Of a stretch of DNA of 64,000 bases, positions 1 through 64,000 are shown piece by piece (position 1 is the stretch's first letter; every line of letters starts with the position of its first letter). Location of the stretch: positions 186,001 to 250,000 of the forward strand of contig MU058213.1 in the NCBI GenBank assembly GCA_013265495.1, given 5' to 3'. This DNA is from Vicugna vicugna (lineage: Eukaryota). The position numbers and the translations under genes are program-made. The notes beneath the pieces are model-generated. The model did not search any database. It saw only the letters and a list, made by a program, of their open reading frames with translations, and was not told where the DNA came from.

Positions 1-3000
1 TTTTCACCCCCTTGATTAAATTTATTCCTAGGTGTTTTTTTTATGCAATTGAAAATGAGATTTTCTTAATTTTTCTGATAATTGGTTATTATATAAAATC
101 ACAACAGATTTCTGTGTGTTGATTTTATATCCTGCAACTTTACTGAATTCATTTATTAGTTTTAAGTTTTTTGGTGGAGTTGTTAGAGTTTTCTGTACAT
201 ACTTATATTATCTGCAAGTACAGAGAGGTTTACTTCTTCCTTTCCAATTTGAATGCCTTTTATTTCTTCTTGCCTGATTTCTCTGGCTAGGATTTCTGTT
301 ACTGTGTTGAATAAAAGTGCTGAGAGTGGGCATCCTTGTCCTGTTTCTGATCTTAGAGGAAAAGTTTTCAGCTTTTCACCTTTCAGTATGGTGTTAGCTG
401 TGGGCTTGTCATATATGGCCCTTATTATGTTCAGGTACCTCTCCTCCACACCCACTTTGTTGAGAGTTTTTAATCATACATGAATGTTGAACTTTGTCAA
501 ATGCTTTTTCTGCATCTGTTGATGATCGTATGGTTTTTATCCTTAATTTTGTCAATGTGGTACATCACGTTGACTGATTTGCGGATGTTGAACAATCCTT
601 GTGTTCCTGGAACAGATCCCACTTGATCCTTTAGAATTCAATTTGCTAACATTTTGTTGAGGATTTTTGCAAAGATGTTCGTTAGGCATATTGACTTGTA
701 ATTTTCTTTTTCTGATGCATCTTTATCTGATTTTGGTATCAGAGTAATAATGCTGGCCTCATAAAATTAGTCTGTGAGAGTTCCTTCCTCCTGTGTTTTG
801 GAAGAGTTTGAGAAGGATTGGTATTCATTCTTCTTTTAATGTATGGTAGAATACCAGAGAAGCCATCTGGCCATGGACTTTGGTTTGTTGTGAGATTTTT
901 GATAACTGATTCAATCCCCTTACTAGTAATTGGTCTGTTCATATTTCCTGTTACATCATAATTCAGTCTCTGTAGATTGAATATTTCTAGGAATTTCTCC
1001 ATTTCTTCTAGGCTGTCCAATTTTCAACATATAATTGTTCATAGTAGTCTCGTTTGATCCTTTGTATTTCTGTGGTACCATTGTAACTTCTTTTTTAGTT
1101 CTGATTCTGAGGGTTTTTTTTTTTTTCTGGTGAGTCTAGCTAAAGGTTTTTCAATTTTGTTTGTCTTTTGAAAGAGCCAGCTTTTAGTTTCATTATCTTC
1201 TCTATTGTCTTTTTAGTCTCTATTTAATCTATTTCCCCTCTATTATTTCTTCTACTAAATTTATTTTTCTTCTACTAACATTTGTTTCTCTTTTTTTACT
1301 TCTTTAAAGGTTAAAGTTAAGTTGTTTATTGGACTTTTTTTTGTTTCTTAATGTAGGCATTTATTGCTGTAAGATTCCCTCTTGGAACTGCATTTGCTGA
1401 ATCTCTAAGTTTTGGTAGGTTTTATTTTCATTATTATTTGTCTCAAGGTATTTTGTTGTTGTTGTTGACCTGTTTAAGTAGCATGTTGTTTTATCTCCAC
1501 GTATTTGTAAATTTTCCAGTTTTCTTCTATAGTTAATTTCTAGTTTATATCATTGTGGTCAAAAGAAGATGTTTCATATGTTTTTAATCTTCTTAAATTT
1601 GTTAAGATTTGTTTTGTAGCCTAACATATGGTCTCTCCTGGAGAATATTCCATGTGCACTTGAGAAAAATGTATATTCTATTGCTTTTGGGTGGATTTTT
1701 CCATTTATATGTGTAAGTCCATCTGGTTTAACTTGTTTTAAGGTTAAAGGTTGTTTAAAGGTTAATGTTTCCTTATTGATTTTCTACCTAGATGATCTAT
1801 CCATTGATGTAAGTAGGGTATTAAAGTTCCCTACTATTATAGTATTGCTGTCTTTTTCTTCCTTTTGGTCTGTTAATATTTGCTTTCTATATTTAAGTAC
1901 TATATCTATGTACAAATGTTACATCCTCTTGTTGAACTGACTTCTTTATCATTATGCAGTGCTCTTCTTTGTCTCTTATTACAGCTTTATTTTAAAGTCT
2001 GTTTTGTAGAGCTATCCTAGGTTTCTTTTAGTTTCCATTTGCATAGAGTATCTTTTTCCATCCCTTCAGTTTCTGTCTGTGTGTGTCCTTACATCTAAAA
2101 TGAGTCTCTGAAAGGCAAGATATACATGGATTTGGGCTTTATATTCCTTCAGTCACTCTGTGTCTGTGTCTTCTGATTGGAGACTATAGGCCATTTACAT
2201 ATAAAGTAATTATTGATAGGTAGGTACTTATTGTCATTTTGTTCATTGTTTTCTGGCCACTTTGTACTTCCTATGTACATTTCTTTTGCTCTTTTCCTTT
2301 ATGCTTGATGAATTCTGTAGTGGTACGTATAGGTGCCTTTCTCTATTGTGTATTTACTATGGGTTTTTGCTTTGTGGTTACAATGAGGCTTACATATAAC
2401 AACTTACATTTATAATGGTCTAGTTTACATTGATAGCAACTTAAATTTGAGTGTATTCTAAAGCTCTAGATTTTTTACTCTCCTCCATCATTTTATGTTT
2501 TTAATGTCACATTTTATATTTTTTACCTTTGTATCCCTTAACTAATTATTTTCGTTACTTTAACTACTTTTAACCTTCATACAAGCTTTATAAAATTAAT
2601 TCACTACTTTTATGATATTACTATATTCTGAATTTCACTATGTATTAACCTTTATCAGTAAGACTTATACTTTGATAGGGTTTCCTGTTACTAATTACCA
2701 CCATTTTCTTTTACCTTAAAGAAGTCCTTTCAACATTTCTTGTAAGGCGAGTCTGTGGTGATGAGCTCCGTTAGCTTTTGCTTATCTGGAAAACTCTATT
2801 TCTCCTTCAATTCTGAATGATAACTTACAATCAAGAATTCTCTACCCAGAAGAGTTACTTCCTTCAGAACTTTGAATATATTCTGCCACTCCCTGAAGGC
2901 CTGCAGAATTTCTGCTGAAAAATCAGCTCCTAGTATTATGGGAGTTCCCTTTTATACAAAGTTTCTTCTATTGCTGTTTTTAAGATTCTCTCCTCTTCTT

Positions 3001-3850
3001 TAGCTTTTGACATTTTAATTATAATATGTCTTGTGGCCCTCCTTGGAGTCATCTAATTTAGAACCTTCTAGGCTTCTTGGACCTTGATATGTTTCCTTCT
3101 TCTGGTTTGGAAAGCTTTCAGCCATTATTTCTTGAAATAGGGTTTCTTCCCCCTTTATCATTTCTTGGAACCTCCATAATGCAAATGTTGGTGTGCTTGA
3201 TGTTGTCCCCGTAAGTTCCTTAAGCCATTTTAACTTTTTTTTTCCATTTTTCTTTTTTTGCTCTGAGTTCCACTGCTATGTGATTGAGTTCATTGATCCT
3301 TTCTTTTGCTTCATATAATCTGCTATTGAACCCCTCTTATGCATTTTTAAAGTCAATTATCATATTCTTCAGCTCTGTGATTTCTATTTCGTACTTTAAA
3401 AAATGTTGTCTTCAAAGTTCTCACTGTGTTCATCCATTCTTCTCCCAAGTTCAGTGAGCATATTTATAACTGTTACTTTGAACTGTTTATCAGATAAAAC
3501 ACTTATCTACATTTCATTAAGGACTTTTTTTTCAGTTTTTATCTTGTTCTTTCATTTGGAATATATTCCTGTTTCTTCATTTTGCTTCACTTTCTGTGTT
3601 GGTTTCTATGCATTAGGTAAAGCAGCCACTTCTTCTGTTCTTGAAGTAGCAGCCTTGGGTAGGAGGTGAAACTTATGCTTCAGTCTTGCCTAGCTCTTAG
3701 TTGTCACGCAAACCATTGTGATCACCCAAGCAGCCTATTTTATTTGAAGCAGCTCCCAGTAGTTGAGAGTGTGCAAAGACCCATCATTGTCCCAAAGGAG
3801 AGAATCTCAGCCAGCACCTAGATTCAGGCTGAGTGGAAGTCAGATGCTCA
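1..3850 (-). mobile_element. Decayed LINE-1: 5'UTR ~3560-3850, ORF1 ~2700-3550, long inter-ORF spacer, ORF2 endonuclease/RT ~1-2240; continues past window start
   Basis: ORF 183..455 ([31 protein letters not shown]) is the L1 ORF2 RT region and 739..1020 is the ORF2 linker; T-rich plus strand; many stops and frameshifts. Confidence 0.9.
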
Positions 3851-4487
3851 GGTGGTAAGTTGGGATAATAATAATGCTTACCTCTCAGGGATCACTGTCT
3901 TTCAATGCTTGATAGCGAACCACTGTTTATATATTTTAGCTTTTTTCCCCCCAGTTATTTTAAGCAAGAGGGTAAATCTAGAGACTTGCTGCTTTAGGAA
4001 GACTTGCTGATAGAGGAAGTCTTCTCCCCCTACCCCGCATTTGAAAGCACTCTTTCGGATTATTTATTTAGGCTTAAAGTATCCTGTCCTAGATGAGTAA
4101 ATTGGGACAGTTTTGCTTTAAGGATTGGGATAATAAAGTCTCTCACAAGCTTATTTCCTCTAGCTCTTCATGTCAGTGTGCATACTCTGACGTCCCTTAC
4201 TTCAGAGCAAAATGTGTGCATATATAGCTTAAGTTAAAGAATCCACCATGGAGTCCAAAGATCTACTGAATAAATATATGCCCAGGATATATTTCTGATG
4301 GACTTCATGGGAAGCTGTGTACAGGATTTAGATATCTGAAGGTCAGTGCTTACAACATAATGTAGGGATAAGTGAGTGGGAAGACTGAAGTCAAAATAAA
4401 TTTGAATACTTACACTACTGAGTTACATTTTTAAATTTCTCTAAGTCTCAACTTTTTTTAACCTGCAAAATAGGGATTAAAATTGTT

Positions 4488-4540
4488 TTTTATTTTTACT
4501 TATATTTTTAGGGGGGAGGTAATTAGGTTTATTTATTAAT
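4488..4540 (-). mobile_element. Camelid SINE 3' tail fragment
   Basis: ggggggaggtaattaggtttatttatt matches the tail of the complete SINE at 56401-56538. Confidence 0.6.
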
Positions 4541-4547
4541 TTTAAAC

Positions 4548-4686
4548 ACCTTTATTGTGATATGGTTCCTGAACAGTAAACTACACTATTTCAGATATAC
4601 AATTTGATGAATTTTGATGGATGTATATACCCATGAAACCACTACCACAATCAAGATAGCTAACATTCCCATCACTCCCCAAGAGA
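4548..4686 (-). mobile_element. Old L1M 3'-end fragment
   Basis: tttattgtgatat...tatacaatttgatgaattttgat...cccatgaaaccactaccacaatcaagata is a typical ancient L1M terminus. Confidence 0.65.
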
Positions 4687-4687
4687 T

Positions 4688-5988
4688 GCAAATTTCATGT
4701 TTTCAATTTATCCCTTCCCACTCCTATTACCCTTGGTAACCATAAGTTTTTTCTCTATGTCTGAGTCTATTTCTTTTTGTAGGTAAGTTCATTTGTGTCC
4801 CCTTTTTTAGATTCCACATGTAAGTGATATCATATGGCATTTTTCTTTCTCTTTCTGGCTTATTTCACATAGAATGATGATCTCTGGGTCCATTCATGTT
4901 GCAGCAAATGACATTATTTTACTCTTTTTTGTGGCTGAGGAGTATTCAATTGTATAAACATACCACAACTCCTTTATCCAGCCATCTGTCGATGGACATT
5001 TTGGCTGTTTCCATGTTTTGGCTGTTGTAAATAGTGCTGCTTTGAACACTGGGGTGCTTGTGTCTTCTGAATTTTATTTTTCTCTGGATATATGCCCAGG
5101 AGTGGGATTGCTGGGTCATATGCTAAGTTTATTTTTATTTTTTTTAGTTTTTTGAGGACTCTCCATACTGTTTTCCATAATGGCTGCACCAAATTAAATT
5201 ATCACCAGTAGTGTAGGAGGGTTCCCTTTTCTCCACAGCCTCTCCAGCATTTATCATTTGTAGACCTTATAATGATGGCCATTCTGACTGGTGTGAGGTG
5301 ATACCTCATTGTAGTTTTGATTTGCATTTCTCTGATACTTAGTGATATTGAGCACTTTTTCATGTGCCTAATCATCATTTGTATGTCTTCATTGGAGAAT
5401 TGTTTGCTTAGGTCTTCTGCCCATTTTTGGATTGTGTTGTTTGTTTTTTTAAGTTGTAAGAGCTATTTATATATTCTGGAAATTAAACCTTTGTCAGTCA
5501 CATCATTTGCAAATGTTTTTTCCTATTCCATAGGTTGTTGTTTTGTTTTGCTTATGGTTTCCTTTGCTGTAGAAAAGCTTTTAAGTTTGATTAAGTCTCA
5601 TTTGTTAATTTTGTTTTTATTTCCATTGCCTGGGTAAACTGCCCTAGGAGAACACTGCTAAGATTTATGTCAGAATGTTTGCCTATGTTTTCTTCTAGGA
5701 GGTTTAAAGTGTCTTGTCTTTGATTTAAGTTTTAAAGCCATTCTGAGTTTATTTTTGTATATGATGTGAGGGAGTGTTCTAACTTCACTGATTTACATAC
5801 TGCTGTCCAGCTTTTCCAACACCACTTGAAGAGACTCTCTTTTCCCCACTGTATATTCTTGCCTCCTTTGTCAAAGATGAATTGACTGTAGGTCTGTGGA
5901 TTTATTCCTGGCTCTCTATTCTGTTCCATTGATCCATATGTCTGTTTTTGTGCCAATACTACACTTTTGATTACTGTAGCTTTGTAGT
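4688..5988 (-). mobile_element. LINE-1 ORF2 C-terminus plus partial 3'UTR (inverted segment of a rearranged L1)
   Basis: ORF 4974..5192 (QPLWKTVWR...[12 protein letters not shown]) is the ORF2 C-terminus; no poly(A) at its own 3' end. Confidence 0.9.
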
Positions 5989-6775
5989 AAAAATTTATAT
6001 CTTTTAGAATATGTTTGAACTTATGGACTCAAGCCTAAAGCAACTAGATATAGTTATGGGTCCATATACTTGAAAACCAGGGTAACCACTAATCAAAAAC
6101 ATAAAACAGGTTCACAAAAAGCAAAAAGAAGGAACTGAAGCATAAATCAATATGAAATCATCAAACCACACAAGAAAAAAAACAAAATAAGAAGGGAACA
6201 AAGAACTACAAAATCAACTGTAAACGAGGTTTAAAATGGTAATAAATACATACTTACTAATAATTACTTTAAATGTCAATGGACTAAATGTTCCAGTCAA
6301 AAAACAAAGTGGCAGAATGGGTGATAAAACAAGAGCCTACAAAAAGCTGCCTACAAAGGACCCACTTTAGGACAAAAGACACACACAGATTGAAACTGAG
6401 GGGATGACATATTTCATGCAAATAGAAATAAAAAGCAAGCAAGGATAGCAATACTCATATCGGACAAAGTAGACGTTAATACAATGAAGGCCATAAAGAC
6501 AAAGGACACAATATAATGATACAGGGATCAATACATGAAGATGTTATACTCATCAACATATATACACCCAGTATAGGAGCACCTAAATATATAAAACAAA
6601 TAGTAACACATAAAGAAACTGATGGGAATATAATAATAGTAGGAGACTGCAACAGCCCACTGACATCAATGGACAGATCTTCCAGACAGAAAATATATAC
6701 ATATAAATTAATCACTTGGCTGTACACCTGAAACTAACACAATACTGTAAATCAACTATACTGAAATTTTTTTTA
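5989..6775 (+). mobile_element. LINE-1 inter-ORF plus endonuclease fragment fused to an L1 3' terminus
   Basis: taataattactttaaatgtcaatggactaaatg (EN start); ORF 6516..6731 (NIYTPSIGAPKYIKQ...IIVGDCNSPLTSMDRSSRQKI); L1 terminus gctgtacacctgaaactaacacaatactgtaaatcaactatact at ~6718-6762. Confidence 0.85.
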
Positions 6776-6817
6776 AGTCTATTATCTTGCAGAGTCTGAC
6801 TGAATCAGCGGGTACTG

Positions 6818-6823
6818 TTTAAT
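6818..6823 (-). terminator. DMXL2: Candidate distal poly(A) signal ATTAAA of DMXL2
   Basis: plus tttaat = minus ATTAAA, with several TGTA motifs just upstream in transcript orientation. Confidence 0.4.
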
Positions 6824-7267
6824 ACAGACAATGCAACATACACAGGTTCCTGTATACAGAACTGTGGTAAGTGTATGTACACGTTGATAATTTTTGCCAG
6901 ATTTGTACTGTGTATTCAGGCGTCCTCTCTCCTCCTCCTCTCCTCACCACTTCACATAAGCACCATTCCCAGTTCCTCCACCAGTGTTGGTACCAAAATC
7001 CACACATTTCAGTAAACAAAAAGGCACAGTAAGGTTAGTTCTTGCCCAACTAAATCCCAACACTGCATGTACTCTGGTCACTGCTGTATCCCATTTCCTA
7101 GAATGGCTTCTGATACAGACAGTGCTTGGACAATATTGGTAAATGAATGAACTACCTTATAGCTTAAACACTCTCTAATAGTCAAGCATTTTATCAAAAT
7201 TATCTCAGCTGTTAAAAATGTACAAAGAATGCCAGACCAAACTGAGGTAAAACTCTAACAAATAACA

Positions 7268-7273
7268 TTTATT
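7268..7273 (-). terminator. DMXL2: Probable main poly(A) signal AATAAA of DMXL2
   Basis: plus tttatt = minus AATAAA, TGTA just upstream and a U/GU-rich stretch downstream (~7201-7240). Confidence 0.75.
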
Positions 7274-8268
7274 TTTCTTTTACATTAGTATTTCACAGTC
7301 CAAAACATTACACTGCCTTCAGAGAAAGGTGCTTTTATGCCATTATATTTTACTATTTACCACACAGGCAGGAAACATTCTCATTAACATGATGAGACAA
7401 TTTGCTGGTAAACATTTAAACACACAGACATTGGTTTCAATATTTCAAGAATGTATTTTTGGTCAAAACCAAGGACATACATCAAAATATGATAACATTG
7501 GCTAATATTTTTCAAGCAAATAATATTTAACTCTGCATAGTTTGCACAATAGGCTGTGGTAATAAATAATATCACCAATCTCGATCAACTATGAACTGGC
7601 CACAAAAAGCCTAACATTCATCTTAATTAGGATATGAAATGCTCTATTCGTGTAGTTCCAACATAGCCTTAAAATGTTGGTGTTTAACCTTGAATACGTC
7701 AAAAGAAGTACTAAACTGGACTAAGAAAAGAAGTACTAACTGGGTATGTTTTGGTTAACTACAAACATGTCATGTCCACATATTACATTCCTAACATGAA
7801 GGCAAATATTTAAATAGAAAAACGAGCAGTCCAAAAAATGTGAATGTGCAAACGGTGAGGAAAACGTTGCATTTAAATCTGCACTCAGTTGCAAGTTACA
7901 GTACTAGCTCAGTATAAACACTAACGGGAAAAATGTTCAGCAGGAAAGAACGGCACGACTTCTCACGGCAGAGAACTAGTCACTGCGTGCTGCTCCAAAG
8001 CTTAGCGTGTGTTTCTGGTGGCCCAGAGCTTCCAGCTCCTGATCACCATCCTTCCCTCAACAACGGACACGGCGGGCATGCTTCGGCCAGCGGTAAGAAT
8101 GGGAGGAAAAACCTGAATCAAGCAACACTTTCTTCCTTAATTTGGTATAAAGGTCCTTCTCATTATTATAACTTACTATTACCCTAACTTCTAACCGCAG
8201 ATGTTTTCTGAATCAGGTTTGCTAAATGCTGTAAAGGATAACTCCCTTCATACGATACTAGGCTTTGT

Positions 8269-8274
8269 TTTATT
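8269..8274 (-). terminator. DMXL2: Candidate proximal poly(A) signal AATAAA
   Basis: minus AATAAA ~210 nt after the stop, TGTA ~20 nt upstream. Confidence 0.4.
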
Positions 8275-8484
8275 TACGTCAGCATGATAAATGGTACATG
8301 CACAGTCATTCTAACGACCTGTATAGGCAACACTCAGCTTGCATCAGGTTCAGATTCTACACAGAGATTCTCTGTATTGTTTTCAATGTGTTAACAGCTG
8401 CTTGGAAAGCAGAAATGCCTAATAGATTCTACAGTGTGTTTTTTAATTGAAATGTTTATAAAAATAAAGCCCCAACCTTAAAGT

Positions 8485-8694
8485 CTATAGAATGTCAAGA
8501 ATTCTATGAGGGATGTTAAAAGCACTGGGCAAGACCCTCGTTTTCAGCGTCCCGTCTGCCCCACAGGAGAAGATCCGGTTGCCCTGGGTGATGTCGATCT
8601 GCATGACTCCAGCCCCAAGGTTTCTGAATATGGACTGTTTAGCATGTTCATTTTTAAATGAATGAATTAAGCCATGGCCTGTCAATCTCCAAAC
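8485..8694 (-). CDS. DMXL2: DMXL2 last coding exon (VWRLTGHGLIHSFKNEH...RILDIL*), C-terminal WD40
   Basis: acceptor aactag|GTT; 210 nt, phase 0, ends in TAG; matches the known DMXL2 C-terminus. Confidence 0.97.
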   Translation of the reverse strand, partial: VWRLTGHGLIHSFKNEHAKQSIFRNLGAGVMQIDITQGNRIFSCGADGTLKTRVLPSAFNIPHRILDIL

Positions 8695-9413
8695 CTAGTT
8701 TAAAGAAAAAATGAAAACAAAAAGTGTAAGCCATTAAAAAGAGAGGGAAAGAGATTAGAAGTAAAAACATGGCCTTCATGTCTGTTCCCCTGGCCCAACT
8801 GATCTCATTAAACCCCACCTTTCCCATCCACTACCTCTTTCCCAACTGGAAATAGTACCACTTACATGATTCATTTACTGCTTAGACGTTACTGTCCCTT
8901 CGCTCAAATTCCTCTCCTCACATCCTCTTGTTTCGTATCAACCCTATATACCCCATCTCTAATTTATATTGCCCCAGGGCCTTGCTTGTATTTAATTAAA
9001 AGACCAGAGCCACCTCACTTCCCTGGGGACCTCACCTCAACTATACAGTCAGGTACTGGAGGGATGCGGGGGAGGTTGTGTGGAGCCAAACTAATGTCAC
9101 CCCCAAAAATTTATGCATTAATTAAACTCATACACTTACTCACAACAGTGTTCCTTAACGCTTTTTAATGATCTGAGAGTATGCTGAGTTTGACTATCAC
9201 GTTTTCTAGCCCCTGACAGTTCAGAAAGAACCACAGGGAAGTAAGGGAGGAACAGTGTCGTGAGGCATTCAATATCCCCACCCGGCCTCATTTCACGCCC
9301 TCACTCCCAGGAGTGTGGGGAGGTTTTGGTTTGGTTTCCCACCCCTCTGCCACCTGCCTCAACAGCAGATGGAGACAACACTTAGCACAGTCCCACCTCT
9401 CGCGCCGACTCAC

Positions 9414-9631
9414 CTTTATGTTGCCTTCTGCGGAGCCCGTGGTGAAGTATTCCTCACAGGGGTCCAGAGCCAGCGCCTTAACAGCAGAGTCGTGGGCCTG
9501 GAACGTGTGAATTAGCTGTCTCTGCCTGATGTCAAAAATGCAGACAAATCCTTTCCTACCTCCAGATATGAGGAGCTGCTGTTTGGGCGCGTACTGAAGT
9601 ACCGTGGCACCGTGATCATGGCAGGTGAAAC
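9414..9631 (-). CDS. DMXL2: DMXL2 exon (GFTCHDHGATVLQYAPKQQ...TGSAEGNIK), WD40
   Basis: ttcctcag|GT ... AAG|gtgagt; 218 nt, phase 1-0. Confidence 0.96.
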
Positions 9632-9655
9632 CTGAGGAAGAAAAGCATCAAGTGT

Positions 9656-9820
9656 GAGGAGGGCACAGCTCGGTGCTACAGCGCATGCTCAGCACGCACG
9701 AGATCCTGGGTTCAAGCCCCAGCACATCCATGAAGTAAGTAAATAAAACTAAACTTAAGAAAAATAAACTTTAAAAAAGAAGAAAATAGTAAAGCTTGCC
9801 ATTTAAAAAAAAAAAAAAAA
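9656..9820 (+). mobile_element. tRNA-Ala-derived camelid SINE (vic-1 type) with A-rich tail
   Basis: A-box/B-box-like head ggagggcacagctc...gagatcctgggttcaagccccagc followed by an A-rich tail. Confidence 0.8.
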
Positions 9821-10630
9821 GTCAAGAGCTTTTCCCCAATGTCTGTCTTGGCAATTCTGGTAACATTTAAATGCACATTTAAATGATACAGAAATTACTG
9901 TCACATTGTCCCTTCTAAGTTCTATAATCATATGATCAAAGTATTTTAAAACACAGCAAACGATGACAGAAAAAAGTTCTTATCCACAATCTCAAAATGA
10001 AAACATATAGGAAGTTTAAGTCCAAACTAAGTTCTACTGCCTCTTAAGAAGTATATAGATGTGAAAGTGCAGAGTAAGGTGCTCATGGATGCCCTCTCCC
10101 AGGTCCTGCCCACACACAAAGCCTCATCAGAATTTCTCCACTAGGTAACAAACTCAGCTACACTCGTGAAAATGACCAGCTGCAAGTTAAGGAGTTACCC
10201 TTCCCAGGACTCATTCTAATATGATTAAAGCTTTAAACTAGTATGTGGAAATCAAATCTTTAAGAGATGTTAATAATTATTTCCCAATTTAATTGCAAAA
10301 TTCCAGTTTTTTGGTGAATAACTACATCTTTAAAAATGTACATCAGCCTAATAAAAGACTGAGAAATCCACCCCTCATCCTCTCCCCCAAAAATGTCCAC
10401 CTGGCTGTGTTTAACCAAACCTCACTGGTGCTTCAAGCACTCTTGGAAGCATTATGTGGAAGAGTGGTCTTTAGGACAGCAATCTGGAAAACACTGTCTT
10501 AAAAGGAGTAATATTTAAATGGAATTGTTCATATTTTTAACTCATAAGGTTAACTTTTAATTTATGGTTAGGTTTAATTAGGTAAAATAATGATCTTATT
10601 TCTATTGAGCTCAATGAATACTTTGCACCT

Positions 10631-13600
10631 GATTTCCAGTCAAGATGGCAGAGTGGTAGGACCACGAGCTCACCTCTCCTCGCAAATACAACGAAACCAC
10701 AACTGACTGCGAGATAACCATCAAAAAAAAACAGTAGACCTAGCAGAAAAGATCTTCTGCAACAGTAAACATAAAGAGGGAACCACAGCCGGAAGGTAGG
10801 AGGGGCGTGCGCACAATATAATTGGGCCCCATACCCCTAGGGTGGGCGACCCACAAGCTGAAGGATAGTTTAGTTGCAGGGGCCCTTCCATAGGAGTGAA
10901 AGGTCTGAGCCCCACATCAGGCTCTCCAGCCCGAGGTTCCAACACTGTGGGGAGGAGGAGACCCCAGGACATCTGGTTTTGAAGGCCAGGGCTGCTTGAC
11001 TCTGAGGAGCCCCACGGGACTGGGGGAAACAGACTCCATTCGCTTGAGAAGCGTACACAGAAACTTACGTGCACCAGCAGTGATTTCATAGGAAACTGGG
11101 CCAGACCTGCCTGCTGGATTTGGAGGGTCTCCTGGGGACGTAGGGGACAGCTGCGGCTCACCCTGGGGACCTAAAAGCTAGTGGCTGACATTCAGGAGTG
11201 TTCATCTATATGAGCTTTCCTGGAGGCTGACATCTTAATTGGACCATTAGCACCAAGACCTAGCCCCACCCAGCCTGTAGGGAAGCCTCAGGCCAAACAA
11301 CATACAGGGTGGGAACACAGCCCCACCCATCAGCAGACTTCCTAAGTCACAAAGGCATCTAGACACAGCCCTACCCACCAGAGGCCCAGGACCAAACCTC
11401 ACCCAGCAGTGCGCAGGCACTGGCTCCTCCTGCCAGGAAACCTGCAAAAGCCTCTAGTCCAGCCTCGTCCACCAGAGGCAGATACTACAAACAAGAAAAC
11501 AACAATCCCAAAGCCTGTGGAAGGAATCCACATAACTGGCCAGACTCTCCACTGGGACAGGCTGGACCCTCGCCCTTGGGTGACAACTGCTGGGATGCAA
11601 AGGACGTCTCCCACAGAGGCCACCTCTCCAGGGTCAAGAAACGTAACTAACTTAACCTGAAAATAAAAAGATAGACAATATGAGGCAGCAAAAGAATATC
11701 TCCCAGGCCAAGGTACAAGATAAAATCCCAGAAGAAGTAGTAAGTGATGAGGAGATTGCCTTTCTCAGATAGATTTCCTGAGAAATAGTTTAATGATGGC
11801 CAAGATGTTCAGAGAACTCAAGAGGAGTACAGATGCACAGAGTGAAGTTTTTAGCCAAGAGTTAGAAAATACAAAGAATACCCAGAGTTGAAGAATAAAA
11901 TCACTGAAGTGAGTAACACACTAGAAGGAACCAAGAATAGACTAAATGAGGCAGAAAAACAGATCAGTGAGCTAGAAGACAGATTAGTGGAAATTACTAC
12001 TTCACAACAGAAAAAAGAAAAAAGAATGAAAAGAAATGAGGATAATTTAAAGGAACTCTGGGACAACATGAAGTGCTTTAATATTTGCATTATTGGGGTC
12101 CCAGAAAGAGGAGAGAGAGAGAAAGAACCTGAGAAAAATTTTGGAGAGATAGTCACTGAAAACTTCCCCAACTTGGGAAAGAAACAGTCACCCAAGTCCT
12201 CAAAGTGCAGAGAGTACCACACAGAATCAACCCAAAGAGGAACACACCAAGGCACATAGTCATCAAACTGACAAAAATTAAGGAAAAGGAGAAAATATTA
12301 AAATTACTAAGAGAAAAGCAACAAATAACATACAAGGGAACTCCCACAGGGTCATCAGCTGATTTTTCAGCACAAACTCTACAGGCCAGAAGCGAGTGGC
12401 ACGATGTATTTAAAGTGATGATGGGGGAAACTTACAACCAAGAATACTCTATCCAGCAAGGCTCTCGTTCAGACTTGATGGAGATATCAGAAGCTTCACA
12501 GGTAAACAAAAGCTAAAAGGTTTCAGCACCACCAAACCAGCTTTACAACAAATGTTAAAGGACCTTCTCTAGTCATCAAACCATAAGAAAAGAGAAAAGA
12601 AGAAAGAGGGAAAAAAAGAAAAAAAGAACCCTACAAAACATTGCTTTGGGCTGTTTGGGGTCTTTTGTAGTTCCTTATAAATTTTGGAATTGTCTGTTCT
12701 AGTTCTGTGAGGAATGTCGTGAGTATTTTGATGGGGGTTGTGTTGGATCTGTGGTTTGCTTTGGGGAGTGTGGCCATTTTGATAGTGTTGATTCTTCCAA
12801 GCCCAAGAGCACAAGAAATCTTTCCATTTCTTTGTGTCATTTCGGCTTTCAGAGGATAGGTAACCTCCTTGGTTAAGTTTATTTCTAGGTATTTTGTTGT
12901 TTTTGATGAAATGGAAATGTCGCTGCTAGTTATAAAATTCTGGTTTTTGAGGTGGAAAAAAGAAGTGAATGAAGGGCTGCAAATGGCAAAATGTCCTTCT
13001 TTTTTATAGGTGAATTGTATTCCATTACCTATATGTATGCTGCATCTTATTTATCTATTTCAACTACTGATGTGCACTTAGGATGTTTCCATATCTTGGC
13101 AATTGTAAATAATGTTGCTGTTAATAGCAAGGTGTATGAATCTTTCTGAATTAATTCTTATTTTGTGGTTGGCTTTATTCCTTTGATAACTATGTAAGTC
13201 TAAAAAGCTGAAGTTCTAAACCTTCTTAGAAACAATGAACAGTACATGTATGTAAATTTTAAAATATATGTGCAGTAAAAAACAAAAAAGGAAAAGAAAT
13301 GAGCTATCAAGCCATGAGAGACATGGAAGACATATTACTAAGTGAAAGAAGCCAGTCTGAAAAGGCTACAAACTGTACGATTCCAATTAAATGACATTCT
13401 GGAAAAGGCAAAGCTACAGAAACAATAAAAAGATCATGGTTTCCAGGGGTTTGGGGAGAGGGAGGGAGGAAGGGATGAATAGATGGAGCACAAGGGGCTT
13501 TTAGGGCAATGAAATTATTCTCTATGATACTATAGTGGTGGCTACATGTCACTACGCATTTGTCAAAAGCCACAGAATGTAGAACATCAAGAGTGAATCC

Positions 13601-14425
13601 TAATGTAAACTATGGATTTTGGTGATGATAATGTGCTCATGTTGGTTCATTGACTGTACCAAATATGCCACAGTGATGAGGGATGTTGAGGGTAGGGGAG
13701 TATGTATGTGTGGGTGGGGAGGGCTATGTGGGAACTCTGTATTTTCTGCTCAATTCTGCTGTGAACCTGAAACTGCTCTAAAAAAGCCTATTAAGTAAAA
13801 ATAGACTTACCATATGATCCAGCAATCCCACTCCTGGGCATAGATCCAGAAGGAACCCTACTTCATAAAGACACCTGCACCCCAATGTTCATAGCAGCAC
13901 TATTTACAGTAGCCAAGACACAGAACTAGCCTAAATGTCCATCGACAGATGACTGGATAAAGAAGTTGTGGTATATTTATATAATGGAATACTATTCAGC
14001 CATAAAATGACAACATAATGCCATTTACAGCAACATGGATGTCCCTGGAGAATGTCATTCTAAGTGAAATAAGCCAGAAAGAGAAAGAAAAGTGCCATAT
14101 ATCACTCACGTGTGGAATCTTAAAAAAAATGACAAATGAACTTAAATATAAAACAAACAGACTCACAAACAATACAAACTTGTGGTTGCCAAGGGATTTT
14201 GTAGGTGGGAAGGGACAGACTGGAAGTTTGAGATTTGTAGATACTGACAGGTATATGTAGAATAGATAAACAAGATTATACTGTATAGCACAGGGAAATA
14301 CATACAAGATCTTGTAGTAGCTCACAGGGAAAAGGAATGTATGTACATTCATATATGACTGAAAAATTGTGCTGTACACCAGAAATTGACACATTGTAAA
14401 CCAACTGTAACTCAATAAAAAAAAA
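10631..14425 (+). mobile_element. Composite L1-derived insertion (5'UTR + ORF1 + captured older DNA + young L1 3' end + poly(A)); HAL1-like
   Basis: 14-bp TSD aatactttgcacct at 10617-10630 and 14426-14439; begins with L1 5' motif caagatggc; ends with aataaaa and an A-run. Confidence 0.85.
11680..12572 (+). pseudogene. L1 ORF1 (disrupted) within the composite element
   Basis: ATG at 11680 (MRQQKNISQAKVQDK); ORFs 11888..12259 (coiled coil, NICIIGVPE) and 12205..12516 (QRVPHRINPKRNTPRHIVIKL...SADFS); TAG at 12570-12572; frameshifts present. Confidence 0.9.
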
Positions 14426-14720
14426 AATACTTTGCACCTAATTCCTTACACAGCCCTGTTAGTAGCCCCACTCTCCACACGATGTTTTCTGAATAGGAGA
14501 CAACACCAAGGTCATTCCAGCTAGCCCGATTCCTATGACCATACATACTCACCTCAGCAAGGTGGCCAGATATTCTAGTTAACTCTTAGAATTGTATTCA
14601 TTCTAAGTATTTCTCCATTTTTAACCCGTGAAAAAACATTCACTGGATTTACTGGTTAAAGCAACTCCAGGAAAGCATTCTGTCACAGTGCACTGAAAAT
14701 CGCAGACTTAACTCACTTAC

Positions 14721-14773
14721 CATGAATGAGGCTGTTTCCAGGGGATATTAACGTGTCCCAGAGGCATACATTT
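14721..14773 (-). CDS. DMXL2: DMXL2 exon (RNVCLWDTLISPGNSLIHG)
   Basis: ttattag|A ... CATG|gtaagt; 53 nt, phase 2-1. Confidence 0.95.
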
Positions 14774-15439
14774 CTAATAAACAGCAACAGAAATACATCA
14801 TAAACAACTGTGCTAAGTCATCACTAGGGGTACACTTGTCACCTCCAGTATCTTTACTTATTCAGTCTCACATTTGTTTGTTCGCTCACATTTATAAAGC
14901 AGTGATTCTCGACTAGGATGAAGGTAGATGCTTGGACAGGGGTGTACCTCTTCCCAGAAGTTTATCCTTTTCAAACTACAGGCTTGTGACTCACATGAGC
15001 CCACCTGACTCTGCCCCACCTCATCCCCCAGCCGTGCCTCTTCCATGACCACTCCAGGGAGACATGATTTCCTGAGTAGAAGAGGTGCTTCTCTACCCCC
15101 GCGGTAACCACTGCAGGGAAATGAGGGGCGTTGCTCATGGGCACGTGTTGCTAAGGAAACAAGGTGAGGCAAAGAAAATGTTGAGCATGATGCTCAAAAC
15201 CTGACAGTATTGACAGCAATAAAAAATACCTTTAACATAAAAATTCCACATGCTTATTAATAGATTACATTTGGAGGAATTTTGGTCTTTTTGGTAAGGA
15301 AAACTCTTGAAGAATTACGTAACAAAGTTTTTGTATTCCTGCCGTAGAAAACCTCGACCAAACCGAAATCCACTCCATTGAGCAAGAATACCTTTCTGCC
15401 TAAAATATGCTTATTTCTTTTTTGCTTCGGTCAACCTAC

Positions 15440-15531
15440 CTGTTGTCATTGGACTGTCCAGATGTAGCAACTAGACTTGAAGAGGTAACAAATGCAAAGT
15501 CACTTGTGGCTTTAGTGTGGCACTGCCAACT
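15440..15531 (-). CDS. DMXL2: DMXL2 exon (SWQCHTKATSDFAFVTSSSLVATSGQSNDNR)
   Basis: ttccatag|AGT ... AG|gtaggt; 92 nt, phase 0-2. Confidence 0.95.
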
Positions 15532-16704
15532 CTATGGAAACAAAGTACAGCTCATGTTAGCTCAAAATCCAGCAAAATGTGGTAGAGTACACACACAGCT
15601 CTGCTACTCATATACTCCATGCATGAGCAAAGAGCACTTTTTACAAATCTAGAATAAAGAATAAGTGGTAAGAGGATTAGCTGTCATCTGTGTATTATTT
15701 GGCTAATACCCAATAATTTTTTAAAAATAGAAGATTTGGTAAAAACATGGAATTAAAGGTTATGTTTTTTAGATTATGTAACAAAGGAATAAAATATCAA
15801 GTACAGGAACTTAACCAAGCAATTTAGTTCTATTAAGGGCTCAGACAACTTTTCTGCTAATTATCTAAAATACATTTAATAAGCTTTAAATAATATTAAA
15901 TCATAATATTCAACCACTACCCAAAGAGGAAATGCTCATACTTGCCCATCTAGTCTTAGACGTGAAGGACTCCAGTCAAATTAACTTTGTCATCTAAAAT
16001 ACAAGTATCCACCTTCCTTACCACCTCTGTGCGCCCTGCCCTCATCCCAGATGAAGAGCAATTAAAAAAACAAGGTCAAAAGTGGTCCAGCAGACAATCC
16101 ACAGGTTTAAGGCTACCCAAAACAGCAGCTGAGGATGCTCCAGCACTATGGGGAGTCACCTACTGGACAGGCATGACTTTCCCTCTTGGATCAGGATGAA
16201 CAGAAATTTGGAGGTGAGGACCCAGGAGGAGGATGTCAGGCAGTTTACAATAAAATAGACATTTTTCTGTTTGGAATTATCATGGTATAGATATGGCTGA
16301 AGGCAAAAGGACACGTTGAAGATTATTTCCATTTCTGTAAAAACTTTATGATCCAGTCTATAGTGTACTAATTTAAAATATCTGGTGTCATATGCATAAT
16401 TAAGAACACGTATAGAGGCTAGAAAAGAAAACTAAGATCGGAAGTTCTGCACAGAACAGCACCACCTTCTGCCCCCTCCATGTGTCCCAACCCCACCAAG
16501 CACAGATGTGCTTGTCCACATCACCACGTATTCTAACATGGTTTGCATGAATGAATGAAGTGGACTCCTGCGACTGGTTGTTTTGTGGTCTAGTAGGCAA
16601 CATTCTGCAGCAAACTGGCAACATGGAATCTGCTGGTATTTAATACAGTACGTCAAATGAACCACTATTAAACTCTATCATTAAGAAGTTAAGAGTCTTC
16701 CAGC

Positions 16705-16817
16705 AACCTATAGTGAAAAGGAATATGCCTGTGTACACGTATGACGGAAACACTGTGCTGTACACCAGAAATTGACACTCACTGTAAACTGACTATACCT
16801 CAATGGAAAAAAAAAAG
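16705..16817 (+). mobile_element. Short 5'-truncated L1 3' end
   Basis: tgtgctgtacaccagaaattgacac...tgtaaactgactatac plus an A-run, the same terminus type as at 54840-54890. Confidence 0.8.
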
Positions 16818-17092
16818 TTTCCAAAACAGATAAAAGTGTAACAAAAACATCCTAAGTAGGACCACACGTAGGGAAAGCTCCTACAATGTTTCAAATATAA
16901 TGGTCGCCCTTCAAGCGTAAAAGGGCAGCGGTTTTTACTTTTTAGTCAGTTCACTCTAAAACTAGGGCAACGGCAGATGCTGGGCTGTGGCCGCTGGGCA
17001 GAACGGGCCCTTCCCCCACACACCCACCAGTGGGCTCACAAACAAGGCAGCCTCTGGGCGTGCTCTGGGAATGCTGAGTGATACTTACTTAC

Positions 17093-17170
17093 CATGTAAG
17101 GTTTAGGATTTGATGCAGTTTGGTTTACTTGCCAGATACTCAGAAAACCCTCTCCATCTGCAACACCACA
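17093..17170 (-). CDS. DMXL2: DMXL2 exon (CGVADGEGFLSIWQVNQTASNPKPYM)
   Basis: cttacag|TGT ... ATG|gtaagt; 78 nt, phase 0-0. Confidence 0.95.
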
Positions 17171-17689
17171 CTGTAAGAATGGTGTAAATATTAAACACAG
17201 CCTCTGATCTTCATATCAAAGGTAAAAATCATTTCTGAAAAGGAGTCACTCAGTCCCCACTTAACATTCTGACTATAACTGCTGCAGTTCTCAAGAAAAT
17301 CCATGTACTATAAATATCCTGCCACTTTTAAAATGCTTTTTTCTACGCCTATCTCATTGTTTTCCTCTAAACTTCTCTAGAGGAACTTAGTAAGAAACCG
17401 AGGGTTTCTCTGAGGTGCCTGACTGTGTGCACAGGCACCGTCACCACACTCAACAGAAACAGGGTTCTTTACCCTCCCAGAGTATTGAGAATCTGTAAGT
17501 GGATGATTAATTCACAGAAAATTCTGTGGATTTACACTTTTATTGGCAGCCAAGGGGCTATACAAACACTACCAAACTGCCTGCTCTGCTTAAATCCGGA
17601 GTGACTGAATTTGTTTTTAGATGTAGTTTTACTCATAAATATCTACCATTATGTTCAGAGGAATTTAGCAGCAACCCCCAGGAACTAAC

Positions 17690-17817
17690 CTTGTTGCCTT
17701 GTGAATTAAAATATAACCTGGTAACTCTTGCATTGCCGGCCTGGCGGAAACAGACAAGCTGCTGAGGTCGTGTCCATTCAAACATGCGTACGCTGCCGTC
17801 CTGAGCACCTGTAAGAT
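17690..17817 (-). CDS. DMXL2: DMXL2 exon (YLTGAQDGSVRMFEWTRPQQ...FNSQGNK)
   Basis: tctcag|AT ... AAG|gttagt; 128 nt, phase 1-0. Confidence 0.96.
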
Positions 17818-17944
17818 CTGAGACAAAAGGAACAGCAGAAAATAAGAAAGATAAAGAACGAATTCCAATACTTCCCATTCTATAAGCCAACTTCAGAGTG
17901 ACAGAGGCCACTTACAATCCCTGGATCATAAATAAAATACTTAC

Positions 17945-18005
17945 AGTACTGATGGACGGGGTGTGAGGTCATTCTCTTAACGTTATGCAGATTCCTTTTC
18001 ATAAG
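17945..18005 (-). CDS. DMXL2: DMXL2 exon (LMKRNLHNVKRMTSHPVHQY)
   Basis: ttttaaag|CTT ... TACT|gtaagt; 61 nt, phase 0-1. Confidence 0.95.
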
Positions 18006-18661
18006 CTTTAAAAGAAGACAAAAAATGAACTTACACTGTGCACCACAGAAGAGATGAGGAAGGGTATGCTTCAGGCCAACTCTAATTCTCAGAACATTTC
18101 TTCTCTTACAACTGGTTTATTACTGCAATAAACCCTCTTGCGGATTTTCAGACCCACTTAACACGTGACTCCGGTCTGAACAGGCTGCGGGAGCAGAGTC
18201 ACTCCCTGGTGCGGCCCTGGCCTGTGTGGACTGTGAGGAGGCCCAGCCGCTTCCTCTAGTGACAAAGGGACCTCTCCCTCAAGTGCCCCTCCCGGAGGAC
18301 ACACAGGAGCACCTCCAGACTCTTCAGCGCAGAACACAGGAAGGGGACCCCGACTGCAGTGACTGACGACGGTACTGGCGCACGCTTTCAAGCTCTTCTA
18401 GCGGGCGCCAGTTCCCCTCCGTCTCCACTCCACCACTTTGTGCCTCTCACTTTGCTCATCTATAAAACGATGATGGGGGTGACGACAGCACCTACCACCT
18501 CGGAGTGTGAGAAAAGCACGCACCCGACACCCAGAAACTCCCCGCATGCCAGCTGTCACCATGACGCTGCCCATCATCATCAGCTCCATTTCTAGGTCAC
18601 AGTGATTTGAACTTATGTTTGAGCGAGTCCACATCCAGACACCTAACAGTAAATGACATAC

Positions 18662-18794
18662 CACACTGGCTCCGGTGCTGGTCTGCCCACTGCCCAGCCA
18701 CGGCAGAGAGGAAGGCGGATGCACCTGGCTTGCCGAGGCCGCGCTGGGCTGATAAAGAGTTGTAGTGGAACCACGGTAATCGATATCATCTGAA
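18662..18794 (-). CDS. DMXL2: DMXL2 exon (SSDDIDYRGSTTTLYQP...LPWLGSGQTSTGASV)
   Basis: ttccacag|T ... GTG|gtatgt; 133 nt, phase 2-0. Confidence 0.95.
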
Positions 18795-19936
18795 CTGTGG
18801 AAAACAGTCGTGTGTTACTGTGACAGTTTCATTTTCTCAACACGTATTTCAATTACAGAGCTTTTTATGTACCCAAAGGACAGTCCTTATTTAAAAAAAA
18901 AAAGAATAAATATCCATGGGAAAAACTTAGTTACAAGTCCTAATCACAGTGAATTTTCGTACTGGTTAACTTTTTCCCCTTTGGGCAAAAATAATGTTCA
19001 AGGGAACTTTACTGCTGCACGAGTTGGAACAAATGTTTGTTTTAAAGTATTTAACAGATTTCCTTCTTATCCTATATAGAAAAAGATTCTATGTTCCCTT
19101 CAAGTACGGATATCCCATGTATGAAATTCATACATTTTAAAGAAATTTGAGTTTTAGGATTTCTCAAAGTAAGGTACTAATTGTCACAAAAATGTTAAAG
19201 TAATTTTTATTTTATCACATTACATGGTTACATCTACTCTGAAGTATGACAGTGAGCCTAGTTATATTATATACTAACAAGATAGAAAACTCAACAGAAC
19301 AATGAAAGAGGCTATCATGGCACCATTCCCAGCACAGAAAGTGTCTAAGAGTCTGGAGAAAAGCAAGAGGCGGGCAGGCGTGGAGGAGAAATCCCCAAAC
19401 AAAAAAGTGTCACTGCATTCTTGGTGCGGTGTCCACAGTTTTACTGAAAAGTAAAGCTGTCTACGTTTTTATCTGTAAAAAAAGGTATGTTTTCTTTATA
19501 AGGAGCTAATCAAGAAGAAACACTGAAAATTACTCAGTAAACAGGATTCATCAATCAGTGTAATCAATATGTTGGTGTGTTCTGCCTTTCAGTCTGATCA
19601 TCCAGATCAGCCGAACTTACTGGATACTGTGTAACCTCTGACGTTTCTTTGAGGTTAAATGTCAAAGTGGCAGTTGTCAGCATTAGGCTCGGATGTTGAG
19701 TTCTGACTCAAACACTCGGAACAGTTCAGGGTCTAACAGAAGAAGCAGGAGTAACCTGTTCACTGATGTAAGCAGCGCCTTTTCTTGGCAGCTCAACCAG
19801 TTATGTCTGTGTCCTTACCAAATGAAGACAAAGATGCATACACTTTTCAAGGTCATTCAAATCACGTGTATATCCACTTAATTGGTCCTTTTTGAAGAAA
19901 ACTACATTTAAAGTTGATGACAGAAGGCAAACAAAC

Positions 19937-20058
19937 CTTTTGGATTCTCTGTCATATTCCTCCCCAATCCATATATATGACTGACAGGCCAGCAGAGAAG
20001 TTACATCGAGTTCTTGTACATCATGTGTTGAAGCCAAAACAATTTCATTACAGTTTGC
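19937..20058 (-). CDS. DMXL2: DMXL2 exon (ANCNEIVLASTHDVQELDV...EEYDRESK)
   Basis: tttacag|GCA ... AG|gtttgt; 122 nt, phase 0-2; preceded by an 84-nt intron. Confidence 0.95.
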
Positions 20059-20142
20059 CTGTAAAGCAAAGGCAGAGTCAATAATTTAAGCAGTTTCACT
20101 AAAACAAAGTATCACATTCTTTATAATGACTAAAGATTTCAC

Positions 20143-20229
20143 CTTATTCACAGAAAACGCCATGATCATATCCGATTCCTTATGGATGATTTTCGCCTTT
20201 CCACCCGGATAGCCCAGATCCGCTTCGAC
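20143..20229 (-). CDS. DMXL2: DMXL2 exon (VEADLGYPGGKAKIIHKESDMIMAFSVNK)
   Basis: ttgcag|GTC ... AAG|gtgaaa; 87 nt, phase 0-0. Confidence 0.96.
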
Positions 20230-21019
20230 CTGCAAGACATTTGTCAGAGGTTGTAGTTGCCGCAGCACCGCTCTGTACAGAGATATGAGCATCCCACAAA
20301 ATTTAAAGGAAGGACAAGAAGAAAATGTAGCAGCAGCAGCAACAAGAAAAAAAGTCCCAGTAAATTTAGTCTGTTGAAAATTAGCTTTGGAATTAGTTTA
20401 AATTCTCTGATGCCCTGTATTCACCCCAATTATAAAGATTTCCATGTTGATTACAGGAGACTGAGTAGCTATCACAAAAGATAGCTAGCATAATTTTCAC
20501 TAGTATTTGTAACAGGCATGTGTCTCTTTTATCTCTTCCAAAAGTGCAAAGATACTGCAGTAAGAAGGTGTACAGATTAGGAGGCACAGAGTAGAGGAAA
20601 AAGACACAGTCAGAAAGACAAAGGGGTCACATAAGAAAGGGAACGTTTTTAAGTAAGGGTGATGAGATGGGAATAAGAAGTTGGACAGAAGAACAGTTAG
20701 GAATGGAGGAGACTGATGAGAGGAAGATAAAATGCTTAGAGTCAAAGGGGACAGGAAGGAAAGATGAGGATCATGTTTAAGAACAGATGGGGGCAAGGGG
20801 CAGAAGTGAGGATGGAACAGGAAGCAAGGAGAAGGACCAACGGCAAGAAGGATCAAGCCGGACACAGCAGAGCAGCTCCCACCCTGTGCCACTGAGGTGT
20901 GTGTGGGCAGCGAGCACTGACTGGTGAGCCAGCAGGGCAGGGCCGGCTAGTATCAGAGCTGAGGGGTTAGCTCCTTGAACCTTAGAGAATGAGCTGGACA
21001 GAGGAGCGCGGAACACTAC

Positions 21020-21082
21020 CTTGACGCGGCAATCTTCTGCTACGCAGTTTTGTTTGACCTGCTCCACATGTTCTTCTATAGA
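21020..21082 (-). CDS. DMXL2: DMXL2 63-nt symmetric cassette exon (SIEEHVEQVKQNCVAEDCRVK)
   Basis: ttacttag|TCT ... AAG|gtagtg; 21 codons with no stop, phase 0-0 inside a phase-0 intron. Confidence 0.85.
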
Positions 21083-22340
21083 CTAAGTAACACCACACCG
21101 TCACAAACACAAAACACATGCATGAAACGAAATCACAAAAAGAATGAAAATTTTCAAACTGAAACTGTCGCTGCATCACTTAAAGACGGCAAAAATGAAT
21201 TTGCAAGCCTTAAAAATGAATCTAAAAGCACAAAATCAAGAAAGAAATTAAACTAAGTTAAATGTGATGTCATCAGATAAAACACAACACAAAGCAAAAC
21301 AGGCAAAATTAACATGACTGTTACATACATAAAAGCAATTTCAAAATAAAAATTCAGTATTTGTATATCCGTTACGCGACTTAAAGCTCTAACTTAAACT
21401 GTCATCTCAGAAAATAAAACCTACGTGTACGAGCAGATGCACTACATAGATTCTTACCCAATGAGGGTTTATTTCAAATTAAAAAAACTTACTTTTTTCT
21501 GAACACAGATTGGAAGCACTGATGATTTTTCACTCTTACTTATAAGGAATATATCCGTGTAGAGAGACTCAGGGGTTAGGAGTCACGTCAACCACTTACT
21601 ACAAATAATCGTACGATTTTTCTCCATGTAAGTCAGTGTTTGACGACATGCGGCACGGGAAAGAACGCTCACAAGTAACTTGCTCCCAGTTGATGGCAGG
21701 GCCAACGGGGATGGCTACGATCAGAAGTAGTGTTTTTGCTCTGCTGTGGAAGCCTCTGAAGGTTTGATCAGAGCAATACATTCCTCCTAACACCTCCTGA
21801 AATGCCTGCTCCTCTTTCAGCCAAAAGGGCCCAGTGCTCCATGCCGTCAGCGACAGCCCGCGGCGGACGGTGAAGGGCTGGCACGGCCCCGCTCGGCAAG
21901 AGCCACGCTGCCGAAGAACCTGCTTGCCCTAAACCACCAGTGGCGAAGTTTGCCACATTTGTCCTCTTCACAAAAACTTGTTTTGTGGACTATTCTTCTC
22001 TAACACATTCAATGAGTGAAAGCACCTTATGAACATATCTAAAATTTCAGCATTTCTCAGAATTTCATTTTTATTAAGTAATTTTTAAAAATCAGCCAAC
22101 GTTTTAGCATTCTTAGAATTTGGCCAATTTTACTAATTGATCAATTCACTGAATTTACCAAATTTTTTGATCACCAATATCCTATTTAATAATTTAAAAA
22201 GATAAAACATTCGTATTGGCTGAGCAGTTTTTTTTAAATTTTGCATATTTTTGAACTAAGTGACCAATTTTTATTTTGTCTTACCAGCTTTAACATTTTT
22301 TTCATAATTTTTTTTCCTACATGTAAACCTTTTTATCAGA

Positions 22341-22500
22341 TCTGTTCTATTCAATACAGTAGCTGATAACCACGTGTGGCTATTTAAACAAAATAAAAAA
22401 TTCAGTCCCTCAGTCACACTAGCCACATTGCAAGCGCTCAGTAACCACATGTGGCTGGTGACTATTTCCATTATCACAGAAAGTTCTATGGGACGGCCTG
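22341..22500. mobile_element. hAT-Charlie MITE (MER3/MER33-like)
   Basis: ccacgtgtggctatttaaa...tcagtcacactagccacatt...ccacatgtggctggtgac...ttccattatcacagaaagttctatggga. Confidence 0.75.
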
Positions 22501-23416
22501 AACAAGATACTAATCTCATTCAACGATTTAAAACTCTCAAGCTACAAAAGAGTACATGTAAAAATTCTTCCTTCCACCCAAACTCCCAGCCACTGCTTCC
22601 CTTCCCTAGAGCCAACCAATGCTTAACAGAGCATTTTAAGAAATGTTCAGTTTATCTCTGTCCCACTTCCCTGTGCACGGAGAGCCTCTGCTGGCAGAAA
22701 AAGAGAACACACAGCTTGTGCTGCTGATCCCAGAGCACAGCGACCAAGGAAGGGGCATCAATAGGGGAGAGAAGGGGCAGAACGGGGCAGAGGCTTAAAG
22801 GAAGAGGGAAGCCAGGGAGGAAAGAGCAGATCCTGAAGGGCAAGACAACAGCCTGAGGGTCCATGCAACCTAGACCTGGCTTCCCCCAGCACTCCGAGGC
22901 TCTGATGATCTAACGAAGCAAAACTGCTATAAACCTTATGAATAATTAAAGCTTATTTTCAAGAAATCACTATGTTTAATAATTTGAAGACCTAACACTC
23001 AGAAAATTGACCCTTCAATGAACTGGCTTTCTGTGAGTTAACAGCTCTCACTGAGCAAGTATCTTTTATTTTAAATCTATTTCTTAGATTTCTGTGTCTT
23101 ATTTTATGGGATTTGGGCTCAGCAGCACTATAGGAAAAGCAGCAAAGAATGGATTAGATGAAAGAGGAAATGAGTTTGGCTATATGACTGCCCTAGGAAA
23201 CCCTACATCAATCATTTCAATACCATCAGGATCTCTTGTTATCAAAAAAGCTTGTAAGACACAAAAGAATCCCTAAAGTTCATTCCTCTAATTTCTTCTA
23301 ATTTTTAACTCCTCAGAAAAAACAAATGGCTGTTCGCAGGGGCTGACCACAATGCCCATCCAGGCAGGTGGGTGACTAGCGAAGAGAACAAGCCAGGAGG
23401 CACTGCTGCCCTGGGC

Positions 23417-23433
23417 GGGGGGGGGGGGGGGGG
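23417..23433. repeat. poly(G) run (~17 nt)
   Basis: read directly. Confidence 0.9.
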
Positions 23434-24161
23434 TGACCCGCGTTCTGCCTGGGGAAACAGCCATGTAGACCATCCCTCTCAGTTTTCGCTTTCCTAAGTG
23501 AAATAGAATTCATTTTTCTTTTCTCATAGATTTTCTTGCCAAATTTGTAATCACATCTGACACTACCCTGATCACTCTCCAAGCTGCCTGTTACCTCGTT
23601 AAACAGCCAAATGGATTAAAACCATCTAGATCTGTGCACCCCTCATTTTACAATGAAGAGATCATTTTAAGTTCTGAAGTGACTCTCTCCCAAATTTCTG
23701 ATTCTTCTTGAACCCTGTGTGGCATTACATTGCTAACATATTTAGCTTAAAAACCACCACGCAATGTAGAATCTCTTCCTTACTGTGTAAAAGCAAACTT
23801 CCTTCACCTTGTATTTGGTATTTCTGTAATTTAATCTCTCTCACGAAATTATCCTGAATTTGGTGCTCCTACAGTTTATCCTGTCCGTTTCTAAATGCTA
23901 AATAAATAAAAATGTTTTCAAAGGTTTATGCTGAATTTTCAAATAAACGATATTTAGAGAATCGTAACATAGAGTATACTCATTTATACATTAAATTCCC
24001 CAAACCATCCATCACAATGTTATTACATGTAAAAGCCCAATGGCAAATATGATAAAGGAGGTACCAACTTTACTTGATTACACAGGATTTATCAAGGGAC
24101 CTATGTTGTTTCACTGTTATGAAATAAAAACTGTAAGTTTTTATCTTAAAAAAATTATCAA

Positions 24162-24246
24162 GGGGTGGGTATAGCTCAGCGGCAGAGCACATGCTTAGCA
24201 TGCACAAGGACCTGGGTTCAATCCCCAGTACCTCCATTAACAAAAA
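24162..24246 (+). mobile_element. tRNA-Ala-derived camelid SINE (vic-1 type)
   Basis: ggggtgggtatagctcagcggcagagcacatgcttagcatgcacaaggacctgggttcaatccccagtacctcc. Confidence 0.88.
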
Positions 24247-24381
24247 GTTCTTTGTGGTTTGGTAAATTATTACCTATGATGTATGAAAGATAGTAAGTTC
24301 TAACCAAAAGTAAATTTCAAATAAATCAAGCACTGGCTTCATTAGAAATGTTCATGAAAACTAAACAAAGATTACAAGATA

Positions 24382-24438
24382 CTGGATTTGGCACAAAATT
24401 GTAAAATGACTATAACTCAATAAAAAAATGTTAAAAAA
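24382..24438 (+). mobile_element. 57-bp L1 3'-terminal insertion
   Basis: ttgtaaaatgactataactcaataaaaaaatgttaaaaaa flanked by 11-bp TSD attacaagata (24371-24381, 24439-24449). Confidence 0.85.
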
Positions 24439-24465
24439 ATTACAAGATAGATTTTTTTTAAATAC

Positions 24466-24583
24466 CTCACTCTGCTTTCTTTTCTTAGTGAAAATATATC
24501 TAATAAATGTCTCTTGAAGGACTTCTTGTTTTACAAGGAAATGCCAAAGTCGTTTGACTGGAAGTGCAGAAGAATCCCGGGAT
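24466..24583 (-). CDS. DMXL2: DMXL2 exon (KSRDSSALPVKRLWHFLVKQEVLQETFIRYIFTKKRKQSE)
   Basis: ttaaccag|A ... GAG|gtattt; 118 nt, phase 2-0. Confidence 0.96.
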
Positions 24584-25375
24584 CTGGTTAAAAAAAAAAA
24601 AAAAATTAACATATCATACTATCTTAGTCTATAGAAAATGTCTCATTATTTGCAGATTTTGTTTTAAAACCTCCATTACTGCAAAGAAGATGCAGCATTA
24701 AGCTCAACAAAATTTTATAGTTTACTTCACTTCCAATTTTTAGTTCTAAAAAATCATTCCTTCATCTAGCAATTAATTCTCTAATTACAAGTTCTTTGAA
24801 TGCACAGGTTGGGCTTAGAGTCGAATGAATCTCCTATTCTCTTTTTAAATTATACTTTATGTTGGCTCTGTTGGTTACAACGTATCACCGATGAATATAA
24901 AGTCACACAGTTCATTTTTAACAGTCTAACAGGATAAGAATAAAAAGCCTTGCTCTTTCAAGGGCATGAGCAATACTCTTAATTATGGCTAGACAGGTAG
25001 GAGGTTAAAACAGCAATAAAAACCCTAATGTGTTTAGTACTAAACCACTGACAAGAGGCCAGTAGCACCGTGTTTGCATATGTAGGTTATTATCCCAAGA
25101 CATTTCTACAAGAATTCTTAAACTGATGATGGAAATACAATAAAGGTTTTTTTTTCCTGATTATAAAATTAATATGTCTATCAAAATACAGGTAATACGG
25201 GAAAAATAATTTTCTATCCAGATTTCTGATGTTTTCCTTAGCATATACTGCTAAAAACAGGACTACAAGTTCAAAGTTATGTTTTGAATGCTGTCGGCAC
25301 ATTACTTTGCCAAACTGTCTTCCAGAAAAGTTAAACTAAGCTACAGTCCCATCAGCGTTAAAGGAGCATTCGTAC

Positions 25376-25577
25376 TTGAATGGAGTATTTTCAGGTTCTA
25401 GCATCGCTTTATTTCGAAGAATAGCTGGTCCAGCCCCTACTGAAAGGTCAGCTGGATATGTGTTGATGTAGTTGGGAGGGGGACCTTCAAACTGATCCAT
25501 TTTCTCTTGCAAAATCTGTTCCCAGTTCTCCAAGTTTTTAATCACAGCAATACCTAATGGTGATGTTACAGGCAACT
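25376..25577 (-). CDS. DMXL2: DMXL2 exon (ELPVTSPLGIAVIKNLENWEQ...EPENTPFK)
   Basis: cattgtag|AG ... AA|gtacga; 202 nt, phase 1-2. Confidence 0.96.
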
Positions 25578-26019
25578 CTACAATGGAAGAGAACACGACA
25601 TTTTATTTTGATTATAAATGATGACCATCACCATCTATTTACAAAATCCAAACAATCAGAGCCAGAATTTCTGAAAATATAAATAAATCCGAAAATGTTA
25701 ATCTAACACCATTTGGATTCCCAGTGCTTTGAACAAAACAGAAGACCACCTCTCTAAAATGAGCTGAGAAAGTGTCTAGCTTCTCCAGGCTGGTTCCCTG
25801 CCTTTTTTTTTTTTTTCCCAGCCTTCTAGGTAGACAGTGATTCTTGCCAGATGAATGAAAACCATAGACTAGAGCCTAAAATAAACTAGACTTCATAACA
25901 TCACCAATGCAGTATTTTCTTTTTTAGTACCCAATGTTCCTTTGTATGGATTTTGTAATGAGAAACTTGAAGATAATTTGATGTATTTAATAACATTAAT
26001 TTTCAAATTCCAAACTTAC

Positions 26020-26105
26020 CAGAGAATTCCAATCCAGCAATGGGAAAGAAATTCCTGACATTGTGCAGTGCTAGCTTAACCACTGCCAAATGTAGAAGAG
26101 CCCAG
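26020..26105 (-). CDS. DMXL2: DMXL2 exon (SWALLHLAVVKLALHNVRNFFPIAGLEFS)
   Basis: tgaacag|C ... TCTG|gtaagt; 86 nt, phase 2-1. Confidence 0.95.
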
Positions 26106-26598
26106 CTGTTCAAAAAGGGACAAAAAAAATTCTCCTTAATTGAAACATAAAGTCATGAGAGAAGCATAGTGATGATCTCTGTCAACGGCCTAGCCCCATC
26201 TCCCAACCAGAAGAAAAGCTGTTTTCCTCCAGCAATTTACATTAGAAAATCGTACCTGTGTGGTCTCTGAAAATAAAAGACATGCAACAATATTACACTT
26301 GCAATATCTGAAAACTACCTAATGAGAAGAGACTTACCACAAAGTCACATGGAGCCCTAATAGCACATCACTAAATTATGTATTTTTCCCACTAAAAATG
26401 TTTGTGCCAGCTAGTCTTTGAAACTGAATGTGAAAGAAACACTCTACTAAGAATTTACCACAAAGGTACAGAATTCTTAACCTGAAAACCTAAGTCAGGC
26501 CTTGTGTAAATTCATGATGATAATGTTACTTAAAACTAGTAGTATCAGGATTTTCTACAAAATAAAAGGCAAACAGAAAAGGAAAAAGCCTTATTTGC

Positions 26599-26729
26599 CT
26601 GTAGGAGTTTGGGTCTTGGTGCTCCTGCATCTGAGTATCTGAAAAAAAAGCGTCATCTTCTTCCTCATCGCTATGAATGCTTTCATCCGAATCGTATATA
26701 ACACCGCTCTCAGACAAGGGGAGAAATGG
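26599..26729 (-). CDS. DMXL2: DMXL2 exon (PFLPLSESGVIYDSDESIHSDEEEDD...QDPNSY), GC donor
   Basis: attgcag|CCA ... ACAG|gcaaat; 131 nt, phase 0-2 as required by the next exon. Confidence 0.92.
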
Positions 26730-26799
26730 CTGCAATAAAACACACAGTTATTTTCAAATGTATAATGGGGTTAATTTCTGTACCAACTAAACACTGAGT

Positions 26800-29540
26800 A
26801 TTTCAAAAGGTGTCATCCTACATAAACATTTTCTTTCAAAAAATGATACTAGACCTAGAAAAGTCAAGGAAACCACACTAAAACTCTGAGTCAACAAAAT
26901 AATTGAGTAGCGAGATACAACACAAGCATTTTTCAAAAATCAAGTCTTTTTCCTTATATATCGGCAATAATTTGTTCAAAAAGTCTAGAGAAAAAAGGTG
27001 CACTGAAAAACATGTTAAAGGAAAAACTTTATGAAAACTGTAAGAGAGCTATAGAGAAGGAAATTATAAATCCTTCCAAAAGCATAAATAAGGAGACTGA
27101 AACATGTAAAAACTGTGGATCTTTAATTTATGGGTTTTAAGTAATTACAGTAAAAATCTTTTCTTTTTTAACTTGATGACTATGAAGTTCACAGGGAAGA
27201 AAAAACAGGTAAGATTAGCTGAGAAATCTTTTAAAAGTGAAAGACACCATTTCTTAGTAGATATTAAAATAAATAATTAAAAGAAGTGCAGTCTAGCAAT
27301 GAATCAGTGGAAAAACGTAGGCCAAGAACAGTATACAAATAAGAAATTAATATATGACAAAGATAACGTCATCCATTGTCAGGAGGAAAGGACAGGTAGT
27401 ACATGTGTGGGGACAGACGATAAAGAGGGCAACGAAGCCTGCCCCTCACTGTATTCTATGCAAACAAGAGAGGTAAAACTTAGAGTTACAAGTTTAAAAG
27501 GAGGAGGAGAAACAGCAGGAGGAGTAAACAAAGGAGGAGGAGGAGGTAATAGAAGTAATTATTAATGGAAAGGACTTTCTCTGCTTAAAAACAATGTAAC
27601 AAATCATTTTTTAAAAGTATGGACAGGCATGACTAAATAAACTTTCCTGGACTTCTGTGTGTCAAAAACATAAAATTAAAAGGCAAATAACAAACTGGAA
27701 AAAGCACCCACAAGTAAGATAAACTGCTTCTAAAGGATGCAGATTTGATCTTTGTTACCTGAGAATGCTTGAAACAGGAATAAAGAGCTCGTCTCAAATT
27801 CAAAAAAAAAAAAAAAGATAAATTGCTGATATCCTTAACACAGAATTCATTAAAAGTAAGGAAAAACATTAAAATTCCAATAATTTAGTTAAGAACATGA
27901 AAGTCAATTCTTAAAACAGAAAACCTAATGGCAGTAAGTTCATTAACATTTTTGATGTCACTAATAGGAAATAAAAATTATTTAATCTATCAACTTAACA
28001 AAAATGAAAAAGGAAGACTTAATGAGCATAAAAGTCAGGTGTACACTTACTATTCTCAAGAGAGTATTAATCAGTAACCTGGACAGTAATCTGGAGATAG
28101 TTATCAAAAGCCTTTGACCCAACACTTCTTAATGAAATAATCAGAATGTGAACAGGCTTATCTAAAAAGATATTAACCTCAGCATTATTGATAAAAATAA
28201 AAAAATTTATACAGCAAATACCTGATAAGCAAACAGTTATGTAAACCATAGTACATTCATCAAACTGAATAGTCATTTGGTCATTAGAAATGACACGTAC
28301 CTAGAAACAGTGACAAACCCAAATACCCACTTATGGTTTCTAATTATCATTCCCCACAAAAAGTAACCAGGTTCTTTGGAGGAATGGTTATTCCCAGTTC
28401 GGGCAGGAAGTGTGCAAGATTAGCCTAGAATAACTCAAACTAGAAAGAAAAGAAACTCAAAGATTACTGGAAAAGCTCTTAAAAAGATTCAGGAGCCAAC
28501 TGAAAAAGGCTCTCATTGGCAAAGATGGGATCATCTGAGCATCCGTAAGAATTACTGCCATGGATTAAAACACGTAAAATATGTTTAAATCCATAAGATC
28601 ATAACAAAACTAGTAACAAAACAAAACTCACTGGCCTCCTCTGAAGGATGTTAGACAATCAACTCATCACTTTGAGAACTGGTACAAAAAGCAAAGAATT
28701 TATTCATTTTGTCTTTCCCTTTCGAAATGTACTTCAGGGTAACCAAACAGGCTGATGAAGGAAAGTATTCCAGCAAATAAATGAAGAATAAATGTGAGGA
28801 TACTGTTATCACAATTTTTAAATTCCCATTAAAATAATGGTATTTAGGCAAAGATCATCAACCAAGATCACAGGAAGAGTGCCTCCTGGTGGAAATACAC
28901 AAAACCACCGGTGTGGCAGCCTTGAACTCCCCTTCTCCTGTCCAGTCAGAACGGAACTCAATAAAGCCTCTAAGCTGAACTTTCACTTTACAGAAAAACA
29001 GGAATCAGAGGAACATGTTCAGAACAAAACATGGGGATGCCATCAGCAAAAGCCACCAAGCCATTTTAAAGGACAAATTTAGGGGCAAATAGAGGGTGAA
29101 TTCAACAAAGTGAGATGAAGGTAGAACCCATAGATTAAAAGAAACTTAGGGGATATCTATCTGTCTATCTTACTTTGGATCCTAATTTAACAAACCAGTT
29201 GTTCAAAAAAATTTAACATATAATTGGGGAAAATGTGAACGCTCTGGATACTTGATATTAAGGAATATTGTGTGTGTGTGTATGTATGTATGTGTACATG
29301 AGAGAGAAAGTGTGTGTTTCTGTTCAAAATCCTTCTTTAAAAAAATAAATAGTGAAATACTTATTAATGAAATTTCATAATATTTGGGTTTGCTTCCGAA
29401 CAATCTGGGGAGTGGGAAAAACTATAAATGAAATAAGACTGTCACTGAGCTGATAATCTTTGAAGCTGGATGACGGTAGGTGAGGATTCATGTGCTATTA
29501 TCTGCACTTCTGTGTATGTTTGAATTTCCATAATAAAGGT
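26800..29540 (+). mobile_element. Ancient L1M (L1MC/ME-type) ORF2 and 3'UTR fragments
   Basis: A-rich decayed L1-like text (aagaaattaatatatgacaaagat; tttgggtttgcttc...gataatctttgaagctggatgacgg...tttccataataaa); boundaries approximate. Confidence 0.6.
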
Positions 29541-30071
29541 TTTTTTTGACAGCTATGATACATTGTTAATGGTGTGATAAGTAATTTATCTTGTAATGTC
29601 AACTGAAAAGATCAAATATACGAGTCCAATTATGTATTTTTTAAAAATCTGAGGATGAAAGAATCACATTTGCCCAAGTGTTAACAGTTACCTTTGGGTA
29701 GATGAGTGCTGTTTTCCTTCTTTATACATTTTTGCCTCTTCCATATTTACAAAACTTTAGATTAATCAGGGAGAAACATTTTTTTAAAAAAGAAAACGAA
29801 GCTGGTACATTAGCATTGCAAATGTCATCATTCACATTAATGATGCAGTGAGATTTCATGAGAAAGAAAATTTTCAAATTAGAAAGGTGGAGAAGGGTAC
29901 TGCTGATATATTTTTAAGAGTACTTTATTAATTCCCTGGTTGATTAGCTAAATACAATTATACGTGACCCAATCAGTAGCCTCACAGAGTAAGCCAGAAT
30001 CACCACGGGAAGTATAAAGTAGAATCCTGACAGAGTGTAAACCCAGAAATCTGCACTCGTATTTGCCTAAC

Positions 30072-30260
30072 TCAGAGGCCCTCAAGCTTCAGCATAAATC
30101 GGAGTCACCTGGGGGGCTTGCTAAAACACGGACTGTTGCTCCCCCTCCCAGGGTATCCGAATTGGTGGGTCTGAGGTGCGACTCCAGGACTCGTGCTTCT
30201 CACAAGCTCCCAGGTGACGCTGGCACTGGTGGTTCTGGGGCCACACTTTGAGAACCACGA
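30072..30260. mobile_element. MER5A-like hAT-Charlie MITE
   Basis: gagtcacctggggggcttgctaaaacac...caagctcccaggtgacgct...ccacactttgagaaccac. Confidence 0.85.
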
Positions 30261-31029
30261 GCCTGACCAAACTTTTTAGGTAACAGAAACAACCTTCAAA
30301 ACTCACCTTGAAAGACTTTTTAAAGATCAGCTTAGCTGACCAAAAACAGAGAGAGAGACCAGCACCAGAAGAACTCTAAGGTGCGCTCTCAAATTTTAAA
30401 TGGGAGGAGGCGTGACGGGACATGTATTTCCTCACACACAGCAAGGCGACAACAGTGTGAACACATGTAAAGGGGGAAACCTATCGATAGGAGGTGATGG
30501 GCTTAAAAGAACAAAGCGCAGTAAGGCACACACACACCCAGCACGGTGTGAAGCAGGACGTGACGGATCGAGTCTTCATGAGTGCTCTGATCCGCAGAGT
30601 CTTCTCTGCTTTGGAGAAACAGATACGTCATGGGGCCTCACAAAACCGTTCATGGTCTGGTGAAACTCAAACGTCCATCCATCTCCTTCCACTCTGGTTC
30701 CATGCTGGCCAAGGGAACCACTGACAATCAGAAGATGGGAACCTAGATGGTAAATACAAGTATTCTGGTGCCTAGAAAAGGATGATGCTGATTACATGTT
30801 AATAAACTGACTTCTGGTTTATACCTAAGCCCCATATGATTTTAATTTGTCTCATCCATATCAAGTATCTGGTCATTCCTGAATGACTATGCAGTCTCTG
30901 GACTCGAGAGATTAAATGCCTAAACTATGGTGATCCAACCCAGAAGCTGCCCCATCATACCCAGGTGATATGAACACAGGAGCTGATAAAACAGACACAC
31001 ATAAAGCCTCCATTCCTCACACCCCTTAC

Positions 31030-31208
31030 CTTTGCAACAAAATAATCCCACATACTAAGTTCTGGAGGAATAAATTTTTCTTTGTAAGATGGCCTTTCTG
31101 CAGGCACTGGTGGTGGGGTAGCATCCTTTACAGGCCTTCCAGGTACCAGCATCCGCATGTTAAACCTCCTGCGGTGTTTATCGATGTCTTCAGAAGGAAC
31201 AGGAGGTG
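31030..31208 (-). CDS. DMXL2: DMXL2 exon (APPVPSEDIDKHRRRFNMRMLVPGRP...WDYFVAK)
   Basis: cactcag|CA ... AAG|gtaagg; 179 nt, phase 1-0. Confidence 0.96.
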
Positions 31209-32102
31209 CTGAGTGAAGACAGGAAAAAACCTCACATTTAGTTTTCTATTATTAATTCAAAAAGTTAAGCTTTCTTTTCTCCCTACTCTTGCCATGTTTA
31301 GACTTCAGTCTTACTTACATCTGTCCATCTAAACTTTTTAGTTACTGCATCAGTTTTCCAGCAATTATGGCAGATATGCAAATAGAGCATAAAAGAATAA
31401 TATGCAGTGAAGCAGCCTATATGTTAGGTAGAATACAGATCAAAGTAATTCTATGTACAACGTATTAAATAAATGGTATACTCAGTAAGTAATTAAGAGA
31501 GTGCCTGAGTGATTATTTCTGGCTATGCTGTTCAAGAAAGATTCACTGAGTAAACACGTGGGGTGTAAATCATGCCTTAAAAGAAAAGCAGAAGCTCACT
31601 GTGAAACGAGGAAGGGACGTCAGAAATAAAGGACCAAAGGTTTGGTGAAATGAGGAGTAAACTGCTTTTGCTAGACAGGCTTCAGGGAGGGGCGTAACCA
31701 CCACAGTCTGGAGTCAGGCTGGGACTAGCCTGTGGATAGGAAGCCGGGAGCTTATCCTGAGAGCAACTGTCATGCAAGTGTCTTGAACTAGTCACATGAT
31801 GAGGTATCGTTTGCACGATCAATTAGAGAGGAAGGTGGGACGATCTGACGTAAGAGCCTCAACTAGAATGGTGGGTGGTAAAGACAGAGAGGAAGAGTTA
31901 GATACGAGAAATACGTAAAAGAAATACCAAAAGGATTCTGCAACTAACCGGCTATGGGAGAGCCAGAGAGAAGTCAACCTGGTCCTCTCCTAAGACTCCC
32001 CATCATAAAAAATAGTAATTCTATCTCAACTTCTCTTTGATGGGTGTGACCACTTTTTACTCTGTCCATCACTAACACCCTAGGCTAAAACACTTTTATC
32101 TT

Positions 32103-32450
32103 TGTTTAATTGAGGTGAAATTTACATAACATTAACCATTTTAAAACTGTACACCTCAGCGGCATTTGGTACCTTCACACTGTTGTGCGACCACCACCTC
32201 CACAGCATCCTCACTGTCCCCAAAGGAAACCCCACACCCACAAAGCAGTCACTCCCCGGTCCTTCCTCCCTCTAACCCGCGGCAACCGCCAATATGCTGC
32301 CTGTCCCTGTGGGTGGACTTACCCTCAACACTTCACATAAATGGGCCTGGCTTCTTTCACTCTGCATGCTGGTTATAGCATGTGTTAGCACTTCATTCCT
32401 TTTTATAGCTGAAGTACACTCCATTGTACGTTTATACCACATTGTGTTCA
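32103..32450 (-). mobile_element. Old L1M(B)-type 3' end
   Basis: aattgaggtgaaatttacataac...ttcacactgttgtgcgaccaccacc...cttcattcctttttatagctgaa. Confidence 0.75.
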
Positions 32451-32599
32451 TTTTCTTTTAATTGAAGTACAATCAATTACAATGTGTCATAAATCTTAGC
32501 AACGTTCTCCTAGGGCAGTCTACCCATTCATTCTTGATGGTAACCCACAAGATCTTTTAAGTGGGCTATTTCAAGAGCCTCCCGAACGGGGACCCTACT

Positions 32600-33245
32600 T
32601 TTCCTCTTTCACATGGTCTGTTCTCCACACAGTGCTACAGTGGGGCTTTTGAAAACCTAAATCAGATTCTATCATTCCTCTGCTTAAAACCCTCTAGTGG
32701 TTTCCTATTTTTCTTTAGAGCAACAATGACAGTTTTTACACGATCCATGAATCCCTAGCTGGCCTTGCCCCCCAGTTACTTCCCTTGCCTCCTCTCTGCC
32801 CACACTACCCCGGCTTATGATGGCCATTCTGGCCTCCGCTGTAGTTCCTGGAAAGGGTCAGACTCAGTCCTGCCTCACGCCCTTTGCACTCCCTGCTCCA
32901 TCTGCCTGAAATGCTCTGGCCCCAGTGCACAATCTGATCCTGACTTCCCTAGGACTCTGCTCAAATGCTGCTTAATCAGAAATGTGTCTTCTGGTCACCC
33001 TAACTCACTTGTTCCCTTCCCCTTTCCCTCATCATTTTCTTTCCATTCACTCTGTTTTATTTTTATCGTAGTTCTTATCACACCTGGAATATTATTTGTT
33101 AATTTGTTTGTTGTGTGTTTACCTCGACTGGATGTAAGCTTTATGAACACAAGGAATTTGTCTGTTGTGGTCACTCCCATATCCTCAAAGCCCAGAACAC
33201 TGCCTGGCATACAGTAGGTGTAAGTGAATGCAACCCTGAATGGGT
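32600..33245 (+). mobile_element. L2 3' fragment
   Basis: cctctgcttaaaaccctctagtgg...tgtaagctttatgaa...cccagaacactgcctggcatacagtaggtg is an L2 terminus. Confidence 0.8.
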
Positions 33246-34121
33246 AACCCAGAGGTTTATGAATTACTGTGAAAAAATAATAGAAAACTCAGGAAGAGAA
33301 AAGAAGTGATTGGCCAGGGGTGGGGGATGACTTTCAAATTTATAGTGCACTACAATCAGGTAGGAAGATGAAGATTAACAGCCACCCACATGGAATGGGA
33401 CTGGAAGCAATGGGGGTTGGTGAGATCGCCTCCCTCACTCTGACTTACGTGGGAACCTATTCATTTGATTCCCTCGTGGGCAGTGAGGACACAGGTTAGA
33501 ACCTGTGCCATTTAAACTCTCTGTGCCACTGACCCCTCATCTGTAATCAGGCCACTTCTAAAGATGAATGAAGATCACTTCCGTGTTGCAGCACCACAGT
33601 GGGAAACTTCCCTATGCCATCAGTCTTCATCTTATCATCCTACCATCTTAAAAAGTGGGCTAAAAACTATACTCTAGTCTATAAGGGAAGAAAAAGTAAA
33701 GAAAAAGGAATAAAAAAAACCATGCGCGTGATTGCAACAGCCTTCTTGTCCAAGACCACAAACTTAATCAGAAGCCAGCTGCTGTGATGCTCTGTGATGA
33801 TTATGAGGGTCTACTTAAACCTTGCTTCTCTAATTAAAAACTCTCCTTTCCCAGGACCTCACTCCTTAACACCGTCTCCTCGCTTACCTTCACCTTTCCT
33901 TTTTTCTTTTTTATCCTCCTCAAATTTGTCCTGGTTTATCAAAAAATGTTAAACTGTATTTTTATTGTAACATGAATTTAATTATTTACTATCCTAACAA
34001 GAGTGTTTATACTTTCAATATCACTGATTTTCAAAATAAAAATTCTTAAAACATTAAAAAAAAAACCTTTAACACTGGAAACTATTTACATTTACATACA
34101 TTATTATCAAATTCACCTTAC

Positions 34122-34370
34122 CCGAAACACTTTCTGATTGTCTCTGAGGTTTCACTACAAGTTTCACACCTCCTCCAAAAACAGCAGCCCACATCCGATT
34201 GTTTAACGGGTGGGCTGCAAGTCGAAACAATTCATTGGAGGAATTGGTGGCAAGAGCGTGTATCAGCAAACTTAAGTACACGGCAACAACAGCTTCACAC
34301 AACAAAATGTTCAGTTTTGGCTGGTCTTCATCTTGGGCTGAACTGAGGAGGTTAACAAGTGAACTCACAC
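34122..34370 (-). CDS. DMXL2: DMXL2 exon (GVSSLVNLLSSAQDEDQPKLNILLCEAVV...QSESVS)
   Basis: ctaacag|GT ... TCGG|gtaagg; 249 nt, phase 1-1. Confidence 0.96.
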
Positions 34371-34475
34371 CTGTTAGGGAATAGAACAAGAAGCCAGTCA
34401 GCATAACGCTCCGAAGGAAAAACATCCAAGTTTGCAATTTAAGCAAAATTATGTATCTATATATTATACAAAAAA

Positions 34476-34583
34476 TATATATATGTATGTGTGTTTGTAT
34501 ATATGTATATGTATATGTGTGTGTATATATATATATATGTGTGTGTGTGTGCGTGTGTATATATACATACACACGCACACACA
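34476..34583. repeat. Compound (TA)n/(TG)n/(CA)n microsatellite
   Basis: read directly. Confidence 0.9.
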
Positions 34584-34639
34584 ATATGAGCAACAAAATA
34601 CATGACAGAATGCTTTATAGCCCATAGAATAAAATAAGA

Positions 34640-35605
34640 ATTCACTGAGGTGTACTGATATAATAAAGAAATGAATAAATAAATGAAAGGGAGAGAAGAG
34701 AATGCTCTTCCTGAGACAACTTCAGCTAGGAAGTAGAAGGAATGATAGGAAACCACCGTCTAGTAACCCCCACAGTCACATGTGATTCAGGCCACGTCAT
34801 CACTGGATGCTAAAATTAGGGGGTAAAAGTATTGTATTTCACACAGTCTCAAGCATTCTCTTCAAAAGATACTCATTAATTGCAAAGGGAAAGAAAGCAA
34901 CTTTATAAAGGAGAAATCTGGCAGAAACTACTGTCCAAAGTGATCAAAGCCAACGGCACCAGCAATGGGACCCAGTGGCGTCATGTGCCTCCTGACACTT
35001 TACAGTGAGAGGGCGCGATGCCTCCACTGTGGTGTCCCTAAGAGTACAAAACCTGAATCTAACGCTAAGAGGACATCAGAAAAACCCAACTGAAGGGACA
35101 TTCTGAAAAATAACTGGCTAGTGCTCTTGACAAGTGTCATAGTCATGAGAGACACAGAAAGAAGGACTACGTATTAGAGGAGACACAAGACACAACACAA
35201 GTAAATGTTACACGGAAGACATTAGTGGGACAACAGGTGAAATTTTCAAAAAATCTATAGATGAGAGAACAGGATCGTATCAATATTAAGATGCTGAATT
35301 TGATAACTGCTATGGTTATGTAAGAGAATGTCTGTTTTTGAAAAGACAAACTGATATATTAAAATGTAAAGTTGCATCCTATCTGCAACTTACCCTCAAC
35401 TACTTCAGAAGAAACTATGCAATATACACACAAACACACTAAGCGAGAGAAAGATGAAAAATGAATGATAAAATGTCAATGGGGAGTCTGGGGGAAGGTT
35501 ACACACAAATTCTTTGTACCATTTTGTTGTTGTTGTTGTTGATTTTTTTTTGTACCATTTTTGAAACTTCTGTAAGTGAAATTATTTCAATAGGAAGTTA
35601 AAACA
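34640..35605 (+). mobile_element. Ancient L1M(C/E) 3'UTR fragment
   Basis: gatactcattaattgcaaaggga...ggagaaatctggcaga...gaagggacattctgaaaaataactggc...ttctgtaagtgaaattatttcaa. Confidence 0.7.
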
Positions 35606-36268
35606 GAAACAATTATGTTTTGAGAAGCTGATACACAAATGAATTTTATTTGAGCCTGTCACTTCCTTCACTGCCACTCTTCACGATGACCATTAACATG
35701 TAACCTCGGAGTTATAAAGCAAGGAGAGTAAGAATTAAAGGACGTGGCAGACCAGGAAAGGCTAGTAAGAGAGTGAAGAAGGTCTGAAGTAATGATGTGG
35801 AGAATAAGGAAGAGCTACCCGGAGGAAGGGGAGAACTGGCAGGCACCAGGAACGAAGGGCCACGCCATGGTCACTCATACCTGACATACATCGATGCTCT
35901 TGAGAATAACTGTGTCCTGACACACCTGGGAGAGGAATCCCTGTGAGACTGGCTCTCTAAGACTCTAATTCAGAACGTCTAAGGTTAAGGAAGACAACGT
36001 GCTCACCCTTGTGAAGGATGTTTAAATCCTGTTTTTTTATGCTGGTCAACACAGCTGGTTTTTGAAGCCTTAAATTTCTGGGTCTTTAGACAACATTATA
36101 GTACATAAGAAATCCTAACCCGTGGCAGAAAACATCATCAAAAACAAACAAATAAAAACGCATTCACCAAATTCACAAACAACAACAATCAGGAAATTAG
36201 TCAGTAGCTGTTTAAAAAGGAGTGGACACACAGAAGGTTTAAAAAAAAAAAAAAACTTAAATTCTCAC

Positions 36269-36399
36269 CAGGCCATTGAGCAGGAGAGGAATTTGGTGTT
36301 GCGTGTTCTTCAATGCTTTCTGTCCTCAGTCTTCGACGATCACTTAAAAGAAGTCCTTGATAAGCCATTCCTGTAAACTGGTTTCCTTCTGTTTGACTG
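36269..36399 (-). CDS. DMXL2: DMXL2 exon ((S)SQTEGNQFTGMAYQGLLLSDRRRLRTESIEEH...QWP); NAGNAG acceptor (start 36399 or 36396)
   Basis: ttttag|cag|TCAA ... CCTG|gtgaga; 131 or 128 nt, phase 2-1. Confidence 0.95.
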
Positions 36400-37957
36400 C
36401 TAAAACAATTAAGGTTCAGTTATGTATCATCCCCACAGAGGTAATAAGCAGTCGTACTTTCTACGCGTTCATTTTATTTATTTTAGATGACTGTAGTGAA
36501 AACAAAATGCTTAAAACTGAATTCACTATCCTAATAAAAAGTTATTTCAGAAAGTTCTTTAATAAATTAGTTATAAATATTTATTGATAGTTTTTTAAAA
36601 CAAAATACCAGATTTTCTCCTTGGGCATGACACTGAGTCTCTGAAGTCTTTTCCAGATGCTGTAATACTTGAAAATCTTGTCTATATTCACTTATTATTA
36701 TTTAAAAAAAAAAAGTCTGCCATAAGGAGACTTCTCCCAGTACTAGGATATATCAGACAGAAAATTTCAGGGTATTATTTTGTGGCATTTCTTAGTTGTG
36801 CAAAGTTGTGCAAGCTTAACATGGGATTAAAATATGAACTAAAAATCCGGAAAATCCGATTTTAGAAATACCTAATCCTAAAGCCAAAATGTGCCTAAAT
36901 ATTTACTTTCCTTATCTTTATGGAGTGAGGGAAATACAAAAGCAGAAAGTACAGCTGACTCCCTGAAGAGTTCATCACAGCCAAAGACCCAGAAAATAAA
37001 CATTTAAACAAAATTCATTTGGATTCTCATTTGGCACCATTTTAACCAGTGACTGATATCAAACAAGTTGTCTTTGATCATTAAGATGACCACAGTCAAC
37101 TAAATAAGCTCTTTTTTTTTCCTAATCTACATTTCCAAGTTTTTGGAGTTACTTACACACATGACCTTACTAGGCTAATGTCAGAGTACAGGCCACTTTG
37201 AGAGAGTAATTCCTTATTCAATAATAAATCTTCCCACAAGAGGTTGCTGAATTTATAAGAAAATCTAGACGTATGTTTAATATAAATTTAATGTGATTCT
37301 ATTTATATTACAAACTTTTCATTTACTAATATAATTCATTTAAATCTAGGTCACCTCTCTGATTCAATTTCTTACTACTTAAACTGCCCTAGTCATTAAA
37401 ATGCAAAGTATACATTAATGAAGGTGATTAGACATTTACAAAAATTCAAAACATTACTTCCAACTGGTATCACTTCTTGAGACTTTTACATTACACAGAA
37501 ATGGGTAAGTAAACCTGATTTTAATAATTCAATATTAGGAATGTACTTTGTCATTTTTCAAAAGTTTTTCCTCTTTCAAACTGAAAACCAAACAGAATCT
37601 GATGCTAAAAGGAATAGTTCCTAAGAGGGAAGAAAAATTAGAAAGCTTCACTGTTATAAATTATTTTGGATAGTGAACACCTCTTTTCTTAAAAAACAAA
37701 AAACATGGGGATGATCATTTTTCTTTATGATTGTCATTTCTATATGTCTCTGTTGTTACTAGGTGATAGCTTAACTAAACAAAGAATTATTTTATTTCTC
37801 ATTCTCATCTATTAAAGTATACATGGCAGTCGTATTTCAGGACTTTTCAGTCCCTAGGAAACAGAACCTTAAAATAACTCTGGAACAGTTTAATGTTTTT
37901 GCTGTATAAATACTATTTTGGGTGATTTCTTTCTTTTTTTTTTTTTTTTTTTTTTAC

Positions 37958-38034
37958 CTGTAGCTGTGACTGTCACATAATGCTTGGTAAATTGACGCAG
38001 AAAGAGATGCTGCAAGTGAATGAAGTGTGTGCAC
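37958..38034 (-). CDS. DMXL2: DMXL2 exon (VHTLHSLAASLSASIYQALCDSHSY)
   Basis: ttttag|GTG ... AG|gtaaaa; 77 nt, phase 0-2. Confidence 0.95.
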
Positions 38035-39501
38035 CTAAAACCAAAACAGCCACAATTATATTGTGTACTAATATTCCTACATAACAGTAATATCTTAAAA
38101 ATTGGAAAATACTCAGAAAACTAGTAATACCATAAATAAGACTAGATCCTCTGTGAGACTAACGCTGCCTTAAAACTTCTAAAATAACACTCACTCAATT
38201 TAATATGCATGCCCACAACAAAGCTAACTGATTCACACATATCTTTACCAAATATTTATTATTGTGAGCCGGCCATTCAGCAGGCCCTGAGCAAAGTGCC
38301 AGCATTCACAGTGCGGGGACTGTCCTGGCCTGCTAATGGTTAGCTTAAATATGAATACTCAAAAAAATCAGAACCAAAATAAGCACAGAATTTTCAGAGC
38401 TTTTATTAAACTCTTATGAAATTCCTCCTGATGAAAATAAAGACTTGCTCTTATCAATACGAATGAATTAAATATTTAGAAAATGTATCGATCACTGTGT
38501 AAAATGGTTAATTTTCCAGAAAGCAAATGATCTACTTAGTACTTAGAAGTAGCGTGGTCTTAGAATTTTAAATTCAGGAAGTTTAAAAATTATCACTATA
38601 ATATAAAAATCATCCTAAAATGCCATACTGAATCAACATTTTGAGACTCATAAACTTTTAAAATGTGAAGGGATCTTAGAAATAGTTTCATACTTTTTGA
38701 AAGCTTGTCCAAATTGCTGGGATGACTTTTAAATTACTTACAGCTTACATGCATTTAGTGCATTTTCTGCATTTCCATATCCACCTATCAAATAATTCAA
38801 GTAATCTCTGCTAAAATACTGACACAGGTTCATTCATGCTATGCTCTAATAGACTGATGTGACCAGTAAATCTTGGGTCCTTCAGAAGAATGTACTACCA
38901 GAAATCGAATGTGCCTTTCAAGCCAAAGAAAGAAAAAAATAAAACTGTTGGGGATCTGAAATGACATCAGCCACTGGAATTAGAAAAAGCATAGCACAGA
39001 TACATGTAGGGAAGTCTGATCAACTCTCCAGATCCCGCCACACTCCCTAGCGATCCTTAGAATCTACCCACTGTTTCCAGCATAGGATATAGTTTTGTTG
39101 TTGTTTTGTCTGGGGCCAAATTGTTTTAATTGAAGTACGGTCAGTTACAATCTGTCAGTTTCTGGTGTACAGCACAATGTCCGAATCAGGATATAGTTTT
39201 AATGTGGGGCAGTAACTCTGCCAAAACTCTAATGGCCCCAAACCGACTGCACAGCCTGCAACAAAACACAATCATCGGGGAAACAGTAACGAGGGTACTT
39301 TCTCCGGAGCTATTTTTGATCAATCACGGCTCTCTCAAAGATAAGCCCCAAACATATTTTCACAGTATCTTGCCATATAAGCAAATAGTTATAAATACTT
39401 CTACTTAATGATTCATTTAAGTGGAATGGAGAATCCAGAGGAATATTTGGCTTTAGAATACTGTCTAAAAAGTTAATTTCATTACCAAAAACAGTATTTG
39501 C

Positions 39502-40838
39502 ACTTTTCAGCAAATGGTGTTGGGAAAACTAGACAGCAGCATGTAAATCAACGGAGCTAGAACACTCCCTTACACCATACACAAAAATAAACTCAAAATG
39601 GATTAAAGACTTAAACATAAGACAAGATACAATAAACCTCCTAGAAGAAAATATAGGCAAAACATTATCTGACATGCATCTCAAAAATGTTCTCCTAGGA
39701 CAGTCTCCTCAAGCAATAGAAATAAAAGCAAGAATAAACAAATGGGACCTAATGAAACTTACAAGCTTCTGCACAGCAAAGGAAACCATAAGTAAAACAA
39801 AAAGACAACCTACGGAATGGGAGAAAATTTTTGCAAATGAAACCAACAAAGGCTTGATCACCAGAATATATAAGCAGCTCATACGGCTTAATAAGAAAAA
39901 AATACAAACAACCCAACCCAAAAATGGGCAGAAGACCTAAACAAGCAATTCTCCAAGGAAAAAATACAAATGATCAATAGGCACATGAAAAAATGTTCAA
40001 TATCACTAATTATCAGAAAATGCAAATCAAAACGACAATGAGGTATCACCTCACACCAGTCAGAATGGCCATCATTCAAAAATCCACAAATGACAAATGC
40101 TGGAGAGGCTGTGAAGAAAAGGGAACCCTCTTACACTGCTGGTGGGAATGCAGTTTGATACAGCCACTGTGGAAAACAGTATGGAGACTCCTCAAAAGAC
40201 TAGGAACAGACTTACCACATGACCCAGGAATTCCACTCCTGGGCATATATCCAGAAGGAACCCTACTTCAGAATGACACCTGCACCCCAATGTTCATAGC
40301 AGCACTATTTACAGTAGTGCTGACATGGAAACAGCTTAAATGTCCATCAACAGACAACTGGATAAAGAAGCTGTGGTATATTTATATAATGGAATACTAC
40401 TCAGCCATAAAAACCGACAACATAACGCCATTTGCAGCAACATGGATGTTCCTGGAGAATGTCATTCTAAGTGAAGTAAGCCAGAAAGAGAAAGAAAAAT
40501 ACCATATGAGATCACTCATATGTGGAATCTAAAAAAAAAAACATAAATAGAAAACAGAAACAGACACAGACTGATAGACATAAAACACAAACTTGCAGTT
40601 GCCAAGGGGGCAGGGGATGCGAAGGGATAGACTGGGATTTCAAAACGTAGAATAGATAAACAAGATTATACTGTATAGCACAGGGAAATATATACAAGAT
40701 CTTATGGTAGCTCACAGTGAAAAAAAAGTGACAATGAATATATATATGTTCATGTATAACTGAAAAATTGTGCTCTACACTGGAATTTGACACAACATTG
40801 TAAAATTATTATAAATCAACAAAAAATGTTAAAAAAAA
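39502..40838 (+). mobile_element. Young 5'-truncated LINE-1 (ORF2 C-terminus, 3'UTR, A-tail)
   Basis: ORF 39993..40532 ([11 protein letters not shown]...CWRGC...HCWWEC...) is the ORF2 C-terminal Cys-rich domain; TSD agtatttgc at 39493-39501 and 40839-40847. Confidence 0.93.
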
Positions 40839-40899
40839 AGTATTTGCCAACCTTAAAGGAAGACAATAACTTTTCCAGAAGTAAGAAAAATGCTTATTT

Positions 40900-41325
40900 T
40901 TATTTTTTCTTTTTTAATTGAAGTATTGTTGATTTACATTATGTTAGTTTCAGGTGTACAGCATAGTGATTCAGTATTTTTATAGATTATATTCCCTTGA
41001 AAGTTATTACAAAATAGTGGCTATATTTCCCTGTGCTATAAAATGTATCCTTATTGCTTATCTATTTTATACTTTGTAGTTTGCATCTCTTAATTCCATA
41101 CCCTGATCTTACCCCTCCTCCCTTTCCTCTTTCATCCCACTGGTAAACCACTAGTTTGTTCTCTGCATCTGTGAGTCTGTTTCTGTTTTGTTACACACAT
41201 TAGTTTTGTTTTTAAGATTCCACATATAAGTAATAACATAAAGCATTTATCTTTCTGTCTGACTTACTTCACTAAGCATAATACTCCCTAGGTCCATCCA
41301 CATTGTCGTAAATGACAGAATCTCA
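40900..41325 (-). mobile_element. L1 3' end (older artiodactyl-type subfamily)
   Basis: ttgaagtattgttgatttac...gtttcaggtgtacagcatagtgattcag...agattccacatataagt. Confidence 0.85.
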
Positions 41326-41502
41326 AGAATGATTACTTTCAAATTACAGTCACTGGACAAGTGGTCTTGAACTGATCAGACTGAGAAGGTAGCAAATAAG
41401 AGTACTTTAAAATGTTTCTTCTAAGTTCAACGTGGAAGACAAGCAGAACGTATTTACCTTCTCAGTGTCTACAATACCAAATGACCACACACTGCACGTT
41501 AC

Positions 41503-41694
41503 CTTCACATCTTCAGTACTGGGATGAGGTGGTGTTTTCATCTGAACAATGGTATAAAGTATATCATGGATGTGGTTATTTAGGTACAACACAGGATTAG
41601 CTATGACTGTTTTCGTGGCAGCAATACTTGCTGAAAGCAGAGGCAGGGTGGTAGGCAGGGGCAGCGGAGACTGGAGCTGCTTCACTGTCGTTTC
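41503..41694 (-). CDS. DMXL2: DMXL2 exon (ETTVKQLQSPLPLPTTLPLLSASIA...PSTEDVK)
   Basis: tcacag|GAA ... AAG|gtaacg; 192 nt, phase 0-0. Confidence 0.96.
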
Positions 41695-42092
41695 CTGTGA
41701 GTGACAGATTGTTTTTTTCAAAGCAGTTAAAATGAAGGACAAAAAAAGCAATGAACAGTTACATGATTAAAATACTGGCAGTAAACATCTGAATAAAAGC
41801 AGTATGTTGATGTTCTTGTTCATTCATCCTACAAACATTCTCTGTGCACCAGGTACTATGCTGGTTGCAGATGTCAAGATGTGCTTGACAGCTGCACTCA
41901 GGCTTTTGGGCTCCTCCTAATTACCCGAATTTCGATCTAAAAAGACCCAAGCAGAGTGTAAATATGGCCTCCTATGAACAGAGGAGCTGACCATATTAAG
42001 ACTAACTAGTAAAAAGAGCTTAATAGCTATAAATGATGAAAGAGTTACTGTAATAAAATAACCAAGACTGTAAACAAAAGTGAAGTTCATAC

Positions 42093-43174
42093 CTGCTGTG
42101 ATTCTTGTAGCAAAAACTTGAGTTCCATCCTTACTGAGGCCAGGCCACCGCCCTGGGCCCCATGAAGGCTGCAGTAACTAAGGAACACCCGCAAGAGATC
42201 TTGGTTCTTCTGCAACCACAACTTCCGTCTTTCTGCATGCTCTCGTTTAGCCTGCAGTCTCCGTCTTTCTATCTGGTGCCGTTCGTAGGAACCGATATCT
42301 GGTTTGTCCACTATCTCTTGCTGACCCAGGAGATCACTTTCGACTTTGGAATACGCTTTACTGGCATATTCTTTAATAACTGACTCATGATTACAAATCT
42401 CATGCAAGGCAGCAATTTCCTTTTCAAGCCAGTTATAGAGTTGAAATCTGAGCTTCCCTCCATCTACTTCATAACCTGTAGCCAGTGTTCTTAGCTCAGT
42501 CATAAGGATCTTCAAACAAGCTCTGAATTTTAGCTGTTCAGCAATCACATCAACTTCAGCATCCCCTTCAAGACAATCCTCCTCCTGAGGAGTTGGTAAC
42601 ACATCAGGGTCTGAGGCTTTCAGACCTTCTGGTCTGCCTTTCTCCCTGGCATCCATACTTTTCATTACTAAACCAGCAGCATCTTCGTCTTCTTCTTCTA
42701 AGGCACTATCATGCTCTTCACCCCAGTCAAGACGAAGAGGTTCCTCATCAACTTTTACTACCGGCTGACTCCAGTCAAACTGTGATGAGGTTACATCTGA
42801 CCAATCAATGCCAGAACTCGTATCGCCATCTCTCAGAGGTTTTGATTCTGAAGGTATGTCACCCGTCTTTTTAGAAACGAAGTCAGGCTGATCATTTTTT
42901 GAAGGTAAGGCAGATACTTTGGTAACTTTGGGAATTTTGGAGAGTACTTCCAAGGCTAAAACAGGGCATCCAACTTTAAAATGAGCATTTGCTGTGGTAA
43001 AGAATAATTTTCTTTCTATGAGGTTAATTTTATCCACAAAGTTCTTCTCCGTTTTGAGGCCTAAGGTTGCCAAAGTTCCTTCAGGGGAAGCAAGGTTTCT
43101 CCGAATAAGCAAAGGATGAGTTCGAAGGTAGTTGTAGAAACTAAACACCACTGGGTTACAAGATTTGAAGGTAA
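42093..43174 (-). CDS. DMXL2: DMXL2 large exon (VTFKSCNPVVFSFYNYLRTHP...FLLQESQQ)
   Basis: tctgtag|TT ... CAG|gtatga; 1082 nt, phase 1-0; lies in ORF 42087..43262. Confidence 0.97.
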
Positions 43175-43289
43175 CTACAGAAATCAAACAGATACAACCA
43201 CAAGGTATTATTAATTTGTACTTATAAATTAATTTGTACAAAAGAATAAAGTGCGTTGGCATTTCCTCAAAATAAAGGATACTTAAATA

Positions 43290-44940
43290 TTAACCCAGGA
43301 CTAGTTAAACTGTGTACATCCATGTAATACATCTGAAATAAAAAGAATTTCCCTCTATTATGCTATGGAGTAATATCCAGAATATATAAAGTAAGATAAA
43401 ATGCAGAAAAGTATATATAGTAAACTACCTTTCATCTAAGAAAGTGAAGAGGGAATACACACACACACACACACACACACATTCTCTCTCTCACTCTCTC
43501 GTATTTTTTAAATGGAAGGAGAACACACAATTTTTTTTAATTGGTTCCCTAAAAAGGGGGGAAAATAGGGTAGAGAGATCAGAAAAGAGGCTAGATTTCT
43601 CTGAAAATACCTTGATTTTATGTATATTTCAAAACGATGTCAACATTTTGTATCATTTTAAAAGAAAGTTAATTTTTAAAAATTCACAGAAAAGCAAAAG
43701 CAAAATTAAACAAATAATTCTTTGTATCAAATTGGTAGGAAAACCACACAGGGGAACTATGAAGTGACTTTAAAATAAGTAATTTGACTGAATATCAGTC
43801 AAAAAAAGGTTAAACTGTTCTCAGTAACCATGTTATGAAAAATATCTGCATCATTATTCTGAAACAATTATATATACAAAAAATAGCACAGAATTATGTT
43901 AATGTCACAGGAATCCAAGCTTTTCATTATAAAACATAAATTTGAAATTTCAGGAGAAAGAGCCCTACACTCCGTATTTGAATTAGAAATTTCAATGTCA
44001 AAACATGTATCTCGGGGGATTAAAAAAAAATATCCTAGCTCCATTCACTGAAACAGCCTAGAAATGATGACCAAACCTGTAGCAATGAGGATCCCTGTGC
44101 CCAGGCTGTGGTCTCTAAAGAAATTATCAAAGAATAATGTCAAGAACATTCAAGAACTTGAAGAGGCTCCCACTGGTTAAAGAGGAGATAATCTGAGCAT
44201 CCATAATAATAAACTGCAATGGATTAGAACATAAATCCATCTGAATCTGTGAATTCAAGACAATCTTGAAAAAAATAAAAGTTAGTTGGTCACCTTTGTA
44301 GGACGCTAGGAAACCTAGCTATTATTTTGAAAACTGGTAAATAAAGAGGAAGAATCAAACATGTGTATTCCCTTTACTACACATACTACTAGGATTCCGA
44401 GTAACAGAACAACAGGGACACAATCAGCAAAATCCAAAATTCAAGAAACTACAGGACATTCTGATTTCTTTAACAAATGAATTGGGGTGGTGGGGTTGGT
44501 AGGTAAACTAAACATGGATCAAAATAGACATATTACAATATATTTGTATTGTATCATTTGGATCTTGATTCAAACAATTCAACTGTATACGATTTTATGA
44601 GACAACCAGGGAAATCTGAACACTGAGTATTTGATTATTAATAAAATTTTGGAAAAAAATTTGCTGTGTATTGTAACAATGGTATGCATTATGTTTTTAA
44701 AACAGTCCTTATTTTTTAGAGATACATGTTGCAATATTTACAGATGAAATGATGTGCTGGGTTTGCTTCAAAATAAATCCATACAGGATTGAGAATGGGA
44801 GGGGGCGGAAAGGATGGGAATATATACGACACAAGGCTGGTTATGAGTTGATAACTATTGAAACTGGATGACAGACCCACAGACTTTCATTATACTATTC
44901 ACTCTTCTATGAAATTTCCCCAATAGCAAGCTTTTAAAAG
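43290..44940 (+). mobile_element. Ancient L1MC-type 3' fragments, with a (CA)n at ~43457-43481
   Basis: agtaaactacctttcatctaag...cccaggctgtggtctctaaa...cttattttttagagatacat...gggtttgcttcaaaataa...cattatactattc. Confidence 0.65.
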
Positions 44941-45085
44941 TTACCCTGGAAAACATTAAGAAATAGAGCAAATCTTCCTTCTACAAAAACATACACATTT
45001 TATCAGAATTACCTGGGTACCTCAGATACCTATTTTTCTTCTAAAGGTTTTATTTTTTTTCCTTAAAAAAATATAAAAATATTTA

Positions 45086-45956
45086 CAGCAGTCCCTCCTT
45101 ATCTGCAGTTTCACCTTCTGTGGTTTCAGTTACCTGAGGTCTACTGAGGTCCGGAAGTATTAAACGGAGAATTTCAGAAATAAACAATCCATAAGTTTTA
45201 AATTCCAATTTAAAAATAAAAATGAATGAATGAATAAATGAATGAATACATAAACAAATATAAATAAGAATTCTAAAAATTAACAGTGAGTGGTTCTGAA
45301 TAGCATGATGAAATCCTACACTATCCTGCTCCATCCTGTCTGGGATGGGAATCATCCTCTGTCCAGAGGCATCCCACGCACTGTCACAGTACTGCAGTGC
45401 TTGTGTTCAAGTCAGCCTTATTTTACTTAATAATGGTCCTCACATCTAAGAATAGTGATGCTGGAAGCTCTGCCAAAGAGGAGCCATAAAGGACTTCCTT
45501 TAAGTGAAAAGCTGAAAATTCTCAATAAGAAAAAAATGCGTAAGCTAAGACCTATGGTCAGAACGGATCTCCTATTCATGAAATTATGAAGAAGGAAAAA
45601 GAAATTGATGTTAGTTTTGCTATCACACCTCAAACTGCAAAAGTTATGGACACAGTGCTTGGTAACTGCTTAGTTAAGATGGAAAAGGCATTAAATTGCT
45701 ACCATAAGCTCCTGAGTGAAAGAGACCACAGTCACATATCTTTTATTATAATACATTGTTATAAATGTTCTATTTTATTTTATTATTAGTCATTGTTGCT
45801 AATCTTTTACTGTGCCTAATTCACAAATTAAACTTTATCACTGGTGTATGTGTATATGAAAAAACATAGTATATATAGGGTTTGGTACTATCCATGGCTC
45901 CAGTCATCCACTAGGGGTCTTGGAACATAATCCCTGTGGATAAGGGGGGACTTCTG
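45086..45956 (+). mobile_element. Tigger7/MER44-type Tc1-mariner (pogo-like) DNA transposon
   Basis: TIRs cagcagtccctccttatc / gataaggggggacttctg flanked by TA; ORF 45586..45789 resembles a CENP-B-like transposase N-terminus. Confidence 0.88.
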
Positions 45957-46979
45957 TATTAAAATATTGTATTTCTTCTTTGTAAAGAAGAAAATAAAAA
46001 TTGAGCCCCTTTATTCATGTAAGCTCTTTTAGCATTTAAAAGTAAGATATAATAAAAATATAAGGCTAGAAAATTATAACTACAGAAAGTACAAAATGAA
46101 AAGTGAAAGCTTTTATATCCCCACTCCTATTCCCAAAACATAAACAGTGCCAGTATTTGCTTTCCTGTGATTTGTTCCAGAAAGCAACAGAGGGAGCAGG
46201 AGGCCAGACACAGTATGTGTGCACACACATGTAGATCTGTGCCACACGTATACACAAAACGCAACAGGAATCATTACTGTTCTGTATCTTACTTTTTCCA
46301 CGTAATAATACACCACATATTGACACATCAACCTACCTCACTTTTCAATGGCAAACTGTTTCTATAGTATGGATGTATTATTATTTATTTAACTATTTTA
46401 TTGATGAATACTTAGAATGTACCATATTTTAAATTACTACAAACAATGCTGATAGATAACCTCCAAATTATTTTTAAAATCTAAATTATCTGGTATAACT
46501 AAGAGTAGAGAAAGTTTGCCACACAAGAATAAAGTTTTTGCAGGAACGTATGCTAAACCAATATGTGGAACAGCCAAAATTAATATTTTTTTTAAAAAAA
46601 AACTGGCTATATGATACATGGAAAGAGCTGAATAATGTGGAAACATCCTATATGCTTCAGTTAAACATCTATGACATTAAATAGTATGGTAACTTTATAC
46701 ATCTTGATACACAGCTGTGACAGTAAAAACGTGTGTGAAGCCTTTAGTACTACTCAAAAGTCTGATAACAAAAATGCTAGATTCAATTACAAATAAGAAG
46801 TGACTAAACCTTTGGCCACACAAGAAATTTTGATACTGATTTCTCAAAGTTGAAAAGTGAATCTGGTGGTGACTGGTTTTGCGTGTGTGTGAGTGTGTGT
46901 GTGTGTTATCTAAGTGAACATCAGTTTAGAAACTGACTTCTTTTTAAAAAGATAAAGAGAAACCCACAAAATGTCCTAC

Positions 46980-47244
46980 CTTGATGTTCATCATCCTCCT
47001 TTGGTGTTTGTTCCAACAACGTGTCCAACGCTCGGGTATAATCTTTCATTACCCAGTAGGCAAGACTACGCAGGAAGGGATCAGGATGTAACCGCCTGCA
47101 ATCAAACCCTGAGCCATTCTTTTGGCAACCCAAAATCTTCTGATTGAGGATGGATATATAAGTGGATGAAGTCTCAAAATCAGATTCATATAAACGGGCA
47201 ATAACCATGGCTAGCTGGATATCTTCCATTTTTTCAAGACATAC
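46980..47244 (-). CDS. DMXL2: DMXL2 exon (VCLEKMEDIQLAMVIARLYE...HPDPFLRSLAYW...DEHQ), Rav1p_C region
   Basis: ttgcag|GTA ... CAAG|gtagga; 265 nt, phase 0-1. Confidence 0.96.
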
Positions 47245-48550
47245 CTGCAAGTTTAAATATGAAGAAATATTTATTTAGAAATATGAAATGTCTCACTGAT
47301 ATCCTTAAACTATCTACCATTTATATTCCCACAGTGGAGGGAAGAGGTCCAGAGGTTGAGGCAGTGAAGGGTAATTAAATGACTGCTTGACAGGAGATTG
47401 AGGAATAGCAAGAAGATTAAGGAACTACAACTTCTTAGCTTCCAGCCTAGAAAGATCATTTATAAAATAAGCATAAAACAAAGTCTATCAACACCATCTC
47501 AGACTTAGATCAATTTAAATTAATAACATTCACTTTTTAAAGTAAATACCACTTAGAACATTTGAATTCATCTATCAGTTCCTCTTAATTGCCAGATATA
47601 TTTCCATATAAACATAATTATTACTACTTTAAAAGAATCTTCTATTTACATAACAAATAACTTGAGACATAAAGCCACATACTCTATTTTTACTCTCTGT
47701 GTTTATATTCTCGTGTAACAACTCATCTTGAGAATTTGAGGTCATTCAGGCAATATGAGCATCTCTCAGTCAAGCAACATTTCTATTCTTTGCCTGAGTA
47801 TTTTCTAGGCTAAACTTTCCATTTCAAAATTATAAACATTTGTTATTTTAAAAAAATCACACATCTGATGTGATGTAATTTTGAAAATATCACTAATTCT
47901 AAACATAAAGTAATTTCATTTGGTTGGATGGTTCCTATTTCTTCTATCATGTATCATTTCCAATTCTATTTTCCCTCCACCTATTTGGATTGCTCATTGT
48001 AAGCATCCTAAAAGGAAGATCTCATAAATAAACAGAAATATTTGTAATTATTCTCTTAATTAGCTACCAGAATTATATCAAAAAAATGCAGTTTTACCTC
48101 TTCACATTCGTTTTCCAACATCTAAGACAACTCTACATTACAAAACAGTACAAAATGCAATTTCAGTTCATTATCTGTGATACAAGATATCACACTTGCC
48201 TGCCTACACCAGAATAAAGAGGTCATATATAAATAGTTCAGAATTACAACTTGACCAGGAAGAAAATATTTATAAACCATTTTTGCCATTTTTTCATACA
48301 TTTATACTTGAAATGTATATGCTTATCTTGAAATGCAAAATTCTCTATATAAAATTTTTCATTTACATTTTTCACTTGAATTTATTTACAACTTAATTTA
48401 TCACAGTGCAACTACTTAAGTTCAGTAACCTCTGCAGTTATTCTCCAGTCTTCATCCTTACAAACATATGACAAAAAATTATAACCTCTTCGACCTTTCC
48501 AGGATTTCAAGCTCTTATAAGCATTTCATAGCATGTTTTCTTATTTATAC

Positions 48551-48716
48551 CTCAATGGCATCTTTCAGGGAACCAGCTAACAAGAAAAAAGCAGCAGACT
48601 GTTCAAAGCGTTGTTTCCCAAGTAAAGAGAAGGCATTTTTCAAAGCGGCTTTACGCCATCGATCTTCATTAAAGTTGTGGCTGAAAAATGTTGTCATTTT
48701 CTCATCATGCTGGGAC
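48551..48716 (-). CDS. DMXL2: DMXL2 exon (RSQHDEKMTTFFSHNFNEDRWRKAALKNAF...KDAIE), Rav1p_C region
   Basis: ttcccag|G ... GAG|gtataa; 166 nt, phase 2-0. Confidence 0.97.
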
Positions 48717-49162
48717 CTGGGAACCAGAGCACACACATCAGTGGTTAAACCAAATTTAAAATATTTTGAATCCTTTACAGAATACAGGAAAATAGAAAAT
48801 AAAAACCTCAAACACCCATTAAAAGAACAATAATAACTTTAGTGATAGGTATTGGTTATCAAGCTTCACTTCTCCTAATAAGGAGAAAACACAAAATACC
48901 TTATGTATACAAAGATAGGAAGCAAGAGCATTTTTTACTTTTCAAAGTGCGTTTATCAACTTATTTTCAACAATATCCCACTCTTTAGGTTAAGCTGAAA
49001 CGATATGGTGCCTATTTTTTGACAGATAAAGAAACCAAAGCACAAAAAAGGAAACTGATTTGATCAAGCTCATATTTCTAAACACTTTCAAAAGCATTAC
49101 ATTTCTGAGTCACAGCACAATCTTCACTCCATTAAATCATATTAGGTGCTGAGACAGTTTAC

Positions 49163-49260
49163 CTGAACAGACCCCACACTACGGCTTTCTTCTTCATTGA
49201 AAGGTAGAACAATGCAGCATCCAAGGCATCATTGTTCCTTTGAAAAGCAGCTTTGGCGAC
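49163..49260 (-). CDS. DMXL2: DMXL2 exon (VAKAAFQRNNDALDAALFYLSMKKKAVVWGLFR)
   Basis: ccacgtag|GTC ... AG|gtaaac; 98 nt, phase 0-2. Confidence 0.96.
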
Positions 49261-49439
49261 CTACGTGGTAAATTAAAAATTATATTAAATTAACTATTTG
49301 GTAAGAGAATCACCACAATTAATACTTCCCTGCTACTGCCATGGCTGACGGAAACTATGAAGATGGGGAGAGTTGACCCTACTCCACAGTCTCCAGTAGC
49401 TTATAATACATGCTCTAGAGACAACCCTTTGCATACCAG

Positions 49440-49655
49440 TAATTATAATAAAAATAATAACAGCAACTAGTATTTATTGACTACTTACCACGAACAGGCA
49501 CCAGTCTAAGTACCTTTTATTCATCTTATTGAATCACCACAATCCATGAGGTACCCTTATTAACCCCATTTGAGGCAACTAAGGCACAGAGACGTTAACT
49601 GAATTGCCTAAGGTCCCATAGTAAGGGCTGCAAAAGGGAGTAGAACCCAGGTAGT
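49440..49655 (-). mobile_element. MIR SINE
   Basis: tatttattgactacttacc...ccaggc-like core, ccccatttgaggcaactaaggcacagagacgttaactgaattgcctaaggtc. Confidence 0.75.
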
Positions 49656-50964
49656 AATAAAACTGCCTAACATAGGAAACTAAATAAAGAATACAGAATA
49701 TTCAATGAATGAGAACTTTATCTCAAAAATTAAGCATATTACATTTCTTAATGTTCTGTAAAGGTTAAACTGAGACTTCTGTGGTAGGTATATGTGATTT
49801 CACAAGTTAAGGCTCCCTCAACTAACACTAATATGACATCTGTGAATAAATACCTATTATACACACGCATGCACACACACATTTTTAAAACTACAGCGAA
49901 AAAACAAATGTTCTAGTTTTTTTTGAAAAACATAATTTTGTTTAAAACATACTTTTATGGCATTTTTCAATCAAATTCTGACAATTCTGAAGGACTGACA
50001 CACTCTTTCTGGCACATAATTAAAATAAAGAAGGCTGGAGCACTGTTATTTGAAGGGCTTTCAAATTTTAGTTCTTAGAAATTTCATGAGAAAAGGTCTT
50101 AATGAGTACAGGGTTCTCCATGTATCATAACTCATAACTTCCTTTGTGCCATATGACCAAAGTTGCTGAATTTATACAGAATCAATCAATTCAGTGTAAG
50201 CTGAAAAATTATTAAGCCCGTAACATTACTGTACATAACCATATTGTTTTGAACACAGTACCATACAGACCATGTATTTCTCAAAGATACTGAGATAACC
50301 ACTACAAATCACTAAGTTGAGAGGCATAACAATAAAAAATAATCGATGTTTTTTTAGCTCCCTGGCTTATGGTGGAGCAGGAAGCTTCCAAGGCATGGGA
50401 GAGAGGAGGAAAGGTATCTAAAAATTACATCACGAAAATGTTTCACTCTCAATGCTCCCTTATTTCTCTTCCCTTTTTTAGTATTTTCTCTGCCTTTGAT
50501 CATTTAACTTAGTATCTCAACATTTAATAATTTTTACAGGAATTTTTATTCATCTTTAGTTAATCATTTATAATATATATCTCAAGGGGAAATTTTTTTA
50601 CATGTCCTTTTGATTCAATTTTAAGAGATAAATTACTTGTGGAAATACATCATATGTATATATCAGAAATACTCAATTATAATGATACAAATACATTGTT
50701 GACAAGAAACTAGAGACTTTGTAGGCAACACCCAAACATTTCTGATAAAACACGTCCTCTTTTCCCACTGCTTTGGGATATAAAAAAAATTTAATGTGGA
50801 TACTATGCTATTTATATGCTATAACAATTAACTTTCCCTACACCCTAGAAACTACTTTTTTGATTGGTGTGAGGACAAATCCCTTCTTATATCTGTGCTT
50901 CTTTGGAGAAGAGAAATGCTGGCTGCCTTACATGTAGCAGGAAAACGATACTCCCACACTCACC

Positions 50965-51146
50965 TTTCAAACTGTGATCTGAGGACCATGAACCCCAGAA
51001 TCACAGGATGCTAATGAAGATGAACATGCCACAGCCCTAACATCCCCAGCCTACAACGTGAAAACCTCTGGGAGTGGGCTGAGGGATATGTGTTTTAAAC
51101 ACATTTGCCAGGTGATTCTTCTGACACTAAAATTTGAGAACTACTG
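50965..51146. mobile_element. MER5-family MITE
   Basis: agaatcacaggatgct...tgttttaaacacatttgccaggtgattcttctgacactaaaatttgagaactactg. Confidence 0.65.
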
Positions 51147-52082
51147 TTGCAGGGGAGTAACTTCATCCTGAGAGAAATGAATTCATACTCTACAATGGTA
51201 TCTGTCAGTGTAGTTTCACTAATCGTATTTCTGAGAATTTCAATGGACTCATAAAAGTAAACAACGAATGACAATTCCACTTTCCTAGCCATGCAGAGTA
51301 GAAAGGGCACAGACTAAATCTAACACTTTTAAATGATGGGAGTTTGGGCTGGTTACCTAACCTCTCCAAGTCTTAGTTCCATCAGGTTAAAATAGAGATG
51401 GTAACATGTGGCTTATGAAAAGATTATATGAAATAATTTATGAAAATCAATTAGCACCAAACCTGCTATACAAAAGCTGTTCAATAACAATTAGTTTCTG
51501 AAACACTGAAAGAATATTCAGCGTCTACTAAATTTTTTTTTTCTAAAGGGACTCTGCCAGAAAACTAACTCCAAAAATCCAACTTAAAATGTACTGCATG
51601 TTTCATTTGCTGTCATAGATGTTTTCTTCAAGTGCACACAAATCATAATTTTTTTATTGAATGGTATTTTAAATATGCAAAGGAAGTTTGCTATTTATTA
51701 ACCTAGCCATGCAGAGAATCTTTTATATAAAAAGAATGCTTTTTCTATGTCGTGTATGTAGATGACAAGAACTTATGTCAACTTTCTAAATTCAGATGTT
51801 TATATTTTTTTAAACTAGGACACACCTCAACTAGTAGCAGAAAACACTGCTATTCTAGAAACATTATACACAGCATATATGGCAACAGACAATTAATATA
51901 CTGCATGGATGTCTGATAAAAGTCAAGTTTTTGAAATCTCTAAAAATTTTTATTTAAGAAATTCTCAAGACTTCAGGATGTACATACTAACCCCCTACTA
52001 CAGGTTTCCTGGAAGACAGTATCTTCTATACTTTAAGAAAAGACTTTTTTAAAAACTTCAAAATCCAATGACTTAAAGTTAC

Positions 52083-52252
52083 CTTTTCGATGCATCTTCT
52101 AAGAGTGTTAATATTCCTGACCCACCATCCTATCCCCATAGCTCTTAACTCAGACCACTGAGGGTCCCCTCTCTGAATTGCTGGAATCATATTAATCAGC
52201 TCTTCTTCGGCCTCAGAATGAAAAGCCCAGGCAAAATGACAAGTAGATACAC
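52083..52252 (-). CDS. DMXL2: DMXL2 exon (GVSTCHFAWAFHSEAEEELINMIP...WWVRNINTLRRCIEK)
   Basis: tatttag|GT ... AAG|gtaact; 170 nt, phase 1-0. Confidence 0.96.
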
Positions 52253-54360
52253 CTAAATAAGAAATACCAAAATAACAAGCTTCAGAACTAATAAAAAATT
52301 TTTTTCACATACTCACATATTTATTCATTCAGCAAAAAATTTTCAAACAGAAAAAAATGATAAAAGAATTTCATCATTCAGGATTTCATAATATAAAATT
52401 CTAAATACAAGACCATTAAAAGGATACACAAATCCAAAATATCTTTTTCCCAAATGTATTTTCTTTTTCCCCCCGCAAAAACAGACACACTGAAACTAAA
52501 TCATTAGAAAGAAAGATATTTGAATATCAAGCCACTCATATGTACGTACACACCCCAAACTTATCAACAGTGAAAGCTCCGGTCCAGTTCAAGTATCTTG
52601 GCCTGTGTACGTGGGTGCTGTCTGACAGTGCCACTTGCTTGCAGACCATGTGCTTCAGTACTGGACACTGCTCTGGCCAAAGAGCTACATATCACTTCAA
52701 AGCAAGCTCTAAACTTGAGAGTTCCCTCTACCTTCAGTGCCTTGGTTAAAAAGACTTTAAAACTCTTTTTGGTATATGGCAAACTCTTTCTTGTCACGGT
52801 AAAAGACTGACAGAGATCTACGCTGTATTTAGAGGCAACAAAATGGGGTTCAGCAACACTCTCCATGAGTTTATCCATAGTTGAACCACTGACAACACTT
52901 TACTCCACTTGGAGCAGGTGAAGAGGAAACATAAGAGAAGTGAACCACGTGGAGTGATGTCAGACAGTGGGAATGCTGCTGGGAAGAACCCAGCGCATCC
53001 CAGGACAGAAGCCAGGCTAGCTGAAGGAACCATCTAAATGAACCTTTTGGAAACAAAGAAATGTCTGAGGCCAATGTTCTGACAGCCACATTACAACACA
53101 GGACTCTCAGTGCTATAAGAACATCAATATTACCACATGTGATTTTTTTCATTAACTACTATATAGATTTCCCATATAGTTTAAAACTTTTCTAACAATT
53201 ACTGCTTCCCAACAGTTCCTTTAGAAAGTATAAAAAACTATTACAACCATTTTGAATAATAATCTTAAATCTTTTAAATTCCCCATTGCTAACATTTATA
53301 TACAATGTGTTTGAAATCGTATCACAAAATCGATGTAACATGTCTTAACTGTCACTATAAATTTAGGGGGAAAATGGAAAAAATTTAATAACGTCAATTT
53401 GTATTTTTTCAGAATCTAAAAAGTAGATTCATTTTCTCACTATGTAAGTCTCTGATTTAAGAAAAAACTGCTACTTGAAATAATTACAAAAAAACTGATG
53501 CTTTGCTTTAGAAATTGCTATTATATGGCAATGCAAAATGCACTTTTGCTGATATGAAATTTTTATTATAAAATAACAATATAAAATATACTATATTCTA
53601 AACCCTTAAATGAATTTTTTAAACTGAAGTATAGTTAGTTTACAATGTTGTGTCAATTTCTGCTGTACAGCACAATGTTTCAGCCATACATGTGACATTT
53701 TTTAATTGAAGTATAGTTGACTTACAATGTTGTGTTATGAAATTTGACTAATTAAATTTTGGCGTGATTAAAAGGAAACAAAAAAACAGATAGGCTTGTC
53801 AGGGGAATGCGGTTAAGAAAGAAGATTAAGAGAGCAGCGAATATTTGTAAACCTAACTATTAGAGGTGAAAAGGCATTAGGAAGAAGGAAAAAAATAGGG
53901 GCACCAACAGACATTTATTTTCACTTGCCTTCCAACGGCAGACTATTCTTTGTAATCAATCTTTGCTCTTCTCAGCTTGTCTATCTATATGCTAGCTACT
54001 TAAGTTTTTCCCTAAAAAATGTTCCCAGGACCATCACCTACAAGATCAGTCACTTTTCTCAGCTCCAGTGTTTTAACTATATCATAGGGAAAATGGAATT
54101 TGACAAAGCTTATAAATTTGAGGTGTTTTGGAACTCCCTAGACAATATAGACAATTGTCATTAAGTGATTCAGTACCATCTGACCATTATTTAAATCTAA
54201 AATTTGAAAGAACTTGAAGATACCATTTTTAACCTTTTCCAAAAGGCACAGATCATTTAAAACAATGAGTTGAGTTTTGGCATCATCAAACTTTGGTTTT
54301 GGGAATGTAAATGAGCAGTCTTTCTGAAGGTAGCAACACTTATCAAGAAGAATTTTCAAG

Positions 54361-54911
54361 ATACATGCACTCCAATGTTCATAGCAGCACTATTTTCAAT
54401 AGCCAAGACATGGAAACAACCTAAATGTCCATCCACAGATGACTGGATAAAGAAGATGTGGAATACTACTCAGCCATAAAAAAGAACAAAATAATGCCAT
54501 TTGCTGCAACATAGATGGACCTGGAGATCGTCATTCTAAGTGAAGCCAGAAAGAGAAAGAAAAATACCATATGATATTACTTATAGACACAAGTGAACTT
54601 ATTTACAAAATAGAAACAGACTCACAGACATAGAAAACAAACTTACAGTTACCAGGCGGGGAAGGAGGTAGGAAGCGATAAACTCAGGATTCAAGATTTA
54701 CAGATACTTACTAGTATATATAAAATACATAAACAAGTTTCTGTATAGCATAGGGAACTGTATTCAATATCTTATAGTAACCAATAATGAAAAAGAATAT
54801 GAAAATGAATATATGTATGAATATGTATGACTGAAACATTGTGCTATACACCAGAAATTGACAACACTGTAAACTATACTTCAGTATAAAAATTTTGCTC
54901 TCTTAAGAGTT
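54361..54911 (+). mobile_element. 5'-truncated L1 3' end
   Basis: ORF2 end plus 3'UTR; TSD aagaattttcaag (54348-54360) / aagaattctcaag (54912-54924), one mismatch. Confidence 0.88.
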
Positions 54912-55159
54912 AAGAATTCTCAAGCCCTTTGATTCAGTAATTTCATTACTAGAAAATTAATAGGAGGAAATAATCAGATACATAAACATTTTTATATGCA
55001 AGGTTATAAAGTCATTCATTAACAATGACAATTCAAATGGGAAAAAATCTCAGCAAAAGTTATATTTTTAGAAAAAATAAAGGGCTGGTTAGATGAAATA
55101 TAGTTTAAAAACATGACAGAATAGTAGACAGCAGTTTAGAATCATATTTTCAAAGAACA

Positions 55160-56182
55160 AGCCTTTGTCAGTTTCATCGTTTGCAAAAATTTTCTCCCAT
55201 TCCATAGGTTGTCATTTTGTTTTACTTATGGTTTCCTTTGCTGTGCAGAAGCTTGTAAGTTTAAGTCCCATTTGTTTATTCTTGCTTTTATTTCTATTGC
55301 TTGGGTAGACTGCCCTAGAACATTTTTGAGATGTATATGAGATAATGTTTCGCCTGTTCTCCTCTAGGAGGTTTATTGTCTCTTGTCTTATGTTTAAGTC
55401 TTTGATCCATTTTTGAATTTACTTTTGTGTATGGTGTAAGGGAGTGTTCTAGCTTCATTGATTTACATGCTGCTGTCCAGTTTTCCCAACACCATTTGCT
55501 AAAGAGACTGTCTTTATTCCATTGTGTATTCTTGCCTCCTTTGTCGAAGATTAGTTGACCAAAAGTTTGTGGGTTCATTTCTGGGCTCTCTATTCTGTTC
55601 CATTGGTCTATATGTCTGTTTTTGTACCAGTACCATGCTGTCTTGATGACTGTAGCTCTATAGTATTGTCTGAAGTCTGGGAGAGTTATTCCTCCAGCCT
55701 CTTTCTTTTTCTTCAGTAATGCTTTGGCAATTCTAGGTCTTCTGTGGTTCCATACACATTTTATTATGATTTGTTCTAGTTCTGTGAAATGTGTCCTGGG
55801 TGATTTGATAGGGATTGCAATAAATCTGTAGATTGCCTAGGGCAGTATGACCATTTTAACAATATTGATTCTTCCAATCCAGGAACGTGGAATATCTTTT
55901 CATTTTTTTAAAGTCTTCTTAATTTCCTTCATCAATGGTTTATAGTTTTCCATGTATAGGTCTTTCACCTCCTTGGTTAGATTTATTCCTAGGCATTTTA
56001 TTACTTTGGGTGCTATTTTAAAGGGGATTGTTTCTTTACTTTCTTTTTCTGTTGATTCCTCACTAGTGTAAAGAAATGCAACTGATTTTTGAACGTTAAT
56101 CTTGTAACCTGCTACCTTGCTGAATTCTTTGATTAGTGCTAGTAGTTTTTGTGTGGACCTTTTAGGGTTTTCTATATATAGT
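55160..56182 (-). mobile_element. Internal L1 ORF2 fragment with no 3'UTR or poly(A)
   Basis: ORF 55315..55578 ([26 protein letters not shown]); nearly identical to the young L1 at 39502 where they overlap. Confidence 0.9.
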
Positions 56183-56400
56183 GGAACATTTATTGAGGGT
56201 AAAGGGTAGGTGCTATGGGTAAGAATAATAAACTATAAAGCCAAGTACTGTATACCCTACAACACTAAAGCATATTTTGTGGGGCTGTGTCCAGGATGCT
56301 GGTTTCAAAAGGAACACAGCCCTGTAAAAACTGCACTGGACTGGGATTCTAATTCCAACTCTATTAATAAACAGCCATATATCTTGGGTAGGTCACTTTT

Positions 56401-56538
56401 TAAAAAAAAATTTTTTTGTTCTTTTTTTAGGGAAGGGGGAGGGTAATTAGGTTTATTTATTTATTTAACTGAGGATTGAACCCAGGACCCCGTGCATGCT
56501 AAGCACGTATTCTACCACTGAGCTGTACCCTCCCCTCC
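56401..56538 (-). mobile_element. tRNA-Ala-derived camelid SINE (vic-1 type)
   Basis: reverse strand reads gggtacagctcagtggtagaatacgtgcttagcatgcacggggtcctgggttcaatcc; TSD aggtcacttt at 56390-56399 and 56544-56553. Confidence 0.88.
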
Positions 56539-57064
56539 TAGACAGGTCACTTTAAACACTATAGTTTTGATTTTTTAACCTATAAGTTAGGGGGCTGATA
56601 TAAAGCTATATATCTCAAATCAGGGTTCGTGGCAGTGTGCTAGAGGTATGCCAGTCTACTGGCGGACCATATGGCAGACAGTCCTGAAACATCAGCTTTA
56701 CTTATGAGTAAGTAATTTGGAACATAATGCTTCTGTTAAAAACAAACACAGTAATACCCAGGGCCAAATTTACATAAGTTTTAAAAAAGACGTCACAGAA
56801 ATTCAGGGCCACTATGTTACAACCTCAAGTGTGCTGAGTTTACTCCTAAACTACTATGACTTTAGTGAGTAAAGCCTGAGAAATTGAGACAAACAGAGCT
56901 GAATGACCCATAGGAAAAATGTAAGTGGGTACCACTATGCAACAGGGAGATCTTAAGGCTACCGCCAGGTACGCACATGACAACGTACCTAACGCTCACA
57001 CACAAACACAGACACGCCAACCACTTCAGTAAGAAACAAAAGTTGCACAAAGCTCACACCACAC

Positions 57065-57175
57065 CTTGATGAAGTAGCTGTACTCGGTACAGAGGAGGCA
57101 GCGACGTCAAAAGGCACGTGTGCAAGCGCAGCGCTAGTAAGTACCGTAGACCACACTCGTCCAATGTGTCTCTTC
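57065..57175 (-). CDS. DMXL2: DMXL2 exon (GRDTLDECGLRYLLALRLHTCLLTSLPPLYRVQLLHQ)
   Basis: tttgcag|GA ... CAAG|gtgtgg; 111 nt, phase 1-1. Confidence 0.95.
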
Positions 57176-57964
57176 CTGCAAAGTAAAGAGAAAATGCGTT
57201 TAAGGGAAGAGGAATGCAACACGTCACCAAGCGACCAAGAGTTAGAAAATAAACATTCAACTCAGCAGTACTAATTTACGCGAAGTATGTAAGATATTTT
57301 TGAGTGTCTTCTGTTGTGAACACGGCAATGTTTTTATTTAAAAATACCTCTACAAAAAGCGTACGTAAACACTAAGACTGCCAAATGAAAAATGACTGGG
57401 AAAAATGTAACTGCCTATTAGTACAGGTAACAACAGTACTTAGAGCTACTCTTAATAAATGAAAAGGGAAGAAATCTTGAAATGCAATAAAAAATACATT
57501 AAGGATAGTAAGTTAGGTGTAATTTTAAAAAATACTTCCCACGCAAATTCAGATGAGATTTAAAGACAGGAATTACGTAACTAAAATAAAATTATGTACT
57601 ATATAATTAAACAGGTAATATTTTCTAGGTTGGTTAGCCCAACTGAAATACAGCGCTATCAAAGATTTGAAATGGGATTCCCCAGGCTAGTGGTACCAAG
57701 TTAAGGTTCAACTATAACCTCGATTCCACAAATTTACTCTTATTCAAACGTTGAGCAGAGGTATGAAAGTGTGGCAAGTTTACTCAAAATTATAGCCGCT
57801 GCTGAATAAAAGCAACGGAAAAGTACTAACAACACCTACCCCAGTAACTGCCACTTAGGAAATACTCAGGGTATTGAACCAAATATTTTCTGGAAGAAAA
57901 TAAAATGCTTTAAACTGTCAAAGTTCAAGTTCCAGCTCTATTTCCCATTAGCATATTCGTCAGT

Positions 57965-58785
57965 CCACTCGTTCATTTATTCATTCAACAAGCTAAGCAC
58001 CTGCTACACCGCACGTGTAATTCAGGTACCGGGGATTCGGCAGGGAATAGAGCAAAGTCCCTACTCTCGGGGCGCTTACATCTCGGGAGACAGAGACAGA
58101 CAAGAAACAAAGAAATAAAGTGTCTAGGGGAAATTAATGCTACGTATGGAGAGAAATAAAGCAGGATTGAGAGAAAGGGGCTGCTGGAGTAAGAGGCTTC
58201 TGTTTTATATAGTGTGGCCAGGAAAGAACTTTCAGTAAGATGAAATTTGAGGAGGGAAGGGAATGAGGCTCTGGAAGAAGAGCCTTTTGTGCACAGGAAA
58301 CAGTACGTGCAAAGATACTGCGACAGGAATGCGCCCAGTGTGTTTGTGGGACAGCAACGAAGCCAATGCAATAGAGCAGAAGTAAACTCAGATCACGCAG
58401 GGCCCTGTGGATCACTTAAGGATCTGGCTTTTGCTCTAAGTAAAATGGGAAGCCACCAGTGTATGCTGAGCAGAGGAGAGACTTAATGCGATCTTGTTTT
58501 AAAATAATCACGGATTCCTCTGTCAAGAACAGACTGAGGTAACAGGAATGAAACAGTTCAGGAGACTTTGCCAATAATTAGGCAGGGTGTGACAGTGACT
58601 TGTACCAGAGTGGTAACAGGGGAGATGATGAGAAATGATTGGATTTGCGACATGGTAGAACCGACAGCATCTGTCAATGCACTGGAGATGGGGCATGAGA
58701 GAAGGCAGAATCAGGAATATCTCTAAGCTGTCTCATCTGAACAAATGGAAGAATCCATTTACTGAGAATGCATTTACTGAGATGT
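57965..58785 (-). mobile_element. L2 3' fragment
   Basis: ttcattcaacaagctaagcacctgctac...gcaaagtccctactctc...aagatgaaatttgag...gagcagaggagagac...tgttttaaaataatcac. Confidence 0.8.
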
Positions 58786-58847
58786 GCAACTATTTAATCT
58801 CTGAGCTTCAGTTTCCCACCTGTGAGATGGAGACATTCATTCCCCCT

Positions 58848-59606
58848 TGCGGGGGGCCACTCATGACCTGAGGGCTGCCGAGCACAGAAACTGGGCCTAA
58901 ACTCCCAGAGTGCGGGGCGCCAGGCTCTGAGGTTGGGACTGCCGAGCACAGAAACTGGGCCTAAACTCCCAGAGTGCGGGGCGTCAGGCTCTAAGGCTGA
59001 CTGAGCAAAGACAATCTCTGTCCCGCCACCCCTTTGTTAGAAAAACAGCAGGTGCATTTGGAGTCAGAAAAACATCTTGATGCCATTGAGTTATTAAGAA
59101 CAGGGGCTTCTGGAAAGAGAGATACAGGTCACACAAGTTAGTGATCTTAGTAACAATCACCTGAGTTACCAATACACAAGTTACATAAGTTAGTGATCTT
59201 AGTGACAATCACCTGAGTTACCAATACACAAATCACGATGTTAGCCTAGAGGAACAATAACAGTTATCAATGATGTTAACTCATGGGGAACCGTTAGTCT
59301 TGATTGATGAGAAATATAAACAATAATGATGTATGTAACTATGCACAAGTTACTGATTTTAGTACACATTGTTAAGAGATCATAAAAACAATCCGTTACC
59401 TACGATACTGTTGCCTATGGGTTAAAAGCATATAAATTAACTGCTGGAAATAAACACGAGGTCCACTCTTGACCTAGCGTCTTGCGGGCTAGAGTGAGAC
59501 CCTCTCCCCCAGCTTTTAGTCTTGTCTTCCTTTTAGTCTTGTCTTTCTTTTCTCAGTCCTGCAGCACAGATTTCTGGACCTGATCGATTGTCGGCTGGCT
59601 CCGACA
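58848..59606 (+). mobile_element. Solo LTR (759 bp), ERV2/betaretrovirus-like, inserted into a MIR
   Basis: TG...CA ends; 6-bp TSD ccccct at 58842-58847 and 59607-59612; TATAAA at 59431-59436 and AATAAA at 59449-59454; internal tandem duplications. Confidence 0.88.
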
Positions 59607-60009
59607 CCCCCTAATCTACCTCACGAAAGTTCACTGTGACCAGGATGAGCCATTTTTCTACTGCCTCATCAAGGATACAGCTTTGTATCAGAAAATTTAA
59701 ACTATTTTTCACAGACTGTGGCATATCTAATGTCCAAGGGTAAAAACTCTAATACATATTAAGTTTGCAATAAAGGCTTAAGGCTATTGTGGGGAGAATC
59801 TTGCTCTATAGCACACAACGTCATAATGATTCTAATTTTTTTTTAATTAACATGCTTGAAAAATAAGTTAAAGGCAAAACCCTCTAAAGGTCACTAGTTA
59901 CTGTGACCTATGGAAGAGAAAATTTTGGAGCTATATTATAAGGACATAAACGTATGTGAAGAGATACATTCCAGGTAGCTTGGAATCTTCTGAAATAATT
60001 AAAAGAGCA

Positions 60010-60250
60010 CATAGGCTTGGAGGCAATGATTTATCCACATAGGAACCCCAGTTCTGCCACTTACTACCTGTGTGATCTTATATGTCACTTTATCTCCCTA
60101 AGGATCAGTGTCTTCATCTATAAAATTAAGCATAATAATAGCTATCTACTAGAGGGTTGTTATAATAATTAAATATGATAAAATACATAAAGCACTCGGC
60201 ACAGAGCACCCATTCACTGCTCCACAATATTTACTGAATGAATGAGTGCT
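60010..60250 (+). mobile_element. MIR SINE
   Basis: ccccagttctgccacttactacctgtgtgatctt...cagtgtcttcatctataaaat...taaagcactcggcacagagc. Confidence 0.8.
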
Positions 60251-60900
60251 CAGTCACCTTTCATTTCCTTAGCTAATGCCATCATTTAGCATCGACACCA
60301 TTACCTTCAACTCTCTGCATAAAAAAGAATGGAATCTAATTTCAGGAGGCAGCCAAACTTTTTTCTGGTTACAGAATGTATTAAGCAAGACCCACATTAT
60401 ATTAAAATGCATGAAAACCTCTTTCTCAAGAGAACTTTTGGAATAAGGCAATTATAAAATGTCATTTTTAACTAGAAATGGGAAGATGAACAAGTTGAGT
60501 CCACGGGGTCCTTAAAAGCCTCATGGCTCAATAGTAAAATTAACAAATGGGCCATCACCACCTTAAGTAAAATAAAAATAAACCATAGGAATCAATCTGG
60601 GGGAAAAAAAAAGACTATATATCCAAAATCACACGAAGGTTTCAGTGTACAATGTCACGTGAGGAGGCACACAGACACATCACATCACAAACACACAGAG
60701 GCACACCACAAGTCACAGCCTAGCCCCATTGCCTTTTCTTCCACAACCAGTCACAACACGTAATAGTAACTGGCTACTAGAGAGGCCATTTCCCCACAAG
60801 GTTTAAGGAAAGACTGCAGTTTAATATGTGGGTCATCATATAGACATTACAAACAGTTCTGTTAACGATAACTCTGTAAGCTCTCACTGAGGTCATTTAC

Positions 60901-62577
60901 CTGAGTAAGTCTTATCTCTGTTTTCATCAAGCTCAGTACTGGTGGTCGCCACTGTATCAGCTAAAGCTACAAGGAACATCTGCTCCAAACGGGTCAGGCC
61001 TGGTAGACTTGAGTGCATAAGATGACTCGAAAGTACCCTCGCGTGTTCTTGGCCAAAGTAAGCTGGTCCATACTGAGAAAGATTTATTACTTTCGACTTG
61101 TTTTCTCTCTTTTCTGGCTCTAAATCGATATCATCCGTTGTTATATCCTGGATTTGGAACAGCTCTGAATACTGATCCTCCGGTTGACTTTCGGTATGAT
61201 CTTCAAAGCTCTGAGGTATTTTTGTACTTTCTTCTGAAATTCTGTAGGTTGTGTCTTGATCGGCAGCAAGCAATGCATATAACGGCAGTGGAGGAATAGA
61301 ATCTATCTCGGTATAATCTCGAGTGCCATCTTTCCCTATGGTAACTGTATCCTTTGCTGTACTGCCGCTCACACTAATGGTTCGAGAAAGATGTCGCTTA
61401 GTTCCTTCTCCAGCATCAGCATCTCTAACTATCGCAACTTCACCTGCAATACATTTTACTAAATGAGAGAGAATAGCTTTAGCCCTGCGAACTTTCCCTA
61501 AATCCATCAGTTCTAACAGCTGGGTTGGATGATACTGCGGGAGAGTAGGGGAGAGGACATGTGCAGCCTCGAATAAGCCACCGTCTTGAATTACAGTTGG
61601 TGAACAGAAAACATCATCAGAAATAGCTGTTCCTTCAACAATACTTTTCCTTGACAACGTATTAGATTTAAAGGCAGAATGATCTTGTATTGCTGTCTCC
61701 TCTGCTTCAGGACTATCAGCTTCAATGTCTCCAAATTTGACAGCATGCTTCCACTGTGCATATACGTGCATTTCACAGTCCATTCCTACCACTAATATCC
61801 CATCTCTTACCCAGGAGAGAGAAACAGGCAGGGAAGGTGTACCATCAACAGAAGACACCAAGTCTATAGATCTCAGAAGAACCCATCTTGACCTAACTCC
61901 CTGCTTGATACTACCACCTAGTGGTAAAGTAATGACAGCTACTCCATCCTTACTATTGACTTGATCAGTCACAATCCCTGAAAGCCGCCCGTACATGAAG
62001 ATATTAGCACCAACCCCCACTGTGAGAATGTGGGAGCCATCCTCTTTTGACACCCAGTCCAAATGTACTAAATGTTTGATATTTGGAATAAGGTATCTGT
62101 CTTTGCTCAAAAGGGCATCTGATTTGCTGTACACAAAGAGGTTACTGTCGACACTAACCCTCGAATCAAGCACACTCCCAACTTTGACCAAATCATCAAG
62201 ATGAATTGTTTGTTCTAAAGCCCATTCTGACCCTCCTGTAGATTCACATTCAAATATGCAAACATGCATGGAAAATTCTTTAGAAACAAAACCATTTTGG
62301 TGGACAGGCTGTTTGTAAGCCACTGCAAGGCGACCCGTGTATGAACAGCTAACAGCAACTGGTCTTCCCACAATGCTCACTGTACTGCTATTATCTTCCC
62401 CTTCATCATTCATCAAGGGCCATCTCCTCCAATGATAGATTTCCTTCTCGTCACTTTTACATTGTAGGCTGGTTTCCATACTACATTTCCAGAAGCGTAC
62501 TTTATTGTCAGAACAAGTTGTAACCACTAAATAAGGTGCAAGGCACACTGGATAAATTGAAGAGGAACTTAGGTGAC
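60901..62577 (-). CDS. DMXL2: DMXL2 large exon (GHLSSSSIYPVCLAPYLVVTTCSDNKVRFWKC...DENRDKTYS); WD40 region into Rav1p_C
   Basis: tttttaag|GT ... TCAG|gtaaat; 1677 nt, phase 1-1; ORF 60893..62548 with the DMXL motifs LFEAAHVLSPTLPQYHP and SSLPGLTRLEQMFL. Confidence 0.98.
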
Positions 62578-63289
62578 CTTAAAAAAGAAAAAGCAGATAG
62601 TCAGAATAATAGAACCACAAAATAACAGGCTAATAACCAAAATCTAGAATGTGATCACCCCAAAGTCACTATGAGCTTCTTCACAACTCTGCAGTGCACC
62701 CCTTAACTAGTGTCCTACACTAGTGAACTAAATGTCCACTGGCCAAGGCATCTGTAGAAGTCATGAATAAGCCCACTGGTTAAATCAAAACATGCAATAA
62801 TAATCAGTTTGTTCTTTTAATTAAACATTCCACTCTAAATTTAATTTTAAAATTGTTTTTAATTAAAAAGTACTTGTTTAAACAGATAATTAAGTTTAAA
62901 TGAGGCAAATATTTCATTAAAATAAAACTCAAAAGCAGAAAAAAGTCAACCCTTAATCAATAAATCTGTTATCTGCTGTAATTTATTTATGCCCTCACCA
63001 CACGTGCCTCACTGGACTTTCATTCTACATCTTTTATCATTTTCATAATAAATGCTTAAGCAGTCATTACAATTTGCCCTTCAAATGCCCCTAACCAGCC
63101 CTCAAATCATCCAAATCCTAGACCTACCCCTTCCACAAAAGTTTTCAGTCAGCTAAAGAGACACAAGATCTCACCTTTTTTTTAAAACCAGGTTTAATTA
63201 ATGCTCTCCTCACACTGAACCAGAAACTACATATTTATTCCTGACGGCCAAAGATTAACACTGTCCATCTACTGTCGACTGTAACATGA

Positions 63290-63480
63290 TGTGGGCTATA
63301 GTGATTAAGATTGGGAGCAGAAGGCCTGGATTCAAGTTGTAGTCCATCCATACCTTCCTAACAGTGGTAAAGCCACCTAACACCTGAGCCTGTTTCATCT
63401 CAATAGTAATGATCATGTTACTACTTTCCTTGGAGGGTCACTGTCAAATAAGACATTTGAAAGCATTTTATAAAGTCCCT
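63290..63480 (+). mobile_element. MIR SINE
   Basis: tagtgattaaga...gaaggcctggattcaag...ctgagcctgtttcatct... Confidence 0.6.
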
Positions 63481-64000
63481 GCAAAAAATAATTTATCATT
63501 AACTCCAAGAAATCTATTTGAGGATATCCTAAACTTCCCAAATGCTTTGAAGGATTCAAAAACTGACCTCCTTCTGCACTTCCCACAAAAGCCTGGAGTA
63601 AACACACAAAGTGATTTTTCCAACTCTGACTCTACACCTGTCTCAAGGATGGGGAAGAGAACCTCATACTCAAAATTCACCAGTAATTAGAACAGTCTTG
63701 AACTTCCAATTTCACTTCCTCAAAAACACTATTCTATGAATTCCTCGATTACAATTCCATAAGTGACATATTATTTTAAACAGAGCTGCCAGTCCTGCAC
63801 TCCGAACTATTTTATCCACCTTGTTAAAGTCAGTATCATTCTGGGCTAACCAAACTATCATCTTGTACCCTACATTTGCCCTGCAAAGTATCTATCAACT
63901 CTTGTTTAAACATATTTAATAATAGCAAAATGTGGATGAAAAGCCTTAATTCAAAAAAAAGCTTCAATAATTCACAAATGAACACATTCATTCCTTGCAA

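Follow-up and report, generated by a model that had tools for sequence, protein, structure and literature searches.

The region analyzed here is a window of 64 kb from the genome of Vicugna vicugna (contig MU058213.1, positions 186,001 to 250,000), in which positions 10617-14439 are occupied by a mosaic of largely L1-derived segments enclosed by a perfect duplication. A camelid source of the DNA is also suggested by a tRNA-Ala SINE. The exact 14-bp repeat AATACTTTGCACCT occurs twice in the entire window, at 10617-10630 and at 14426-14439 (both on the plus strand), its identity does not extend to 15 nt, and it is the only repeat of at least 8 nt that is common to the two 120-nt end zones. A chance repeat was rejected on the basis of this end-zone comparison, and the proposal of the initial annotation that a 14-bp target-site duplication (TSD) surrounds 3.8 kb of inserted DNA is thereby confirmed. 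The 3' copy of the TSD is preceded by the hexamer AATAAA at 14414 and a subsequent A-run, of which nine A residues lie outside of the TSD. The context of the bottom-strand nick, TATT/CA, is two changes away from TTTT/AA, the consensus of L1 endonuclease nick sites (PMC2912911). From the TSD to the older of two 3' ends, the core of the element measures 3,173 nt, and a younger tail of 636 nt follows.

The head of the element consists of a leader and a broken ORF1. Positions 10631-11679 of the plus strand show the composition of an L1-type, GC-rich 5'UTR with partly decayed CpG dinucleotides, with 54% GC and a CpG observed/expected ratio of 0.27, compared to 34% GC and a ratio of 0.08 in the left flank. 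The motif CAAGATGGC, for which 0.32 matches per window would be expected by chance, is found at 10641, i.e., 11 nt inside the element, and is presumed to be a YY1 site. This segment had been described as a complete-looking L1 5'UTR; its L1-type, GC-rich character is borne out by composition and motif, and the leader is presumably complete. ORF1 extends from ATG to TAG at 11680-12572 (plus strand) and its earlier assignment to L1 is supported by the Pfam domains Tnp_22_trimer (E = 1.5e-5) and Transposase_22 (E = 1.2e-14) as well as by matches to human ORF1p structures in the PDB (E = 6e-22). The sequence is interrupted by stops and frameshifts. As stop codons are present in all three frames, ORF1 of the present copy is dead, and a functional ORF1 at 11680-12572 is ruled out.

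The element was previously stated to lack an EN/RT coding region. The decisive observation in this respect is one of size: the stop codon of ORF1 and the start of the tail are only about 1.2 kb apart, which leaves no room for an EN/RT core, and ORF2 in sense orientation is found in the element from aa ~1164 only. In agreement with this, a Pfam search for EN and RT yielded no matches in any of 12 read-through frames covering the leader and the 3' half. The same search recovered RVT_1 in one of three frames of a control L1 of the window and gave no EN match for it, so that the scan has to be considered weak for EN.

The DNA between ORF1 and the tail (12573-13789) is a patchwork. It begins with an A-rich spacer at 12573-12639 (plus strand), which has a similar, shorter counterpart in the second copy described below and is likely the inter-ORF spacer of the presumed L1 parent, cut before the ORF2 start. 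Two decayed antisense ORF2 fragments had been noted downstream, and both were recovered on the minus strand by comparison with human ORF2p. Scrap 1 (12640-12925) corresponds to aa 757-859 and carries a deletion of eight codons, and scrap 2 (12976-13153) starts at aa ~1189, with a protein match to aa 1189-1218 and a DNA match over 12976-13153. A short spacer at 12926-12975 separates the two. Read along the minus strand, scrap 2, which represents the later part of ORF2, precedes scrap 1; therefore, the scraps cannot be one inverted L1 segment. A twin-primed, 5'-inverted L1 was rejected as well, as the scraps are internal and non-collinear and as the identity between scrap 2 and the tail of the element itself is no higher than 71.7%. 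Three L1 tails of the window align well with scrap 2, at 69-77% identity, and the window L1 at 55.7 kb matches scrap 1 at 73% identity. In comparison, identities of 80-86% are seen among the three closer window L1 tails (a fourth shows 71-76% identity to these three), which makes the scraps look old.

The remainder of the patchwork comprises AT-rich DNA (13154-13289, 26% GC), for which just one match of 27 nt, A-rich in composition, was found elsewhere in the 64-kb window, and a block at 13290-13789 (plus strand) that is similar to the 3' end of an old L1. The block is a putative L1MC-type 3' end, to which its resemblance is good. Its first 43 codons did not yield a match in the PDB, and it terminates without AATAAA or ATTAAA and with two A residues before the young tail. 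A search of 12600-14500 against Rfam returned a single sub-threshold match, to mir-6130 (25.9 bits at a cut-off of 117), which was set aside.

Evidence for a second copy of this arrangement came from a protein search in which a single minus-strand frame served as the query. The best of nine matches, P0001, is a protein of 149 aa that corresponds to a chance open frame on a separate contig of 1,027 bp and forms a single-member cluster without an accession. Its frame crosses, in this order, scrap 2, the spacer, scrap 1 and the A-rich spacer, terminates in the region of the ORF1 stop codon and spans the same three junctions as the element of the window. The two share 106 of 125 aa over three frame segments and differ by at least three frame changes. 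Among 271 proteins from the matches listed in a search with P0001 (the best 120 of 1,274) and in a representative search (the best 150 of 1,528), P0001 alone spans the junctions, and no second junction-spanning protein was detected; over the spacer at 12926-12975 it reaches scores of 57 and 47, followed by 30 and 29 for the next proteins in this set. In addition, two motifs of scrap 1 are separated by 6 residues in both the window element and P0001, whereas among the 64 ORF2 fragments in which both motifs occur, 53 have a spacing of 14 residues (207 of the 271 proteins were left out of this count, as one motif is missing). The deletion of eight codons is thus a derived character that is common to the two copies.

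According to simulation, the 19 amino acid differences correspond to a DNA divergence of about 7%, and 19 or more differences would arise with a probability of 0.0005 at a divergence of 3% and of 0.01 at 4%. Living camelids differ from each other by about 3-4% of their DNA or less. As the divergence of about 7% exceeds this value, P0001 is likely a paralogue of the window element. The presence of the same junctions and of the same deletion in a copy of this divergence leads to the conclusion that the middle predates the insertion in the window and is common to another copy, as anticipated by the claim that it had been copied along with the rest of the element. This conclusion is based on one independent copy, seen as protein and covering about 460 nt. 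Scans of the collections viral_contigs, metagenome_contigs and genome_contigs did not return a match, and no second ORF1 copy of the family was retrieved from viral_contigs or genome_contigs; these collections are microbial and the empty scans consequently carry little weight. In a search of sequencing runs, 19 of the 24 runs listed, from seven studies, contained a fraction of 0.56-0.63 of 524 words taken from the locus, where the flanks alone could account for 0.24 and a multi-copy family of 3.5% divergence for up to ~0.25, so that these fractions speak neither for nor against sharing of the insertion.

The 3' end of the element is formed by a younger, 5'-truncated L1 at 13790-14425 (plus strand), which was identified by protein and DNA matches and comprises the terminal part of ORF2, the 3'UTR, the AATAAA hexamer and the A-run. 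It had been described as closely matching 40205-40838 of the window. The match is real, and “closely” is somewhat generous, as the two tails are 88.1% identical with gaps set aside and 79% identical with gaps counted. Changes were polarised by comparison with three further L1 tails, in an alignment in which one outgroup row is misaligned over its first ~50 columns. In 302 columns, 10 private changes were assigned to the tail (15 if five unpolarised changes are added) and 22 to the copy at 40205. The resulting private change of 3-5% is to be compared with about 3.5% expected from half of the divergence between the window element and P0001; hence, tail and core look equally old, on the small counts available for this age match. 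The scraps are much older than the tail: their identity to window L1s (69-77%) as opposed to the low private change of the tail indicates that middle and tail were gained at different times. A single read-through source had been proposed for both. The part of this proposal that concerns the joint copying of the middle is retained, and the acquisition of middle and tail in one step is at odds with their differing ages.

The join between the old and the young tail reads CTATT/AAGTAAAAATAGAC, and its two A residues can be supplied by either side. The tail thus starts at a TT/AA step with an overlap of 2 nt, at which a TSD of its own would be indistinguishable from A-runs. Neither AATAAA nor ATTAAA is present between 13424 and 14414. 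A protein search across this junction did not identify a spanning match among 23 candidates at E ≤ 10, and none was found in viral_contigs, which contain virtually no sequence from this animal. The 636-nt tail may accordingly mark a late subfamily, a one-off chimera or a nested insertion.

L1 derivatives that retain ORF1 and lack ORF2 are known as HAL1 (“half-L1”). They encode ORF1p alone and arose several times independently (PMC5753468, PMC13756887), and they are described as possessing a poly(A) tail and TSDs and as depending on full L1s (PMC5322556), a dependence that is graded as likely elsewhere (PMC4161310); mobilization in trans is discussed for them in PMC5322556 and PMC3627910. Named examples include human HAL1 and HAL1b, rat RNHAL1, pig HAL1_Ssc, bat HAL1-3_ML and guinea-pig HAL1 (PMC5753468, PMC5322556, PMC2241872, PMC6501411, PMC6726744, PMC3627910). 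About 7,500 copies are reported for the rat (PMC2241872), an entry exists for the pig (PMC6501411), ORF1 of the guinea-pig element stayed coding for a long time (PMC3627910), and a domesticated HAL1b is the subject of a separate study (PMC7586669). HAL1 has also been classed with HeT-A and Ag-Sponge as bipartite non-autonomous LINEs with an ORF1 (PMC5786205). For camelids, an alpaca casein study lists an L1-2_Vpa entry and a 73-bp match to HAL1-3_ML (PMC6726744), and term searches of main texts did not retrieve a camelid HAL1 by name. A survey of camelid transposable elements, in the main text of which the term “ORF1” is absent, identified non-LTR elements by their RT (PMC8605555) and would therefore likely miss an ORF1-only family.

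The window element shares with these HAL1s the restriction to an L1 5'UTR and an ORF1 homologue, the absence of the ORF2 core (EN and RT), the poly(A) tail and the TSD, and the presence of more than one copy of the ORF2-less structure, the latter on the evidence of one outside copy that is likely paralogous. It differs in that ORF1 is dead in the copy at hand, and possibly in its 3' half, which consists of two antisense scraps followed by an old and a younger L1 3' end; in the papers cited, the 3' anatomy of HAL1 is not given at such detail. The bipartite LINEs, as characterized in PMC5786205, likewise retain both terminal parts of a LINE, 5' and 3', and have lost the middle. In the window element, however, the middle is replaced by older DNA instead of being just deleted, and the two ends likely stem from different L1 copies.

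These observations are most readily combined in a reading that we consider moderately probable, in which the locus is a dead, TSD-bounded, ORF1-only derivative of L1, shares its middle with P0001, was inserted from a single RNA by an enzyme that an intact L1 supplied, and inherited a tail that had been gained late. In this scenario, a founder L1 would have lost everything past the inter-ORF spacer, so that it read into old DNA, namely the two antisense L1 scraps, the AT-rich DNA and the old L1 3' end. With promoter and ORF1 retained, the founder could have spread as a HAL1-type family to which ORF2p was supplied in trans, and the element likely relied on the copying enzyme of intact L1s. Late in the life of the family, a 5'-truncated young L1 would have been added to one source copy, at the TT/AA in which the old tail of that copy ended. 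Transcripts of this copy would then have continued as far as the AATAAA provided by the new tail, because no polyadenylation hexamer was left at the old end. The locus at 10617-14439 would represent a full-length daughter of this tailed source copy. Inheritance of the tail from such a source is favored because the A-run at the join is almost gone and the ages of tail and core match, and also because a rare one-off would be improbable in a copy that was selected by its core.

The tail could also have been added at the locus itself. An ordinary HAL1 of 3.17 kb would then have made the TSD and, soon after, a 5'-truncated young L1 would have entered its poly(A) at TT/AAAA, leaving an all-A duplication that is no longer visible. 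The join CTATT/AA is indeed an endonuclease-type site, and truncated L1s are often associated with short TSDs at TT/AAAA and with 5' microhomology (PMC2912911). We nevertheless regard this course of events as unlikely, as only two A residues are present at the 5' side of the tail, in comparison with nine outside of the TSD at the 3' end, as, within error, the core does not exceed the tail in age, and as such insertions should be rare among copies. The single TSD, the equal apparent ages and the AA microhomology at the join would also fit a one-off chimera, in which reverse transcription began on the RNA of a young L1 and continued, after a change of template, from the 3' end of a HAL1 RNA. If this second template was polyadenylated, more than the two A residues observed should have been left by the jump, and this origin is considered rather improbable. 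It is highly improbable that no family exists and that the locus goes back to one full-length L1 that lost its ORF2 and was then patched in place, with P0001 as the same locus in a relative: a single other copy was seen and the limited share of locus words in the best runs listed points to the existence of somewhat distant relatives, but P0001 is about 7% diverged with at least three frame changes, and scraps of 69-77% identity do not fit a young L1 that had been repaired from its own sequence.

The preferred reading of a mobilized ORF1-only element with an inherited tail can be extended, as a tentative and at present rather doubtful proposal, to a camelid HAL1 family that is uncatalogued and mosaic in its 3' half, that stayed mobile by recruiting the 3' end of an L1 active at the time, and that comprises one subfamily carrying the 636-nt tail and one lacking it.

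Irrespective of the origin of the tail, 10617-14439 is a real element and a member of the known HAL1 kind; since HAL1s are known and arose repeatedly, this kind is not new. The locus contributes to it a copy that is full-length, has a perfect TSD and carries an additional, younger tail. With a correct consensus, the five to six repeat calls into which each copy in this lineage is wrongly split would be united. Situated next to ORF1, the old scraps are neutral passengers and would, given many copies, provide a built-in clock for selection on ORF1. If the subfamily with the borrowed tail is real, it would leave the textbook mechanism unchanged and would illustrate the way in which 3' ends are renewed in such elements, as a datable 3'-end replacement in a non-autonomous, ORF1-only element.

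An older, ordinary L1 on the minus strand occupies positions 1-3464 of the window. Its ORF1 (3464-2717) shares 65.6% identity with that of the HAL1-type element, an ORF1-only L1 derivative, in the window self-comparison, and roughly 480 nt of inter-ORF sequence separate it from the ORF2 start, which exhibits an EN-like N-terminus and an RVT_1 match. The same self-comparison revealed an inverted pair at 1779-2315 and 6154-6694 (66% identity), which identifies a second old ORF2 5' region, situated on the plus strand.

Further L1 portions were located by self-comparison. Within 39503-41317, a plus-strand L1 3' portion (39503-40838) lies tail-to-tail with the 3' end of an older L1 on the minus strand (40906-41317). 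The region 54345-56180 begins with an L1 tail on the plus strand (54345-54917), after which come ORF2 pieces on the minus strand (55155-56180); parts of these pieces share 89-97% identity with 39503-39859. At 16696-16815 and 24381-24439 lie very short fragments of L1 3' ends that are related to the tail of the HAL1-type element.

Positions 58848-58999 hold a GC-rich tandem repeat whose unit measures 64 nt and whose copies show 94% similarity. Three short repeats (9658-9734, 24161-24240 and 56447-56536) proved mutually related in the self-comparison, and ARAGORN called 24165-24236 as tRNA-Ala. These repeats likely represent a tRNA-Ala SINE; a SINE family of this kind is known in camelids.
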